DNA of 64,000 bases from Polyangiales bacterium (GTDB lineage: Bacteria > Myxococcota_A > Polyangia > Polyangiales > Ga0077539). Shown piece after piece: positions 1-64,000 of this stretch. The translations under genes were made by a program, and so were the position numbers. Position 1 is the stretch's first letter; every line of letters begins with the position of its first letter. The notes beneath the pieces are model-generated. The model worked only from the letters and a program-made list of their open reading frames with translations, searched no databases and was not told where the DNA came from. The stretch is from contig JBGARZ010000003.1 in NCBI GenBank assembly GCA_044229975.1, positions 320,001 through 384,000 on the forward strand, read 5' to 3'.

Positions 1-127
1 CAGCCTTGCGGGTGTACAGCAACATGTTGATCGCCTCGGCCACCTTCTGGCCGCGGACCAGGTTCACGACAGTCCGCGCCTTCCGGGGCGCGACACGCGC
101 GAACCGCGCAATCGCCTTGCTCTCCAT
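1..127 (-). CDS. rplV: 50S ribosomal protein L22 (5' part; runs off window start)
   Basis: Manual translation from ATG at 127: MESKAIARFARVAPRKARTVVNLVRGQKVAEAINMLLYTRKA, the characteristic L22 N-terminus. Not in the ORF track because no stop is in the window. Confidence 0.93.
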   Translation of the reverse strand, partial: MESKAIARFARVAPRKARTVVNLVRGQKVAEAINMLLYTRKA

Positions 128-281
128 CGTCGTTGCTTCCGTTTCACCAGCGCGGTGGCTCTCGCCGGACCTGCTGGGCTCCCATCGACGCGTCCACCCG
201 GGAATTGGGTGCAGCCGCCGACATAGAAGGTTTCGCCCCTTGGAGCAGCCCGTTGAGGCCGTTCTGTCAGGGAGGGCGCGG

Positions 282-311
282 CATGTACCACCCGCTTTGA
301 AACGCCGTCAA
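282..311 (-). promoter_or_regulatory. Putative sigma70-type promoter for rplV
   Basis: Minus strand TTGACG (311-306), 18 nt spacer, then TG-G-TACATG (287-282). It sits within the inverted repeat AAACGCC-N7-GGCGTTT (300-320). Confidence 0.4.
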
Positions 312-366
312 GGGGCGTTTGCAAACTCTCTCGCCCCCCGTCAGAGCTCCCCTTGAAACAAGGCAC

Positions 367-396
367 TTGAGAGATTCACGGGGGCGATGTTACACC
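367..396 (+). promoter_or_regulatory. Putative promoter of tRNA-Leu
   Basis: TTGAGA (367-372), 18 nt, TGn-TACACC (391-396), 14 nt before the tRNA. Confidence 0.4.
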
Positions 397-410
397 GCGG
401 TCGTTCCACT

Positions 411-494
411 GCCGGAGTGGCGGAATGGCAGACGCAGCGGATTCAAAATCCGCCGAGGTATCCCCTCGTACCGGTTCAAGCCCGGTCTCCGGTA
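411..494 (+). tRNA. tRNA-Leu(CAA)
   Basis: Acceptor stem GCCGGAG/CTCCGGT plus discriminator A; D-loop GGAATGGCAGAC; anticodon arm GCGGA-TTCAAAA-TCCGC; long variable arm; T-arm GGTTCAAG. Followed by CCC, so CCA is not encoded. Confidence 0.96.
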
Positions 495-572
495 CCCATC
501 GCGCGGGAAGCTCGTCGACGACCTCGTCCGACCCACGCCGCTCCCGTCGCGTCCGCGTAGGATTCGCGCCCC

Positions 573-2831
573 ATGACGCGCGCCCCCCGATGGCTCCCGC
601 TGTTGCTGTCCGCGGTGCTCGGCTGCGCGCACTCCCCGGCGTCTACGACGCCTCGACGACGGAGCCCGATGCGACATCACCAAGACCGAGTGAGCCCGCC
701 GACCGCCCACGCCGAGCCGCTGCTCGAGCAGTACGCCCAGACCTGGCGCTTTCGCCTCGGCGCGCCGGAGTCCGTCCGCGTCACCCCCGACGGGCGCGAG
801 GTGCTCTTCCTCCGATCGGGCGCGAGAGACTTCGTACGCGACCTCTTCGCGTTCGACGTGGCGACCGGGGTCGAGCGTCGGCTCCTCACGGCGTCGGAGC
901 TGCTCGGCGGCGCCGAAGAGTCGCTGACCACGGAGGAGCGCGCGCGTCGTCAACGACAACGCGTCGCCGCGCGCGGCATCGCAGCGTTTCAGCTCTCGTC
1001 CGACGGTAGCCGCATCCTCTTCCCGCTCTCAGGGAAGCTCTACGTCTACGACCGATCGTCGCGACGCGTGCGCGTGATCGCCGAGCAGGGCGGCGCACCG
1101 GTCGACCCGCGCTGGTCACCCGATGGGCGCATGGTGTCGTGCGTTCGCGACGGCGAGCTCCACGTCATCGACGCCGAGAGCGGCGTGCAGCGGGCGCTCA
1201 CGTCGGGGGCGACGGCGGGCATCACGCACGGGACCGCCGAGTTCGTCGCGCAGGAGGAGATGGACCGCATGGCGGGCTACTGGTGGTCGCCGGACTCCGC
1301 GACGCTCGCCTACCAGGAGACCGACGAGCGCGAGGTGGAGCGCTTCCAGATCGCCGACCCGATGCACCCCGAGCGGGCGCCCGACGCGTTCGCCTATCCG
1401 CGCGCGGGCCGACGCAACGCCGTGGTGCGCCTCGGGCTTGTCTCCGTCCACGGCGGCGCGACGACCTGGGTGCAGTGGGATCGCGACGCGTTCCCTTACC
1501 TCGCGAGCGTGAACTGGGAGGCGGGCGCGCCGCTCACGATCCTCGTGCAGAACCGGGCGCAGACGGAAGAGCGACTGCTCGCCGTCGCACCCGATGGGAG
1601 CACGCGAGAGCTGCTGCGCGAGACGGACGCCGCCTGGGTGAACATCGACTCCTCAGCGCCGCGGTGGCTCCCGAACGGAGAGGGTTTCCTCTGGTCGACC
1701 GAACGCGGCGGCCGATGGCAGCTCGAGCTGCGTCGGACCGATGGCTCACTCGACCGGGTGATCGTCGCGCCAGAGGTCGGCTACCGGAAGCTCATCCACG
1801 TCGACAGCGTGCGTCGGGTAGTGCGCGTGCTCGCGAGCGATGAGCCAACAGAGCAGCACGTCGTTCGCGTCTCGCTGGACGCTCCGTCGACCGCGGTGCG
1901 AGAGACGACCCAGCCGGGCGAGCACGATGCGCTCATCGGCAGCGGCGGCGTTCGGGTGGTGCATCGCAACGCCCTCATCGGGGCCTCCTCGTGGATGGTG
2001 CTGCGCGATGACGCCGTGGTCGGCACGCTCGCGTCCAACATCGAAGAGCCTGTGGTCCCGCCGCGGGTCGAGCTGGTGCAGGTCGGCGACGACCATCTGC
2101 GCGCGGCCATCGTGCGACCGTCCGACTTCCGTGACGGTGGGCGCTACCCGGTGCTGCTGATGGTCTACGGCGGGCCGCATGCGCAGATGGTCGGCAGCGC
2201 TCGCGGACGCTTCGTGCTCGCGCAGTTCTTCGCCGAGCAGGGCTTCGTCGTCGTGTCCCTCGACGGACGCGGAACACCCCATCGCGGACGCGACTGGGAA
2301 CGCGCCATCCATCAGGCCTTTGGGGATGTTCCGCTCGATGATCAGGTGCGCGGGCTCCACGCCCTTGGCGCGCGCTACCCCGAGCTCGACCTCGGGCGCG
2401 TCGGCGTCTACGGGTGGTCCTTCGGCGGCTATCTCGCGGCGCTCGCCATGCTGCGGCGCTCGGACGTCTTTCGCGCCGGCATCGCGGGCGCACCGGTCGC
2501 CGACTGGCGCGACTACGACACCCACTACACCGAGCGGTACCTGGGCGTTCCGACCGGCGATGACGACGAGACGTACCGACGCAGTTCGCTGCTCACCTGG
2601 GCCGACGGGCTGCGCCATCCGCTGCTCGTGCTGCACGGAACGGCCGACGACAACGTGTACTTCCTCCACGGCGTTCGGCTCTCGGACGCGCTCTTCCGGG
2701 CGGGCCGCACGCATGAGTTCATCCCGCTCGCGGGCTCGACGCACAGCGTGGCCGACCCGGTGGTGGCGACGGCCCTCTACCGCCACATGGCAGCGTTTCT
2801 ACGCCGCAACGTCAGCGAGGCCGCTCGATGA
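573..2831 (+). CDS. S9B family dipeptidyl-peptidase IV-like serine peptidase (lipoprotein)
   Basis: Lipobox VLGC; DPP IV N-terminal motif AEFVAQEEMDR..GYWWSPD; catalytic GWSFGG, HGTADDNV and His near the C-terminus. Confidence 0.93.
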   Translation: MTRAPRWLPLLLSAVLGCAHSPASTTPRRRSPMRHHQDRVSPPTAHAEPLLEQYAQTWRFRLGAPESVRVTPDGREVLFLRSGARDFVRDLFAFDVATGVERRLLTASELLGGAEESLTTEERARRQRQRVAARGIAAFQLSSDGSRILFPLSGKLYVYDRSSRRVRVIAEQGGAPVDPRWSPDGRMVSCVRDGELHVIDAESGVQRALTSGATAGITHGTAEFVAQEEMDRMAGYWWSPDSATLAYQETDEREVERFQIADPMHPERAPDAFAYPRAGRRNAVVRLGLVSVHGGATTWVQWDRDAFPYLASVNWEAGAPLTILVQNRAQTEERLLAVAPDGSTRELLRETDAAWVNIDSSAPRWLPNGEGFLWSTERGGRWQLELRRTDGSLDRVIVAPEVGYRKLIHVDSVRRVVRVLASDEPTEQHVVRVSLDAPSTAVRETTQPGEHDALIGSGGVRVVHRNALIGASSWMVLRDDAVVGTLASNIEEPVVPPRVELVQVGDDHLRAAIVRPSDFRDGGRYPVLLMVYGGPHAQMVGSARGRFVLAQFFAEQGFVVVSLDGRGTPHRGRDWERAIHQAFGDVPLDDQVRGLHALGARYPELDLGRVGVYGWSFGGYLAALAMLRRSDVFRAGIAGAPVADWRDYDTHYTERYLGVPTGDDDETYRRSSLLTWADGLRHPLLVLHGTADDNVYFLHGVRLSDALFRAGRTHEFIPLAGSTHSVADPVVATALYRHMAAFLRRNVSEAAR

Positions 2832-4215
2832 TCGCGACGTCGTAGAGCGCCGGGGTCACGTAGCGCTCGCGGACGAAGCGCGCGCGCACCCTCCCCGTGG
2901 CCCCGTACGCCCCCCTCACCTCGCTGGTCACGAGCACCGTGTCCGTCGTCGCGTGACGGATGCGATCGACGTCGGATCCATCGAGCACGTCCACGATGTG
3001 ATGGCGCGGAGCGAGAGGGCGGAGCCACGGACCGAGCTGCGCGGTCGCGATGACAATGTGGTCCGGATCGGCGTGCGCGATGAGCCACTGCGCGACGGCG
3101 ACGGTGGGCGGGGCTTGATCGTGTTGCAAGCCGGAGAGGCGCAGGGACTCGACGGTCAGGGAAGCCAGGGCGAGCGCCAGCGTGAGGGGGACCGCACGGG
3201 GCCAGCGACTCGACAGGACGGATGCGCCGTGCGCGCAGGCGAAGGCCATCAGCGGCACCAGTGGGAGGAGGTGGCGCGGTGACCAGAGGATGTTCTGACC
3301 GAGGAAGACCCAGGCGAGGTAGAGACCAGTGCTGGCTGCGACGACGCGGGCGCCCAGTGACAGCGGATGACTCGCGACGACTCCCGCAACGCTGGCAAAG
3401 AAGACGACCGCGCCGCTGACGAAGAGGTGCGTGGGGCGGTCGCTCCAGCCACCACCGAGGACATGCGTCCAGAGGGTCCAGAGCAGGGCTCGGACGCGCG
3501 CGACGAGGTCGGGTTGAGTCACGACGCTGCCGCCGAAGCGCTCGAAGTGACCGGTCGCGTGATTGGTGAGGAGCGCGACGAAACGCGCGGGCCCGGTCGA
3601 AGCGACCACGGGCGCGTAGCCGACCGCGACGAGGGCGGCGAAGAGCGCGACTGCGGCGGGTGCGCGGCGACGGTCACGCACGAGCACGAACGCGAACGCA
3701 GGGAGGCACAGCGCGACCGTCGAGAGGCGCACGAGGGCGACGAGCGCGCAGAGCGCGGCGACGCGACGCGCATCGGGTCGCGGGCGGGTGGCGGCGTAGA
3801 GGGCGCACCACGCGAGCGCGGCGCCGAGCATGTCGGAGAGCGGGCGCGCCGAGAGCATCGTGGTGAGCGGGACGACGCAGAGCAACACGGTGGCGAGGAC
3901 GGTCGGGAGTGTGCCCACCCGCGGTGTGCTCCAGCGGGCGAAGACCGCGACGAGCGCACCGAGCGAGAGCGCGGAGACCAGCGAGAGGGCAAGCGCGGGT
4001 GGCGCGCCGAGGTGATGCAGGAGGGCTCCGAGCGCCATGAAGAGGGGATAGCCGGGCGGATGCGGATGACCCTGGGCGAGGTCGAAGCGGAGCAGTCCGC
4101 GGGCGAAGCGGGAGCCGTCGGGATCCTGCGCGATGGTCGCGCAGTACGGGACACGGGACGCGACCGCGAGCGCCGCGAGGAGCCACGGGAGGTGTGCGCG
4201 GAGACGCCGGATCAG
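2812..4215 (-). CDS. Polytopic membrane protein, probable GT-C-type glycosyltransferase (start uncertain)
   Basis: D..F...HPHPPGYPLF motif in the first loop, about 10 hydrophobic helices, PRHLLPL motif. The ORF-track start at 4434 overlaps the upstream lipoprotein gene. Confidence 0.65.
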   Translation of the reverse strand: MIRRLRAHLPWLLAALAVASRVPYCATIAQDPDGSRFARGLLRFDLAQGHPHPPGYPLFMALGALLHHLGAPPALALSLVSALSLGALVAVFARWSTPRVGTLPTVLATVLLCVVPLTTMLSARPLSDMLGAALAWCALYAATRPRPDARRVAALCALVALVRLSTVALCLPAFAFVLVRDRRRAPAAVALFAALVAVGYAPVVASTGPARFVALLTNHATGHFERFGGSVVTQPDLVARVRALLWTLWTHVLGGGWSDRPTHLFVSGAVVFFASVAGVVASHPLSLGARVVAASTGLYLAWVFLGQNILWSPRHLLPLVPLMAFACAHGASVLSSRWPRAVPLTLALALASLTVESLRLSGLQHDQAPPTVAVAQWLIAHADPDHIVIATAQLGPWLRPLAPRHHIVDVLDGSDVDRIRHATTDTVLVTSEVRGAYGATGRVRARFVRERYVTPALYDVAIIERPR

Positions 4216-4517
4216 CGGGCGCCCGCGTCGGCGGTGTTGCCGGTGCCGGTTCCGCTCATGTACGGGGTCGACAGTGGTGAGCCGAGGTTGGGCAGCAGGC
4301 CCGGCGTGCAGCGGCAGACACCGTAGTCCGCAGCGCCCGAAGCCTCCGCGCAGGTGCGGTAGCCGTAGAGAGCGCCACCGTCGGTGCCGCCGGTGTCGGA
4401 GCAGCGACACTGGACCTGATCGCCAGCGAGGCACTTCGGCGCCACGTTGTTGCCGCAGCCCGCGAGGGCCGTGAACGCGACGAAGAAGAAGCCGACGACG
4501 AGGCGGGGAGCAGGCAC
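4212..4517 (-). CDS. Small Cys-rich lipoprotein
   Basis: GTG start; signal FFFVAFTALAGC; C..GDQVQCRC...G.RTC...YGVCRC; -10-like TACGGT 7 nt upstream. Confidence 0.75.
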   Translation of the reverse strand: MPAPRLVVGFFFVAFTALAGCGNNVAPKCLAGDQVQCRCSDTGGTDGGALYGYRTCAEASGAADYGVCRCTPGLLPNLGSPLSTPYMSGTGTGNTADAGAR

Positions 4518-4595
4518 GGCGGCGACCGTAGTCGGGTGAGATCGGGAGTCAAGATTGACTTGCCGGGGTTTGGGCAGCGGGGGTAAGCGCCACGG

Positions 4596-5996
<1,401 letters not shown>

Positions 5997-6061
5997 ATCG
6001 GTGATTGCGGCCCGGTCGCGCAAACCCCTACGCTCGCGGCGGATCCCATCGGAGGTGCGCG

Positions 6062-9000
6062 ATGCGTCGAGGAGTTTCGTGTCGGGCGGTCGTCCTGGTC
6101 GGCCTCCTTGTCGCCGCGACGTCAATCGGCTGTTCGGGCGGTGCCACGGGCACGGTCGCTGACGACGTCTCGGGGTTCACGGAAGACGCCACCGCAACGG
6201 CTCTCGATGCGGCGAGGGCCGACGACCGGCTGGCCGTGAAGCCGGTCGACGCTTCCACCATGGACGCCCCGACCCTGGATGCATCCACGACGGACGTGAC
6301 GGCCCCGACGGTCGACGTGGTGACGATCGATGCCGTGGTGTCCGAGGTGTTCTCCGGCTGTCGATCGAACGCCGACTGTCGGGAGAGCGAGTTCGGGTTC
6401 TACACCTGCGACATGGCCTCGGCGCGCTGCGGCGGGTGTAGCCCCGCGAGCGATGCGTGCCCGGCCGGACAGTACTGCGACCCCGCGCGCCTGACGTGCA
6501 CCCGCGGCTGTCGCACCGATGAGTCGTGTCGCGGCGCCGGCGGCGGGACTCCGCGGTGTGACCCCACCACGCGGCTCTGCGTGCAGTGTGCGACCGACGA
6601 TCAGTGCACTGACGGTCGACGCTGCATGGGCAACACCTGCGTCTCGGCCTGCGAGGGCGGCACGCGATGCCCGGGCACGCAGGCGTGTTGCAGCGGCGGG
6701 TGCGTCGACCCGCAGTCCAACGCCGCGCATTGCGGCGGGTGCGGGACGCGGTGCACCGTCGCCAACGGCGAGGGCGCCTGTGTGATGGGGCGGTGCGCGG
6801 TGGGCACCTGCGCGGGGGCCTATCGCGACTGCAACCTCATGGCCGCCGACGGGTGCGAGACCAACACCACGAGCGACCGCATGAACTGCGGCGGCTGCGG
6901 GCGCTTCTGCCCGACGCCTCCGCACTCCACGCCCACCTGCGCATCGGGCCGCTGCGGCTCGACGTGCGAGACCGGCTGGGCCGACTGCAACGGTGACGCG
7001 AGCGACGGCTGCGAGACCGACGTCACGCGTGACCCGGCCCACTGTGGGAGCTGCGCCGTCGCGTGCCCCAGCGCGGGCGCGAGCGCGACGTGCAGCATGG
7101 GGCGCTGCGGCCTCGGTCCGTGCCTCGCGGGCTACGCCAACTGCGACGGCAACCCGGCCAACGGTTGTGAGACCGAGCTCGCCTCGTCGCCCCTGCACTG
7201 CGGCGTGTGCGGGCGGCGCTGCCCGACCGCGGCCCACGCGAGCGCTTCGTGCGGCGCGGGGACGTGCGCGCTGCGCTGCGACGCGGGATGGGGCGACTGC
7301 AACGGCGACCCCATCGACGGCTGCGAGGCCAACCTCGCGACCACCCGCGAGCACTGCGGCGTGTGCGGGCGGCGCTGCGTCGTCACGGGCGGGACGGGCG
7401 TCTGCAACGCGGGGCGCTGCGACGTCGCGCGCTGCGAGGACGGCCTCGGCAACTGCGACGGCGACGCGGCCAACGGATGCGAGACCAACGTGCTGTCGAC
7501 GCCGACCCACTGCGGGGCCTGCGGTCGGGGCTGCGCCATCGCGAACGGCTCGGGAGCGTGCGCGGGCGGGCGCTGCGCAGTGGCGTCGTGCGCGACGGGC
7601 TACGCGGACTGCAACGGCGACGCGACGGACGGGTGCGAGACCGACCTTCGGACGACGCTCTCCAGCTGCGGTGCTTGCGGCACGGTCTGCCGCGCGGCCA
7701 ACGGGACGCCCGCGTGCACGGCCGGGCGGTGCGTGATCGGCGCGTGCGCGGCGGACTGGGCCAACTGCGACGGCGACGCGACCAACGGCTGCGAGGCCAA
7801 CATCCAGAACGAGCGATTCAACTGCGGCGGCTGCGGGCGGCCGTGCAGCCTCGCCAACGGGTCGGGCGGGTGCGCGATGGGCAGGTGCGTCGTCGCGAGC
7901 TGCGCGCCGGGCTTCGCGGACTGCAACGGCCTGGCCGCGGACGGCTGCGAGACGGCGGTGTACGGCGACACGGACAACTGCGGCGTGTGCGGGCGGCGGT
8001 GCCCCGCGGGCGAGGGCGGCGCGCTCGCGTCGTGCCGCGCCGGGGTGTGCGGCTTGAGCGCGTGCCCGTCGGGCGTCGATGACTGCGACGGGTCGTCGGC
8101 CAACGGCTGCGAGACCACGACGGCGACGGACGTCTCCAACTGCGGCGCGTGCGGGCGGCGGTGCCCCGCGCTCCCCAACGCGACGCCGCGGTGCTTCGGC
8201 GGCGCGTGCGGGCTCTCGTCGTGCGACGCGGGCTACGCCGACTGCGACGGCGCGACGCCCAACGGCTGCGAGGTGAACACCGGGACGAGCACCCTGCACT
8301 GCGGCGGCTGCGGGCGCATGTGCTCGCTCCCCAACGCGACGGCGGCGTGCCTGGCGGGGACCTGCGCGGTGGGCTCGTGCAACGCGGGCTTCGCGGACTG
8401 CAACGGCCTCGCGGCGGACGGCTGCGAGGTGGACACGCGCAACGACGCCGGCCACTGCGGCCGCTGCGAGGTGAGCTGCGCGTCACCGGGTGGCGGCTCG
8501 GCGCGGTGCAGCGCCGGGGCGTGCGTGAGCGCCTGCCCGTCGGGGCAGTCGGTGTGCGGCGGCGCGTGCCAAAGCGTCGGGAGCGCGTGCGTCTCTGGCG
8601 GGAGCGGCGGCTGCGAAGAGCGCGGGGTGCTCGCGTGCGTGGCGGGCTCGGTGCGGTGCAGCGCCACGCCGCGCACGAGCGGGAGCTGCATCGCGCCGGC
8701 GAGCGGGGTGTGCGGCAGCGGCGGGGCGTGCGCGTGCGCCACGGGGAGCGCCGAGTGCAGCGGCGTGTGCCGCAACGTGGCAGCGGACCCCGCGAACTGC
8801 GGCGCGTGCGGGGCGGTGTGCCCGACGCCGAGCGGCGGCGTGGCGACGTGCGTCGGGGGACGGTGCGGCAGCACATGCCCGACGGGACAGACGGACTGCG
8901 GCGGCGCTTGTCGCAGCACGGGCGCCGGGTGCACGGTGGGCTCCGGGGGATGCGAGGCGACGGGCACGGTGACCTGCTCGGGCAGCGCGACGGCGTGCAG

Positions 9001-9547
9001 CGCGGTGCCGCGCACGAGCGGCGCGTGCTCGGGTCTCACGGGCGGGAGCTGCAACAGCGCGGGTGCCTGTGCATGCACGGCAGGAATGCAGGCGTGCAGC
9101 GGGGTGTGCGTCGACCTCGACGGCGACGCGGCCAACTGCGGCGTGTGTGGGCGCGCGTGCGGCCCGGGGCGGGCGTGCTCGGCGGGCGTCTGCGTAGGGA
9201 CGGGCCCGCTGCGCTTCACGCTGACCTGGGATGTGCCCGGGGACATGGACCTCCACGTGACGCCGCCGTGCGGTTCGCTCATCTACTGGGCGACGGCCGG
9301 GCGCCTGGTGTGCGACGGGCTGCTCGACCGCGACGACACCTCGGGCTCCGGACCAGAGAACGTCTTCTGGGCGTCGACCCCGACGCGCGGCACGTACACG
9401 GTCTGCGCGGCGCCCTACGGCATCCGCGCGGAGACCCGCTGGACCATCGAGGTGTTTCACGGCGCGGTGCTGGTCGACACCTTCTCCGGCGTCTCGACCG
9501 TGAGCACCGGCAACACCTGCGGCGTGTCGTTTACGCACACCTATTGA
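6062..9547 (+). CDS. Large Cys-rich repeat lipoprotein with C-terminal YfaP/DUF2135-like domain
   Basis: Lipobox SIGC; D/A/T-rich linker; 11 copies of [DN]C[ND]GxxxxGCE...[HN]CGxCG; C-terminal LRFTLTWD..GDMDLHV...LDRDD...GPEN. Confidence 0.82.
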   Translation: MRRGVSCRAVVLVGLLVAATSIGCSGGATGTVADDVSGFTEDATATALDAARADDRLAVKPVDASTMDAPTLDASTTDVTAPTVDVVTIDAVVSEVFSGCRSNADCRESEFGFYTCDMASARCGGCSPASDACPAGQYCDPARLTCTRGCRTDESCRGAGGGTPRCDPTTRLCVQCATDDQCTDGRRCMGNTCVSACEGGTRCPGTQACCSGGCVDPQSNAAHCGGCGTRCTVANGEGACVMGRCAVGTCAGAYRDCNLMAADGCETNTTSDRMNCGGCGRFCPTPPHSTPTCASGRCGSTCETGWADCNGDASDGCETDVTRDPAHCGSCAVACPSAGASATCSMGRCGLGPCLAGYANCDGNPANGCETELASSPLHCGVCGRRCPTAAHASASCGAGTCALRCDAGWGDCNGDPIDGCEANLATTREHCGVCGRRCVVTGGTGVCNAGRCDVARCEDGLGNCDGDAANGCETNVLSTPTHCGACGRGCAIANGSGACAGGRCAVASCATGYADCNGDATDGCETDLRTTLSSCGACGTVCRAANGTPACTAGRCVIGACAADWANCDGDATNGCEANIQNERFNCGGCGRPCSLANGSGGCAMGRCVVASCAPGFADCNGLAADGCETAVYGDTDNCGVCGRRCPAGEGGALASCRAGVCGLSACPSGVDDCDGSSANGCETTTATDVSNCGACGRRCPALPNATPRCFGGACGLSSCDAGYADCDGATPNGCEVNTGTSTLHCGGCGRMCSLPNATAACLAGTCAVGSCNAGFADCNGLAADGCEVDTRNDAGHCGRCEVSCASPGGGSARCSAGACVSACPSGQSVCGGACQSVGSACVSGGSGGCEERGVLACVAGSVRCSATPRTSGSCIAPASGVCGSGGACACATGSAECSGVCRNVAADPANCGACGAVCPTPSGGVATCVGGRCGSTCPTGQTDCGGACRSTGAGCTVGSGGCEATGTVTCSGSATACSAVPRTSGACSGLTGGSCNSAGACACTAGMQACSGVCVDLDGDAANCGVCGRACGPGRACSAGVCVGTGPLRFTLTWDVPGDMDLHVTPPCGSLIYWATAGRLVCDGLLDRDDTSGSGPENVFWASTPTRGTYTVCAAPYGIRAETRWTIEVFHGAVLVDTFSGVSTVSTGNTCGVSFTHTY
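6700..8530 (+). repeat. About 53-aa Cys-rich tandem repeat array (coding)
   Basis: Eleven degenerate units of GAC/AAC-TGC-(G/A)AC-GGC...GGC-TGC-GAG spaced about 160 bp apart. Confidence 0.85.
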
Positions 9548-9593
9548 CAGAGCGCCGCGCGACCGCCGACGTCCTCGGTCACCGCTGAACGCC

Positions 9594-11741
9594 ATGGCAC
9601 GACGACCGACTCGCAATCAGGGTTCCCGCGGATGGAAGACCGTCGCGGCCACGCCACCGGCCCAGCGACCCGCTGCGTCGTCTCCTCCTCCCCCGACCGC
9701 GCCCGATGAGCCCGAGGCCGCGCCTGCGTTTGGCGAGCGCGCGTGGGAGCAGCACCTGGTCGTGGCCCTGCTCACGCTGGTCGTGCAGGCCGCGCAGTAC
9801 CACTGGCTCGCGACCGACCCGTCGGTCACGGGGCCCATCATCGACGGCCGCGAGTACCACGCCGAGGCCCTCCGCATCGCCCAGTCGGGCGCCGCGCCGC
9901 CGCTCCCGCACTGGCAGTCGCCGCTCTTCGCGTGGGCGCTCTCCCTCGCCTACCGCCTCGTCGACGCGAAGCCCGTGGTCGGTCTCCTCGCGCAGGCCGT
10001 GTTCGTCCTCGCCATCACGCAGACGCTGGTGGCCGTTGCGCGGACGGTGCTCCCGCCGCGCGCGGTCATCGCCGTCGGCGTCGCGGCCGCCTTCTACGGC
10101 CCGCTGCTCTTCTTCTCGTCGCAGCTCATCGCCGCGCCCCTCGACGCCGCGACGGCGCTGCTCGCCCTGTTGATCGCGGTGCGCTCCTCGCCCACGAGCG
10201 CGCCCTGGGTGCACCTCGCGCAGGGCCTCGCGCTGGGCGTCGCCGTGGCCGCCCGCGGAACCGTCGCTCCCTTCGTGCTCTTCCTCGCGTGGCGGGTCTT
10301 CCAGGCGCGCGCGACGCTCTCCACCCGCGGCGTGGCCTCGCGGCTCGGCGCGCTCGTGGTGGGCATCGTCGGTGGGCTGCTTCCGGTCGGCGTGTCCACC
10401 TGGCAGCGGTACGGAACCTTCCGTCTCTCCACGGCCAACGCGGGGATCAACCTCTTCGTCGGCAACAACAGCGACGTCGCCGCGACCACCGCCATCCGAC
10501 CCGGCTGGCGATGGGACGACCTCTCGTTCGAGCCCGCGCGCCACGGGGTCTTCGAACCCTTCGCACAGTCGGCGTTTTTCACCGATCGGGCCGTGTCGTG
10601 GGCGCTGCATCACCCGTACGCCTTCACCCGCGCGCTGGCGATGAAGCTCGTCGACACCTTCAACGGCGCCGAGATCGCCCGCAACCTCGACCCCTACGGC
10701 ACGCTCGGCCGCACGCCCCTCACCGCAGCGCTCCTGTGGCAGCACGGGCTGCGCTTTCCCTTCGGGCTCGTTCTGCCGCTTGCCGCGGTCGGTGCGCTCT
10801 CCGCCCTTCGCGCGCCCCCAGAACCCGATGAGCGTCGCGCGGCGTGGCAGACCGTCGTCGCCTTCGTGGCCCTCAACGCGCTGGGCATCGCGCTCTTCTT
10901 CCCGTCGGGTCGCTACCGACTCGCCATCGCCCTGGCGCTGCTCGTGCCCGCGGTCGAAGGCGTTCGGGTGATCGCGGCGTGGTGGCGGGAGCGCTCGCTC
11001 GATCGTCGCGTCGCGGTCGCGGGCGTGGCGCTGCTCGTCGCGGTCAACCTCGTCCCGGCCGTGACGGGCCCCGACCTCCACGACGAGGCCGCGCTCCAGC
11101 TCGGGTGGGCGCACCTGTCCGCCGGGCGCGTCAACGAAGCGGTCACCGTGCTCACCGCCGAGAGCCTGCGGCGACCCGACCAGGCCGACGTGTGGCGCAC
11201 CCTCGGCGAGGCCCGCGACCGTGCGGGTGACCAGGCCGGCGCCATCACCGCGCTCGAACAAGCCGTCGCCATCGCCCCCCGCAGCGCCCATGCGCGGCAC
11301 CACCTTGGGGCGATCCTCTTCACCAGCGGGCGCGCGGCCGAGGCGCGACCCCACCTCGAATCCGCGACGCGTCTGTGGCCCGCGCACCCCCTCGCCTGGG
11401 CCGATCTCGCGGGCGCTTGTCTCGACGTCGGTGATCCGCAGGCCGCACGACGCGCCGCCGATGTGTCCGTCGCGCGCAGCCCCAACCACGGCTACGGCTG
11501 GTACTACCGGGGCCTCGCCCGGCAGCGCACGGGCGACCCGAGCGGCGCCATCGCCGACCTCACCCGCGCGGCGGCGCTGCTGCCGACCACGCCCGACGTG
11601 CGGCTCGCCCTCGTCGAGGCCATCGACGCCACGGGCCGACGGGCCGACGCGCTCGCCGCGCTGCGCGAGGGGCTCCGCGTGAGCCCGCGCAACCGTCGCA
11701 TGCGCGCGCTCCTGCGGCAGTGGGAAGCACCCGCCCGCTGA
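9594..11741 (+). CDS. PMT/GT39-like membrane glycosyltransferase with C-terminal TPR repeats
   Basis: IDGREYH first-loop motif, NAGINLFVGNN, FFPSGRYRL, many TM helices, TPR-like helical repeats at the C-terminus. Confidence 0.78.
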   Translation: MARRPTRNQGSRGWKTVAATPPAQRPAASSPPPPTAPDEPEAAPAFGERAWEQHLVVALLTLVVQAAQYHWLATDPSVTGPIIDGREYHAEALRIAQSGAAPPLPHWQSPLFAWALSLAYRLVDAKPVVGLLAQAVFVLAITQTLVAVARTVLPPRAVIAVGVAAAFYGPLLFFSSQLIAAPLDAATALLALLIAVRSSPTSAPWVHLAQGLALGVAVAARGTVAPFVLFLAWRVFQARATLSTRGVASRLGALVVGIVGGLLPVGVSTWQRYGTFRLSTANAGINLFVGNNSDVAATTAIRPGWRWDDLSFEPARHGVFEPFAQSAFFTDRAVSWALHHPYAFTRALAMKLVDTFNGAEIARNLDPYGTLGRTPLTAALLWQHGLRFPFGLVLPLAAVGALSALRAPPEPDERRAAWQTVVAFVALNALGIALFFPSGRYRLAIALALLVPAVEGVRVIAAWWRERSLDRRVAVAGVALLVAVNLVPAVTGPDLHDEAALQLGWAHLSAGRVNEAVTVLTAESLRRPDQADVWRTLGEARDRAGDQAGAITALEQAVAIAPRSAHARHHLGAILFTSGRAAEARPHLESATRLWPAHPLAWADLAGACLDVGDPQAARRAADVSVARSPNHGYGWYYRGLARQRTGDPSGAIADLTRAAALLPTTPDVRLALVEAIDATGRRADALAALREGLRVSPRNRRMRALLRQWEAPAR

Positions 11742-11765
11742 TCGTGCGGTGAGCCGGACGGGTGT

Positions 11766-11794
11766 TTGCGACTCGCAGAGTCGGGGGGTAGCGT
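11766..11794 (+). promoter_or_regulatory. sigma70-type promoter giving a probable leaderless transcript
   Basis: TTGCGA-17 nt-TAGCGT, ending 6 nt before ATG 11801. Confidence 0.55.
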
Positions 11795-11800
11795 CCGCCC

Positions 11801-12352
11801 ATGCGCGACGTCGCGTTGGGCCAATGGATCTATTTCGCGTGGCATCTGCCCACGATGTTGCTGTGTGGGGCGACGGCGGCGCTCGCCGTGGTGATGGCGC
11901 GTTCGCTCTGGCGTGATGACCTCGACGCCTCCGAGCGCCGACTGCGCTTCGCCATCCTGGGATGGAGCGCGGTGCTCTCCTCGGTGCTCTCGGTCGTCGT
12001 GTGGCCCTACCTCTCGGCCTTCGCGTCGGTCGAGGTGGCCCGCGACGGAACGTGGTCGCTCCGCAACTACCTCGGTGTCCCGGTCGCCGTGGTTCGCGCC
12101 GACGAGGTGCGACGCCTCCAGGGCGAAGACCTCGGCGGGCTCAACCTCGGGTCGGGGCGCATCCGGGTCCTCCGTGCGGATGGCTCGGCGGTGGAGTCGG
12201 TGCGCGTCTCGGGCCTCGGCTTCGGCCGCGCGTGCGAAGCGCTCGGCTACCCCGCGGAGGCGCTCTTCCCCTCGCGCGGCAGCGTCGTCACGGGGCTACA
12301 CACCTACGGGCCGGGCGGCCCCGTTCCATCGGCCGAGATCGCCTCACGCTGA
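11801..12352 (+). CDS. Hypothetical membrane protein (2 TM plus soluble domain)
   Basis: GC3-biased ORF, two hydrophobic segments, promoter directly upstream. Confidence 0.7.
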
Positions 12353-12823
12353 CGCGAGCGCGTCGAAGGCCGCGACGACGGCCGCGGGCGCCTGCACCAG
12401 CTCGACGAGCACCCCCTCCGCGCCGCGCGGGAAGTCGGCGTTGCCCTTCGGGTGGATGAAGCACACGTCGAAGCCCGCCGCCCCGCGACGAATACCGCCC
12501 GGAGTAAACCGAACGCCCTGCGCCGTGAGCCAGGCCACGGCGGCGGGGAGGTCGTCGATCCAGAGGCCGATGTGGTTGAGCGCCGGGTCGTGCACCCGCG
12601 GGCTGCGGGCCGGGTCGACGGGCTGCATCAGGTCGAGCTCGACGCGCGCGAGGCCCCGGCCGACGCTGGTGATGTCCTCGTCGACGTTCTCGCGCTCGCT
12701 GCGATAGGAGCCCTCGGGGGTCGCGCCGAGGAGGTCGACCCAGAAGGCACGCAGCGCGCCCTTGTCGGGGCCTCCCACCGCGATCTGTTGCACGCCCAGC
12801 ACCCGAAACGGTCGTTGGTTCAT
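12344..12823 (-). CDS. VOC-family protein (methylmalonyl-CoA epimerase/glyoxalase-like)
   Basis: [41 protein letters not shown]. Confidence 0.88.
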
Positions 12824-12835
12824 TGGGTCTCCTCG

Positions 12836-14518
12836 TCAGCGCGGAAGCGGGTTTTCACGGTGGGCGCGGCGCACCTCTTCGGCGAGCTCTTCGGCGCGCA
12901 TCGGTCGCGCAGGGGTGTCGTCGGCCTCGCGCGAGGCGTGCCAGCTGCGCCCCTGATCGTCGCTCCAGCGCACCACCGTGGCGTCGCCCGACATGAACAA
13001 AAGCAGCCGCGAGCCGCTCGTGAACATCCACGCCGCGCGCACCGCGAGGCCCCCGTGGCGGGTGTCGTCGGAGAGCACCACCACCTCGTCGCGCGCGTCG
13101 GAGTCGGGCGTCGCGAGCGGTCGACGGAGCACCCGCGGCGCGTCGTGCTCGCCCACCGCCCGAACCATCACCAGCGTGTCGCCCGCGCGAGCGAGCGCCC
13201 GCAGCCCCGGCACCGTGACGGGCGCCGTGCACCCCGACGGCAGCGCGCACGACTGAAACGAGGTCTCGCCGACGAGCGTCACTCCCGCGCCATCGCACGA
13301 GAGCCGCAGCGAGCGCCCGAGCACGCCGACGGACCCGAGCTCGCGCGGACCCTGGGCGTCGATGACCAGCACCCGCGTGGCCGCGGCGTCGGCGACCGCC
13401 ACGTACGCGAGACCGCCCGCATGGCAGGTGCTCAGGCGCGCGGCGGGGGACTGGAGCGGCGCAGGGGAGCGCCATGCGGACTGGGTGCCGAGACCGCGGA
13501 AGTCGAGGGCGAGGCCACCGGGGGTCGCCGTGCTGGTGACCCACCACACGGTCGACGGATCGCCCGCGGCGACCAGCGCCGACTCACGATCGAGCCCGAC
13601 CTCCGGGCCCAGGGGCACCACGGCCCCGGGGACGGCGCGCACCACCTGCTCGAACTGCGCGCGGCCCCCACGCTGGGTGACGGCGAAGACCACGTCGCGG
13701 CGCACCCTCAACGGCAGGCTCGTCAGCGGAACACCCCGCAGCCCGAAGAGCGGCGACCACGGGTCATCGGCCGACGCGATGGCGTAGGAGCTCGCCCCCT
13801 GGTCGACGAGCACCAGCGCCTCGGCGCGGTCGCTCGCGAGGAGGGCCAGCACCCCGCCGGTCGGGCCGGGCGCGGGGAAGCGGCGGCACTTCACCGTTCC
13901 GCCGCCGTCGCGGCTGCGACAGAAGATGCGCTCGCGGCTGCGGTCGACCCACATCACCGAGAGCACCCCGTCGCCGAGGCTTACGCCCACCGGGGTGGCG
14001 CTCTCCGAGAGGGACACCGGGAGGTCGTCGCCGACCTCGACGGCCCGCGGTCGTGGGGCGTCGGCCAGCGAGGGCTCCCGCAGCGCGACCCCAGCGGTGG
14101 TGAGCCGGTCGGATACCTCGGCGCGCAGGGCGTCCCAGGCCGGGCGCCACGCTCCGAGCTCGGCGGACGAGCCGTCGCGTCGAAGGGTCGCCACGAGCGC
14201 ATCGTCGGCGCGCAGGGCCGTGCGAAGCGTGTCGAGCCTCGGCGAGGATGGGCGGTTGGCGGCGAGCGGCTCGATGCAGCGCGACGGCCAGGCGCGCGCC
14301 GTGTCAGGGCCGAGCGCGACCCGACGAAGGTGACGCGGAAACTCCCCCGCGCGGGCCGACGGCGGCTCGGTGCCGAAGAGGCAGCCCTCGACGCGCGCCA
14401 TCGGGTCGACCCAGGCGAGCGCTTCGCGCGTGGCTTCGCGCTTCTGCGTGGCGCGGTGCTGCCACAGGAGCAGGGCCCCCGCACCGCCTCCGAGCACCAC
14501 CACCGCACCCACCGCCAT
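12836..14518 (-). CDS. Hypothetical membrane-anchored/exported protein (start uncertain)
   Basis: N-terminal hydrophobic helix, paired Cys, beta-rich body, SDDQGRSW (BNR/Asp-box-like) near the C-terminus. Confidence 0.62.
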   Translation of the reverse strand: MAVGAVVVLGGGAGALLLWQHRATQKREATREALAWVDPMARVEGCLFGTEPPSARAGEFPRHLRRVALGPDTARAWPSRCIEPLAANRPSSPRLDTLRTALRADDALVATLRRDGSSAELGAWRPAWDALRAEVSDRLTTAGVALREPSLADAPRPRAVEVGDDLPVSLSESATPVGVSLGDGVLSVMWVDRSRERIFCRSRDGGGTVKCRRFPAPGPTGGVLALLASDRAEALVLVDQGASSYAIASADDPWSPLFGLRGVPLTSLPLRVRRDVVFAVTQRGGRAQFEQVVRAVPGAVVPLGPEVGLDRESALVAAGDPSTVWWVTSTATPGGLALDFRGLGTQSAWRSPAPLQSPAARLSTCHAGGLAYVAVADAAATRVLVIDAQGPRELGSVGVLGRSLRLSCDGAGVTLVGETSFQSCALPSGCTAPVTVPGLRALARAGDTLVMVRAVGEHDAPRVLRRPLATPDSDARDEVVVLSDDTRHGGLAVRAAWMFTSGSRLLLFMSGDATVVRWSDDQGRSWHASREADDTPARPMRAEELAEEVRRAHRENPLPR

Positions 14519-14609
14519 GGCCCGTCGGCCCGAGGCGCCTCGTCTCCGTCTCACGTGTCGTTCGCCTCTCGCATCGCCGGGCGCAAGTGTACCGTCGGAC
14601 CTTACACCA

Positions 14610-16517
14610 ATGACCTTCGACGCCAACCAAAGCACCACCGACGACTTCTCCTGGGAGCCGCGGCCCCGCTACCGCGCGCTCCTGCTGGCGCTGCGCGAAG
14701 TGGTGGCCGCCGCGAACTCGCTGCGCGCCCTGCTGGTCAACGCCAGCGACCTGCTGCACGCGCTGCTCGACGCCGAGCGCATCACGGTGTTTGCCCTCGA
14801 CGAGCGCGCCTCGACGCTCTACTCCATCGCCCGCAGCGGAACCTCGTCGGAGGCGGTGCGCGTTCCGTGCGACGGCCGCACCATCGCGGGCTTCGTCGCG
14901 GTGAGCCGTCGCTCGGTGATGCTCCGTGACGCGCAGGACGCCGAGCAGCTCCGCGCGCTGCACCCCAACCTCGCGGTCGGAGCGATCGGCGACGGCGACG
15001 TCCGCACGGTGCTCGCGGCGCCCATCCTCGGGCCGACCCGCGCGGTGGGTGTGCTGGAGTTCGTCAACTCGCTCGATGGCGACGCATTTCGCGGCGACGA
15101 CATGCGGCTCGCCGAGGCCATCGGTCGACTGCTCGCGCCCAAGCTCGAAGCGCTCAACGCCGAGGCGGCGGCGCCGAAGATGGCCTCGCGCTTCCCCTCG
15201 CTCAACCGCCGCGAGGATCGCAACGAGCCGCTCGGCCAGCTCCTTATCGAAGCCGCGAAGATTCGAGGGACGGAGGCCGAGCGCGAGGCCGAGGCGCGAG
15301 AGAACGAGGACCGTGACTCCGACTCGCTCGCGGCGCGGGTGGTGCGGCGCATCGTGCTCGACGCCCAGGCGCGCGGCGCGTCGGACGTGCACTTCGAGCC
15401 CGCGCCAGGGAGGGACGGGATGCGTGTACGGCTGCGCGTCGATGGTGACTGCGTCGACCACGCGCTCATCCCCGCCAGCTTTCGCGCGAGCGTGGTGCAG
15501 CGCATGAAGGTGCTCGCCGACCTCGACCTCGCCGAGCGGCGGCGGCCGCAGGACGGGCGCTTCCGGGTGCAGCACGGCGACGTGGCCGTGGACGTCCGCA
15601 TGGCGACGCTGCCCACCATCGGCGACAACGAGGACGTCACCATCCGACTGCTCTCGGCGTGGAAGCCACGGCCGCTCGACCAGATGGAGTTCTCGGACGT
15701 GAACCTGGAGCGGTTCCGCTCGATCATCGGTGCGCCGTACGGCATCGCGCTGGTGGTGGGGCCCACCGGGTCCGGCAAGACCACGACGCTGCACTCCGCG
15801 GTGGGCGCGCTCAACAGCGTCGACCGCAAGGTGGTCACCGTCGAAGACCCGGTGGAGATCGTTCAGCCGGGCCTACGGCAGGTGCAGGCCAACGCGCGCA
15901 TCGGGCTCGGCTTCCCGGAGGTGCTGCGGGCGTTTCTGCGGTCCGACCCGGACGTCATCATGGTCGGCGAGATGCGCGACCGCATCACGGCGGGCGTCGC
16001 GGTGGAGGCCTCGCTCACCGGGCACCTCGTGCTCTCGACCCTGCAGGCCAACAGCGCGGCGGAGACCGTTCCTCGTCTGCTCGGGATGGACATCGACCCG
16101 TACGCCTTCGCCGACGCGCTCCGCGGCGTGCTCGCGCAGCGCCTCGTGAAGCGGCTCTGCACCCAGTGCCGCATTCCGTACGCGCCGACGCCGACGGAGT
16201 GGGAGGAGGTCTCCAACGCCTACGGTCACGAAGCCTTCGAGGCGAAGACCGAGCGAACGTCCATGGAGTTCATGCTCCACCGCGCCGTCGGGTGTCCGAA
16301 GTGCGGCGGCACCGGCTACCACGGGCGCGTCGCCCTGCATGAGATCCTGCCGGGGAGCGCGGCCGTCGCCGAGCTCATTCGCCGACGCGCGACCATCATC
16401 GAGCTGCGCGAGGCGGCCGATCGCGAGGGCATGACGACGGTGCGCCAGGACGGCATCGAGAAGGCCCTCGCGGGCATCACCGATCTCAGCCAGGTGCGGG
16501 CGGCGTGCCTGTTCTGA
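14610..16517 (+). CDS. GAF-domain GspE/PilB-family secretion ATPase
   Basis: N-terminal GAF (GIAG-like TIAGFVA, VLAAPI, GVLEFVN); ASDVHFEP, PQDGR, Walker A GPTGSGKTT, EDPVE, DPDVIMVGEMRD, CxxC...CxxC. Confidence 0.9.
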   Translation: MTFDANQSTTDDFSWEPRPRYRALLLALREVVAAANSLRALLVNASDLLHALLDAERITVFALDERASTLYSIARSGTSSEAVRVPCDGRTIAGFVAVSRRSVMLRDAQDAEQLRALHPNLAVGAIGDGDVRTVLAAPILGPTRAVGVLEFVNSLDGDAFRGDDMRLAEAIGRLLAPKLEALNAEAAAPKMASRFPSLNRREDRNEPLGQLLIEAAKIRGTEAEREAEARENEDRDSDSLAARVVRRIVLDAQARGASDVHFEPAPGRDGMRVRLRVDGDCVDHALIPASFRASVVQRMKVLADLDLAERRRPQDGRFRVQHGDVAVDVRMATLPTIGDNEDVTIRLLSAWKPRPLDQMEFSDVNLERFRSIIGAPYGIALVVGPTGSGKTTTLHSAVGALNSVDRKVVTVEDPVEIVQPGLRQVQANARIGLGFPEVLRAFLRSDPDVIMVGEMRDRITAGVAVEASLTGHLVLSTLQANSAAETVPRLLGMDIDPYAFADALRGVLAQRLVKRLCTQCRIPYAPTPTEWEEVSNAYGHEAFEAKTERTSMEFMLHRAVGCPKCGGTGYHGRVALHEILPGSAAVAELIRRRATIIELREAADREGMTTVRQDGIEKALAGITDLSQVRAACLF

Positions 16518-17307
16518 AGGCCCGCCACGCCAGCACGGTGTAGGTCACCGCGAAGGCGATGCACTGCGCCGCGGCCATCCCCTCGTCGGCGCGCCACGGC
16601 ACACACAGCCACAGAGACAGCGAGCACCACAGAAGCGCGAGCACGCCCATCGCGCGGGCCCTCGTACGCGGGAGCAGCGGCGTGCGGCGCGAGCGCACCC
16701 AGGTGACGACGGCGTAGGCGAGCGAGAGCACGACCGTGACGGAGCGCACCGCGCGCATGAGCTGATTGACGTGGCGGCGGGCTGGGGTCTCCCAGGAGGT
16801 GTCTCCGCGGATGGAGGCGAGCGCGGCGCGGTGCAGCGCGCGGGCGTCGCGGGCGCGGTGCGCGGGGGCGAGCAGCACGACGAGCACGGCGTCGTCTTCG
16901 AGCGGGACGGCCGTGGCCCAGCGGACGACGGTGACGCCACCTGCGAGCGTCGCGGTGCCTGCGAGGGTCTCCACGGGGAAGCCGAAGACGCGGTCGTGCT
17001 CGACGCGGTCGGTGAACTCGAAAGCGTCGGCGCGGCGGAGCTCGGCGCGCTCGCGGGGGACCAGCGCGCGCTGCGGGACGATCGCGTCGAGGTGCAACAC
17101 CTGCAACACCATGGGCCCCTCGCCCGGCAGGTCGCCCGTTCGTTGGAAGACGTCGAGGAGGTCGGCGCGGGCGTCGTCGAGGGGGACGCGCTCGAAGCGA
17201 TCGGGCGCGGTGAGGGTGAACCGCGGACGCTCGTGACGCGCGACGGGGTTGGCCGTCACCGGCGCGGCGACGAGGACGAGCGCGAGCAGGAGCGCGGGTC
17301 GACGCAC
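16486..17307 (-). CDS. Hypothetical protein: signal peptide, periplasmic domain, 3 C-terminal TM helices
   Basis: GTG start RRPALLLALVLVAAP; hydrophobic C-terminus. Confidence 0.65.
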   Translation of the reverse strand: MRRPALLLALVLVAAPVTANPVARHERPRFTLTAPDRFERVPLDDARADLLDVFQRTGDLPGEGPMVLQVLHLDAIVPQRALVPRERAELRRADAFEFTDRVEHDRVFGFPVETLAGTATLAGGVTVVRWATAVPLEDDAVLVVLLAPAHRARDARALHRAALASIRGDTSWETPARRHVNQLMRAVRSVTVVLSLAYAVVTWVRSRRTPLLPRTRARAMGVLALLWCSLSLWLCVPWRADEGMAAAQCIAFAVTYTVLAWRAFRTGTPPAPG

Positions 17308-17319
17308 CCTGACGACCGA

Positions 17320-17985
17320 TCAGCGCGCGGGGTAGCGGGTGAGATCGAACGCGAAGCCGTCACCGCCGGGCGCGCCTTCGGGCAGGGCGAGGTCGGCGAG
17401 GCGCTCGGCCTCCACGACGGCCTCGTAGCGCACGCGATTGGCGGGGCCGAGGACGCGCAATCGCACCCGCGGGGCGTTGGCTTCGACGACGAAGGACTGC
17501 ACCCGCCGCGCGTCGGCCGAGCCGCCGAGGAAGGTGGGCGTGCCCGCGTTGACGTTGCCGCGCATGACGGCTTCGACGGTGACGCGGTCGACGGGACAGG
17601 GCTCGCGATCGTCGTCGGGGTTGGTGGTGCGACAGCTCGGGAGCAGCGCCCAGAGGCGGCGACCCTGACCGAGCGCACCGAGTCCGTAGGCCGTGGCGCC
17701 GGGCGGGGCGATGAACAAGAACACCCGCATCCGACGGAGCATCCCATCGACGGCGGACACGGGCACCGGGATGACCTCGTTGAGGTCGAGGGTGGTGCGC
17801 GGCGCGGGCGTCGGCTCGGTGGTCGCGGTGGTGGGCGGCGCGACCGCGACGGGCCCGCCCGGTGGGGCCGAGGTGGACGGAGCGGGAGCGCGTCGCCGAG
17901 AGCGTCGGTGCTGCGCCGAGGCGGAAGCAGGGAGGAGCGCGAGCGCGGCCACGAGGGCCGACACGATCGGGGTGCGGATGAGCAT
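17320..17985 (-). CDS. Hypothetical secreted protein
   Basis: GGAGG RBS before ATG 17985; signal peptide ending ASA-Q; Pro/Thr linker. Confidence 0.7.
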   Translation of the reverse strand: MLIRTPIVSALVAALALLPASASAQHRRSRRRAPAPSTSAPPGGPVAVAPPTTATTEPTPAPRTTLDLNEVIPVPVSAVDGMLRRMRVFLFIAPPGATAYGLGALGQGRRLWALLPSCRTTNPDDDREPCPVDRVTVEAVMRGNVNAGTPTFLGGSADARRVQSFVVEANAPRVRLRVLGPANRVRYEAVVEAERLADLALPEGAPGGDGFAFDLTRYPAR

Positions 17986-18017
17986 GGCGAAGACCTCCGG
18001 CGCGATGATCGCCGATG

Positions 18018-20267
18018 CTACTCCACAGGCGCCGCGGGCGTCGCATTCCGGCCGCGAGCGACCGCAACCACCGCGGCGAGCAGAACGACCAGGGCCGCGG
18101 CGCTCACCCCGGCCCCGCGACGCAGGGAGCGGGGACGAAACTCGAAGGCCACCCGGTGCCTGCCCGCGGGCACGGCGACCGCCTTCTGGTTGATGTTGGC
18201 GCGCACGATGGGCGCCTCGCGGCCGTCGACGGTGGCGACCCAGCCCGGGTACCAGCTCTCGGCGACGATGAGCCACCCGGCGGTGGGCGCGTCGATGGTG
18301 GCGACGATGGCATCGGTGCCGCGGCGCTCGTAGGCGGGCGCGATGAGCGTCGCGGGACCGGTCGTCGGCGCGATGGGGAGCGCCCCCTCGGGCTGGTCGT
18401 GGAGCAGAGCTTCGCGGCGCGGGGAGAAGCGCTCGGAGAACATCCACGCGGCGGCGTGGCGGTCGCTGGTGACGTGCACGGCGTGACCGACGAAGAACAC
18501 GAGCGGCAGCGGATCGCGGACGCGGTAGAGGCGCGGCCATGATCCGCTGGGGATGGCGTCGAGGCGCTGCGACTGCACCTCGACGGGGGCGAGCAGGTGG
18601 GTCACGTGGTTCATCGCGAGGTAGCGGATGAGCGCGCCGTGCGGGACGATGTGGTCACCCTCGACGCGGTAGTTGGCGCGTACGAGGCCGTCGTGGTTGG
18701 GGGCGGTGGGACCCCACGCGCTGTCCATGTACTGCGTCGGAAGCCCGACGTAGCCGTCGGCCGAGGCCATCGACCACAGGAGGTTGGCGTCGGGCTGGAT
18801 GAGGTCGCGGGCGAAAGCGTAGGGGCGCAGATCGCGCCAACCGTGCGCGAGCGAGAAGGAGCGGTCGTGGATGGTCGACGACTCCATCGTGTAGAAGCGC
18901 TCGACGCCGTCGCGGCGCATGGCGAGGGCGGTAGGCGGCGGAGAGAGCCACGCGCGGGCATCGGCGAGCGGGTTCTGCCGGGGCTGGGTGAGCGCGAGGT
19001 CGACGGCCGTGAGCGCGACGAGGACCGCGCCGAGCATCGTCGGAGAGAGGCGCGTGGCGCGGAGCGAAGGGCGCTCGGACCACCACTGCTGGGCGCGCGT
19101 GAGGCCGAGGCCGGCGAGCACCGCGAGGGCGCCGCACGCCACGAAGAGCATCCGCTGCGGCAGACGGAAGCTCGACATCCCCGGCAGCAGCGTGAAGGCC
19201 ACGCGATAGAGCGGCGTGGCCGGACCGAGGGTGAAGAGCAACGCGAGCAGGGCGATGACGCCGAGGGTCTTCACGGCGCGGCGACGGTCGGCCGCGAGGG
19301 CGACGATCGCGAGCGGGACGGCGCACAGCCCGAGGTAGCCGTGCGACTCCCAGAAGACGCCGGTGCCGCGGTAGGTTCCCTCCCCGATGTCGCCGAAGGG
19401 GTACGGCACGATCAACCCCAGCAGGTTGGGCGGCCAGAACACCCACGACGTGGCGAACTCCCATGTGACGCCACCATGGCGACCGGACGTCCCGCCGAGC
19501 TCGGCCATCGGGAGGAGCTGCACCGCCCCGAGCGCGATGCCCACCATACAGGCTACGGTAAAGCGGCCGAGCGCGATGGCCCGCGCGCGGCGCCCGGCGT
19601 GGGCAGACCAGGCGCGCACCACCGCCCAGAGCCCGTAGCCGAGCAGGCAGTAGTAGAGCGACTGCGGAAACGCCGCCAGCACCTGCAATCCGAGCATCGC
19701 GGCGAAGGCGACGAGGGCGCGGTCGCGACGAGGCCCGGCGTCGACGGGGGCGAGCGCGTCTTCGACGAGCGAGAGGCCGAGGGGAAACCAGGCGATGGTC
19801 CCGAGCACGCCCATGTGGCGCCACTGCGAGACGAGCACGCCGCCGTGGGCCCACACGAGACCCGCCAGCACGGCGCCCGACCGCGACGCGCCGAGCACGC
19901 GCGCAAGCCGGGCGGCGCCGAAGCCGGCGATGGCGAGCATCAGCAGCAGGAAGGCGTCGTAGGCCGCGGCGGGTGGGAGCAGCGTGAAGAGAACGGCCCC
20001 GATGGGGTCGAGGGCGCCGCCGCCCGCGAAGAGGGGATAGCCGGAGTAGAGGTTGGGCTCCCAGAGCGGGAGGTGGCCCGAGCGGAGGGCGCGGCCGACG
20101 GCGGCGTGGATGGGGAGCTCGGCGCCCATGAGGTCGGCGACGAAGATGTCGTCGGCGAGGTTGACCGCGCGGAAGGTCAGCAGCCGCGGGTACGGCAGCA
20201 CCAGCAGCGCCGCGAGCAGCGCCCACGGCGACCAGCGGGCGAGGCGACCCTCGGGCGGGGCGGTCAT
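18018..20267 (-). CDS. YfhO-family membrane protein (GT-C fold)
   Basis: GHLPLWEPNLYSGYPLFA, AVQLLP..E....SGR, FRLPQR, C-terminal ESWYPGWVATVDG...VPAGRHRVAFEFRP. Confidence 0.88.
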   Translation of the reverse strand: MTAPPEGRLARWSPWALLAALLVLPYPRLLTFRAVNLADDIFVADLMGAELPIHAAVGRALRSGHLPLWEPNLYSGYPLFAGGGALDPIGAVLFTLLPPAAAYDAFLLLMLAIAGFGAARLARVLGASRSGAVLAGLVWAHGGVLVSQWRHMGVLGTIAWFPLGLSLVEDALAPVDAGPRRDRALVAFAAMLGLQVLAAFPQSLYYCLLGYGLWAVVRAWSAHAGRRARAIALGRFTVACMVGIALGAVQLLPMAELGGTSGRHGGVTWEFATSWVFWPPNLLGLIVPYPFGDIGEGTYRGTGVFWESHGYLGLCAVPLAIVALAADRRRAVKTLGVIALLALLFTLGPATPLYRVAFTLLPGMSSFRLPQRMLFVACGALAVLAGLGLTRAQQWWSERPSLRATRLSPTMLGAVLVALTAVDLALTQPRQNPLADARAWLSPPPTALAMRRDGVERFYTMESSTIHDRSFSLAHGWRDLRPYAFARDLIQPDANLLWSMASADGYVGLPTQYMDSAWGPTAPNHDGLVRANYRVEGDHIVPHGALIRYLAMNHVTHLLAPVEVQSQRLDAIPSGSWPRLYRVRDPLPLVFFVGHAVHVTSDRHAAAWMFSERFSPRREALLHDQPEGALPIAPTTGPATLIAPAYERRGTDAIVATIDAPTAGWLIVAESWYPGWVATVDGREAPIVRANINQKAVAVPAGRHRVAFEFRPRSLRRGAGVSAAALVVLLAAVVAVARGRNATPAAPVE

Positions 20268-20272
20268 CGGGC

Positions 20273-20863
20273 TCAGTGCGGGGCGTTGGGCGTGGTGGCG
20301 CCCGCGGCGTTGACGCGCAGGCGCTCGGCGATGCGCTCGCGCACCGGGGCGTTTTCGCGGTCGAGCGACTCGCGGCGGCGGATGGCCTCCAGGCGGGCGC
20401 GCGGCACGGCGGCGCTGACCAGGTTGGCGTGCGCGTCGGCGAACTCGGCCACCACGCCCCAGGCCCCGATGGCTTCGCGCCAGAGCCCCTGGGCCTCGTT
20501 GAGTTCGGCGATGCCGACGAGGGCGCGCGCGCGGTCGGCGTCGGCGCTCGACTCGATGGCGAGGCGGAGCGCCTCGCGGTAGTTGCCGAGCGCGGTGGCG
20601 GCCTCGTTGCGGGCGCGGGAGACGGCGGCCATGCGCAGCCACGGAACGGGCGATCGCGGGTCACGCTGCACGGCCTCGCGGAAGGCCGTCATCGCACCGT
20701 CGTAGTCGTGCTGGAGGAAGGCCGTCGCCCCGCGGTGGAGGCTCTGCTCAAAGGGTGGCGGCGTACGCGGCGGCGTCTGCGCGAGCGCGGTGGCGGGGCC
20801 CACGGAGAGCAGTGCGAAGAGGGCGAGGACGGAGGGTCGCGGCACGGCGGCGACGATACACAA
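20273..20863 (-). CDS. Exported TPR-like protein (start uncertain)
   Basis: Signal peptide ALA-Q; GATAFLQHDYDGAMTAFREAVQRDP TPR. Confidence 0.72.
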   Translation of the reverse strand: MCIVAAVPRPSVLALFALLSVGPATALAQTPPRTPPPFEQSLHRGATAFLQHDYDGAMTAFREAVQRDPRSPVPWLRMAAVSRARNEAATALGNYREALRLAIESSADADRARALVGIAELNEAQGLWREAIGAWGVVAEFADAHANLVSAAVPRARLEAIRRRESLDRENAPVRERIAERLRVNAAGATTPNAPH

Positions 20864-20866
20864 CCG

Positions 20867-21541
20867 TCAGTGCGCGCGGTACTCGTAGTAGTAGCGGAGC
20901 ACCTGGCGGACGTAGTGCTGGGTCTCCTCGTACGGGGGCACCGCGCCGTAGCGGATGACCGCGCCGCTGCCGGCGTTGTAGGCCGCGAGGGTGAGCACGA
21001 GGTCGCCGTTGAAGGTGTTGGCGAGCACGCGCAGGTAGCGGGTGCCGCCGAGCACGCTCTGGCGCGGGTCGAAGGGGTCGGTGACGGTCATGCTCTGCGC
21101 GGTGGCGGGGAGCATCTGCATGAGGCCGAGGGCGCCCGACGAGGAGACGCTCCAGGCGTTGAAGTCGCTCTCCTGCTTGATGACCGCGCGGATGAGCGCC
21201 TCGGGGATCTGGTAGAGCTGCGCCGCCTCGCGGATGAACGGGTCGTAGCGGGTGTAGCGGCTCGTGTCGCCGCGGGCGGCGTCGTACTGCGCGCGCACCT
21301 CGGGGCCGATGGTCGGCATGTTGGGCGCGCTGATGACCTGGGACGGTGCGTCGGGCGGCGGCCGGTGGTCGGGCGTCGAGATGATGACCCGCGCGTTGGG
21401 CCGACGGTTGGCGGGGACGTTGGTGAAGTGCAGCGAGCCATCGGCGCCACGCGACATCCAGATCTGCGCCGACGCGGCGGGAGCCAGGGCGAGCAGGGCA
21501 GCAGCGAAGGACGTCAAGGCGGGCAGGCGCACGGTGGTCAC
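20867..21541 (-). CDS. Lytic transglycosylase (SLT) with N-terminal DUF4124-like domain
   Basis: GSLHFTNVP; AVIKQESDFN, GALGLMQMLP, AAYNAG, ETQHYV. Confidence 0.92.
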   Translation of the reverse strand: MTTVRLPALTSFAAALLALAPAASAQIWMSRGADGSLHFTNVPANRRPNARVIISTPDHRPPPDAPSQVISAPNMPTIGPEVRAQYDAARGDTSRYTRYDPFIREAAQLYQIPEALIRAVIKQESDFNAWSVSSSGALGLMQMLPATAQSMTVTDPFDPRQSVLGGTRYLRVLANTFNGDLVLTLAAYNAGSGAVIRYGAVPPYEETQHYVRQVLRYYYEYRAH

Positions 21542-21613
21542 ACGATAGCCAACGACGGGGGTCGAGGGCTAGTTCCCGGAGAGGCGACGGGGGGGTATGG
21601 TGCGCGGACATCG

Positions 21614-23218
21614 ATGCGAGAGACCACGGACTTCCTCGTTCTCGGCAGCGGCATCGCCGGGCTCACCCTGGCACTTCGGGCGGCGGAGAAGGGCGACGTG
21701 CTCATCGTCACCAAGCGCGCCCGCGACGACGCCAACACCACCTACGCCCAGGGCGGCATCTCGGCGGTGCTCGACCCCAACGACAGCTTCGACGCCCACG
21801 TCGACGACACGCTCGTGGCCGGCGCCGGGCTCTGCAAGAAGGACATCGTCGAGATCTGCGTGAAGGAGGGCCCCGAGGCCATCGCCGACCTCGTGGCGCT
21901 CGGCACGCGCTTCAACCGCGTCGTGGGCGCCGACGGCAACAGCCACTTCGAGCTCGCGCGCGAGGGCGGCCACAGCGCGCGGCGGGTCATCCACTCGGGG
22001 GACATCACCGGGCGCGAGGTCGAGCGCGCACTGCTGGAAGCCGCCGAGGCGCACCCGCGCATCCGCTTCCTCGAACACCACATGGCCGTCGACCTCATCA
22101 CGCTGTCGAAGTTCGGCGGGCCTGATGTGTGCGCCGGGGCCTACGTGCTCGACACCCAGCGCGCGACGGTGCTCACCGTGCTGGCGCGGGCGACGGTGCT
22201 CGCGACGGGCGGCGCGGGGAAGGTCTACCTCTACACGTCCAACCCGGACGTCGCGACGGGCGACGGGGTCGCGATGGCCTACCGCGCGGGGGCCGAGGTC
22301 GCGAACATGGAGTTCTATCAATTCCATCCGACGGTGCTCTACCACCCGCAGGCCAAGAGCTTTCTCATCAGCGAGGCGCTGCGCGGAGAGGGCGGCGTGC
22401 TCCGCCTCGAAGACGGAACGGCCTTCATGAAGAAGCACCACGCGATGGCCGACCTCGCGCCGCGCGACGTGGTGGCCCGCGCCATCGACTACGAGATGAA
22501 GCGCTCGGGCGAAGACTGCGTGTGGCTCGACATGACGCACCACACGGCCGACTTCCTGCGGCAGCGCTTTCCCAACATCCACGCCGAGTGTCTTCGGTAC
22601 GGCGTCGACATGACCGAGCGGCCGATCCCGGTGGTTCCGGCGGCGCACTACTGCTGCGGCGGGGTGACGACCGACGCGTGGGGGCGCACGTCCATCCCAG
22701 GGCTGTGGGCGGTGGGTGAGGTCGCGTGCACGGGGCTGCACGGCGCCAACCGCCTCGCGAGCAACTCGCTGCTGGAGGGGCTCGTGTTCGGCAAGCGCGC
22801 GGCGGCGATTCTCCACGAGGAGGCGCGGAGTGAGCCGTGGCCGGAGGTTCCGGATTGGGACGCCGGGCAGGCGGCGCCGAGCGACGAGGCCGTGGTGGTC
22901 ACCCAGAACTGGGACGAGCTCCGTCGGCTCATGTGGAACTACGTCGGCATCGTTCGCTCCAACAAGCGCCTCCAGCGCGCGTCACGGCGCATCGCGCTGC
23001 TCCAGGAGGAGATCCGCGACTACTACTGGAACCACCTCGTCACTCGCGACATGTTGGAGCTGCGCAACATCGCGACGGTGGCCGAGCTCATCGTGGCGAG
23101 CGCCCTGTGCCGCAAGGAGTCGCGGGGTCTGCACTACACACTCGACCACCGCGACACCGACATGACGCAGGCACGAGACTCGGTCGTGAAGCGCGGCGTG
23201 GGCGCACACCTGCGTTGA
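21614..23218 (+). CDS. nadB: L-aspartate oxidase
   Basis: GSGIAG, YAQGGI, EGGHSARR, MEFYQFHPT, PAAHYCCGG, HGANRLASNSLLE, ESRGLH. Confidence 0.96.
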   Translation: MRETTDFLVLGSGIAGLTLALRAAEKGDVLIVTKRARDDANTTYAQGGISAVLDPNDSFDAHVDDTLVAGAGLCKKDIVEICVKEGPEAIADLVALGTRFNRVVGADGNSHFELAREGGHSARRVIHSGDITGREVERALLEAAEAHPRIRFLEHHMAVDLITLSKFGGPDVCAGAYVLDTQRATVLTVLARATVLATGGAGKVYLYTSNPDVATGDGVAMAYRAGAEVANMEFYQFHPTVLYHPQAKSFLISEALRGEGGVLRLEDGTAFMKKHHAMADLAPRDVVARAIDYEMKRSGEDCVWLDMTHHTADFLRQRFPNIHAECLRYGVDMTERPIPVVPAAHYCCGGVTTDAWGRTSIPGLWAVGEVACTGLHGANRLASNSLLEGLVFGKRAAAILHEEARSEPWPEVPDWDAGQAAPSDEAVVVTQNWDELRRLMWNYVGIVRSNKRLQRASRRIALLQEEIRDYYWNHLVTRDMLELRNIATVAELIVASALCRKESRGLHYTLDHRDTDMTQARDSVVKRGVGAHLR

Positions 23219-23279
23219 CACCACCGCGACCGCGACGGCAACGTCATCGACGGCACTGATCCGGTCGAGGTGATGGTTG

Positions 23280-24839
23280 ATGTCGAGGCGCGCGCGGAGC
23301 GGGTTGTGGTTGGCGGCGGTGGTCGGCGTGCTCAGCGGTTGCGGCGGCGACGGGGCCTGGGCGCCGTGGATGTTCATCGACAGCGGCAGCACCGACGACA
23401 CTGCGACGGCGGCGACGGACGTGGCCGCGAGCGACGTGGTCGATGCGGGCGACGTGATCGATGCGGGCGCGCGTGACGCGGACGGCGGCGATGCCTCCGA
23501 TGGTGGCGATGCCCCCGATGGTGACGACGCAACGGCGCTGGATGTGACGCTGGTCTTCGACGCAGCCGACGTGGGCGCCGCGCCGGACGCCGGGTTCGAC
23601 GCGGGCGGTACGACCGACGTCGGCGTCGCGATGGATGCGGGCGTCGATGTGCCCGTCGACCGGGGACAACCCGTCGACACGGGCTTCGATGTCCCCGTCG
23701 ACCGAGGGCAACCCGTCGACACCGGTGTCGATGTGCCCGTCGACCGGGGACAGCCCATCGACGCGGGCGTTGATGTCCCGGTCGATCGCGGGCCCACCGA
23801 CACGGGCGTCGACGTCCCCATCGATCGCGGTCCAGCAGATACCGGCGTTGACGTCCCCATCGATCGCGGACCCACCGACACGGGCGTCGACGTCCCCATC
23901 GATCGGGGCCCGACGGACACGGGCGTCGACGTCCCCATCGATCGGGGCCCGACGGACACGGGCGTTGATGTTCCGGTCGACGTCGGCAGCACCGCGGACA
24001 CGGGCGGCGTCCCGGCCCCCGACCCGGTCAGCTACACCGGGAGCTTCGCGGTGCGCACCGGGCGCTTCACCGCCAACCTCACGGTGCAGGGCGAGCGGCG
24101 CAGCATCGTGCTCGTCGTCCCCACCAACGCCGGGAGCAATCCCCCTCTCCTGCTGCTCTTCCATGGGACCAACGGAGACGGCGCGGGCGTGATGACCGAG
24201 GCCAACGCGCAGGCCCTCGCCAACAGCGCCGGGGTCATCGTCGCCGCGCCCTCCTCGCGCTGGATCGGTCACGGCGACTGGGACCACGCCACCGAAGAGA
24301 CCTACTGGGAGACCGCGCCCAACACGGACATCAACAACAACCAGGACATCGTCCTGACACGCGCCATCATGGTCGAGGCCCAGCGCGCGTACGGCGTCGA
24401 CCCCGCCCGCATCTACGCGATGGGTCACTCCAACGGTGCGTTCTTCGCGCAGTTCATCGCGGTGCTACTGCGCGACCGCATCGCGGCGTTTACCGAGAAC
24501 TCGGGCGGTCTCGTGCGCTGCGGCCGCACCACGGGGTGCACCTTCCGCGGCAGCGGCACGACGTGCTCCGTGCTCGCGACCCGCTCGGGCTACTGCGCGT
24601 GCACCGGCGCCGAGCTCGCGGTGCCAGTCCCCACGAGCGGGCGCATGCCCCCCGGCCTGCTCACCCACGGTACCGACGACCCCCTCGTCTCGGTCTATTA
24701 CACCTGCACCCTCGCCCAGCGCATGACGGCGAACGGCCACTACCAGGAGACCCAGCTCTTCAACGGGGAGGGACACGCCATCCCCTCCAACTGGGCGCAG
24801 CTCGTGTGGCCGTTCTTGTCGACGCGCCGCCTGTACTAG
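23280..24839 (+). CDS. Lipoprotein alpha/beta-hydrolase (PHB depolymerase/LpqC-like esterase) on an acidic repeat stalk
   Basis: Lipobox LSGC; FHGT, GHSNG nucleophile, HGTDDPLV, GEGH. Confidence 0.8.
   Translation: MSRRARSGLWLAAVVGVLSGCGGDGAWAPWMFIDSGSTDDTATAATDVAASDVVDAGDVIDAGARDADGGDASDGGDAPDGDDATALDVTLVFDAADVGAAPDAGFDAGGTTDVGVAMDAGVDVPVDRGQPVDTGFDVPVDRGQPVDTGVDVPVDRGQPIDAGVDVPVDRGPTDTGVDVPIDRGPADTGVDVPIDRGPTDTGVDVPIDRGPTDTGVDVPIDRGPTDTGVDVPVDVGSTADTGGVPAPDPVSYTGSFAVRTGRFTANLTVQGERRSIVLVVPTNAGSNPPLLLLFHGTNGDGAGVMTEANAQALANSAGVIVAAPSSRWIGHGDWDHATEETYWETAPNTDINNNQDIVLTRAIMVEAQRAYGVDPARIYAMGHSNGAFFAQFIAVLLRDRIAAFTENSGGLVRCGRTTGCTFRGSGTTCSVLATRSGYCACTGAELAVPVPTSGRMPPGLLTHGTDDPLVSVYYTCTLAQRMTANGHYQETQLFNGEGHAIPSNWAQLVWPFLSTRRLY
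23634..23987 (+). repeat. In-frame tandem repeat: 3 x 42 bp, 5 x 39 bp and a partial unit
   Basis: D[AT]G[VF]DVPVDRGQP[VI] x3, then D[AT]GVDVP[IV]DRGP[TA] x5. Confidence 0.92.
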
Positions 24840-25147
24840 CAGCCCTCGTCGACGACGCCGTTGCAGTTGTCGTCACAGCCGTTGCACACCTCGGCCGAGC
24901 CCTGCACGCACCCGCCGCACGCCCGCTGATAGACGGGAGGGGGCTGCTGGTACACCGGCTGCGCCGGCTGCTGATAGACGGGCTGCTGCTGGTAGACGGG
25001 CTGCTGCTGCTGCACCACCACGCTGCCGCGCGCCCCGTAGTACACGGGCTGCGGTCGCGCCCTCACGACGCATCCGCCGAGCGCGAGCGCGCCCACCACT
25101 GCCACCGCCGCCGAGACCGCCCAACGAGCCTTGTTCGTGTTGATCAC
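24836..25147 (-). CDS. Small lipoprotein with QPVYQ repeats and one myxobacterial putative metal-binding motif
   Basis: GAGG RBS, lipobox LGGC, C-terminal AEVCNGCDDNCNGVVDEGC. Confidence 0.8.
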   Translation of the reverse strand: MINTNKARWAVSAAVAVVGALALGGCVVRARPQPVYYGARGSVVVQQQQPVYQQQPVYQQPAQPVYQQPPPVYQRACGGCVQGSAEVCNGCDDNCNGVVDEGC

Positions 25148-25271
25148 CGATGTACCTCTTTGCCCTGATGATGGAAGACCCGCGGGCTCTCCGACCGCGT
25201 GCGGGCGCAGGGTAGCGCATCCGCCGCGCGGGGTTGCCGTCCGCGATGCGCTTCGGCTACGGTCCGCCGCG

Positions 25272-26156
25272 ATGTCAGGCCTCCGTCCCCTCTCCGCTGC
25301 GTTTGTGCTGGCTTTTCTGGCTCCGGCTTGCGCGTCCTCCCAGAGCGCGCGCGCCGCCGTGCACTACCAGGACGAGGCCCGCGAGGCCTACGAGCAGGCC
25401 ATGCAGCGCTTCCGCGACGAGGAGTGGCCCGAGGCGATGGAGGCGTTTCGCACCGTCCACCACGACTACTCCACCTCGCGCTGGGGCTCGCTCGCCGAGC
25501 TCCGCATGGCCGATGTGCAGTTCAAGCAGGAGCAGTTCACCGAGGCCCTCGCGGCCTACCGCGCCTGGCTCCGCTACCACGCCTCGTCGAGCGAGTCCGT
25601 GCACGCGCACTTCATGATCGCGCGCTGCTACGTGTCCCAGATGCCGGACGACTGGTTCCTGGTTCCGCCGAGCTTCGAGCGTGACCTGAGCGCCGTGCAC
25701 GACGCGCAGGGCGCCCTCTCGCGCTTCATCCGCGACTACCCCGAGGCCACGCAGCTCACCGAGGCGCGCACCCTCCTGCGCGACGTGCGCCTCGTGCTCG
25801 CCCGCCACGAGCTCTACGTCGCGGAGTTCTACGTCACCCGCGAGCGCTATCCCGCCGCCATCAACCGCCTGCTCGGCGTCGTGGGCAACTACGAGGGCAC
25901 CGGCCTCGAAGCGCAGTCGCTCCTCCAGCTCGGCGAGCTGTACCTCCGCACCGACCAGCAGCCCCAGGCCCGCGGCGCCTTCGAATCCATCATCGAGACG
26001 TACCCCCGTTCGCCCCAGGTCGAGGCCGCGCGGCGCTACCTCGCGCGCGTCGGCCCCGGCCCGACGGTCGCGCTCGACACCTCGGCGGCCATCATCTCCA
26101 CGTCCTCGTCCTCCTCGTCGTCGTCCTCGTCCCGCCCGTCGCGGGCCGTCCAGTAG
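25272..26156 (+). CDS. bamD: Outer membrane protein assembly factor BamD
   Basis: Lipobox APAC; TPR pattern AELRMAD..F, ERD...A...F...YP, LARHELYVAEFY, AAINR; poly-Ser tail. Confidence 0.88.
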   Translation: MSGLRPLSAAFVLAFLAPACASSQSARAAVHYQDEAREAYEQAMQRFRDEEWPEAMEAFRTVHHDYSTSRWGSLAELRMADVQFKQEQFTEALAAYRAWLRYHASSSESVHAHFMIARCYVSQMPDDWFLVPPSFERDLSAVHDAQGALSRFIRDYPEATQLTEARTLLRDVRLVLARHELYVAEFYVTRERYPAAINRLLGVVGNYEGTGLEAQSLLQLGELYLRTDQQPQARGAFESIIETYPRSPQVEAARRYLARVGPGPTVALDTSAAIISTSSSSSSSSSSRPSRAVQ

Positions 26157-26184
26157 TCGTTCGCCTCGAAGGAGCCGCGCACCG

Positions 26185-26967
26185 ATGAGCGAGTCGTACA
26201 AGCACCACCTCGCCCTCGGCCGCGAGCTCTACCAGCGCGAAGACTTCCGCGCCTCCGAGGCCCAGCTCCGCATGGTGCTCGCGGTGCGCGACGACCTGCC
26301 CGACGTGCACCACATGCTCGGCGTCATCCACCACGACCGACGCGACCTCGACGAGGCCCGCCTCTGCTTCGAGCGCGCGCTGCTCCTCAACCCCGACTAC
26401 ACCGAGGCCGCGCTCAACCTCTCCATCGTCTGCAACGAGCTCGGCGCGTACACCGCCGCCCGCGAGGTGGTCGGATCGATCTCCGAACGCGCCCGCCACG
26501 GCCAGCGCATCGACCCCTACGCCCGCGGCAAGATCGCCAACCTCCACGGCGACGTCGCCCGCGCCTACGAAGAGCTCGGCATGTGGTCCGAGGCCATCGA
26601 GGAGTACCGCCGCGGCCTCAACCTCTGCCCCGACTACTCCGACCTGCGAACGCGACTCGCCATGTGTCTGCGCTCCGACGGCGACGTCGACGAGGCCCGC
26701 AAGGAGCTCGAAATCGCCGTCACCATCAATCCCCAGTTCGTCCCCGCGCGGGTCGCCCTCGGCGTGATGTACATGACCCAGGGGCGCCACGACGAGGCCG
26801 CCCTCGCCTGGCGCGAGTGCCTCAAGATCGACCCCGCGCATCGCCCTGCGCGCGTGTACCTGCGGCTGCTCGACGAGCCCGAGGTGCGACCGTCGAAGTT
26901 TCCTCCGCCCGAGGCCATCGGCCCCGACGACGACCTCACCTTCGAGCTGCTCACCGACACGAAGTAG
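26185..26967 (+). CDS. Cytoplasmic TPR protein
   Basis: GGAG RBS; repeated TPRs (DVHHMLGVI, ALLLNPDYTEA, INPQFVPARVALG). Confidence 0.85.
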   Translation: MSESYKHHLALGRELYQREDFRASEAQLRMVLAVRDDLPDVHHMLGVIHHDRRDLDEARLCFERALLLNPDYTEAALNLSIVCNELGAYTAAREVVGSISERARHGQRIDPYARGKIANLHGDVARAYEELGMWSEAIEEYRRGLNLCPDYSDLRTRLAMCLRSDGDVDEARKELEIAVTINPQFVPARVALGVMYMTQGRHDEAALAWRECLKIDPAHRPARVYLRLLDEPEVRPSKFPPPEAIGPDDDLTFELLTDTK

Positions 26968-26971
26968 CGAG

Positions 26972-28636
26972 CTAGCGGCGTAGCCCGAGCGCGCGCCACC
27001 AGTCGGCGATGACGTGGGTCGCACCGCCGATGAGCGCCGCCGCCAGCAGCGCGACGCCCACCCACGGGAAGCGCCCCGAGGCGATGACGGCCGAGCCCCC
27101 CACGACCAGCGCCGCGACGACCAGACCCGCGTAGAGGCGACGGCCGAGGCGATCGAGGGACTGCGGCGCCTGCGCGTCGGTGGTCTTGAGCGTGAGGTGA
27201 CCCTGGCGGAGGTCTTCGAGGATCTCCGACACCTGCTCGGGCATCTGCCCCGCCATGCCGGTCATCCGCATCGCCGTGCGCACGAGGTCGCCGGTGAGCT
27301 TGTCGGGCGAGTACCGCTGCGCCACCAGCCGGATGAGGTGGGGCCGGGCCTCCGAGAACACGTCGAGGTCGGGCGCGATCTGCCGCGCCGTGCCTTCGAG
27401 CGTCATGAGCGCGCGGCCCACGAGCATGAAGTCCGGCGGCATGTCGATGCCGTGCTTCACCGCGCCCCAGATGAGGTCGCGCACCACGGCGGCGATCTCG
27501 ATCTCGCCGAGCGCGCGGCCGACGTACTTGCGACCGCGCATCTCCACGTCGGCGCGAAACGCGGCCATGTCGACCTTGCGCGTGGGGCGCCCGAGGGCGA
27601 GCAGCGCGTCGGCCACGGAGCCGTAGTCCTCGCGGGCGGCGGCGACCATGAGGTCGAGCGCACGATCGCGAACGGCCCCGGAGAGGTGACCGACGAGGCC
27701 GAGGTCGAGCAGACCCACCACGGGCGCGTCGTTGGCGCCCAGCACGAGGAGGTTTCCGGGGTGCGGGTCGGCGTGGAAGAAGCCGTCCTCGAAGATCATC
27801 TTGATGACGACGTCGACGCTCGCGCTCGCGAGCTTGCGGCCCTCCAGGCCCTGCGCGAGCGCGTCGTTGAGCTTGCGCCCATCGAGGAACTCCAGCGTCA
27901 GCACGCGCTTGCCCGAGTGCGATCGGTAGACCTTCGGGAAGCGCACGCGGGGGTCGCCCTCGAAGTTCTTGGCGAAGCGCTCGGCGTGGTCGGCTTCGAG
28001 GAGGAAGTCGAGCTCGGCCTTGATGCTGCGATCGAACTCCGACACCAGCGCGACCGGCGAGTAGCGCCGCGACTCGGGCACCGCCCGCTCCAGCGCCCGC
28101 GCGAACCAGTAGAGCAGGTCGACGTCCCGCGCGACGGTCTCCTGGATGCCCGGTCGCTGCACCTTGAGCGCGACCTCGCGCGGGGGTTGTCCCTCCACGT
28201 CGGAGGCGAGGCGTCCGCGGTGCACCTGCGCGATGGAGGCGCTCGCGAGGGGCTTCTCGTCGACGGACACGAAGAGGTCGGCGATGGGCCCACCGAGCTC
28301 GGCCTCGATCTCCTGGCGGACGGCCTCCCAGGAGATGGGCTTCACGTCGTCCTGCAACACCTTGAGCTCGGTGATGACCTCCGGCGGCAGCAGGTCGGCG
28401 CGGGTCGAGGCGATCTGCCCGAGCTTCACGAACGACGGCCCGAGGTCTTGCAGCACGAAGCGCACGCGCTGCGCGAGCGAGTGCGATCGCAGGTCCGTGG
28501 CCTCGGCGCTCCGGGTGACGAGCAGCGAGTCGAGGCCGAGCCGCTGCACCACCTCGCCGAAGCCGTGGCGCCAGAGCACCGCGACGATTTCCCTCAGCCG
28601 GTCGAGATCGCGAAACGCCGTGATGACCGAGGGCAT
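26972..28636 (-). CDS. ABC1/UbiB (AarF) family atypical kinase
   Basis: LGPSFVKLGQ..STR.D, ASASIAQVH, VALKVQRP, FHADPHPGN, LDLG, 2 C-terminal TMs. Confidence 0.93.
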   Translation of the reverse strand: MPSVITAFRDLDRLREIVAVLWRHGFGEVVQRLGLDSLLVTRSAEATDLRSHSLAQRVRFVLQDLGPSFVKLGQIASTRADLLPPEVITELKVLQDDVKPISWEAVRQEIEAELGGPIADLFVSVDEKPLASASIAQVHRGRLASDVEGQPPREVALKVQRPGIQETVARDVDLLYWFARALERAVPESRRYSPVALVSEFDRSIKAELDFLLEADHAERFAKNFEGDPRVRFPKVYRSHSGKRVLTLEFLDGRKLNDALAQGLEGRKLASASVDVVIKMIFEDGFFHADPHPGNLLVLGANDAPVVGLLDLGLVGHLSGAVRDRALDLMVAAAREDYGSVADALLALGRPTRKVDMAAFRADVEMRGRKYVGRALGEIEIAAVVRDLIWGAVKHGIDMPPDFMLVGRALMTLEGTARQIAPDLDVFSEARPHLIRLVAQRYSPDKLTGDLVRTAMRMTGMAGQMPEQVSEILEDLRQGHLTLKTTDAQAPQSLDRLGRRLYAGLVVAALVVGGSAVIASGRFPWVGVALLAAALIGGATHVIADWWRALGLRR

Positions 28637-28643
28637 CGCCGAC

Positions 28644-29162
28644 TCAGTCGCGCGGGCAGAGCCCGAAGCCCTGGAGGCGCACGCCCTCGACCTGGAGCTG
28701 GCAGACGCTGCCGTAGGTCATCCCGTCGCAGCCGCAGACCATGTCAGAGGCGCCCGCGTCGACCATCGGGCACGAGCCGGCCGCGCGGCGCGGCGTGCAG
28801 AACCCGCGGGTCGCGCAGCCCGCGCCGTTGCAATAGAGGTCGGGCGAAGGGCAGTCGGAGTTGGCGCTGCACCCGAGCACCGACGACTCGATGGTGACGT
28901 CGCGCAGGCCGGTGTCCGTGCGGCTCGTCGCGTCGCTGTACGCGTCGGGCACGTCGCGACCGCCGTCCATCGAAGCGTCCATGTCGCCGCCGTCGAGGCC
29001 CGCGTCCATCGACCCGTCGCGGTTGTCGCCGAGGTCGCCCGTGCGCGCGACGTCCTCCGTGACGAAGCGCCGACCCTCATCGCTACAACCGAGCGAGAGC
29101 CCCACCACCACGATCACGCAAACCCGGCCGCGCGCCGCGCGGACCCAACGCCTCATGTCCAT
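28644..29162 (-). CDS. Lipoprotein with C-terminal Kazal-like Cys domain
   Basis: Lipobox SLGC; Asp-rich linker; VCGCDGMTYGSVC. Confidence 0.75.
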   Translation of the reverse strand: MDMRRWVRAARGRVCVIVVVGLSLGCSDEGRRFVTEDVARTGDLGDNRDGSMDAGLDGGDMDASMDGGRDVPDAYSDATSRTDTGLRDVTIESSVLGCSANSDCPSPDLYCNGAGCATRGFCTPRRAAGSCPMVDAGASDMVCGCDGMTYGSVCQLQVEGVRLQGFGLCPRD

Positions 29163-29211
29163 CGCGCGGACGATGACACAGCCGGGCGCGAAAACCCACA
29201 CGCCCCGACGC

Positions 29212-30498
29212 TCAGCCGCGCGCCTCGACGAAGGCCGCTTCCGCCGCCGCGAGCGTCGCAGCGACCACCGCCTCGTCGTGCGTCACCGAGTGGAACGCTG
29301 CCTCCCACTGTGACGGCGGCAGGTACACCCCGCGCTTGAGCATCCCCTGGTGCCAGCGCGCAAAGGCCTTGGTGTCGCAGCCCTTCGCCTCGTCCCACGA
29401 GCGCACCGGCGCGTCGGTGAAGAACACCGTCCACATCGCCCCCGCGCGCTGCACGGTGACCGTCGCCCCGGCCCGCGCCGCGGCCTCACGCAGACCCGCT
29501 TCGAGGCGGGCGCCGATCGCCTCCAGCGTCGCGTAGAGCTCAGGCGTGAGCAGCGACAGCGTCGCGAGCCCGGCCGCCGTGGCGACGGGGTTTCCGCTGA
29601 GCGTTCCGGCCTGGTAGACGGGGCCGAGCGGGGCGAGGCGGTCCATGATCTCGGCGCGACCGCCGAAGGCCGCGAGGGGGAGTCCGCCGCCGACGATCTT
29701 GCCCAGCGTCGTGAGGTCGGGCGTCACGCCGTACACCGACTGGGCGCCCGCTCGCGCGAGGCGGAAGCCGGTCATCACCTCGTCGAGCACCAGCAGCGCA
29801 CCATGCTCGGTGCACAACGATCGCAAGCCCTGGAGGAAGCCCTCCGCCGGAGGGACGCAGCCCATGTTGCCGACCACCGGCTCGACGATGACCGCCGCGA
29901 TGTCGGCACCGTGCTCGGCGAAGAGCGCGCGCACCGCGTCGAGGTCGTTGAAGCGCGCGGTGAGCGTGTTGCGCGCCGCCGCCTCGGGAACACCCGCGCT
30001 GTCGGGCACGCCGAAGGTCGCCGCGCCGCTGCCCGCCTTCACGAGGAGGAAGTCGGCGTGGCCGTGGTAGCAGCCCTCGAACTTCAACACCTTGTCGCGG
30101 CCCGTGAACCCGCGGGCGAGGCGCAGGGCGCTCATGCAGGCTTCGGTTCCGCTGGAGCAGAGGCGCACCTTGTCCATGGAGGGGACGGCCTCGCAGAGCG
30201 CCTCGGCGAAGAGCACCTCGCGCTCGGTGGGCGCGCCGTAGCTCGTGCCCATCGCCGCGGCCTCGCCGATGGCCTTGATGATCGCGGGCTGCGCGTGGCC
30301 CAGCACCATCGGACCCCACGACCCGACGTAGTCGATGTAGCGCGTGCCGTCGGCGCCCCAGAGGTAGGGGCCCTCCGCGCGGGACACGTACACGGGCTCT
30401 CCGCCGACGGCGCGAAACGCGCGCACGGGGGAGTTCACGCCACCAGGGATGCGCCGGAGGGCGCGCTCATGCAGCGCGCGCGAGATGGGGTCGGACAT
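29212..30498 (-). CDS. hemL: Glutamate-1-semialdehyde 2,1-aminomutase
   Basis: PGGVNSPVRAF, SSGTEA, GCYHGH, DEVMTGFR, GKIVGGGLP, YQAGTLSGNP. Confidence 0.97.
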   Translation of the reverse strand: MSDPISRALHERALRRIPGGVNSPVRAFRAVGGEPVYVSRAEGPYLWGADGTRYIDYVGSWGPMVLGHAQPAIIKAIGEAAAMGTSYGAPTEREVLFAEALCEAVPSMDKVRLCSSGTEACMSALRLARGFTGRDKVLKFEGCYHGHADFLLVKAGSGAATFGVPDSAGVPEAAARNTLTARFNDLDAVRALFAEHGADIAAVIVEPVVGNMGCVPPAEGFLQGLRSLCTEHGALLVLDEVMTGFRLARAGAQSVYGVTPDLTTLGKIVGGGLPLAAFGGRAEIMDRLAPLGPVYQAGTLSGNPVATAAGLATLSLLTPELYATLEAIGARLEAGLREAAARAGATVTVQRAGAMWTVFFTDAPVRSWDEAKGCDTKAFARWHQGMLKRGVYLPPSQWEAAFHSVTHDEAVVAATLAAAEAAFVEARG

Positions 30499-30532
30499 GG
30501 GGCGAGCGATAGCCCCGAGGGCGCGGTGGTGT

Positions 30533-31432
30533 CTAGTAGCGAGGGGCGCCGGAGCGCATCACTTCGCCGTAGAGCACGAACTCGATGCCGTGCGTCGCGT
30601 CGGGCATCGAGCCCCGCACCACCATCGGCTCCGGGACGGACTTGTGCTCGTCCGCATCGAGCCGCTCGCCCTGCGGGAAGGCGTAGCCCGACAAGCCCGT
30701 CGGCTCGCCGTCGGTGCGCGTGCGGATCTCCAGCGCGCGAAGCACATACGGCGCGCAGGTGCCCGTCGGGCAGGGGTTGTGCACGTTCGCGGTCACGGAG
30801 AGGAAGCCCGCGTCGCTCGCGGCCGGAGGGGTGCTCACGGAGGGCCGCACATCGACCTCGAGCGACGCGACGGCCCCGGTATTTCCGACGCTGGTGAAGG
30901 ACACCGTGCCGTGCCACACGGGGTCACCCGCGACGACGGAAGGGTCGGAGCGGAGCTGCGCCAGCGGGCTCGGGGACGGAGGAAGCGTGAGCGAGATGGC
31001 GGCCGTGGCGCCGTCGCCCAGCATCACCCGCGTCGACGATGACCACGGGGCGACGAAGGACGAGCCGCGCACCTCGTAGATGCCCGGGGCGAGCGCGTCG
31101 AGCAGCTGGGTGGCGTTGCGATCCCAGCGCAGCACACGCTCGAAGCCATCGCCGCCCGCGCAGCGCACCATCAACCAGACCTCGGGCGCGCGCATCGTCA
31201 GGCCGGGGTCGAGACCCAGCGAGACGCGCAGGCGACTGGTTCCGGTCGCGGCGCAGGGCGCGGGGGTCACCCGGTCGGGCACGAGCCCGGCGGAGGTGTC
31301 GGCGGACGCGGTGTCGGAGGCACGAGACCCGCCATCGACGACGGCGTCGGAGGGCGGAGGGGTGGCGCCACACCCTGCCGTTGCGAGGAGGTAGATCCAC
31401 GGCGAGAGACGCCGCAGCGAAAGGAAGTTCAT
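30533..31432 (-). CDS. Hypothetical lipoprotein
   Basis: Lipobox TAGC; prealbumin-like strand LAPGIYEVR. Confidence 0.68.
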   Translation of the reverse strand: MNFLSLRRLSPWIYLLATAGCGATPPPSDAVVDGGSRASDTASADTSAGLVPDRVTPAPCAATGTSRLRVSLGLDPGLTMRAPEVWLMVRCAGGDGFERVLRWDRNATQLLDALAPGIYEVRGSSFVAPWSSSTRVMLGDGATAAISLTLPPSPSPLAQLRSDPSVVAGDPVWHGTVSFTSVGNTGAVASLEVDVRPSVSTPPAASDAGFLSVTANVHNPCPTGTCAPYVLRALEIRTRTDGEPTGLSGYAFPQGERLDADEHKSVPEPMVVRGSMPDATHGIEFVLYGEVMRSGAPRY

Positions 31433-31490
31433 TGCGGACAGGTATAGCAACGGTCGGGGGACGGGCGAAACGACCAGCGACGAGCGTCAG

Positions 31491-32324
31491 CTATGGCGCA
31501 GGAGTCGCGGTCTGCCTCGCGTTGGTGCGGACCACCTCGCGCACGACGTCCACGCGCACGAGGGCGTCGCCCTGCACCCGCCAGGTCTCGCGACGGATCT
31601 CCCGCCCCGCGGGTTGCCCGGCGAGCCCGCCGTGCAGTGGACGCTGCTCCACGTAGAGGTCGCGCGGGAGGGGCAGCTCCTCCAGGAGGTCCCATCGTCC
31701 CTGCGTCGCCGCACCCGTCGCCGCATCGAACGAGCCTAAGCCCACAGAGCCCTCGTACCACCGCAGCGACCCGTCGTCGGCGAGCCGCGCCACCCGCAGC
31801 ACGCGCCCCGTCTCGTCGTCGCCATCATCGCTCGCGGCCTCGGTCTCGGCCACCATCTCGCGAGCGTCCGCGCTCGTGAGCGACACGGCGGTCACCTGCG
31901 CCACCGACCGTACGCAGTGCCCCGGGCGGGCCTCGTCCACCATCGCGAGGTGCCCCACCGGGCGCCACGCTCCGTCGCGCCACGCGAGACCCACCAGGGC
32001 TGCGTTGCCGCAGTCGGTGCGCACCACCACCGCGGCGGCCGACTGCACGCACGCCACGGCCACGGCTTCGTTCACGCGCTCGTCCGTCGCGGCCTCGCCC
32101 GCGAGGGTTCGCTCGCTGCCGGCCGCACGCAGCACCACCCCCGCGGCGCGGAGCGTCGAAGCATCGCCCGACCGTAGCGATGCGACGGCGTCGGTGACGC
32201 GCGCGCAGTCCGCCGCGACCGCGATGGGTGCGATGGTCGTCGATGGGATGCGGGTCGTCGCGCACGCGACCGACAGCAGCGAGGCAACCAGCAGCGACCT
32301 CGCGATGCCCCGGCGCTCAGCCAC
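31491..32324 (-). CDS. Hypothetical lipoprotein
   Basis: Lipobox SVAC; overlaps the end of the ferredoxin gene. Confidence 0.65.
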   Translation of the reverse strand: MAERRGIARSLLVASLLSVACATTRIPSTTIAPIAVAADCARVTDAVASLRSGDASTLRAAGVVLRAAGSERTLAGEAATDERVNEAVAVACVQSAAAVVVRTDCGNAALVGLAWRDGAWRPVGHLAMVDEARPGHCVRSVAQVTAVSLTSADAREMVAETEAASDDGDDETGRVLRVARLADDGSLRWYEGSVGLGSFDAATGAATQGRWDLLEELPLPRDLYVEQRPLHGGLAGQPAGREIRRETWRVQGDALVRVDVVREVVRTNARQTATPAP

Positions 32325-32688
32325 GGCGGAGCAGCGCGATGGCCTCGGGCGAGGTGTTCTCCGCGGTCAATCGACGACCCGCGAGCGACGGCTCGGCGAG
32401 CACGCCCCCGGCGGTCTCAAGCCCGCGCACCAGCGCCGGAACGTCCGCCGCCGTGAGCTGCCCGAGCAGCACGTCGTCGGGCATCACGGCCGCGGTGATG
32501 CCGTGCTCGCAGTGGTCGATGCAGCTCGACGACATCACCCGCACGCGCGCCCCCTGCCCCGCGACGCGGGTCGCGCGCTTCAGCTCGTCGACGAGCGCTT
32601 CGGAGCCGCGCGCCGCGCACGATCCGCGCGGGTGGTCGTCGGCGCGGCGGTTGGTACAGATCCACACGTGACGCTCTCGGAAGGGCAT
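32317..32688 (-). CDS. Thioredoxin-like [2Fe-2S] ferredoxin
   Basis: HVWICTNRR...RGSC...SSCIDHCEHG; TATAAA 7 nt upstream of the ATG. Confidence 0.88.
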   Translation of the reverse strand: MPFRERHVWICTNRRADDHPRGSCAARGSEALVDELKRATRVAGQGARVRVMSSSCIDHCEHGITAAVMPDDVLLGQLTAADVPALVRGLETAGGVLAEPSLAGRRLTAENTSPEAIALLRRG

Positions 32689-32740
32689 GCGTGCGTTTAT
32701 ACACACGCCCGGCGCGCGTCCGCGATACTGCCCGTCCGCC

Positions 32741-33628
32741 ATGCGAGTCCGCGTGAAGGCCCGCGCGCCCCGAAACCTCTCCACCCGCACGCCGGGAAAG
32801 CGCGAGCTCGCCCGCTCCTTTGTCGCCCTCGCCCTGCGCGCCGACGTCGGCACCCTCGCCGCCAGCTTCGCCTTCAGCGCCGTCTTCGCCCTCGGCCCGC
32901 TGCTCTCGCTCTCCCTCATCGGGCTCTCCACCCTCCGCAACGACACCTTCCGCGGCGGCCTCGATCGCTTCGCCCGTTCCATCGTCCCGAGCGTCTCGGC
33001 CCCCTTCCTCGACGCCGTCGCCGACCAGCTCCAACGGGCCAGCAACCCGCTCCTCCTCCTGGCCTCCATCCTCGGCCTCGTCTGGACCCTCTCGTCCGCC
33101 TCGGACGCCATCGTGTCCGCGCTCGAGACCATCGGCCGCCGCGACCCGCGCGCCTGGTGGCGCCGTCGCCTGCGCGCCATCCTCCTCGGGCTCGCCGTCG
33201 TCCTCGCGCTCATCGTCGCGGGCGTCGCCGTCAGCCTCGGCCCGCGCGTCTCGACCTTCCTCGGCCACGTCACGGGCCTGCCCTTCGTGATGGTGCAGCC
33301 CCTCACCTCGCGCTGGTTTCGGCTGCCCGTGGTGGCCGTCAGCTTCACCACCCTCTGCATGATCTACTACCGCCACGGCACCATCGACGCCCCGCCGCGG
33401 TACCTCAGCCTCATCGGCGCCATCTTCGGCGGCGTGCTCGCCACCGTCGCATCAGCCGTGCTCTCCGGGTGGTTCGCGCTGCTGCCCCGGCTCGGCGGCG
33501 GGTACGGCGCGGCCACGGCCTTCTTCGCGGTGCTCCTGTGGCTGTACGTGCTCGGGCTCTCGATCTGCCTGGGCGCGTGCCTCACCCACGTGCTGGGCTT
33601 CGTCCCACTGCACCCGCGGCGGCGGTGA
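32741..33628 (+). CDS. YihY/BrkB family membrane protein
   Basis: AASFAFSAVFALGP, six TM helices, YGA.....VLLWLY. Confidence 0.85.
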   Translation: MRVRVKARAPRNLSTRTPGKRELARSFVALALRADVGTLAASFAFSAVFALGPLLSLSLIGLSTLRNDTFRGGLDRFARSIVPSVSAPFLDAVADQLQRASNPLLLLASILGLVWTLSSASDAIVSALETIGRRDPRAWWRRRLRAILLGLAVVLALIVAGVAVSLGPRVSTFLGHVTGLPFVMVQPLTSRWFRLPVVAVSFTTLCMIYYRHGTIDAPPRYLSLIGAIFGGVLATVASAVLSGWFALLPRLGGGYGAATAFFAVLLWLYVLGLSICLGACLTHVLGFVPLHPRRR

Positions 33629-33632
33629 CCCG

Positions 33633-34853
33633 ATGCGCCCCGTCGCACTCCTCGGCGCCGCGCTCCTCGTCGGCTGCCCCGCCCCGAGCGCAGGTCCTCC
33701 CGGTCGACCGCGCGTCGAGCCGCCCGACGTCCCCGTCGTCGATGGAGGCAATCGTCGCTGCGCGCTGCGCTCCGACGCGCCGACGGAGGTCTCCCACGGC
33801 GCCGACCCGGGCCGACTGCGCGCCGCCTGGAACGGCGAGCACTGGGGCATCGTCTGGTCGGAGGTCATCGACGACGAGCCCTCGGTCTTCTTCGCGCGCG
33901 TCGACGCCGACGGCCAACGCCCGCGACCGCCGCTGCGGGTGAGCGAGCGCCGCACCCACGCCTCAGCCCCCGCCGTGTGCTGGAACCGCACCGCCTGGTC
34001 GGTGTTTTTCACGGGCGGCGTGCGCGAGGTCGGGGACATCTACCAGGCGCGCGTGACGAGCCGCGGGAGCGCCGTCGGTCGGCCCTGGCGCATGACCCGC
34101 GGCGCGCGCCTCGACCTCGACCCCGCGGTCGTCGCCACCGAGAGCGCCATCGGGCTCGCGTGGGTCGCGCAGGAGGACACCGGCCGCTGGACCCTCTACG
34201 GCGAGGTGCTCGATCGCTGGGACCGACCGAGCGCGCCGCCCGCCATCCTGCGCAACAGCTCCCTCGCGCTCGGCCCCACGGAGCTCCTCTGGACCGGTCA
34301 GGAGTGGGCCACCGCGTACGTCACCACCGGCGGCCGGGAGGTGTTCGGCGTCGAGCTCGCCCGCATGGACCGCATCGGCTTCCCCCACGGCAGCGTGCAG
34401 CGCGTCACCAGCGGCCGCATCGGCGACGTCAGCGCCGACCGCCGCTTCGCCATCGCCTGGAACGGCGAGCGCTACGGCGTCGCCTGGAGCGAGCTGCGCG
34501 ACGGCGAGCGCCAGCTCTTCTTCCGCTGGGTGAGCGCGCGCGGCAACCCCTTGAGCGAGCCGCGACACGTCGGCCTCGAACACGACACGGCCAGCTCCCC
34601 CACGCTCGTCTCCGTGGGCGACGGCGACCTCCTGCTCGCGTGGGAGTCCGAGCGCGAGGGCGACCGCCGCGTGGCCGTCTCGGTGCTCGACACCGACGGC
34701 GTCCCGCAACGCGAGCCCGTGACGTTGCGCGGGGTCGAGGGCACGGCGTCGGCCCCCGCGCTCGCGCCCTCAGCCGACGCGGTGGGCGTGGTGACCCGGT
34801 CGACGCGCGGCATCAGCTTCCACCGCGTCACCGTCGGTCGCTGCGTGCGCTGA
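33633..34853 (+). CDS. Hypothetical lipoprotein, probable beta-propeller
   Basis: Lipobox LVGC; repeated blades AWNGEHWGIVWSE / LWTGQEWATAY / AWNGERYGVAWSE. Confidence 0.72.
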   Translation: MRPVALLGAALLVGCPAPSAGPPGRPRVEPPDVPVVDGGNRRCALRSDAPTEVSHGADPGRLRAAWNGEHWGIVWSEVIDDEPSVFFARVDADGQRPRPPLRVSERRTHASAPAVCWNRTAWSVFFTGGVREVGDIYQARVTSRGSAVGRPWRMTRGARLDLDPAVVATESAIGLAWVAQEDTGRWTLYGEVLDRWDRPSAPPAILRNSSLALGPTELLWTGQEWATAYVTTGGREVFGVELARMDRIGFPHGSVQRVTSGRIGDVSADRRFAIAWNGERYGVAWSELRDGERQLFFRWVSARGNPLSEPRHVGLEHDTASSPTLVSVGDGDLLLAWESEREGDRRVAVSVLDTDGVPQREPVTLRGVEGTASAPALAPSADAVGVVTRSTRGISFHRVTVGRCVR

Positions 34854-35804
34854 CGCGGCCGGGGGGCGGGCGTTCTCGCGCGCCAGCGGATGGGCACCGT
34901 CGTAGACCTTCATCAGGTGGTCCATGGAGACCTGGGTGTACCGCTGCGTGGTGGAGAGGCTCGCGTGGCCGAGGATCTCCTGGATGGCCCGCAGATCGGC
35001 GCCGCCGTCGAGCAGGTGCGTGGCGCACGCGTGCCGCAGCATGTGCGGGTGCACGGCGTTGGTCCCCGTCGCGACGGCGCCGTAGTCCTTCACCAGTAGC
35101 TGCACCTGCCTCACGCCCAGCCGCTTGCCGCTGCGACCGATGAAGATGGCCGCCGGGTCCTGCCATCCGGTGCGCACGTCGGTGAGCCCGGGCCGCGCCT
35201 CGCGCCACGCATCCAGCGCCGCGATGCACTGCTTCCCCAGCGGAACCACCCGCTCCTTGTTTCCCTTGCCCCGCACCCGCGCGGTCGACCCCTGGAGGTC
35301 GGCGAGGTCCATCCCCACGGCCTCGCTCACCCGCAGCCCGCTGCCGTAGAGCAGCTCGATGAGCGCCTGGTCGCGCTTCACCATCATCGCCTGCCGCGCC
35401 CCGTCGACCGCCTCGTCGCCGCCGACGGGCGCGTCCATCATCCGCCCCGCGTCGGTCACCGACATGGGCTTCTCCAGCCGGCGGCGCACCTTCGGGGCGA
35501 TGAGCCGCGCCGTCGGGTCGTCGCCGCGCCACCCCGTTCGCAGCGCGTGGCGGAAGAAGGTCTTCACCGCCGAGACGTTGCGCGCGAGCGTCGCCCCGAC
35601 GCGGGCCTTCGAGCGCTCGGCCAGCCATCCCCGCAGCAGCGCGAGGTCGATGCCATCGAGGTCGACGTCGGCCCCGCGGTGCAGCCGCGCGTAGGCCGAC
35701 AGGGCTTCGAGGTCGCGGCGGTAGTGCTCCACGGTCAACGGCGAGGCGCGGCGCTCGTGCGTCAACCACTCGCAAAACGACTCGATGCGCGCGACCAGGG
35801 CCAT
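34770..35804 (-). CDS. xerC: Tyrosine recombinase XerC
   Basis: ER..S..T...Y.RDL, RD.A..ELLYGSGLRVSE, GKGNKER, HPHMLRHACATHLL, LGHASLSTTQRYT.V, AHP. Confidence 0.88.
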   Translation of the reverse strand: MALVARIESFCEWLTHERRASPLTVEHYRRDLEALSAYARLHRGADVDLDGIDLALLRGWLAERSKARVGATLARNVSAVKTFFRHALRTGWRGDDPTARLIAPKVRRRLEKPMSVTDAGRMMDAPVGGDEAVDGARQAMMVKRDQALIELLYGSGLRVSEAVGMDLADLQGSTARVRGKGNKERVVPLGKQCIAALDAWREARPGLTDVRTGWQDPAAIFIGRSGKRLGVRQVQLLVKDYGAVATGTNAVHPHMLRHACATHLLDGGADLRAIQEILGHASLSTTQRYTQVSMDHLMKVYDGAHPLARENARPPAASAHAATDGDAVEADAARRPGHHAHRVG

Positions 35805-35913
35805 GGCGACCGCAAGCCTATGACATGCCCCCACCCGCGGTCGGAAACTCCTGTCGACCGCGCCGGAGATTCCCTCTCCACGCGCCGCGGGGTCGTGGGT
35901 GATACTCCCGCCC

Positions 35914-38361
35914 ATGGCGCTGTTTGGATCGAGCCGCTCTCCCCTCCAGAAGGTGAAGGAAGCGCAGTGGCGCACCGACGAGGAGAAGCTCGCCGCGCTC
36001 TCTGCGCTGCGCGAAGACCACTCCGTCAAGCCCGCGGAGCTCATCGTGCTCTTCTGGGTCGCCGACGTGACCGTGCGCCAGGCCGCCGCGTCCATCTACA
36101 TCGGGCGCGCCGACGCGAAGTCCGTCGCGCTGCTCTTCTCCGAGATGCAGTCCCAGCACGCCGCGGCCAAGACCTTCGCCCAGCGCGTCATCGCCCGGCT
36201 CTCCACGCAGCTCGTCGCCCCGGCCATCGAGGAGCTGCTCCGCGACCCCAACCCCATGCGCCAGCGCGTCGGCTGGGAGACCGCCCTCGAACTCCCCGCC
36301 CGCGAGCGCATGCCCTACGCCCGCCGCGCCCTCAAGGACGCCCCGTCCGCGATGCGCGTCACCGCCCTCCAACGCCTCGCCGCGGACCACGGGGCCGACG
36401 CCATCCTCGACGACCTCATGGCCCTCGCGCGCGACCCCGACGACCGCTTCCGCGAGCGCGTCATCGAGACGCTCGCCTCGCTGGAGAAGCCCCGCGCCGA
36501 CGTCACCGAGCTCATGCTCGAACGCTTCGCCCAGGACAACGCCTCCGTCCGCGCCCACGCGCTCAAGGCCATCCAGCTCGCGAGCCAGCGCGACCCCGCC
36601 GGGCTCCAGCCGCGGCTCTACAAGCTGCTCGCCGAAGGGGACGACGCCATCCGCCGCATCGCGGTCGACATCCTCTTCTCCACGGGGAAGCCCGAGGCCG
36701 TGCTGACGGAGATCCTCCAGCAGTCGCGCACCATGGTCGGCTGGCTGCGCACCCGCATCCTCAACACCCTCAAGACCTTCGGCGACGACGTACTTCGTCC
36801 CGCGGTGCACCTCCTCGACCACGCCGACGAGGAGGTTCGGATGCAGGCCCTCGTGCTCGCCGAGCACTTCGAAGACCCGCGCCTCGTCGGCCCCGTGGTG
36901 AAGCTCCTCGACGACCACGACTGGTGGCTCCGCATCACCGCCTGCGAGACCCTCGGCAAGCTCAAGGACGAGCGCGTCGTCCCGCATCTGGTGAAGGCCC
37001 TCGGCGACCCCGACACCCGCTGGGCCGCCATCGACGCGCTCGGCAGCATCGGCGGCGAAGGCGCCCTGCGCGCGCTCGTCGACCTGCTCAAGGACGAGCG
37101 GCCCGAGGTGCGCCTCGAAGTGCTGCGCGCCTGCGCGCGATCGAAGGACCCGCGCATGATCAAGCTCTTCCAACGCGTCATGGAGGGCGACGCCGACCAG
37201 GAGGTGCGGACGCGCGCGGCGGAGATGTTCCGCGAGGTGGGCGGGGTGGTGGGCCGCGAGCAGACCGCCGCCGTGAGCAGCGAGCGCATCGCGCAGCCGC
37301 TCGACAAGCTGCTGGCCCTCGGGCGCGAGCGCGGGGCCTCGGACATCCACGTCACCGTCGGCGAGCCGCCCTTCCTCCGGGTGGCGGGCGTCATCGAGCG
37401 CGTCGACTCTGCCGTCCTCGACGCCGCCGCGTGCGAGGCGCTCATCACCGCCATCATCGACCCGGTGCGCCGCAAGGCCCTCGACGCCGACGGCGAGGTC
37501 GACTTCTGCCACGCCGTCCACGGCGTCGGGCGCTACCGGGCCAACGCGTTTCGACAGCGCAAGGGGCTGTGCGCGTCGTTCCGTTGCATCCCCAACATCC
37601 CGCCGACCTTCGCCGACCTTCGGCTGCCAGGGCAGCTCACCGAGCTGCTCGACTACCACCAGGGGCTCATCCTCGTGACGGGCCCGGCGGGCGGCGGCAA
37701 GAGCACCACCCTCGCCGCCATCATCAACCTCATCAACGAGACCAAGAGCGACCACGTCATCACCCTCGAAGACCCCATCGAGTTCGTTCACCTCGCGAAG
37801 TCGTCACTGGTCAACCAGCGCGAGGTGGGCCGACACACCGGGAGCTTCGCCCGCGCCCTGCGCGCCGCCCTGCGCGAAGACCCCGACGTCATCATGGTCG
37901 GCGAGATGCGCGACGTGGAGACCATCCGCATGGCCATGACCGCCGCCGAAACCGGGCACCTCGTCATCGCCACGATGCACACGACGAGTGCGGTCGCGAC
38001 GGTCGATCGCCTCATCGAGAGCTTTCCCCCCGATGAGCAGGCGCAGGTGCGCATGGGCCTCTCCGAGAGCCTCAAATACGTCGTGTCCCAGAGCCTCGCG
38101 CCGCGCGCCGACGGCAAGGGGCGCGTCGCCGTCTACGAGGTGCTCAAGGGCACCATGAACGTGGGGACCATGATCCGCGACCAGAAGACCTACCAGCTCC
38201 CGAGCCTCATGCAGATCAACCGCAGCGCCGGGATGCAGACGCTCGATCAGAGCCTCGAAGACCTGCTCGACGCCGGGCTCATCACCGCGGAGTGGGCCTA
38301 CGGCCGCGCCGAGCGCAAGGAGCCCTTCGAGGCGCGCCTCTCGGCGGGAGCGTCGGCGTGA
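35914..38361 (+). CDS. HEAT-repeat / PilT-family ATPase fusion
   Basis: About 450 aa of HEAT/PBS-lyase repeats (DHDWWLRITACETLGKL, DERPEVRLEVL), then ASDIH, GPAGGGKSTT, EDPIE, REDPDVIMVGEMRD, GHLVIATMHT. Confidence 0.9.
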   Translation: MALFGSSRSPLQKVKEAQWRTDEEKLAALSALREDHSVKPAELIVLFWVADVTVRQAAASIYIGRADAKSVALLFSEMQSQHAAAKTFAQRVIARLSTQLVAPAIEELLRDPNPMRQRVGWETALELPARERMPYARRALKDAPSAMRVTALQRLAADHGADAILDDLMALARDPDDRFRERVIETLASLEKPRADVTELMLERFAQDNASVRAHALKAIQLASQRDPAGLQPRLYKLLAEGDDAIRRIAVDILFSTGKPEAVLTEILQQSRTMVGWLRTRILNTLKTFGDDVLRPAVHLLDHADEEVRMQALVLAEHFEDPRLVGPVVKLLDDHDWWLRITACETLGKLKDERVVPHLVKALGDPDTRWAAIDALGSIGGEGALRALVDLLKDERPEVRLEVLRACARSKDPRMIKLFQRVMEGDADQEVRTRAAEMFREVGGVVGREQTAAVSSERIAQPLDKLLALGRERGASDIHVTVGEPPFLRVAGVIERVDSAVLDAAACEALITAIIDPVRRKALDADGEVDFCHAVHGVGRYRANAFRQRKGLCASFRCIPNIPPTFADLRLPGQLTELLDYHQGLILVTGPAGGGKSTTLAAIINLINETKSDHVITLEDPIEFVHLAKSSLVNQREVGRHTGSFARALRAALREDPDVIMVGEMRDVETIRMAMTAAETGHLVIATMHTTSAVATVDRLIESFPPDEQAQVRMGLSESLKYVVSQSLAPRADGKGRVAVYEVLKGTMNVGTMIRDQKTYQLPSLMQINRSAGMQTLDQSLEDLLDAGLITAEWAYGRAERKEPFEARLSAGASA

Positions 38362-40106
38362 GCAACGAGCGACGGCCGTCCCGCAAGCCCCCTGGTGCGC
38401 CCGTGCGCGAAGAGCGCGTCGGCGGCATCCGCGAAGAGCGCATCGGCCCCGTCGACGCCCGCGCCGAGCGTTCGTCCACGCGACCCGGCAAGCCGCCGTC
38501 CCTTCGACCGGGAGCGCCCCGCGAAGAGCGCTTCGGGGGCATCCGCGAGGAGCGTGTGGGCCCGCGCACCAACGCCCTCGCCGAGGAGATCGTCCGTCGC
38601 CCCGCCAAGACCATTCCGCCCGCGCGCCCGCCCGGTGAGGCCCCGCGACGCACCGGCAAGACCGTGCCCCCAGCGCGCCCGCCGGAGGAGTCCGTGGCCC
38701 GCCCGCGGAAGTCCGTGCGGCCCGGTGGGCAGCCGAAGCCGGTGCCCGCGCCGACGCTCCCCGCGCCGCCCGAGCACGATGTGGTGATCCCCGCGCGGCC
38801 GCTACTGCCGACGGGCGTTCTGCCCAACGCGATCTACGTCCAGAAGTCACCACTGAGCCCGCCGCGGATGCCCGGCGCCCCCATCGCGCAAGCGCCCGTC
38901 GCGCAGCGGCCCGCCACGCCCGCGCCGATGCCTGCGGTCGCGCCGGCGCCGGCTCCAGTCGCGCCCGCGGTGGTGGCGGTGAAGCCCGCGCTCTCCAACG
39001 TCGCGCCCGGCACGCCGGGACAGAACCGCATCGACCGCTTCCTCAAGCTGATGAACGACCGCGGCGCGAGCGACCTGCACCTGTCGGTGGGTCGTCCGCC
39101 CATCTTCCGCTTGAGCGGGCGCATGGAGCCCATCCGCTACCGGACGCTCGACCGTTCGGACTTCACGCAGCTCCTCGAGGCCATCACCCCGGCGCACCTG
39201 TGGGCGGAGTTCGTGGAGACCGGCGACGTGGACTTCGCGTACGAGATTCCCAACGTGTCGCGCTTCCGCGTCAACCTCTTCCGCCAGGAGCGCGGTGACG
39301 CCGCGGTGCTGCGGGTGATCCCCACGAAGCTGATGACGGTGGCGCAGCTCGGGTTGCCCGAGTCCATCCGCAAGATCGTCCACCTGCGCTCGGGTCTGGT
39401 GCTGGTGACGGGGCCGACGGGGTCGGGCAAGAGCACCACGCTCTCGGCCATCATCAACGAGATGAACGAGACCCGTCGCATGCACTTCGTCACCATCGAA
39501 GACCCGATCGAGTTCGTTCATCCCAACAAGAAGTCGCTGATGTCGCAGCGCGAGATCGGGCCGCACTCCAGGAGCTTCTCCACGGCCTTGCGCGCCGCCG
39601 TGCGCGAAGACCCCGACGCCATCCTCGTCGGCGAGATGCGCGACCTGGAGACCATCTCCATGGCCCTCGCGGCGGCCGAGACCGGCGTGCTGGTCTTCGG
39701 GACGCTCCACACCAACTCGGCGGCCAAGACCATCGACCGCGTGGTCAACGTGTTTCCGGCCGATCGTCAGCCGGGCGTTCGCGGGACGCTGGCATCCGTG
39801 CTGAAGGGCGTCGTGGCGCAGCAGCTCCTGCGCAAGAAGAAGGGCGGTCGCTGCGCGGCGGTGGAGATCCTGTTCGGGAGCAACGCGATGGCGTCGATGA
39901 TCCGCGACGGCAAGTCGAACCAGATCTCCGGGCTCATCAAGCTCGGCAAGAAGGACGGCATGATCGCCATGGACGACGCGCTCAAGGCCCTGGTGGACGA
40001 CGAGTCCATCGAGCCACTGGCGGGCCTGGAGAAGGCCATCGACAAGGACGACTTCCGCAAGTGGCTGAAGGAGCGGGGCATCGCGGCGCCGGACGACGCG
40101 CACTGA
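38358..40106 (+). CDS. pilT: PilT-family ATPase with Pro/Arg-rich N-terminal extension
   Basis: GTGA overlap with the previous stop; ASDLHL, GPTGSGKSTT, EDPIE, REDPD..LVGEMRD, GTLHTNSA. Confidence 0.88.
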   Translation: MSNERRPSRKPPGAPVREERVGGIREERIGPVDARAERSSTRPGKPPSLRPGAPREERFGGIREERVGPRTNALAEEIVRRPAKTIPPARPPGEAPRRTGKTVPPARPPEESVARPRKSVRPGGQPKPVPAPTLPAPPEHDVVIPARPLLPTGVLPNAIYVQKSPLSPPRMPGAPIAQAPVAQRPATPAPMPAVAPAPAPVAPAVVAVKPALSNVAPGTPGQNRIDRFLKLMNDRGASDLHLSVGRPPIFRLSGRMEPIRYRTLDRSDFTQLLEAITPAHLWAEFVETGDVDFAYEIPNVSRFRVNLFRQERGDAAVLRVIPTKLMTVAQLGLPESIRKIVHLRSGLVLVTGPTGSGKSTTLSAIINEMNETRRMHFVTIEDPIEFVHPNKKSLMSQREIGPHSRSFSTALRAAVREDPDAILVGEMRDLETISMALAAAETGVLVFGTLHTNSAAKTIDRVVNVFPADRQPGVRGTLASVLKGVVAQQLLRKKKGGRCAAVEILFGSNAMASMIRDGKSNQISGLIKLGKKDGMIAMDDALKALVDDESIEPLAGLEKAIDKDDFRKWLKERGIAAPDDAH

Positions 40107-40121
40107 GGGCGGCGGACGAGG

Positions 40122-41792
40122 TCACAGCGACTCGGCGCGCACGATCCCATCCTTGTTGAGCACCAGCCGCAGGTGGGCGAACTGCTCCGCCTCGACGCCC
40201 GTCGGACCGAGCTGCCGAACGCGCACCAGCACGTGCACGTGATAGACGCGGGGAAGGTCCTTCCCGTCGAACCAGCCGCGCGCGACGTCGAAGAAGGTGA
40301 CGTGATCGGTCGGGTCATCGAGGCGCGACAGGAAGTGCCGCACGTTGACCCGCAGGATGTCCCGGATGCGGTAGCCCTCGGGCAGCGCGCGCGCCCGGTC
40401 GCTGTCGACCTCCAGCCGCTTGCGGTAGTGGATCACCTCTTCGGGGTTGGCCCCGACCCGCTGCGGATCACGGTCGGTGCGGCGCGCGCTCACCTCCGCG
40501 GGCAAGGTCTCACGATCGACGAAGCGAACCGCCTCCGCGGTGCGCGCCCGCAAGTCACCGAGGCCCATCTCGCCGAGCGCCTGGCCGTGCACCACCGAGC
40601 TGTGATCGAACACCCGCGCACGGCGCAGCAGGTACTCGCCCGTGAGGGCCTTGATGCGGTCCTTCATCACGTAGGCGATGACCGCCGCGGAGAAGAGCAC
40701 GAAGCGCGTCTGCGTGGGCAGCCCCGCGATCTGCGTCGGCACCTGCGTCGCCAGCGCCCAGATGGCCGCGAGCGCCGCGCCCGTGGCCGCGATGGCGTTG
40801 CGGACGAAGGTGTCCGCGCGCGAGCCGCGGAGGTCGAGGTAGAGGGCCTGCTGGACGTTCTTCTTGAGGGCCGAGGCGCGCCAGGTGAAGTGCTCCCCGG
40901 CGGGTGACGCGCGGCGGGTGCGCGCGGCGGGTGCGTCGTCAGCCAGGGTCTGCCCCGCGAGCACGAGGTAGCCGTAGCGGGTGCGGTACTCGGCCTCGGC
41001 GCGGGCGAGCGCGCGCACCCGGAGCTGCACCCTCGCGACGAAGCCCGTCCCGTCGCGCGCCGACGTCGCGGCCTCGGCGAGCATGGCGAGTCGCTCTTCG
41101 AGGGCGAGGCTCATGTACTCGTCGGCCGTCCGCATCGCGAGCGGAACCGACTGGTGGCACAGCCGCTCGAAGGGCCACCAGCCCGCGCGCACCTCGCGGT
41201 ACCGCCGCAGCGCGTGGGAGACCCGCCCGAGCACCTCGTCGAGGAAGGCCTCCAGCTTCCCGTCGCCGTCCACCGCCGCGGGCGGTGCGTCGCTGGAGCG
41301 CGGGAGCATCGAGCTGCGACCCCGTCGCTCGACGCCGTCGCTGCGCAGGCGTCGCGCGAGGCGCTTCTCCCAGCGGCGGAGCTCGGACTTCATCGCCGAC
41401 ACGAAGAGGTGGGCGTAGAGCCGCGCGTGCACCTGCACCGGGCGCGTCGGCGTGCGTTCGGCGGCGCGCAGCCGGCGCAGCACGTCGGCGATCTGGAAGA
41501 GCGGCGAGGCGCGGTTGGTCTCGTCGGCGAGCTGCTCCAGCGGCAGCGGTCGGGCATCAACCCGCATGTACGCCGTGAAGTCCGAGTAGAACTCCTCCCG
41601 CGAATAGTTGGCCTTGTTGAGCCCGACGTTGCGGGGGACGAAGAAGTACGCGTCGACGTCGAAGCGCCAGCGCCCGACCTCCCCCACCGGGTAGTTGAAG
41701 CGCAGCTCGAACTGCAGCCGGTCGTGCACCTCGCCCTGCACGACGAGGCCCTTGCGCTCGCCGCGCTTCACCCGAGCGGCAGGCTCACCCAT
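40122..41792 (-). CDS. Conserved-looking hypothetical protein with 2 TM helices in the C-terminal third
   Basis: GGAG RBS; motifs HDRLQFE, YFFVP..G.....Y....FY.D, and AYVMKDRIK after the TM pair. Confidence 0.8.
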   Translation of the reverse strand: MGEPAARVKRGERKGLVVQGEVHDRLQFELRFNYPVGEVGRWRFDVDAYFFVPRNVGLNKANYSREEFYSDFTAYMRVDARPLPLEQLADETNRASPLFQIADVLRRLRAAERTPTRPVQVHARLYAHLFVSAMKSELRRWEKRLARRLRSDGVERRGRSSMLPRSSDAPPAAVDGDGKLEAFLDEVLGRVSHALRRYREVRAGWWPFERLCHQSVPLAMRTADEYMSLALEERLAMLAEAATSARDGTGFVARVQLRVRALARAEAEYRTRYGYLVLAGQTLADDAPAARTRRASPAGEHFTWRASALKKNVQQALYLDLRGSRADTFVRNAIAATGAALAAIWALATQVPTQIAGLPTQTRFVLFSAAVIAYVMKDRIKALTGEYLLRRARVFDHSSVVHGQALGEMGLGDLRARTAEAVRFVDRETLPAEVSARRTDRDPQRVGANPEEVIHYRKRLEVDSDRARALPEGYRIRDILRVNVRHFLSRLDDPTDHVTFFDVARGWFDGKDLPRVYHVHVLVRVRQLGPTGVEAEQFAHLRLVLNKDGIVRAESL

Positions 41793-43318
41793 CGCTCCAC
41801 CTGATCTTCGTTGACCCGCTCGCCCGTCGTCCCGCCCATGGGGCCGAGCCACGACTCCATGTCCGCCGTCGGCGCCGCCACCTCGGCCGAGCCGCGAACG
41901 ATCACCCGCGCCGACCCTTCGCCCGCCGTCACCCGGATGCGCACCGTGGCAGCACCCAACCGCGCGTCGACCGCCCAGCCCAGCAGCGCCTCCAGCGCAC
42001 GCCGCGCGCGACCGTCGATCTCCACCACGGCCAGCGTGAGGTCGGCGCCGTTCACGTCGACGCGTACGCCCTCGGCGTCCAGGCGCGCGGCGATGCCCTG
42101 CTGCGCGGCGCGGACGAGCCCGCCGAGGGCCTGCACCCGCACGCCGTCCGGCTCTGGCGCGTTGACCGGGAGCAGCGCCTCGGCCGCCCGCGCGAGCTCG
42201 GAGTGGCTGTCACCGCGAAGGGCCTCAACGCAGCGCGCGAGCACGGCGCGGGTCGCCGCGAGGGTCTGCTCGGGCCCGCCATCGAGCACGATGAGGGCGG
42301 GGCAGCGTTCGCCGTCGGGGGCGTACGCGGCGATCCAGCGCACCCGCAGCGGGCCTTCGTCGAGCCATGACGGAGAGACGCTCACCTCGCGGGTGAAGCC
42401 GTCCTCGATGAGGCGATCGACGGCCTCTCGACACGGCGCGAGCTCGGGCAGCTCGGTGCAGCGCGACTGCTCGTCGTGGGGCCGCAGCGCGAGGAGGCGA
42501 CGCGCGACGGCGTTGGCGCGCACCGGGCGGCGCGCGGCGTCGTACAGGACGACCCCGACGGGGAGGTCGTCCATGACGGCGTAGAGGGTCGCGCGGTCGG
42601 CCCCCGAGGCGAGGAGCTTGCCGCGGAGCTGCGACGCGAGGTGCCCGAGCGCGGTGGACACCTCGCCGATCTCGTCGTCGCTGGGCTGCGGGAGCTCGGC
42701 CGCGAAGTCCCCTTCGGAGAACGACCGCGCCGCGAGCGCCATGTGCCGCAGCGGCTTGGACGCGACGAGCGCCGCGAGCAGGCTGAGCAGCGCGGCGACG
42801 GTGAGCGCGACGGCGCTGGTCTGTCGCATCACCGTACCCACGAGCACGGCCGCCGCGTCGACGGAGGACACCGGGCGGGAGAGACGAATCACCCCGCGCA
42901 CCGCGCCGCGGCCGGGGAAGCGCCGCGCCACGTAGAGCGTCACCTCGCCCGTGGTGGCCGAGCGGCGAACGCTCCACCCCTCGCCCACCGTGAAGGCTTC
43001 GCGCACCTCCTCGCGGTCGCCGTGGTTGCCGAGCGAGCCGTGTTGCGAGTCGCACACCACGCGCCCGCCCGGCTCGACGACGGTCATCCGCAGCGGGAGC
43101 GCCCCGCACAGGACGGCCACCTGATCGTCGAGGCGCTCGGGGGGCGCCGCGTCGAGGCGCGAGGTGAGGTGTTCGAGCTCGCGCTTCAGCTCGCCGTGGA
43201 CGACGTCGCGCTGCCGGCTGCGGAGGGAGGTCTGGAGATAGATGGCCGTCGGGACGAGCACGAGCCCGACGACCACGAGGTAGCTCAAGGCGAGCTTGAT
43301 GTGCAGCGGTACGCGCAC
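41768..43318 (-). CDS. PhoR-like sensor (TM-cache-TM-HAMP-PAS) with degenerate kinase core
   Basis: PhoR-type NHGDREEV..A...G...RRS.T; HAMP (PLR.M...DEIGEV...L); PAS-like GVVLYD...AN. No intact H, N or G boxes. Confidence 0.78.
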   Translation of the reverse strand: MRVPLHIKLALSYLVVVGLVLVPTAIYLQTSLRSRQRDVVHGELKRELEHLTSRLDAAPPERLDDQVAVLCGALPLRMTVVEPGGRVVCDSQHGSLGNHGDREEVREAFTVGEGWSVRRSATTGEVTLYVARRFPGRGAVRGVIRLSRPVSSVDAAAVLVGTVMRQTSAVALTVAALLSLLAALVASKPLRHMALAARSFSEGDFAAELPQPSDDEIGEVSTALGHLASQLRGKLLASGADRATLYAVMDDLPVGVVLYDAARRPVRANAVARRLLALRPHDEQSRCTELPELAPCREAVDRLIEDGFTREVSVSPSWLDEGPLRVRWIAAYAPDGERCPALIVLDGGPEQTLAATRAVLARCVEALRGDSHSELARAAEALLPVNAPEPDGVRVQALGGLVRAAQQGIAARLDAEGVRVDVNGADLTLAVVEIDGRARRALEALLGWAVDARLGAATVRIRVTAGEGSARVIVRGSAEVAAPTADMESWLGPMGGTTGERVNEDQVERWVSLPLG

Positions 43319-43392
43319 GGCCCGCAGACCATACAGCGTTGGCGGGGGCGTTGCTGGCCATCGCGCGATGGTGGTATGCGCCCGTCTCGACC

Positions 43393-44358
43393 ATGCGACT
43401 CGCGACGCTTCGAGATGGTTCCCGTGATGGCGCGCTGATCGTGGTGATGCCGGACGGCAGGCACTACCGCCCGGCGCAGGCGGCCGCTCCCACGCTGCAG
43501 GCCGCCCTCGACCTTTGGGAGTCCGCCAGCGAGCGCCTCCAGGCCATCGCCCAGGGCGGCGACGAAGCGCTCCCGCTCGACCCCGCGCGCCTGCACTCGC
43601 CGCTGCCCCGCGCCTACGAGTGGATCGACGGCTCGGCCTACCTCAACCACGTCCGCCTCGTCCGCAAGGCGCGCAACGCCGAGCCCCCAGCCACACTGGA
43701 GACCGATCCGCTCATCTACCAGGGCGGCTCGGGGACCTTCCTCGGTCCGCGTGACGCGATGCCCTTGCGCGACCCGGCGTGGGGCCTCGACTTCGAGTCC
43801 GAGGTGGCCGTGGTGCTGGGCGACACCCCGATGGGGACGTCCGCCGCCGACGCGGCGAAGTACGTGCGGCTGGTGATGCTGGTCAACGATGTCACGCTGC
43901 GCAACCTCATCCCCGACGAGCTCGCGAAGGGCTTCGGGTTCTTCTGCTCCAAGCCCTCGACGGCGTTTTCGCCCTTCGCGCTGACGCCCGACGAGCTGGG
44001 CGACGCGTGGCAGGGCGGGCGCGTTCACCTGCGGTTGAAGACCGAGCTCGACGGCTCCGTTGTGGGCGACACCGACGCGGGCCCCGAGATGCACTTCTCC
44101 TTCTTCGATCTCATCGCCCACATCACGAAGTCCCGCGCGCTCACCGCCGGCACCATCCTCGGCAGCGGAACCGTCTCCAACGTCGACCGCGCTCGCGGCA
44201 TCTCCTGCCTCGCCGAGCGACGGATGCTGGAGATCATCGAGTCGGGCAAACCCGCGACGCCCTTCCTCAAGGCGGGGCAGACCGTTCGCATCAGCATGGC
44301 CGACGCCCACGGGCGCGACCTCTTCGGTGCCATCGAGCAGACGGTGGAGTCGGTATGA
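43393..44358 (+). CDS. Fumarylacetoacetate hydrolase family protein
   Basis: SPLPRAYEWIDGSAY, DFESEVAV, NDVTLRN, ELAKGFGF..SKP, GTILGSGTVSN; in an operon with maiA and hmgA. Confidence 0.92.
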   Translation: MRLATLRDGSRDGALIVVMPDGRHYRPAQAAAPTLQAALDLWESASERLQAIAQGGDEALPLDPARLHSPLPRAYEWIDGSAYLNHVRLVRKARNAEPPATLETDPLIYQGGSGTFLGPRDAMPLRDPAWGLDFESEVAVVLGDTPMGTSAADAAKYVRLVMLVNDVTLRNLIPDELAKGFGFFCSKPSTAFSPFALTPDELGDAWQGGRVHLRLKTELDGSVVGDTDAGPEMHFSFFDLIAHITKSRALTAGTILGSGTVSNVDRARGISCLAERRMLEIIESGKPATPFLKAGQTVRISMADAHGRDLFGAIEQTVESV

Positions 44359-44999
44359 AGCTCTACAACTACTGGCGAAGCTCGGCCTCCTGGCGCGTTC
44401 GCTTCGCCCTCGCCTACAAGAACATCCCCTTCGAGTACGTCCCCGTCTCGCTGGTGAAGGACGGCGGCGAGCAGCACGGCGACGCCTACCGCGCGCTCAA
44501 CCCCATGGCACAGGTGCCCACCCTGGAGTGGGTCGAGGGCGGAGAGACGCTGCGCCTCGGGCAGTCGCTCGCGATCATCGAGTTCGTCGACGGGCGCTTC
44601 GGCGGGCCGAAGCTCCTGCCCGAGAGCCCCTTCGTGCGCGCGAAGGTCCGGCAGCTCGCCGAGATCGTCAACGCGGGCATCCAGCCGCTGCAGAACCTCG
44701 AAGTGCTCCGCTACGTGCGCGAAGACCTCAAGGGCGACAGCACCGCCTGGGCGCGGCACTTCGTCGGCCACGGCATCCGCGCGCTCGAAGCCGAGGCCGT
44801 GCACACCGCGAGCACCTATCTCGTCGGCGACGCCGTGACCCTCGCCGACTGCTGCCTCGTGCCGCAGCTCTACGCCTGCCGGCGCTTTGGCGTCGACGTG
44901 TCGGAGTGCCCGACGCTGCTGCGGGTCGAGGCCGCGCTCCACGCCCTCGACGCGTACAAGGTCTCGCGCCCCGAGGCGCAGCCCGACGCCCAACCGTAG
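44355..44999 (+). CDS. maiA: Maleylacetoacetate isomerase (GST zeta)
   Basis: LYNYWRSSASWRVR, NPMAQVP, QSLAIIE, IQPLQNL, P..QPDA; ATGA overlap. Confidence 0.95.
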   Translation: MKLYNYWRSSASWRVRFALAYKNIPFEYVPVSLVKDGGEQHGDAYRALNPMAQVPTLEWVEGGETLRLGQSLAIIEFVDGRFGGPKLLPESPFVRAKVRQLAEIVNAGIQPLQNLEVLRYVREDLKGDSTAWARHFVGHGIRALEAEAVHTASTYLVGDAVTLADCCLVPQLYACRRFGVDVSECPTLLRVEAALHALDAYKVSRPEAQPDAQP

Positions 45000-45036
45000 A
45001 CCCCTCCCACTCCCCCTTCGGAGAGCGACACCACCC

Positions 45037-46200
45037 ATGCTCGAACGCATCGTCCACGGAGAGGTTCCGGCGAAGCACCACATCGCGTCGCGCGGCCCCG
45101 ACGGCGCCCTGCGCCACGAGGAGTGCATCACCCGCGAGGGCTTCGACGGCCCGTACACCATCGCGTATCACCTCGACCGCCCGCACACGCACCGCCCCGT
45201 CGAGAGCGCCCACGGCTGGCCCGCGCCCGAGGCCGTCGCCCCCGCCGCCGCGCTCCGCAAGCGGCACTTCCTCACGCAGTCCATGACCCCGCGCCGCGGC
45301 CCCGCGGTCGACGCCCGCACGCCGCTGCTCTTCAACGACGACGTGGTGGTCTCGGCCGCCTTCCCCGACGCCGACGACCCGGTCTACGTCTCCAACGGCG
45401 ACGGCGACGACCTCATCTTCGTGCACGCGGGCGGCGGCGTCGTGCGCTCCATCCTCGGCGACCTGCCCTTCGGCCCCGACGACTACGTGTGCATCCCGCG
45501 GGGCATCCCGCATCGCATCATCCTCACGCCGGGCGTCGCGCAGCACTGGCTCGTCATCGAGTGCCGCGGTGGGCTTCATCTCCCGAAGCAGTGGCGCAAC
45601 GAGGTCGGCCAGCTCCGCATGGACGCGCCGTACTGCCACCGCGACTTCCGCCCGGTGAGCTTCCGCGGCCCGCTCGACGAGGGCATCCGCACGGTGCTCG
45701 TGAAGCGCATGGACCGCTTCCACGCCTTCGCGCTCGACCACTCGCCGCTCGACGTCGTCGGCTGGGACGGCTCGGTCTATCCCTTCGTCTTCCCCATCCT
45801 CAACTTCCAGCCCCGCGCGGGGCTCGTGCATTTGCCGCCCACATGGCACGGCACCTTCGCGGCGCGCGGCGCGCTCATCTGTTCGTTCGTCCCGCGCATG
45901 GTCGACTTCCACCCCGAGGCCATCCCCTGCCCGTACCCGCACAGCTCGGTCGACTGCGACGAGGTGCTCTTCTACGTGCGCGGCAACTTCACGTCGCGGC
46001 GGGGTGTCGGGCCCGGCAGCGTGTCGTACCATCCGCAGGGCATCGCCCACGGCCCCCACCCGGGCGCCTACGAGGGCAGCCTCGGATCACGCCAGACCAG
46101 CGAGCTCGCCGTGATGATCGACACCTTCAAGCCCCTGTCGGCGACGCCGTTCGCGGTGCCAGTGGAAGACCTTTCGTACCAGGGCAGCTTCATCGCATAG
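45037..46200 (+). CDS. hmgA: Homogentisate 1,2-dioxygenase
   Basis: NGDGDD, SPLDVVGWDG, VHLPP.WH, PYPHSSVDCDE, HGPHPG, ELAVMIDTF. Confidence 0.93.
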   Translation: MLERIVHGEVPAKHHIASRGPDGALRHEECITREGFDGPYTIAYHLDRPHTHRPVESAHGWPAPEAVAPAAALRKRHFLTQSMTPRRGPAVDARTPLLFNDDVVVSAAFPDADDPVYVSNGDGDDLIFVHAGGGVVRSILGDLPFGPDDYVCIPRGIPHRIILTPGVAQHWLVIECRGGLHLPKQWRNEVGQLRMDAPYCHRDFRPVSFRGPLDEGIRTVLVKRMDRFHAFALDHSPLDVVGWDGSVYPFVFPILNFQPRAGLVHLPPTWHGTFAARGALICSFVPRMVDFHPEAIPCPYPHSSVDCDEVLFYVRGNFTSRRGVGPGSVSYHPQGIAHGPHPGAYEGSLGSRQTSELAVMIDTFKPLSATPFAVPVEDLSYQGSFIA

Positions 46201-46233
46201 ACTGCCCCTTCGACCGTCAGGAGCACCCGCAGG

Positions 46234-48336
46234 GTGGAATCCACCGCCAACCGAGGACAACGCATCGCCCAGCGCTTCGAGCTCGACGCCCTCCTCTCGG
46301 ACGTCGGCCTCGGTGAGTGCTGGAGCGCGCAGGATCTCCAGCGCCCCGACTCTCCGGCGCAGGTGGAGTTCTTGAGCGCGCCGACGGCGAGCGGCCCGGC
46401 GACGCGTGAAGCCTTCGAGGCGCACATCACGCGGCTGCGCCCGGTGAGCAACCCCGGCCTCCTCGGGGTCATCGCCGGCGCCGAGGTGGACGGTCGGTTG
46501 GTGGTGGTGACCGAGCGCCTCGAAGGCCGCTCGCTCTCCAACTGGATCGCCGGGCACAAGCAGGCGGGCACCCGACCGAGCTTCACGGTGGTGCAGCGCA
46601 TCTTCGACAAGGTGTGCAACGCGATGCAGTTCGCCCACGGGGTGTCGCCGCAGCCGGTGGTGCACCGCGCGCTCACCCCGCGCAGCATCCTCCTGCGTCG
46701 GATGAGCCCGGGGCAGCACCACGTGAAGGTCGGCGACTTCGGGCTCGCGCCGTTTTCGCCGGGCGCGCGCACCGGCACCATCGGCGCGTGGTGGGAGTAC
46801 CAGGCCCCCGAGCAGCACGGCGGCCGCTGGAACGAACCGCCCACCGCCGACGTCTTCGCCCTCGCGGTGGTGCTCACCGAGCTGCTCACCCTCTCCGCGC
46901 TGCCGCGCTCGGAGGGCCGCGAGACCTGGTGGCAGTACGTCAAGGAGAGCCGGGCCTCGGCCGCCGATCGCCTGCTGCAACTCCGGCAGGATGTTCCGCG
47001 CGCGGTGTGGGAGGCCATCGGGGCCGCGATGAAGCCGTCGCCCAAGGAGCGCACCGCGTCGGTGCAGCGCTTCCAGCGGGCCGTCCGCGACGCGTGGCAG
47101 GCCGCCGGCGAGTGGCAGACCACCGCGGGCACCGAGGCCGAACCACCGACTCCCACCAGCGTCTCGGACAACACCTCGCTCGTCCGCGCAGCGCCAGGGG
47201 CCTACGGCTCGGGCACCTCCATCGACGGCTGGCAGGCCCCCGAACGCCTCCAGGTTCCGCAATCGCCGACGCGACCCTCGATGCCCGACCCGGCGCCCGC
47301 GCGGTCGTCCGAGCCGCTGATGCACTACCCCGAGGCGCCCTTCGCGACGCCGGTCGATCCGCCCCAGTGGCAGCCCGCGCCCGCCAACGCCGCGCCCGCG
47401 CTACGTCAGGCCGTCTCCGAGTCGACGGAGATGATCGACCTCGCCCAGCACGGCGCCTTCACGCGCCCCTCCATCGATTCGCTGGTGCGGCAGGAGAGCA
47501 CCATGGCGCTCGACATCGCGTCGCTCGACCCGCGCTCGTTCGCGCACCCCGCCAACCAGTACGGCACCGTCGTCGAGGGACAGCACCCGTCGTCGATGCT
47601 CTTCGGTGACTCCTTCGAGGGTGGCTCCGACCTCGACCCGGGCGTCGGCACCCAGGTGATGTCCCAGCCCCTCGGCGGCGACACCGAGCCGCCTCCGCCC
47701 GACCCCTACGACGACGTCCCGCCGCCCGACGCGTCCAACACCACCCGCGCCATCGACACGGCCGAAGCCTTCGCGCAGCTCGATCGGCAGGCCGGTCGGC
47801 CCCCGGCCGCGGCCATGGCCACCATGAAGGCCCCCGTCTCGTCGCGCGGGTTCAAGCCCACCGCGCCGCGCCGCGACCCGGTCGACCCCGACCTCCTCGC
47901 GACCCGACCCATGCAGGCCATCCGCCCGGCGACCATGGCGCCCAACGGCTTCTTCCCTTCGGCCGTGCAGCCCGGCGGCGACCCGTCCGGTGACCCCTTT
48001 GCGCGCCCGTCGCTCTCGGGTGACCCCTTCGGCGGCGACCCCTTTCGCCCGGCCTCGTCGGTTCCGTCGCAGCCGCCCGTCGAACCCACCATGGCCATCC
48101 CCATCGAGGCCATGCTCGCCGGGTCGCAGCCCCCCTACGGTCGTCCGTCCAACCCGGGCGCGCCGATGCCCACAGCTTTCGCGATGGGCGCCCCGCCGCG
48201 CACGTCCGAGTCCCTCTCGTCGCCGAAGCCCGCGTCCACCATCGCAGGCCAGCCCGCCTGGATCATGATCGCCATCGGCCTGCTCATCATCGTGAGCGTC
48301 GGCGCGTCGGCCTTCCTGCTCTCGGGCGGTCGCTGA
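46234..48336 (+). CDS. Hanks-type Ser/Thr kinase-like protein, predicted pseudokinase, with Pro-rich linker and C-terminal TM
   Basis: Kinase subdomains are recognisable (VHRALTPRSILL, VKVGDFGL, YQAPEQ, ADVFALAV), but the VAIK Lys, HRD Asp and catalytic-loop Asn are replaced. Confidence 0.85.
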   Translation: MESTANRGQRIAQRFELDALLSDVGLGECWSAQDLQRPDSPAQVEFLSAPTASGPATREAFEAHITRLRPVSNPGLLGVIAGAEVDGRLVVVTERLEGRSLSNWIAGHKQAGTRPSFTVVQRIFDKVCNAMQFAHGVSPQPVVHRALTPRSILLRRMSPGQHHVKVGDFGLAPFSPGARTGTIGAWWEYQAPEQHGGRWNEPPTADVFALAVVLTELLTLSALPRSEGRETWWQYVKESRASAADRLLQLRQDVPRAVWEAIGAAMKPSPKERTASVQRFQRAVRDAWQAAGEWQTTAGTEAEPPTPTSVSDNTSLVRAAPGAYGSGTSIDGWQAPERLQVPQSPTRPSMPDPAPARSSEPLMHYPEAPFATPVDPPQWQPAPANAAPALRQAVSESTEMIDLAQHGAFTRPSIDSLVRQESTMALDIASLDPRSFAHPANQYGTVVEGQHPSSMLFGDSFEGGSDLDPGVGTQVMSQPLGGDTEPPPPDPYDDVPPPDASNTTRAIDTAEAFAQLDRQAGRPPAAAMATMKAPVSSRGFKPTAPRRDPVDPDLLATRPMQAIRPATMAPNGFFPSAVQPGGDPSGDPFARPSLSGDPFGGDPFRPASSVPSQPPVEPTMAIPIEAMLAGSQPPYGRPSNPGAPMPTAFAMGAPPRTSESLSSPKPASTIAGQPAWIMIAIGLLIIVSVGASAFLLSGGR

Positions 48337-48388
48337 CGCGCGGGGCGCATTGACGCCGCACCGGGCCCTGTGATGCCATCCGAGACCG

Positions 48389-48796
48389 ATGCCCCCAGCC
48401 GCTCGCCTTGGTGACAACCACGTCTGCCCGAAGGTCGAACCCGGCCCCGTCCCTCACGTCGGCGGCCCCATCCTCCCGGCGTGTGAGCCCACGGTGCTCA
48501 TCGGCAACAAGGCCGCCGCCCGCGTCGGCGACATGGCCCAGTGCAACGCGCCCCCCGACAGCATCAAGATGGGCGAGCCCACGGTGCTCATCAACAACAA
48601 GCAGGCCGCCCGCCTCGGTGACCCCACCAACCACGGCGGGGTGATCGTTCAGGGAGAGCCCACCGTGCTCATCGGGTCGGTCTCGCAGGGCGCCGTGCTC
48701 AAGGCCGCCGCGAAGGCCGGCGTGCCGTTCTGCGAAGAGTGCGAGAAGGCCAGGGCGCGCATGCGCAACTCCACGGCCACCGCCGCGGCCCACTGA
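48389..48796 (+). CDS. PAAR spike-tip protein with C-terminal tail
   Basis: PAARLGD.H.CP, AAARVGD, QAARLGD...HGG; tail KAAAKAGVPFCEECEKAR. Confidence 0.93.
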   Translation: MPPAARLGDNHVCPKVEPGPVPHVGGPILPACEPTVLIGNKAAARVGDMAQCNAPPDSIKMGEPTVLINNKQAARLGDPTNHGGVIVQGEPTVLIGSVSQGAVLKAAAKAGVPFCEECEKARARMRNSTATAAAH

Positions 48797-48836
48797 GCGT
48801 CTGCCGAGCGCTCCCTCTCCTCCAACACCGCCCACC

Positions 48837-49397
48837 GTGTCCGAACGACCCGAGTTCACCGATCGCATCGAGCATGTACGGTGGGTGCTACAGCAGCACC
48901 CGGCGCCGATGTTCGCGCTCGTCGACGCGGCCCGCGACGACCTCGTGCTGCCGACGGTGCTCCAGTCGGGTCTGCTCCACCGCTCGCTCTACGAAGGCTG
49001 GCAGGGCGAAGGGCTGTCGGACGTGGCGCCCTACCTCGTCGAGGTCCGGTCAGGTGACCCCTTCCTCGACACGCTCCTCGAACGCGGCTGGGGCGATAGC
49101 TGGGGGACGTTCCTGTTTTCGACGGAGGACTTCTTCTCGCTGCGCCGCCACCTCCGGCGCTTCTTGAAGGTGCAGTCCGAGGACGGCAAGAAGCTCTTCT
49201 TCCGCTACTACGACCCGCGCGTGCTCCGCAGCTACCTCCCGACGTGCACCCCCGACGAGCTCGCCCACTTCATGGGCCCCATCTCCTGGTGGGTCACCGA
49301 GGGCCACCGCGGCGAGACCCTGCTGCGCTTCACCCGCGGCGACGACGGCGTGCGCTGCGACACCGAGCCGCTGCCCGAGCCGCCGCCCGACCGCTGA
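48837..49397 (+). CDS. DUF4123 (Tec/Tap-1-type) T6SS effector adaptor
   Basis: FALVDAA, SLY, VAPYLV, WG, LRRHLRRFL.V...DG....FRYYDPRVL. Confidence 0.92.
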   Translation: MSERPEFTDRIEHVRWVLQQHPAPMFALVDAARDDLVLPTVLQSGLLHRSLYEGWQGEGLSDVAPYLVEVRSGDPFLDTLLERGWGDSWGTFLFSTEDFFSLRRHLRRFLKVQSEDGKKLFFRYYDPRVLRSYLPTCTPDELAHFMGPISWWVTEGHRGETLLRFTRGDDGVRCDTEPLPEPPPDR

Positions 49398-49426
49398 CCC
49401 TCCCTCCCCCTGCCACAAGGCGCGCC

Positions 49427-50332
49427 ATGATCCTCAACCTGACGATCCTCAACGGAACCCACGCGGGCCACGCGGTGCAGATCTCCGCCGGCACGCCTCG
49501 CACCTTCGGCCGCGCGGCGCAGTCCGACGTGGTGCTCCAGGACGTCTACCTGTCCGACGTGCACTTCGCCCTCTACTGCGACGAGCAGGGCGCTCGCGTG
49601 CGCGACCTCCAGTCCCACAACGGAACCTTCCTCAACAACGCCCAGGTCACCGACGCCACGCTCAACAGCGGCGACCGCATCTCGGCCGGGCAGACCCTGT
49701 TCGAGGTCGCCCTCACCAGCCACGTTCTGGAGGTCCCCCCGAGCGCCGGCACCGACACGGGCGAGATCACCGCCGAAGACCTCATGCGCGGGATGCAGAG
49801 CGCCCCGCACGACTGCGCCCGCTGGGCCCTGCACGCCGAGGAGGGCAACTACTTCGCGATCATCGACTGCGCGCGCGGGCCCGACCTCATCACGCTGGTC
49901 AACCGCATCGAGGAGGAGTTCTGCGCCGTCGACGAGACGCGCGAGCCCGACGACCTCGGCGAGACGGCGCCCTTCCTCGTCGCGCTCACCCCGGCGTCGG
50001 ACGGCCTCGCCGACGTCTTCGAGGAGACCTGGGGCAACGGGTCGGCGATCTTCCTGGTGAGCGATCGACCGTTCATCGAGATCTACCAGCACCTCATCTC
50101 GCTGGTGACCTGGGACGATCAGGCCCGCCTCAACTCGGCGCCCTTCTGGGACCCGGCGCGCCTCGCCGATCACCTCGCCCGCTGCACCCCGGAGCAGGTC
50201 GAGCACTTCTTCGCGCCGCTCACCTGCCTCCTCGCCGAGAGCAACGACCCCCGGGTGATGACCCGCTACGCCCGCTCCCCCGAAGGCGCCGTCACCGCGA
50301 CCCCCATCGCGATGACCCTCCAGAACGCGTAG
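49427..50332 (+). CDS. FHA domain / DUF4123 fusion protein
   Basis: FHA: FGR, LSDVHF, VRDLQSHNGTFLN, GD.I..G. DUF4123: FAIIDCAR, APFLV, WG, HL..L, FWDP. Confidence 0.85.
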   Translation: MILNLTILNGTHAGHAVQISAGTPRTFGRAAQSDVVLQDVYLSDVHFALYCDEQGARVRDLQSHNGTFLNNAQVTDATLNSGDRISAGQTLFEVALTSHVLEVPPSAGTDTGEITAEDLMRGMQSAPHDCARWALHAEEGNYFAIIDCARGPDLITLVNRIEEEFCAVDETREPDDLGETAPFLVALTPASDGLADVFEETWGNGSAIFLVSDRPFIEIYQHLISLVTWDDQARLNSAPFWDPARLADHLARCTPEQVEHFFAPLTCLLAESNDPRVMTRYARSPEGAVTATPIAMTLQNA

Positions 50333-50343
50333 CCCGCGCGACC

Positions 50344-51144
50344 TCAGCGCAGCCCGCGCAGGCTCCCCTCGAAGCGGCCCACCATGATCGGAAACCGCAC
50401 CGCCTTGCCCTCCTCGTCGGGCTCGGTGCGCACCACCCCGCGGCCGTCCTTCGCGACGCACTCCAGCATCCGTCCGCCCGCGACCAGTCGATAGTCGAAC
50501 TGCTCGGCCACCAGCGGCGCCATCGCAAACGTCGGCTCGGCGAACATCTCGGCCAGCGCGGCCTCCGCGGCACGCTGCCGATCGGCCAGCGCCACGTCGA
50601 AGGCGATGCACACCTCGCGGTGGGCGATCTCGTTGTGCGCCCAGAACCCCGGGAAGCTCTTGCGCGCCAGGGCGCCGTGCATCGACTGCACGTAGCGCGT
50701 GGCCTCCTGCAGGAGCGCGCCGTCCATCTGAAGCACCTCTGCCCGCTCCCACGCCCAGGGCCCGAGGACGTCCTCGAACACGTGGGTCGCCCGCACCACG
50801 CGCGGAAACTCCAACGCACCATCGGCGAGCGTCTCGCCGAAGCGGAAGAGCGAGACCGTGTCGGGCTCACCCGGCTGCGTCCCCGGCGGGCAGCGCGCGG
50901 CATGCACCTTCACCGCGACGCCATCGCCCGGCAGCGTGCGCTTCTCGGTGCGGGCCACCGACGGCGTGGAGCCCGGGTTGATCACCACCTCGAAGAGGTT
51001 CTCTCCGCGAATGAGAACGTGATCGACCTGATGCATTCCCCCGCCGGCCGCCGCGGGCACCCGGAAGATCGGGATGTCATTGACCCAGACCTCGACGTCA
51101 CAGCCCTCGACGTCGACGTCGAGCACCACCAATGAGCGCGCCAT
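50344..51144 (-). CDS. Hypothetical protein, candidate immunity protein
   Basis: GAGG RBS; directly downstream of the candidate effector; N-terminal CDVEVWVNDIPI...GEN; no signal peptide. Confidence 0.65.
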   Translation of the reverse strand: MARSLVVLDVDVEGCDVEVWVNDIPIFRVPAAAGGGMHQVDHVLIRGENLFEVVINPGSTPSVARTEKRTLPGDGVAVKVHAARCPPGTQPGEPDTVSLFRFGETLADGALEFPRVVRATHVFEDVLGPWAWERAEVLQMDGALLQEATRYVQSMHGALARKSFPGFWAHNEIAHREVCIAFDVALADRQRAAEAALAEMFAEPTFAMAPLVAEQFDYRLVAGGRMLECVAKDGRGVVRTEPDEEGKAVRFPIMVGRFEGSLRGLR

Positions 51145-51166
51145 ATCGAATGAACCCTCTTTGGTC

Positions 51167-52837
51167 CTATCCAGGGAAGCGGAGCGGGCCGCCGATCTTG
51201 GTCTTCTGCATCACCATGTAATCGACGTCGGCGTCGATGAAGGAGACCACCACCGCCTTGCCCTTCAGGGTGATGCCCTTGAACTCGATCTTGCTCACCA
51301 TGATGCCGAGGCCCTGCTGGTCGAAGCCGACGTTGCCGTCCGTCTCGAAGCCGGTCTCCACGCCCGCCTTCAACGAGAGCACGCGATCATGGATGAGCAT
51401 CCCCTTCGCGTAGAGCGACGCCGGGATGTCGCTCTTGAAGCGAGCGTGCTTCCACTCTGCTTCCTTGATGGACTTGCGCTCGATGTCCTGAGACACCGTC
51501 AGGCTGCCGTCGATCTTTCCTTCGATGCCGGCCGTGAAGCCATAGCCCTTGATGGTCAGGTCGACGCCGAAGCCCACGCTGAAGGTCACCTTCACCAGCA
51601 CGAGGCGAACCGCGATGGAGTAGCCGAAGAACACCCGGTTATCGATCGACTCCTTGAAACCCCAGGTGGCCTTGAGCGAGCCCGTGAGCACCTCGACGCC
51701 GAAGGCCCAGTCCCAGCCCACCTTGGGCTTGTACTTCTTGATCGCGTCGTTCACGGCCGTGATGGCCGCGGCGATGTTGCGGAAGGTGTTGATCGCGGTG
51801 AGGATCCAGTCGAGACCCATCACCTTCACGTCGTTGCGCTTGAGCTCAACCTTGACGCGCGTTTCGATGTCCGTAGAGCCCTTGTCGTCAGGCCCCATGG
51901 TGCCCGGCGCGCGCGGGCCCACGGGCTTGTTCTCCGCCGTGCCCTTCCACTCCACCGTGCCGTTGTTGTTGGTGCGCGTGGCCGTCGCCGTCGCCGTGGT
52001 GTTCCGCAGGGCGACCGAGGCCGACCCGGTGGTGGTGACGACCCGGCCGCCGCCCGCCGTGTTGATGCCGTGCTTGATCGACGCGCTGAAGAACGACGGC
52101 GACGAGATCGACAGCTCCCACTGGTCATCGGGGTACGCCCGGATGACCGTGTGCTGTGAGCGCACCGCCGCGCCGACCTTGCGCCCGCCGCAGACCAGCG
52201 CCGAGATGCGATAGTCCTGATAGCCCCAGCGCACCGGCCAGATGTCGACGAAGCTGCCGACCTTGAGCCAGCCGATCTTCGCGTCGTCGGCCGCGCGCAC
52301 CTTGCGAAACACCGCCAGCGCGTGGGTCTTCTGTCCCTTGAACGTGGTCGCCTTCCCCAGCGGGTCGGTCAGCACCAGGTGCGGGTGCGTAAACTCCCCG
52401 CAGAACTGGTAGTCCTCTTCGATGACGATATCGAGATAGGTCTTGCGGGTATCCCGGGGGGAGCCCGCGGTCACCTCGATGATGGTCCCGGTGACGTAGG
52501 GGCTCGCCGTCTTGGTGCCCCGCGAATGGATCACGAAGGCCTGCGGCAGGAAGCGCTCCTTCGGCGGGGTCTCGTTGCCCACCCACGGCGCGTGCCCCTT
52601 GCCCACCTTGCGCTCGGTGAGCTTGAGGTCCTTCAGGTCACACAGGTTGACCTTGATCGGGAGCCCGCAGGGGAGCGTCCCCGTTCGCTGCGTGGGGCTC
52701 TGGCAGAGCCTCGCCTGCGCGTCCCGCTGGGCCGCCGCTCGTTGCGCCGCCGCCCGCTGCGCCGCCGCCCGCTGCGCCGCCCGCTGCTTCGCGAGGTCAG
52801 CCTCGGAAGGGCCGAAGAAATAGTCGTAGAGACCCAT
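51167..52837 (-). CDS. Hypothetical protein, candidate spike-delivered effector
   Basis: GGAG RBS; in the vgrG operon; QRAAA repeats; Lys/Gly-rich beta-strand C-terminal half; no known catalytic motif seen. Confidence 0.7.
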   Translation of the reverse strand: MGLYDYFFGPSEADLAKQRAAQRAAAQRAAAQRAAAQRDAQARLCQSPTQRTGTLPCGLPIKVNLCDLKDLKLTERKVGKGHAPWVGNETPPKERFLPQAFVIHSRGTKTASPYVTGTIIEVTAGSPRDTRKTYLDIVIEEDYQFCGEFTHPHLVLTDPLGKATTFKGQKTHALAVFRKVRAADDAKIGWLKVGSFVDIWPVRWGYQDYRISALVCGGRKVGAAVRSQHTVIRAYPDDQWELSISSPSFFSASIKHGINTAGGGRVVTTTGSASVALRNTTATATATRTNNNGTVEWKGTAENKPVGPRAPGTMGPDDKGSTDIETRVKVELKRNDVKVMGLDWILTAINTFRNIAAAITAVNDAIKKYKPKVGWDWAFGVEVLTGSLKATWGFKESIDNRVFFGYSIAVRLVLVKVTFSVGFGVDLTIKGYGFTAGIEGKIDGSLTVSQDIERKSIKEAEWKHARFKSDIPASLYAKGMLIHDRVLSLKAGVETGFETDGNVGFDQQGLGIMVSKIEFKGITLKGKAVVVSFIDADVDYMVMQKTKIGGPLRFPG

Positions 52838-52847
52838 CGGACGCTCC

Positions 52848-53231
52848 TCACTCCTCGGTCGCGTCGAGCGCGCCGAGCATGTCCTCGCAGAGCGCCTCGA
52901 CGCGCTCCATCAACTGGTCGACCTTCATCCGCCCGTCGAGACCTTCGCTCGTCAGCGTGTCGTTGGCCCAAGGCAGGTTGGGGTCTTCGTCGAACTGGGG
53001 GTGCAACAGCAACATCACGTCGCAGTAGCGCCCCACGTCGTACTCCGTGTCGATCTCGTACCGCGCGCAGCGCTCCATGCCGTGGGCGACGAAGCGCTCC
53101 AGGCCCTCCTCGCCCATCGCCGCGCACTCCTCGGGCCACACCCGTCGGAGGTGCGCGGTGACGTTCTCCACGAAGGGGTCCATCGCCGCGCGGGCGAGGG
53201 CGTCCATCTGCGCGCTGCGAATGACCAGCAC
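52848..53231 (-). CDS. Small acidic protein, candidate effector co-chaperone
   Basis: GTG start LVIRSAQMDAL...HLRRVWPE...RYEI...FDEDP.LPW; lies between vgrG and the effector. Confidence 0.72.
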   Translation of the reverse strand: MLVIRSAQMDALARAAMDPFVENVTAHLRRVWPEECAAMGEEGLERFVAHGMERCARYEIDTEYDVGRYCDVMLLLHPQFDEDPNLPWANDTLTSEGLDGRMKVDQLMERVEALCEDMLGALDATEE

Positions 53232-53238
53232 GTCGATC

Positions 53239-55947
53239 TCAGTGCGGCAGGAACAGCCGGTCGACCTGCTTGCCGATCACGCTGTCGAGCTGCTTCACGG
53301 CCTGCGCCGCGAGCTTCGCCGCCTGCGGGGGCAGGCCACGCCGGTCGATCCACCCTTGCAGCACCTCGCGACCCGCCGTCACCGCCGGGCCCTTGAGGAA
53401 GGCCGCGACGTCCGCGCCGTTGCGCTGCTTCAGCACCGTCCAGAACGGGTCGCGCGCCATGCCCTGATCGAGCCCCACCGCGCGCAGCGTGCCCCACGTC
53501 GCCGCGGTGGTGGTCACGCCCTTCAGCTCCTTCACGAGCCCGGAGAGCAGCGGGCTGTTCTTCACCCGGGGGTTGTTCTCCAGGCCCTTGAAGGCCTGGC
53601 CGACGAGGCCCTTCACCCCTTCGGTGATGGCCTCTTCGCCCGCCTTGAGCGCCGCGTCCTTGATCACCCCGAAGTTGGGCTTGCGGCCTTCCTTCAGCGC
53701 TGAGGCGAGCTCGGTCACGGTGGTCTTCGCGAGCCCCTGGAGGCGCTCGGAGATCTTGTCCGGCACGCCCGCCTTCGCGAGCAGCTTCTTCAGCCCCGCG
53801 CTCGCCTGCTCGCCCAGCTTCGCGGGGTCGATGGCGTTCTTCAGCTTGGCCAGCAGACCCCCAGAGGTGCCCTGGAGGCTCACCGCGGCCGCGACGGCGG
53901 TCTCCTGCGGCGCGACGGTGTTGCTGTCCGTCTCGCCGCAATTGATCTTCACCAGCGCGCCGTTGATGTTCACCAGCGACCCGCCGATGACGTGAATGGT
54001 CGGCGAGTTGATGGTGATCTTGTTGGGCAGCAGCATGATGCTCGACTCGCCCACCTTGAAGCCCATGCTCGACTCGGCCGTGACCGCGAAGTGCGTGTCG
54101 ACCCGCAGCGACGCGCCCGCCCCGCCGTGCACCGCGATGGAGCTGTTGCCCTCCACGTCCAGCGAGTCGTTCTGCACGATGCTGGTGATGCGGTCCTTCT
54201 GGACGGTGACGTGCTCGATGCCCTGGATGGTCTTGGTGCGGTCGTGGCCCACCACCAGCGTCTGGTCGTGGCGCACCACCGAGTCCATGTCGCGCTGCGC
54301 GTGGATGAAGATCTGCTCGTTGTCCTTGAGGTCTTCGAAGCGCAGCTCGTTGAAGCCCGCGCCGCCCTTCGACGAGCTCGTCTTGATGGTGCTCTTGGTC
54401 TTCTCCGCGGGCAGCGGGTACGGCGTGTTGTTCTCGCCGTTGTAGACGCAGCCCGTGACGAGCGGGCGGTCGGGGTCACCTTCGAGGAAGGTCACCACCA
54501 CCTCCATCCCGATGCGCGGGATGAACATCGAGCCCCACGCCGCGCCCGCCCAGCTCTGCGCCACGCGCATCCAGCACGACGACTTGCTCCCGTTCTGCGA
54601 CGGGCCGCGCATCTCGGGGCGATCCCAGTGGAAGCGCACCAGGATGCGCCCATGGAAGTCCGTCGAGATCTCCTCGTCGTCCTCGCCCGGCGCCGCGATC
54701 ACGAGCGCCGTCTGCGGCCCGTGCACCAGCGGCCGCGGGGTGTCCCGCTCCGGCCGGATCGGGGTGTCCGACGCCACGCACTCGAAGCGGTTCCAGTAGC
54801 GGGTGGCCATCGCGGCGCCGGCGGTGTCCGCGACGCTCTCCCACTCCGGCTCGATGTTGCGCAGCAGCGCCTTCACGTGCTCGCTCGTGCGGATGTCGTC
54901 GGGGATGTCGCCCCAGGCCGCGACGTGGTGCTGCACCCCGAGGAGCACATAGTTGCGATCGAGCTCGGGCCGCTGGTGGCCGGTGATGGTGATGCCGCGG
55001 CCGGGCCAGAAGCCCGTCACCGAGCTGCGGCCGTGACCGACCTTGTTCTCCACCTGCGTCTCGTCGAAGCGCACGCGCGCCCGGCGCTGACCGTGGTGCG
55101 GGCGATAGACGTGCGCATCCTCGTCGTAGGCGCCGAGGGTGAAGCGCGCGGGGTAGTCGTAGACGGGACGGGCGCCGCCATCACCGGGGCTGCGCGGGCT
55201 CATGTCGAGCACGGCGCGCGGGTGCGTGAAGTCGAAGTCGCGCAAGAGCACCCCGGTGGTGCCAGTGCGACGGTGCCAGTCGAACCACATCACGGTCTCG
55301 GCGCCCGACGTGGCCGACCCGGCGCCATCGATGATGCTGATGGCCCCGCCATCCATCGTCGGAACGGCCTCCCACGGGTGCCCGTCCTCCACGAGCTGCC
55401 AGGTCTCCGAATCGCCGTCGTGCTTGAAGTAGAACGCGACGCCCTCCTCTTCGAGCAGTCGCTGCACGAAGTCGAGGTCGGTCTCGCGGTACTGGAGGCA
55501 GTTTTCGCGCGGCGGGAGCTGGTCGAGCGCGCCCTCGTAGGCCATCGCCCCGTCACCCTGGTAGACGCCCGCGTCCTTGAGCACCTCCTGGATGATCGTG
55601 ATGACGTTGACGTCCTGCCAGATGCGCGAGTTGACGCGCTTGGACAGCTTCCAGAGGTGCGGAACCACCACGATGCGGGCGAAGCGGTACATGCCCGTCG
55701 ACCCGAGGTCTTCGACGCGGCGCACGACGCCCTTCAGCGGGCGCGAGACCGAGCCGCGCTGGATGTCGAGGCTGACGTTGCGCTCGAAGAGTTCTTCGAC
55801 GTTGGCGCCCACGTTGCGGTTGGCGAGGATGAGCGAGGCCTCGTAGAGCCGCGACATCCCCTCGTCGATGAACACGTGCACCGGACGCCAACCGCCACCG
55901 GGGCCCTCGAAAACAAGCTCAACCTCGGCGCGCGGCGCTTCGCTCAT
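53239..55947 (-). CDS. vgrG: VgrG/TssI spike protein with C-terminal extension
   Basis: QYRETDLDFVQRLLEEEG, GPQTA, GR..V.FHWD, SCWMRVAQSWAG, PRIGMEVVVTFLEGDPDRP, FNELRFED...EQIFIHAQRD, gp5-like beta-helix. Confidence 0.96.
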   Translation of the reverse strand: MSEAPRAEVELVFEGPGGGWRPVHVFIDEGMSRLYEASLILANRNVGANVEELFERNVSLDIQRGSVSRPLKGVVRRVEDLGSTGMYRFARIVVVPHLWKLSKRVNSRIWQDVNVITIIQEVLKDAGVYQGDGAMAYEGALDQLPPRENCLQYRETDLDFVQRLLEEEGVAFYFKHDGDSETWQLVEDGHPWEAVPTMDGGAISIIDGAGSATSGAETVMWFDWHRRTGTTGVLLRDFDFTHPRAVLDMSPRSPGDGGARPVYDYPARFTLGAYDEDAHVYRPHHGQRRARVRFDETQVENKVGHGRSSVTGFWPGRGITITGHQRPELDRNYVLLGVQHHVAAWGDIPDDIRTSEHVKALLRNIEPEWESVADTAGAAMATRYWNRFECVASDTPIRPERDTPRPLVHGPQTALVIAAPGEDDEEISTDFHGRILVRFHWDRPEMRGPSQNGSKSSCWMRVAQSWAGAAWGSMFIPRIGMEVVVTFLEGDPDRPLVTGCVYNGENNTPYPLPAEKTKSTIKTSSSKGGAGFNELRFEDLKDNEQIFIHAQRDMDSVVRHDQTLVVGHDRTKTIQGIEHVTVQKDRITSIVQNDSLDVEGNSSIAVHGGAGASLRVDTHFAVTAESSMGFKVGESSIMLLPNKITINSPTIHVIGGSLVNINGALVKINCGETDSNTVAPQETAVAAAVSLQGTSGGLLAKLKNAIDPAKLGEQASAGLKKLLAKAGVPDKISERLQGLAKTTVTELASALKEGRKPNFGVIKDAALKAGEEAITEGVKGLVGQAFKGLENNPRVKNSPLLSGLVKELKGVTTTAATWGTLRAVGLDQGMARDPFWTVLKQRNGADVAAFLKGPAVTAGREVLQGWIDRRGLPPQAAKLAAQAVKQLDSVIGKQVDRLFLPH

Positions 55948-56127
55948 GTGTCACTCCAGATGGGGCGGTGCTTGAATGCCGCAGGCGTCCCGACGCATCC
56001 GGGGCGGCGCTCTACGACGGCGGCGCCGACGATACACCGAAGGCCCCGACTCGGGGATAGGGTCCACGCGCCAGCCCGTCCCTGCTGGCATGTGTCACCG
56101 AGACTCATCCAATCTCCCGCGAGCAAC

Positions 56128-57093
56128 GTGTTCGACCTCACCCACCCTCCCCCCGTCTCGATCGGAGCCTCGGCGCTCCGGGTGCCTTCCCTCGGCGTCG
56201 GCGCGTGGTCGTGGGGAGACGTTCGGTACTGGGGCTACGGCCAGCGACACACCTCACGCGACGTGGTCGATGCGTTCATGGCCTCGGTCGAGGCGGGCGT
56301 GACGCTCTTCGACACGGCGGAGGTCTACGGACACGGCGCCTCGGAGCAGGTGCTCGGATGGCTCGTCCGCAAGTCCAAGGCCCCGGTGGTGCTCGCGACG
56401 AAGTTCGCGCCGCTCCGCGGGCGTGGTGGTGCGAAGGCGCTGCGACCCGCGCTGGCGGGGAGCCTGCGACGGATGGGCGTCGCGAAGGTCGACCTCTATC
56501 AGGTGCACTGGGCGGACTTCGAAGAGGCGTCCATCGACGACCTCATGGCGGCGCTCGCGGACGTCGTGGATGAGGGGCTCGTGACGGCCGTCGGCGTGAG
56601 CAACTTCAGCGCGAGCGAGATGCGTCGCGCGCACGCGGCGCTCGCGCGGCGCGGCGTGTCGTTGGCGAGCAATCAGGTGCGGTACAACCTGCTGCACCGC
56701 GCGCCGGAGACCGACGGGGTGCTCGATGCGTGTCGCGAGCTGGGCGCGTCACTGCTGGCGTACAGCCCGTTGGAGCAGGGCGTGTTGCTCGGGTCGTACG
56801 CGGTCGGACAAGCGCCCGATGGGCCGAGGGGAAAGTCGCCGTGGTTCGCGGACAAGCACCTCGCAGCGGCCGCGCCGGTGGTGGCGTTGCTGCGAGAGAT
56901 CGGGCGCGCGGAGGGCGAGCGACCCGTGGAGCAGGTGGCGCTCAACTGGCTGCGCGCGAAGGCGGGCGTGATTCCGTTGGCGGGTGCGCGAACGGGCGAG
57001 CAGGCGGCGCGCAATGCAGGGGCGTTGGGGTGGATGATGAGCGAGGCGTCGGTCGCGCGGCTCGACGAGGCGACGACGGGGTTTCGCTCGTGA
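56128..57093 (+). CDS. Aldo/keto reductase
   Basis: LGVGAWSWG, FDTAEVYG, LATKF, DLYQVHW, VGVSNF, SNQVRYN, AYSPL. Confidence 0.93.
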   Translation: MFDLTHPPPVSIGASALRVPSLGVGAWSWGDVRYWGYGQRHTSRDVVDAFMASVEAGVTLFDTAEVYGHGASEQVLGWLVRKSKAPVVLATKFAPLRGRGGAKALRPALAGSLRRMGVAKVDLYQVHWADFEEASIDDLMAALADVVDEGLVTAVGVSNFSASEMRRAHAALARRGVSLASNQVRYNLLHRAPETDGVLDACRELGASLLAYSPLEQGVLLGSYAVGQAPDGPRGKSPWFADKHLAAAAPVVALLREIGRAEGERPVEQVALNWLRAKAGVIPLAGARTGEQAARNAGALGWMMSEASVARLDEATTGFRS

Positions 57094-57097
57094 TGGG

Positions 57098-57955
57098 TCA
57101 ATCCATCGCGTGGAGGGTCTTCAGCTCGGAGACGGGGAAGCGGTAGTCCGTGCGGCAGTAGTCGCACTGGATCTCGAGGTCCTTGCCCTCGGCGATCATC
57201 TCTTCGAGGTCCTTCGCGGGGAGCGTGCGGAGCGTCGTGCGGAGCTTCTCCCAGTCGCAGCGGCACTGGTACTTCACGTCGCTGTGCCCGGTGACGCCAT
57301 AGGGCATCAGGTAGAGCACCTCGGCGAGCAGCGTCTCCGGCGTCATCGCGGGGTCTTGCAGCATCGTTCCCACTGGAGGGAAGTGCTCCAGCCGCGCGGT
57401 CATCACCGCGAGCTGCGCCTCGGCCAGCTCGGGTAGCAACTGCACCAGATAGCCGCCCGCCGCGACGACCTCGTCGCCGTCCATCACCGTCGCCACCGCG
57501 ATGGCCGACTGCACCTGCTCGGACTCCAACAGGTAGGCCATCAGCGACGCCGACACGCCGCCTTCGCCCGTCACGCGCACGACGCCCTTCTGCGCGCCAC
57601 CGCGCGGCAGCGAGCGCATCACCTGGAGCACCGACCCGTCACCCAGCACCAGCGATCCGCCCGGCGTGCGCTGCACCAGTCCGCGGACGCCCCCGTCGGG
57701 ATGCGAGTCGGCCACCAGCGAGTCGCGGCCCTTGGCCGACTGCAGGATGCACTGCACCCGCAGGTCGGGCGCCATCGTCTCGCGCACCAGGATGGCCCCG
57801 GTCACGATCTCGCCCAGCCAGCGGGCCGCCTCGCCCTTCGCCTTCTGCGCGGCCACCACCGCGCGGACCGTGTCCGTCGTCCGCAGCGCCACCACCCGGA
57901 AGGAGCCGTCGTCGGTGATGGCGCGCACCGCGGCGTCTCGTCGTTCTTGTTCCAT
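57098..57955 (-). CDS. hslO: Hsp33 redox-regulated chaperone
   Basis: YL.ESEQ, AAGGYLVQLLP, CRC...CDYC zinc motif. Confidence 0.92.
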   Translation of the reverse strand: MEQERRDAAVRAITDDGSFRVVALRTTDTVRAVVAAQKAKGEAARWLGEIVTGAILVRETMAPDLRVQCILQSAKGRDSLVADSHPDGGVRGLVQRTPGGSLVLGDGSVLQVMRSLPRGGAQKGVVRVTGEGGVSASLMAYLLESEQVQSAIAVATVMDGDEVVAAGGYLVQLLPELAEAQLAVMTARLEHFPPVGTMLQDPAMTPETLLAEVLYLMPYGVTGHSDVKYQCRCDWEKLRTTLRTLPAKDLEEMIAEGKDLEIQCDYCRTDYRFPVSELKTLHAMD

Positions 57956-58033
57956 GGCGGGCGTATGTAGCATCGCCGCCGCCGTGGGAAGGGGGACGGT
58001 AGGCGGGCGCGATGACCTCGGCAGGAGCGGTCG

Positions 58034-60703
58034 TCACGGAAAGCCCGCGATGGCCGTCGGCACGAGGATGGAGCGCATCGGGCCGCCCAACCGTCCGTCC
58101 TCGTTGGCGCCCCAGCGCACGACCTCGCCGCCCGCGCGCCGCGCGCCCGAACCTGCGAATCCCGCGACGACCCACGCCGCATCGGTCAGCCCCGCGACGG
58201 TCACCGGCCGCGGTGAGTTCACCGTCATGCCGTTGCCCAGGGCACCTCCGTTGCTGCCCCAGCAGACGACAGCGCCCGACGCGCGACGGGCGCACGAGTG
58301 ATAGGCCCCGGCGCTGACCTGCACCGCGTCGGAGAGGTCGACCACCGGCGCGGGTGTCGGCGAGCTGGCCCCGGCGCTGCCGCGTCCGAGCTGGCCCAGG
58401 TCGTTCGCGCCCCAGCAGACGACGGTGCCCGATGCGCGGCGGGCGCACGAGTGGAAGATGCCCGCCGAGACCTCCACCGCGTCGGTCAACCCCACGACGG
58501 CCACCGGAACCAATGAATTCATGGTGGAGCCGTTGCCGAGCTGACCGGCGTCGTTGGCGCCCCAGCAGACCACCGCGCCCGAGAGGAGACGGGCGCACGC
58601 GTGACGGAGGCCCGCCGCGATCTGCGTGACGGCGCCAAGGTCCGCAACCAGAACGGGTGTGGAGGTGTTGGCGAGGGAGTTGTTCCCGAGCTGCCCGTGC
58701 GTGTTGACGCCCCAGCAGGACACGGTGCCCGCCTCGCGCAGCGCGCAGGTGAAGTCCGTCCCGGCGGCGACCCCGACCGCGTCACCGAGGCCGAGCACGG
58801 TCACCGCAACCGTCGATCGCGCGCCCGTGGTGCCATCACCGAGTCCTCCGTAGGTGTTGCGGCCCCAGCACGCGACAGCCCCGCCGACGCGCACCGTGCA
58901 GGTGTGCTCGTAGCTCGCGCTCAACTGCGCGGCGTCGCTCAGGCCCTGCACGGGCACCGGCGTGAGCGAACCCATCTGCGTTCCGTCGCCGAGCTGTCCG
59001 GAGTAGTTGTTGCCCCAGCAGGAGACCGCCCCCGTCGCGTGGCGGGCGCAGCCGTGCGCGTAGGCCAGCGCGATGTCGGCGCCTGCGGGTCCGCCGCAGA
59101 CGTACGCGCGGCAGGCGACCCCGGCCGGGCACGCGTTGCCGCATCGACCACACGCTGTCGGACTCCGGAGGTCCGTCTCGCAGCCGTTGGCGGCGTCGCT
59201 GTCGCAGTCGCCGTAGCCCGCCTCGCAGGTCCCGACGGAGCACGCGCCTGCGGCGCAGACAGCGGTCGCGTGAGGGAGCGCACACGCCCGGCCGCACGCG
59301 CCGCAGTGGGCGGCGTTCGTCGTGAGCGCGACCTCGCAGCCGTTGGCGGCGCTGCCGTCGCAGTTGCCGTAGCCCGTGCTGCACATCGCGATCGCACATG
59401 CTCCCGCGACGCAGATGGAGTTCGCGTTGGCGACCTCCGGGCAGGCCGTGGCCACGACGTCCTGCCCGCTGGCGATGCAGACCGCCAGCCGCAGGCCGCG
59501 ACATCCGTTGACCGACCCGGGGACGCACACCCACGGTGTGCACACGCCCGTCGCGTCGACGCAGGAGCTCATCGCGGCGCAGGGCGTGGCGGCGTACCCG
59601 AGGCCATCGACGTTGCACTGGCGCTGGGCGTCGACGCCGACGCACGAGCGGGTCGATGGCGTGCAGACGTGGTCGAGGCACGCGCCCGCCGAGCAGGTCT
59701 GTCGCGCACTGCAGGGCGTGGTGGTGTGGCCGAAGCCGTCGCTGTTGCAGACGCGCGCGACGTTGCCGTCGCAGCTCAGCGCGCCGGGCACGCAGGTCCA
59801 GCCGGCGCACATGTTGGCGGTGGGGTCGCAGCCGCTCATCGACGGGCACGGCGTCGGGTCGGCGTAGGCGAGGCCGTCGGGGGCACAGCGATGGACGGCG
59901 GTTGTGCCCGAGCAGCGTAGGACGCCGGGCGGGCAGACCTGGGGGAGACAGGCGCCGTCGCGACAGCTCTGGGTGGGGGCGCACGGCGTGGCGGAGTAGG
60001 TGAGGCCGTCGGGGGCGCAGGTCTCGACGAGGGTGAAGCTCGACGCGGCGCAACGGAGGGAGCCTGGGGTGCAGACGCGGGGGAGGCAGGCGCCGTCGCG
60101 GCAGCTCTGGGTAGGCGCGCAAGGGGTGGCGGCGTAGGCGGTGCCGCGGGCGTCGCAGGTCTCGCGAGCGCCGAGGGCGGTGCAACGAGCAGTGGCGGGG
60201 ACGCACTCGCGGGGAACGCAGCGCATGTCGGCGCGACAGAACTGGGTGAGCGGGTCGCAGTCGGCGTCAGAGCGGCAGCCCGCGGGCGCGTCGGGCGGGG
60301 TGTCCGTCGTCGAGGCGGTGGCATCAGTCGCGGTGGCATCCGCTGTCGCGGTGGCGTCGACCACCACTGGCGTGTCTGCCGGCACGGTTGCGTCGATCGG
60401 CGCGTCGATCGGCACGGCAACATCGACAACGGCCATGGCGTCTATTGACGCCTCGACGACTACTGCAACATCGACGGCGCCCGTTGCATCCACGGACGCG
60501 TCGACCACTACGGCTGTATCGACGGCGACGATTGCGTCCGTCGTCATCGCGACGTCGGTGTCCGCGTTGTGCTCGGGCGCGTCGGCGATCGAAACGTCCG
60601 TGCCCGCATCAGTGGCCGACGATGGGCCGCAACCGACCACCGCGGAGATCAGCAGAAGGTGAGCGGGAGAGGTCCAGCGTGCCGACGGCATCGGTCGATT
60701 CAT
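58034..60703 (-). CDS. Lipoprotein: acidic stalk, Cys-rich repeats and 7 RCC1-like repeats
   Basis: Lipobox VVGC; about 45-aa CxPG...C..DG...TPC repeats; two [DN]CDxxxxNGCE units; seven (H/F)xC.....G.V.CWG.N..GQLG-type blades. Confidence 0.87.
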   Translation of the reverse strand: MNRPMPSARWTSPAHLLLISAVVGCGPSSATDAGTDVSIADAPEHNADTDVAMTTDAIVAVDTAVVVDASVDATGAVDVAVVVEASIDAMAVVDVAVPIDAPIDATVPADTPVVVDATATADATATDATASTTDTPPDAPAGCRSDADCDPLTQFCRADMRCVPRECVPATARCTALGARETCDARGTAYAATPCAPTQSCRDGACLPRVCTPGSLRCAASSFTLVETCAPDGLTYSATPCAPTQSCRDGACLPQVCPPGVLRCSGTTAVHRCAPDGLAYADPTPCPSMSGCDPTANMCAGWTCVPGALSCDGNVARVCNSDGFGHTTTPCSARQTCSAGACLDHVCTPSTRSCVGVDAQRQCNVDGLGYAATPCAAMSSCVDATGVCTPWVCVPGSVNGCRGLRLAVCIASGQDVVATACPEVANANSICVAGACAIAMCSTGYGNCDGSAANGCEVALTTNAAHCGACGRACALPHATAVCAAGACSVGTCEAGYGDCDSDAANGCETDLRSPTACGRCGNACPAGVACRAYVCGGPAGADIALAYAHGCARHATGAVSCWGNNYSGQLGDGTQMGSLTPVPVQGLSDAAQLSASYEHTCTVRVGGAVACWGRNTYGGLGDGTTGARSTVAVTVLGLGDAVGVAAGTDFTCALREAGTVSCWGVNTHGQLGNNSLANTSTPVLVADLGAVTQIAAGLRHACARLLSGAVVCWGANDAGQLGNGSTMNSLVPVAVVGLTDAVEVSAGIFHSCARRASGTVVCWGANDLGQLGRGSAGASSPTPAPVVDLSDAVQVSAGAYHSCARRASGAVVCWGSNGGALGNGMTVNSPRPVTVAGLTDAAWVVAGFAGSGARRAGGEVVRWGANEDGRLGGPMRSILVPTAIAGFP

Positions 60704-60800
60704 ATCGCTTCTCACCGTCCCTGTGGTGGCGCTCGCCCGTCACCCGTTCGCCCGCGTCGTACCCCGGCACACCGCTCACCTTCATTGTGCGCGCACGCCG

Positions 60801-61235
60801 CTACCAAGAAGCGCAGTACGGGCCACGACACGTCTCTGCGATACTGCTCCTTTCGCCGATGCCAGGACATGCGGCCCGCCACGACTCATACATGGCATCA
60901 AGTTCTTGCGTCCAACGGTGCCTCTCCTGTCGAGTCGAGTGCCGCCGAGGCGCCAGTCCCCACTCGACAAAGCGCCGCCGTCCATGGACAGATGTGACGT
61001 AATATTCTCGATCAGGAGTGCTGTCTGCGCAAATGAACCCTTGCCCTTCAGCCCGACAGGCCATCGGGCTGGGTATCCGTCGTTTCTCCAAGTCGTGCAC
61101 GACACATTGGTCGTCGAACGACGCAGATACCGGCACTCTGCGAACGAGGCCATCTACTGCGTAGCCGGAGCCGCAAGCCAACGCCATCGCGGCGATCACC
61201 GACGCAAAGCAGATGCCACGCAAGCGATTAGTCAT
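60801..61235 (-). CDS. Putative Rhs immunity lipoprotein
   Basis: ATG overlaps the Rhs stop (ATGA); lipobox ALAC; lower GC; 144 aa with several Cys. Confidence 0.72.
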   Translation of the reverse strand: MTNRLRGICFASVIAAMALACGSGYAVDGLVRRVPVSASFDDQCVVHDLEKRRIPSPMACRAEGQGFICADSTPDREYYVTSVHGRRRFVEWGLAPRRHSTRQERHRWTQELDAMYESWRAACPGIGERSSIAETCRGPYCASW

Positions 61236-62990
61236 CTTGGACACGAAATAGTAAAAGGACGGGGATTGACTATATCGCTGTACGGCCCTCTCTCCATGAA
61301 GTTCCACCGTGACAAGGGATCTCCACCTGGAAGGTCTTGGTCTCGGTTGCCAGGATTCACCCGATCCTGCACCGTCGAAATAAGCAGAGAGCTCCCCTGC
61401 CCGAGCAAACTCGCTGGTCCGAAAAACCAGCCCAGCAGTTGAGACTGCACGATGTGCTGATGCTCATGCTTGAGCAAGAGATAGGATGGATCCTCCCCCC
61501 GGATGAAGACCACGTTTCCGATCGTGTATGCCTGCTGGTTCCCGGAGGGAACGCCACTATTGTAGACATATATTGCGTAATCCGAGTATCCGCGACTCTC
61601 TTCCTCAGACCAGGGCTGAACGTCGACGTATGAATTCGGGCTATCACTATCGATCACGTGCCATACCAAATAAGCCCACAGGTTTGTGGGGCCCTCCCAG
61701 ATCGCATCCAAGTGACCTCCCCACATTTCACGCTCCTCACCAGCATGCAGACCCGTACGATCGACCGCGTTAACCGGGTCCCCCGCCACATATGCGTACA
61801 GATTCCGCCCATCGACCGCATCCCGCTCCCCCAGTGGATCCCTGGTGAGCCACTGCCGCAGCCGCGGCGAGTACACCCGTGCCGGCGCGAACACCAACCC
61901 CGTCGGCCGATGCACCACATGCCCGGTGAAGCCCATGTGCGTGTCGTACACCCCGAGCCCGCTGCCGGGCGCCGTCACCGTCTGCTCTCCCCACACCCCA
62001 TAGCGGTACGTCCGCACCCGATCGCCAGCGAGCGTCAGCCCCATCACGCTGCCGCGCACATCGCGCATCATCGCCAGGTGCTCGCCCCCCTGGTCGATCC
62101 CGTCCGCCCGGTAGACCCGCTCGATGGGCGTCTCCCCCGACTCCTCGATGCGCTCGCTCCGCAGCGTCCAGCCCCGCCACCGCAGCGTCACCGTCTGCGC
62201 GCCCTCCACCATCGACGTGAGCCGCCCGGTCGCGTCATAGCCGAAGGTCCAGCTCGCGCTGTCCGACACCCGCGTCACGCCCGTCAGCCGATCGCGCACG
62301 TCCCAAGCATAGGTGTACTCCCCGTCGCCCGTCACCCGACCGCGCGCGTCGTGCGTCAGCGTGTGCGTCGGTGACGCGCTCGGCCCCATCGCCCGCGTCA
62401 GCAGCCGGTCGCTCACCGAGAACGTCCGCCCCTCGATGACGTTCCACCCCCAGCCGCTTCCCCAGTCCTGATAGCGGTCGATGAGCGTCGTGTTGCCCCA
62501 CGCGTCGTAGTAGCTCCAGTTGCCGCTCTCCTGCACGTACGTTCCCGCGCCGTTGTTGACGTACTCCGAGTGAAACGACACCCGCCGCGCCGCGTTGTAG
62601 TAGGTGTACCGCCAGAGCACGTCGTCCCGCTCCGAGTTCACCCGTCCGTCGGCCGTGAACTCCAGCTCCGTCAGGCCCTGCCGCTGACTCGTCGTCGCGT
62701 TGAGCGTGCGCGCTCGCCACATCCGCAGGTCGTCTGACGTCGACTGGTAGAGGAAGTCCTGCACGCAGTTGGTGCGCGGCAGCGCCGCGAGCGACGGGCG
62801 GCGGGTCGTCGCCCCCGAACCGAAGGTGTAGCTGAGCACCGTCGCTGGGGGCGACGTCGCGTTGTTGACGAGGCCCGTCAGCCGGTCCGCCGAGTCGTAC
62901 TGGTAGGTCAGCGTCTCGCCGTCGTGCGTCACCGACGCGGCCCGACCGAGCACGTCGTGGGTAAACGACGCCGTGTCGGAGTCCGTCAGC
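61232..62990 (-). pseudogene. 5'-truncated (orphan) Rhs core with HExxH C-terminal toxin domain
   Basis: YD repeats, YRYGVWG, FTGH, ARVYSP...WLTRDP.G, NLYAYV.GDPVNAVDRTGL. The Rhs-like frame continues 5' to an in-frame TAG near 63005 with no convincing RBS or start. Confidence 0.8.
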
Positions 62991-63004
62991 GGTGGGCTCC
63001 TGCC

Positions 63005-63197
63005 CTACCGCCACCACCACACGGCTGTGCGCGATGTTGGGCAGCATCCAATGCTGCTCGCGCGCACCCGTCAATGGGAGAGCGTCATGTGCACCGTTGG
63101 GCGCAGCTCCGTTGACCCTTGAGGAGCAGGACCATGTGCTCAATGCCACAAAGGACAAAAGCACGACTGTGGCCAGCGACCCGAGCGACCGCACCAT
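63005..63197 (-). pseudogene. Truncated lipoprotein gene (probable second immunity remnant)
   Basis: GGAGG RBS and TGATG overlap; MVRSLGSLATVVLLSFVALSTWSC signal/lipobox; lower GC; runs out of frame into the Rhs fragment. Confidence 0.5.
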
Positions 63198-63328
63198 CAA
63201 CGACCTCCACCCCCTAAAGGGTCTGATGAGCGTCCCTTGTCCACCCATGACCCCGACGCCGTCAATAGCGTTCGGATGAGTTCGTCGTGACGAAGCACCT
63301 TTCGCAGAATGCCGGAATTCCACCCGTC

Positions 63329-63366
63329 GTCATTCCCATGACAGCGTCCACTGTCATTCCATTGAC
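63329..63366. promoter_or_regulatory. Tandem palindromic GTCA-N6-TGAC sites
   Basis: GTCATTCCCATGAC (63329-63342) and GTCATTCCATTGAC (63353-63366), 24 bp apart. Confidence 0.5.
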
Positions 63367-63459
63367 GATTACCGACAGGGTTCCGTCCGTCGTTTCTTCT
63401 TCCTTCCATCGCACGACTCCGGCATGGGTGTTCGCTCACCCTTCGAGGAGGTTTCACCG

Positions 63460-64000
63460 ATGCGTCTTCCGCCCACTGGTTCTTCGTATACCGTCGTGGC
63501 TCGCTACGGTCGCTATGTCACCCGCCGACTTCGCCGGGCGGGCCGCGCCGACCTCGCCGAGAGCGCCGAGCGCGCGACGATCGCCGTTCGCGACACGGGG
63601 CGCGCGTGGGAAGACGCCGACGACCCGATCCAGGCGGCGCTCGCCGACCGCGACGCGGCCGACGACGACCTCGACGACGCCACCAACGAGTTCCGCGCCG
63701 GCCTCGCCGGGCGCAGCAAGGACGCCGAGAAGGAGGCGCCGTACACCCTCATCTTCACCAAGGGCGTCGGGTACTTCACGGCCGCGCCCGTCGACGAAAA
63801 CGTCCAGCGCTACGACGAGCTCACGGCGCGCGTGGTCGACGCGCTCCCCGCCACCGACCCCGCGCGCAAGACCCTCGTGACGGCCCTCAACAAGGGCGTT
63901 CCGGCGCTGAAGGCCGCCGAAGAGGCGCTGGGCGCCGCGGAGACCGCGGAGGGCATCGCGGGCACGAAGGCCCGGTCGGCGATTCGGGCCTTCGAGCGGG
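63460..64000 (+). CDS. Hypothetical alpha-helical protein (runs off window end)
   Basis: GAGGAGG RBS; open GC3-biased frame MRLPPTGSSYTVVARYGRYVTRRLRRAG...AADDDLDD...PYTLIF.KG; absent from the ORF track. Confidence 0.8.
   Translation, partial: MRLPPTGSSYTVVARYGRYVTRRLRRAGRADLAESAERATIAVRDTGRAWEDADDPIQAALADRDAADDDLDDATNEFRAGLAGRSKDAEKEAPYTLIFTKGVGYFTAAPVDENVQRYDELTARVVDALPATDPARKTLVTALNKGVPALKAAEEALGAAETAEGIAGTKARSAIRAFER

What the first reader, a model, noticed from the sequence alone, without database searches (positions are those of the whole stretch)
46234..55947. Core-less, convergent spike/effector-loading locus: pseudokinase-PAAR-DUF4123-FHA/DUF4123 facing immunity-effector-cochaperone-vgrG
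Seen: two head-on gene arms that together encode a full warhead kit (PAAR, two DUF4123 adaptors, VgrG, a small acidic protein and a candidate effector/immunity pair). There are no hcp, sheath, baseplate or membrane-complex genes in the window. Known: DUF4123 proteins load effectors on VgrG or PAAR; the P. aeruginosa PAAR4-TecT-co-TecT-TseT arrangement uses a PAAR tail and a co-chaperone. Inference: this is an auxiliary module for a T6SS or other contractile system encoded elsewhere, with an added phospho-signalling layer (FHA plus kinase-fold protein) on effector loading. I do not know of such a layer being described. This is the best candidate for a new system in the window.
Basis: partly seen in the sequence, partly recalled or inferred. 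Interest (0 to 1): 0.85.

Follow-up and report, generated by a model that had tools for sequence, protein, structure and literature searches.

The report
Dual-adaptor type VI toxin-loading island
This is a satellite gene island of an ordinary bacterial type VI injection system whose core genes lie elsewhere in the same genome; it likely loads an unknown toxin on the spike through a known kind of split adaptor, and adds a second adaptor predicted to grip a new spike extension, while the proposed phosphorylation control remains untested.

Summary
All eight genes are real and as described. 'Core-less' is ordinary: the genome has every T6SS core gene, scattered over several contigs. The two arms are one operon split and flipped: 10 of 69 related loci outside the family, including Minicystis rosea, run vgrG-PAAR-DUF4123-small gene-556-aa family-266-aa family in one direction. 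The small acidic gene is the split-off C-lobe of two-lobed DUF4123 adaptors (20 of 25 gammaproteobacterial loci carry it fused), so this works like P. aeruginosa PAAR4-TecT-co-TecT. FHA-DUF4123 fusions are already noted in print (PMC7714669). New here: a second, family-specific DUF4123 kept 1:1 with a VgrG bearing a new ~210-aa helical extension (equal copy number in 29 of 31 genomes) and predicted to bind it (0.75 vs control 0.01); a membrane-anchored pseudokinase clade that sits beside PAAR or vgrG in several arrangements; and an unnamed effector/immunity candidate pair. The kinase lacks catalytic residues, so it cannot be the phosphate writer; a phospho-layer is possible, not shown. Verdict: new variant of a known kind, interest 0.42.

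The parts
46234..48336 (+). Membrane-anchored pseudokinase (kinase fold ~1-290, Pro-rich linker with T-x-x-hydrophobic motifs, C-terminal membrane helix); loosely linked accessory
48389..48796 (+). PAAR spike tip with a short conserved C-terminal tail carrying a cysteine pair (C115, C118); relatives append cell-wall-lytic or other domains after the tail
48837..49397 (+). DUF4123 type a: short, N-lobe-only adaptor (TecT-like); FHA-fused in most other myxobacterial loci
49427..50332 (+). FHA-DUF4123 type b: family-specific second adaptor; FHA keeps R29, S43, H46, N65; DUF4123 part predicted to bind the VgrG extension
50344..51144 (-). 266-aa acidic cytoplasmic protein in the immunity slot; beta-sandwich plus NTF2-like domain; unnamed family of at least 432 clusters
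51167..52837 (-). 556-aa basic protein in the effector slot; low-confidence model with an Ig-like domain and a long beta-sheet with a helical hairpin; no known family, activity unknown
52848..53231 (-). 127-aa acidic protein homologous to the C-terminal lobe of two-lobed DUF4123 adaptors (co-TecT-like)
53239..55947 (-). T6SS VgrG with a family-restricted ~210-aa basic helical C-terminal extension (about residues 690-902, window 53242-53880)

Best explanation
The locus is a satellite island of the genome's own type VI secretion system that likely builds one spike with two adaptor modules: a split DUF4123 pair that would load the 556-aa candidate toxin on the PAAR tail, and a second FHA-DUF4123 predicted to bind a new helical extension of VgrG. 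Module A (like P. aeruginosa PAAR4-TecT-co-TecT-TseT-TsiT): DUF4123a binds the PAAR tail, the 127-aa protein supplies the missing effector-binding lobe, the 556-aa protein is the cargo and the 266-aa protein its immunity; homology and gene order are shown, each binding step is inferred from the published mechanism. Module B: DUF4123b binds the VgrG extension as chaperone or tether (co-retention shown, binding predicted). Its FHA probably binds a phosphothreonine partner, but the partner is unknown; the pseudokinase is a plausible membrane scaffold, not the kinase that writes the mark.
For: Core T6SS in the genome: tssE,J,K,L,M,tagF,tssA,B,C,clpV on C39, tssF,G and a second Clp ATPase on C11 about 250 kb away, three hcp, 16 VgrG matches. 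One-direction operon vgrG-PAAR-DUF4123a-127-556-266 in 10 of 69 non-family loci, Minicystis rosea among them. 127-aa profile hits the C-terminal part of full-length DUF4123 proteins in 20 of 25 loci fetched from a gammaproteobacterial order (up to 74 bits); Pfam confirms DUF4123 in 6 of 6 of those tested. The gene after 127-aa homologues encodes WHH/colicin-type nucleases followed by SMI1/KNR4 immunity (L105, L108, L150), pesticin-like lysozymes (L058, L060, L062), lipase-like, deaminase-like or PAD proteins elsewhere. DUF4123b and VgrG extension have equal copy numbers in 29 of 31 family genomes, 9 of them zero-zero, including 3:3 and 2:2 cases and unlinked pairs; they stay face to face when the middle cassette is lost (G005, G008). 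Complex prediction: 0.75, best of 3 controls 0.01; that mark was reached by 116 of 157 solved complexes and 2 of 215 mismatched pairs; runs agree in at least 79% of contacts; partner pLDDT at least 82; interface includes columns invariant in both alignments.
Against: No experiment shows any binding, secretion or toxicity. The 556-aa protein has no recognisable toxin domain, its model is poor (pLDDT 57) and it is conserved over its whole length. 266-aa homologues also occur without a 556-aa homologue (G012, G019 loci; one orphan copy on C38 of this genome; next to unrelated 548-587-aa proteins in L051, L055, L066), so 'immunity' rests on position. Homology of the 127-aa protein to co-TecT itself was not tested. 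The complex job had no DUF4123a control, close cousins can pass, my own alignments were used, and DUF4123-VgrG-tail binding is a published type of contact, so the pass may reflect likeness. Two genomes break the 1:1 count (G008 2:1; G009 1:0, contig ends inside the cassette). Congruent trees of the pair are expected from linkage and kinship alone.
Confidence: 0.72

Rival explanations
1. Phospho-gated loading at the membrane: another Ser/Thr kinase phosphorylates threonines in the linker of the membrane-anchored pseudokinase, the FHA of DUF4123b docks there and holds the VgrG near the membrane until the signal arrives. This adds to the best explanation rather than replacing it.
For: FHA type b keeps all three motifs in 7 of 10. 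Of 20 pseudokinase-clade hits (E<1e-100), 13 lie within 9 kb of PAAR or vgrG on one contig and 3 more do so across contig ends; geometries differ (upstream of PAAR, divergent from vgrG, upstream of another vgrG). The clade is found only in vgrG-bearing genera. In this genome 3 of 24 kinase ORFs without the catalytic motif versus 3 of 191 with it lie within 6 kb of a spike gene. Linker has 7 T-x-x-hydrophobic motifs against 3.5 expected (p 0.04), several kept across genera. FHA-phosphothreonine control of T6SS assembly is established (PMC3953482, passages).
Against: Ten of the linked cases (genera g1, g8) share one inherited position behind hmgA. Genus g2 keeps the pseudokinase 45 kb away or on another contig; genus g7 has the island without the clade. 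In the four g5 loci with a pseudokinase and DUF4123b together, DUF4123b has no FHA. None of 69 non-family loci has a pseudokinase within 7 kb. The linker motif excess is not unusual: z 1.6, and 5 of 77 Pro-rich kinase tails exceed z 2. Of the 10 next-best kinase hits examined, 9 are pseudokinases and only 2 touch spike genes.
Confidence: 0.22
2. The VgrG extension is itself the toxin (an evolved VgrG) and DUF4123b is its dedicated cytoplasmic chaperone or antidote; FHA is a phospho-independent scaffold or vestige, and the pseudokinase is a bystander or independent T6SS accessory.
For: The extension is basic and helical (net +12); VgrG plus FHA-DUF4123b persist alone when the effector cassette is lost (G005, G008) and the VgrG stands alone in most g5 genomes; the two genes are on opposite strands; FHA on type a adaptors is mostly degenerate.
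Against: No toxin motif or solved relative for the extension; no membrane-spanning stretch (max 19-residue hydropathy 1.14); DUF4123 proteins are published as tethers, not antidotes (PMC11582642).
Confidence: 0.2
3. The island feeds an extracellular contractile injection system or a new machine, not the T6SS.
For: Core genes are scattered and none is in the window; an orphan fused sheath-like gene exists on C19.
Against: VgrG scores 476 bits on the T6SS model; a full T6SS core is present; no phage-type sheath match was found in this 93% complete genome.
Confidence: 0.03

Closest known systems
P. aeruginosa PAAR4-TecT-co-TecT-TseT-TsiT (Burkinshaw 2018, not read; described in the discussion of PMC11582642, passages seen; gene order recalled)
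   Same: PAAR with a C-terminal extension, N-lobe-only DUF4123, a separate small protein equal to the C-lobe, then effector and immunity slots.
   Different: Cargo is an unnamed beta-rich protein, not a nuclease; the operon is split into convergent arms; a second DUF4123, an FHA domain, a VgrG extension and a pseudokinase are added.
Tap6/Tap14 DUF4123 adaptors on VgrG6/VgrG14 (PMC11582642; passages and section 9 read)
   Same: DUF4123 N-lobe binding a C-terminal extension of its own VgrG; the cysteine pair noted for those tails is seen in the PAAR tail here.
   Different: DUF4123b has no C-lobe, carries FHA, and the VgrG extension is a ~210-aa helical domain without the cysteine-pair tail; predicted contacts lie at its start and middle, not at the C-terminal end.
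FHA-DUF4123 multidomain adaptors (PMC7714669; passages)
   Same: FHA is reported as the commonest extra domain on DUF4123 proteins (1.1%), mechanism undetermined.
   Different: The passages seen do not separate the two DUF4123 types or name partners; supplements were not opened.
PpkA-Fha(TagH)-TssL threonine phosphorylation pathway (PMC3953482; passages)
   Same: Membrane-anchored kinase fold plus an FHA protein with intact Arg/Ser at a T6SS locus.
   Different: The kinase fold is dead and has no periplasmic sensor; FHA is on an adaptor, not on TagH (the genome has separate TagH-like genes on C32 and C19).

Membership tests
T6SS satellite vgrG/PAAR island | T6SS-type VgrG and PAAR | tested here: met
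   TIGR03361 476 bits (cut-off 186); PF05488 88.8 bits
T6SS satellite vgrG/PAAR island | Core machine encoded elsewhere in the genome | tested here: met
   tssA,B,C,E,J,K,L,M,clpV on C39; tssF,G on C11; three hcp
T6SS satellite vgrG/PAAR island | Toxic effector with cognate immunity gene | tested here: inconclusive
   Slot holds known toxin-immunity pairs in other loci; this pair has no known domain
Split DUF4123 adaptor (TecT/co-TecT type) | DUF4123 limited to the N-lobe | tested here: met
   186 aa, domain at 26-143, versus 265-316 aa two-lobed forms
Split DUF4123 adaptor (TecT/co-TecT type) | Separate gene for the effector-binding C-lobe | tested here: met
   127-aa profile hits C-terminal part of full-length DUF4123 in 20 of 25 loci
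Split DUF4123 adaptor (TecT/co-TecT type) | PAAR with a C-terminal extension | tested here: met
   Conserved tail with cysteine pair in most of 12 aligned PAARs
Split DUF4123 adaptor (TecT/co-TecT type) | Sequence homology to co-TecT itself | not tested
   No named P. aeruginosa sequence was fetched
Split DUF4123 adaptor (TecT/co-TecT type) | Physical PAAR-adaptor-co-adaptor-effector complex | not testable with these tools
   Needs pull-downs; the one complex job went to the VgrG pair
PpkA-Fha phospho-regulation | Catalytically competent Ser/Thr kinase | tested here: not met
   Beta-3 Lys, HRD Asp and catalytic-loop Asn missing across the clade
PpkA-Fha phospho-regulation | FHA with phosphothreonine-binding residues | tested here: met
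   R29, S43, H46, N65 present; 7 of 10 type b keep all motifs
PpkA-Fha phospho-regulation | Phosphorylation controls secretion | not testable with these tools
   Experiment needed
Imm-NTF2 immunity proteins | Sequence match to the Pfam family | tested here: not met
   0 of 135 family members hit it at E<=0.01
Imm-NTF2 immunity proteins | NTF2 fold | tested here: inconclusive
   C-domain aligns to NTF2-like chains, best Z 8.1 (rmsd 3.0, 101 aligned), near the level common for unrelated models
Extracellular contractile injection system | Phage-type sheath and eCIS gene cluster | tested here: inconclusive
   PF04984 not found in a 93% complete genome; tube and other eCIS markers not searched

The most novel reading that the evidence does not exclude
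A lineage of myxobacteria gates spike assembly by phosphorylation: membrane-anchored pseudokinases act as phosphothreonine docking posts, an FHA-bearing DUF4123 clamps a new VgrG extension and parks the spike there, and the split adaptor lets scattered C-lobe-plus-effector cassettes (five 127-aa-type loci in this genome) compete for one PAAR. This would be signal-controlled choice of warhead, a step not described in the papers searched.
Probability: 0.2. Interest if true: 0.72.

Novelty: new variant of a known kind. Interest (0 to 1): 0.42.

Why it matters
It extends the split-adaptor route from one Pseudomonas case to a widespread myxobacterial operon and gives a marker (the 127-aa C-lobe family) that points at effector slots, including an unnamed effector/immunity candidate family present in a cultured strain, Minicystis rosea. 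It gives the unexplained FHA-DUF4123 fusion a concrete predicted partner. If the FHA-pseudokinase link holds, threonine phosphorylation would control which spike is loaded, not only whether the machine assembles.

Tried and rejected
New machine or eCIS: rejected, T6SS core complete; PF04984 not found. Active kinase cascade in the locus: rejected by motifs. Function of the 556-aa protein: no Pfam/NCBIfam hit, no usable Atlas hit, no PDB sequence hit, no Foldseek match at E<=0.001, best VIA Z 7.9 with rmsd 7.1 to beta-barrels, too weak to call a pore. 266-aa protein: Atlas look-alikes unnamed, Foldseek none, PDB profile none below E 0.019. Longer fused forms of the 127-aa protein were not found by word search (49, weak), profile comparison with five Photobacterium/Pokkaliibacter C-lobes was inconclusive (probability 3.5%), plasmid tblastn had no match; the genome profile search then found fusions. 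VgrG extension: not found in 199 of 200 other class genomes sampled, the one hit being a family member; no solved relative. Promoter/terminator scan: nothing above shuffles. Sequencing runs: no RNA holder listed. Earlier scan findings: none. Tree congruence (114) not counted as co-evolution. Alignment A6 held two rows in the wrong frame and was replaced by A7. Literature: 8 searches listed no paper on FHA-DUF4123 function or T6SS pseudokinases; most subscription papers are not in the library, and the M. xanthus PAAR paper was not held.

Full report
Observation. The eight genes are present at the stated place and orientation. Pfam and NCBIfam give a weak protein-kinase fold, PAAR, DUF4123, FHA plus DUF4123 on the plus strand, and three proteins without family (266, 556, 127 aa) plus a T6SS-type VgrG on the minus strand. 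Flanks are housekeeping genes (homogentisate pathway on the left; aldo-keto reductase and Hsp33 on the right). GC is like the rest of the window except a dip to 0.63 over the 556-aa gene. Relatives are labelled Myxococcales, Polyangiales or Deltaproteobacteria metagenome bins in their record titles.

Core machine. The genome (10.0 Mb, 93% complete) holds tssE, J, K, L, M, tagF, tssA, B, C and clpV on contig C39, tssF, tssG and another Clp ATPase on C11, three hcp genes on three other contigs and 16 VgrG matches. None of 11 core proteins hits inside the window. A core-less vgrG/PAAR island is therefore the normal state in this genome; satellite islands are described for P. aeruginosa too (PMC7376260, passages).

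The two arms are one operon. In the family, FHA-DUF4123 was found in 17 of 24 genomes and 0 of 16 from other families. Of 20 loci fetched, 5 keep the window's seven-gene order; others lose the middle cassette, move vgrG or flip parts. Of the 69 outside the family, 38 carry FHA fused to DUF4123 type a and 10 show vgrG-PAAR-DUF4123a-127-556-266 in one direction (L112, L113, L117, L122, L123 Minicystis rosea, L126, L128, L138, L141, L152); L148 is convergent like the window.

The small gene is a split adaptor lobe. PMC11582642 (passages and section 9) shows DUF4123 adaptors have an N-lobe that binds a C-terminal extension of VgrG or PAAR and a C-lobe that binds the effector, and that TecT and co-TecT are the two lobes as separate genes. 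A profile of 28 homologues of the 127-aa protein hit 20 of 401 genomes of a gammaproteobacterial order (33 matches, 25 fetched). In 20 of the 25 loci the hit is the C-terminal part of a full-length DUF4123 protein, mostly right behind vgrG (Pfam confirms 6 of 6 tested). Two earlier attempts were blank or inconclusive. The PAAR tail carries a conserved cysteine pair, a feature that paper notes for VgrG tails.

Effector and immunity slots. Behind 127-aa homologues lie WHH or colicin-type nucleases followed by SMI1/KNR4 proteins (L105, L108, L150), pesticin-like lysozymes (L058, L060, L062), lipase-like, deaminase-like and PAD proteins; many others have no family. This assigns the 556-aa protein to the effector slot and the 266-aa protein to the immunity slot by position. 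The 556-aa model is weak (pLDDT 57; Ig-like domain then a long beta-sheet). The 266-aa model is strong (pLDDT 97.6; beta-sandwich plus NTF2-like domain, best Z about 8) and the family is large (432 clusters) but unnamed. NTF2-fold immunity proteins exist (PMC3482391, passages), but this family does not match them by sequence. Against a simple pair: 266-aa homologues also occur without a 556-aa homologue.

A second module on VgrG. DUF4123b is a distinct type. The VgrG has a ~210-aa helical extension found in 21 of 31 family genomes and in no non-family genome among 200 sampled. Counting DUF4123b hits at E<=1e-30, copy numbers agree in 29 of 31 genomes (9 with none of either; G042 3:3; G019, G043, G044 2:2; exceptions G008 and G009), also where the genes are unlinked. 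A complex prediction of DUF4123b (112-301) with the extension scored 0.75 against a best control of 0.01; this mark was reached by 116 of 157 solved complexes and 2 of 215 mismatched pairs; runs agreed in at least 79% of contacts and partner pLDDT was at least 82. Contacts centre on DUF4123b R132/W133 and on extension residues that include invariant columns. This supports binding but does not show it; no paralogue control was run and the contact type resembles a published one, though my PDB sequence searches found no solved relative of DUF4123a or of the extension.

The phospho-layer. The kinase-fold protein lacks the catalytic lysine, aspartate and asparagine and ends in a membrane helix, so it cannot write the phosphate; the genome has 191 kinase ORFs with the catalytic motif by my simple gene caller and pattern. 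Its clade (20 hits, E<1e-100) occurs only in vgrG-bearing genera: 13 lie within 9 kb of PAAR or vgrG, 3 more across contig ends, 2 are elsewhere, 2 cannot be judged; three geometries occur in genus g5. That is more than inherited order, but ten cases are one inherited position, genus g7 lacks the clade, and where pseudokinase and DUF4123b meet in g5 the FHA is absent. The linker's T-x-x-hydrophobic motifs (FHA preference recalled, not from a call) are mildly enriched (7 vs 3.5, p 0.04) but not unusual among kinase tails. Among the next 10 kinase hits examined, 9 are pseudokinases and 2 touch spike genes. The window's FHA is intact (7 of 10 type b keep all motifs) while type a FHAs are mostly degenerate (3 of 40). 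FHA on DUF4123 is already recorded without mechanism (PMC7714669, passage; supplements not opened), and FHA-phosphothreonine control of T6SS assembly is known (PMC3953482, passages).

Verdict. Shown: gene content, T6SS context, operon unity, C-lobe homology, co-retention of DUF4123b with the VgrG extension, dead kinase. Predicted: DUF4123b-VgrG binding. Inferred: PAAR-adaptor-effector loading, toxicity, immunity. Speculative: phospho-gating. It works like the TecT/co-TecT route and belongs to the satellite T6SS islands; it is not a PpkA-Fha system. Eight literature searches (listings only unless cited above) showed no paper on the second module or on T6SS pseudokinases, within a library that lacks most subscription papers. 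New variant of a known kind; interest 0.42.

Noticed in passing
G000 C23:97308-98072 (L008:9309-10073), C33:225870 (L010:7871-8242), C11:665893 (L089:6894-7274), C2:216905 (L090:5906-6229): Four more 127-aa-type genes (one a tandem double) stand without DUF4123, each before a large unknown protein (450-884 aa); possible satellite effector cassettes that share one adaptor N-lobe.
   Followed up: partly
L080:7486-12221 (G000 C32:824485-829220): A 624-aa vgrG flanked by two kinase-fold genes with C-terminal membrane helices, one with and one without the catalytic motif.
   Followed up: partly
L015:401-1918 (G000 C20:456400-457917): Another membrane-anchored pseudokinase directly beside a DUF6484-DUF2169-PAAR-like-AHH nuclease-Imm11-vgrG island.
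   Followed up: partly
L252:4269-8467 (G000 C19:482269-486467): Orphan TagH-like FHA gene two genes before a 547-aa protein with both TssB-like and TssC-like matches, away from the core cluster.
   Followed up: partly
L005:8174-13171 (G000 C32): vgrG faces a TagH-like FHA gene, an extended PAAR and a 206-aa gene head-on: convergent layout recurs in this genome.
   Followed up: no
L011:7312-7800, L012:6870-7358, L013:6738-7226: All three hcp genes are lone genes among housekeeping genes on different contigs; none is in the core cluster.
   Followed up: no
L048, L049, L050, L053, L054, L057, L059: PAAR orthologues append VgrG3-like lysozyme or CHAP/NlpC-like domains after the conserved tail, so one PAAR can be both adaptor dock and fused effector.
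   Followed up: partly
L058:4748-5194, L060:10944-11390: PAAR with the tail motif duplicated in tandem, in loci with two DUF4123 genes (one search shows it for L058).
   Followed up: no
L050:8158-10818, L054:8925-11570: An 882-887-aa protein without Pfam match follows FHA-DUF4123b in two g5 genomes.
   Followed up: no
L129, L132-L135: Nannocystis loci encode 620-640-aa proteins with about 360 extra residues before FHA-DUF4123.
   Followed up: no
window 61232-62953 (-): Short Rhs-repeat gene (573 aa) with a weak eCIS_core-like match and a low-GC neighbour (GC 0.59 at 61-62 kb); looks like an orphan Rhs toxin fragment with a possible immunity gene.
   Followed up: no
window 35914-40106 (+): Two tandem PilT-like ATPase genes, one with HEAT repeats; in genus g8 the vgrG arm lies beside this pair.
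   Followed up: no
L040-L043 between pseudokinase and PAAR: The gap is an insertion hot spot in the genus: sodium/proton antiporter, restriction-modification pair and other genes.
   Followed up: no
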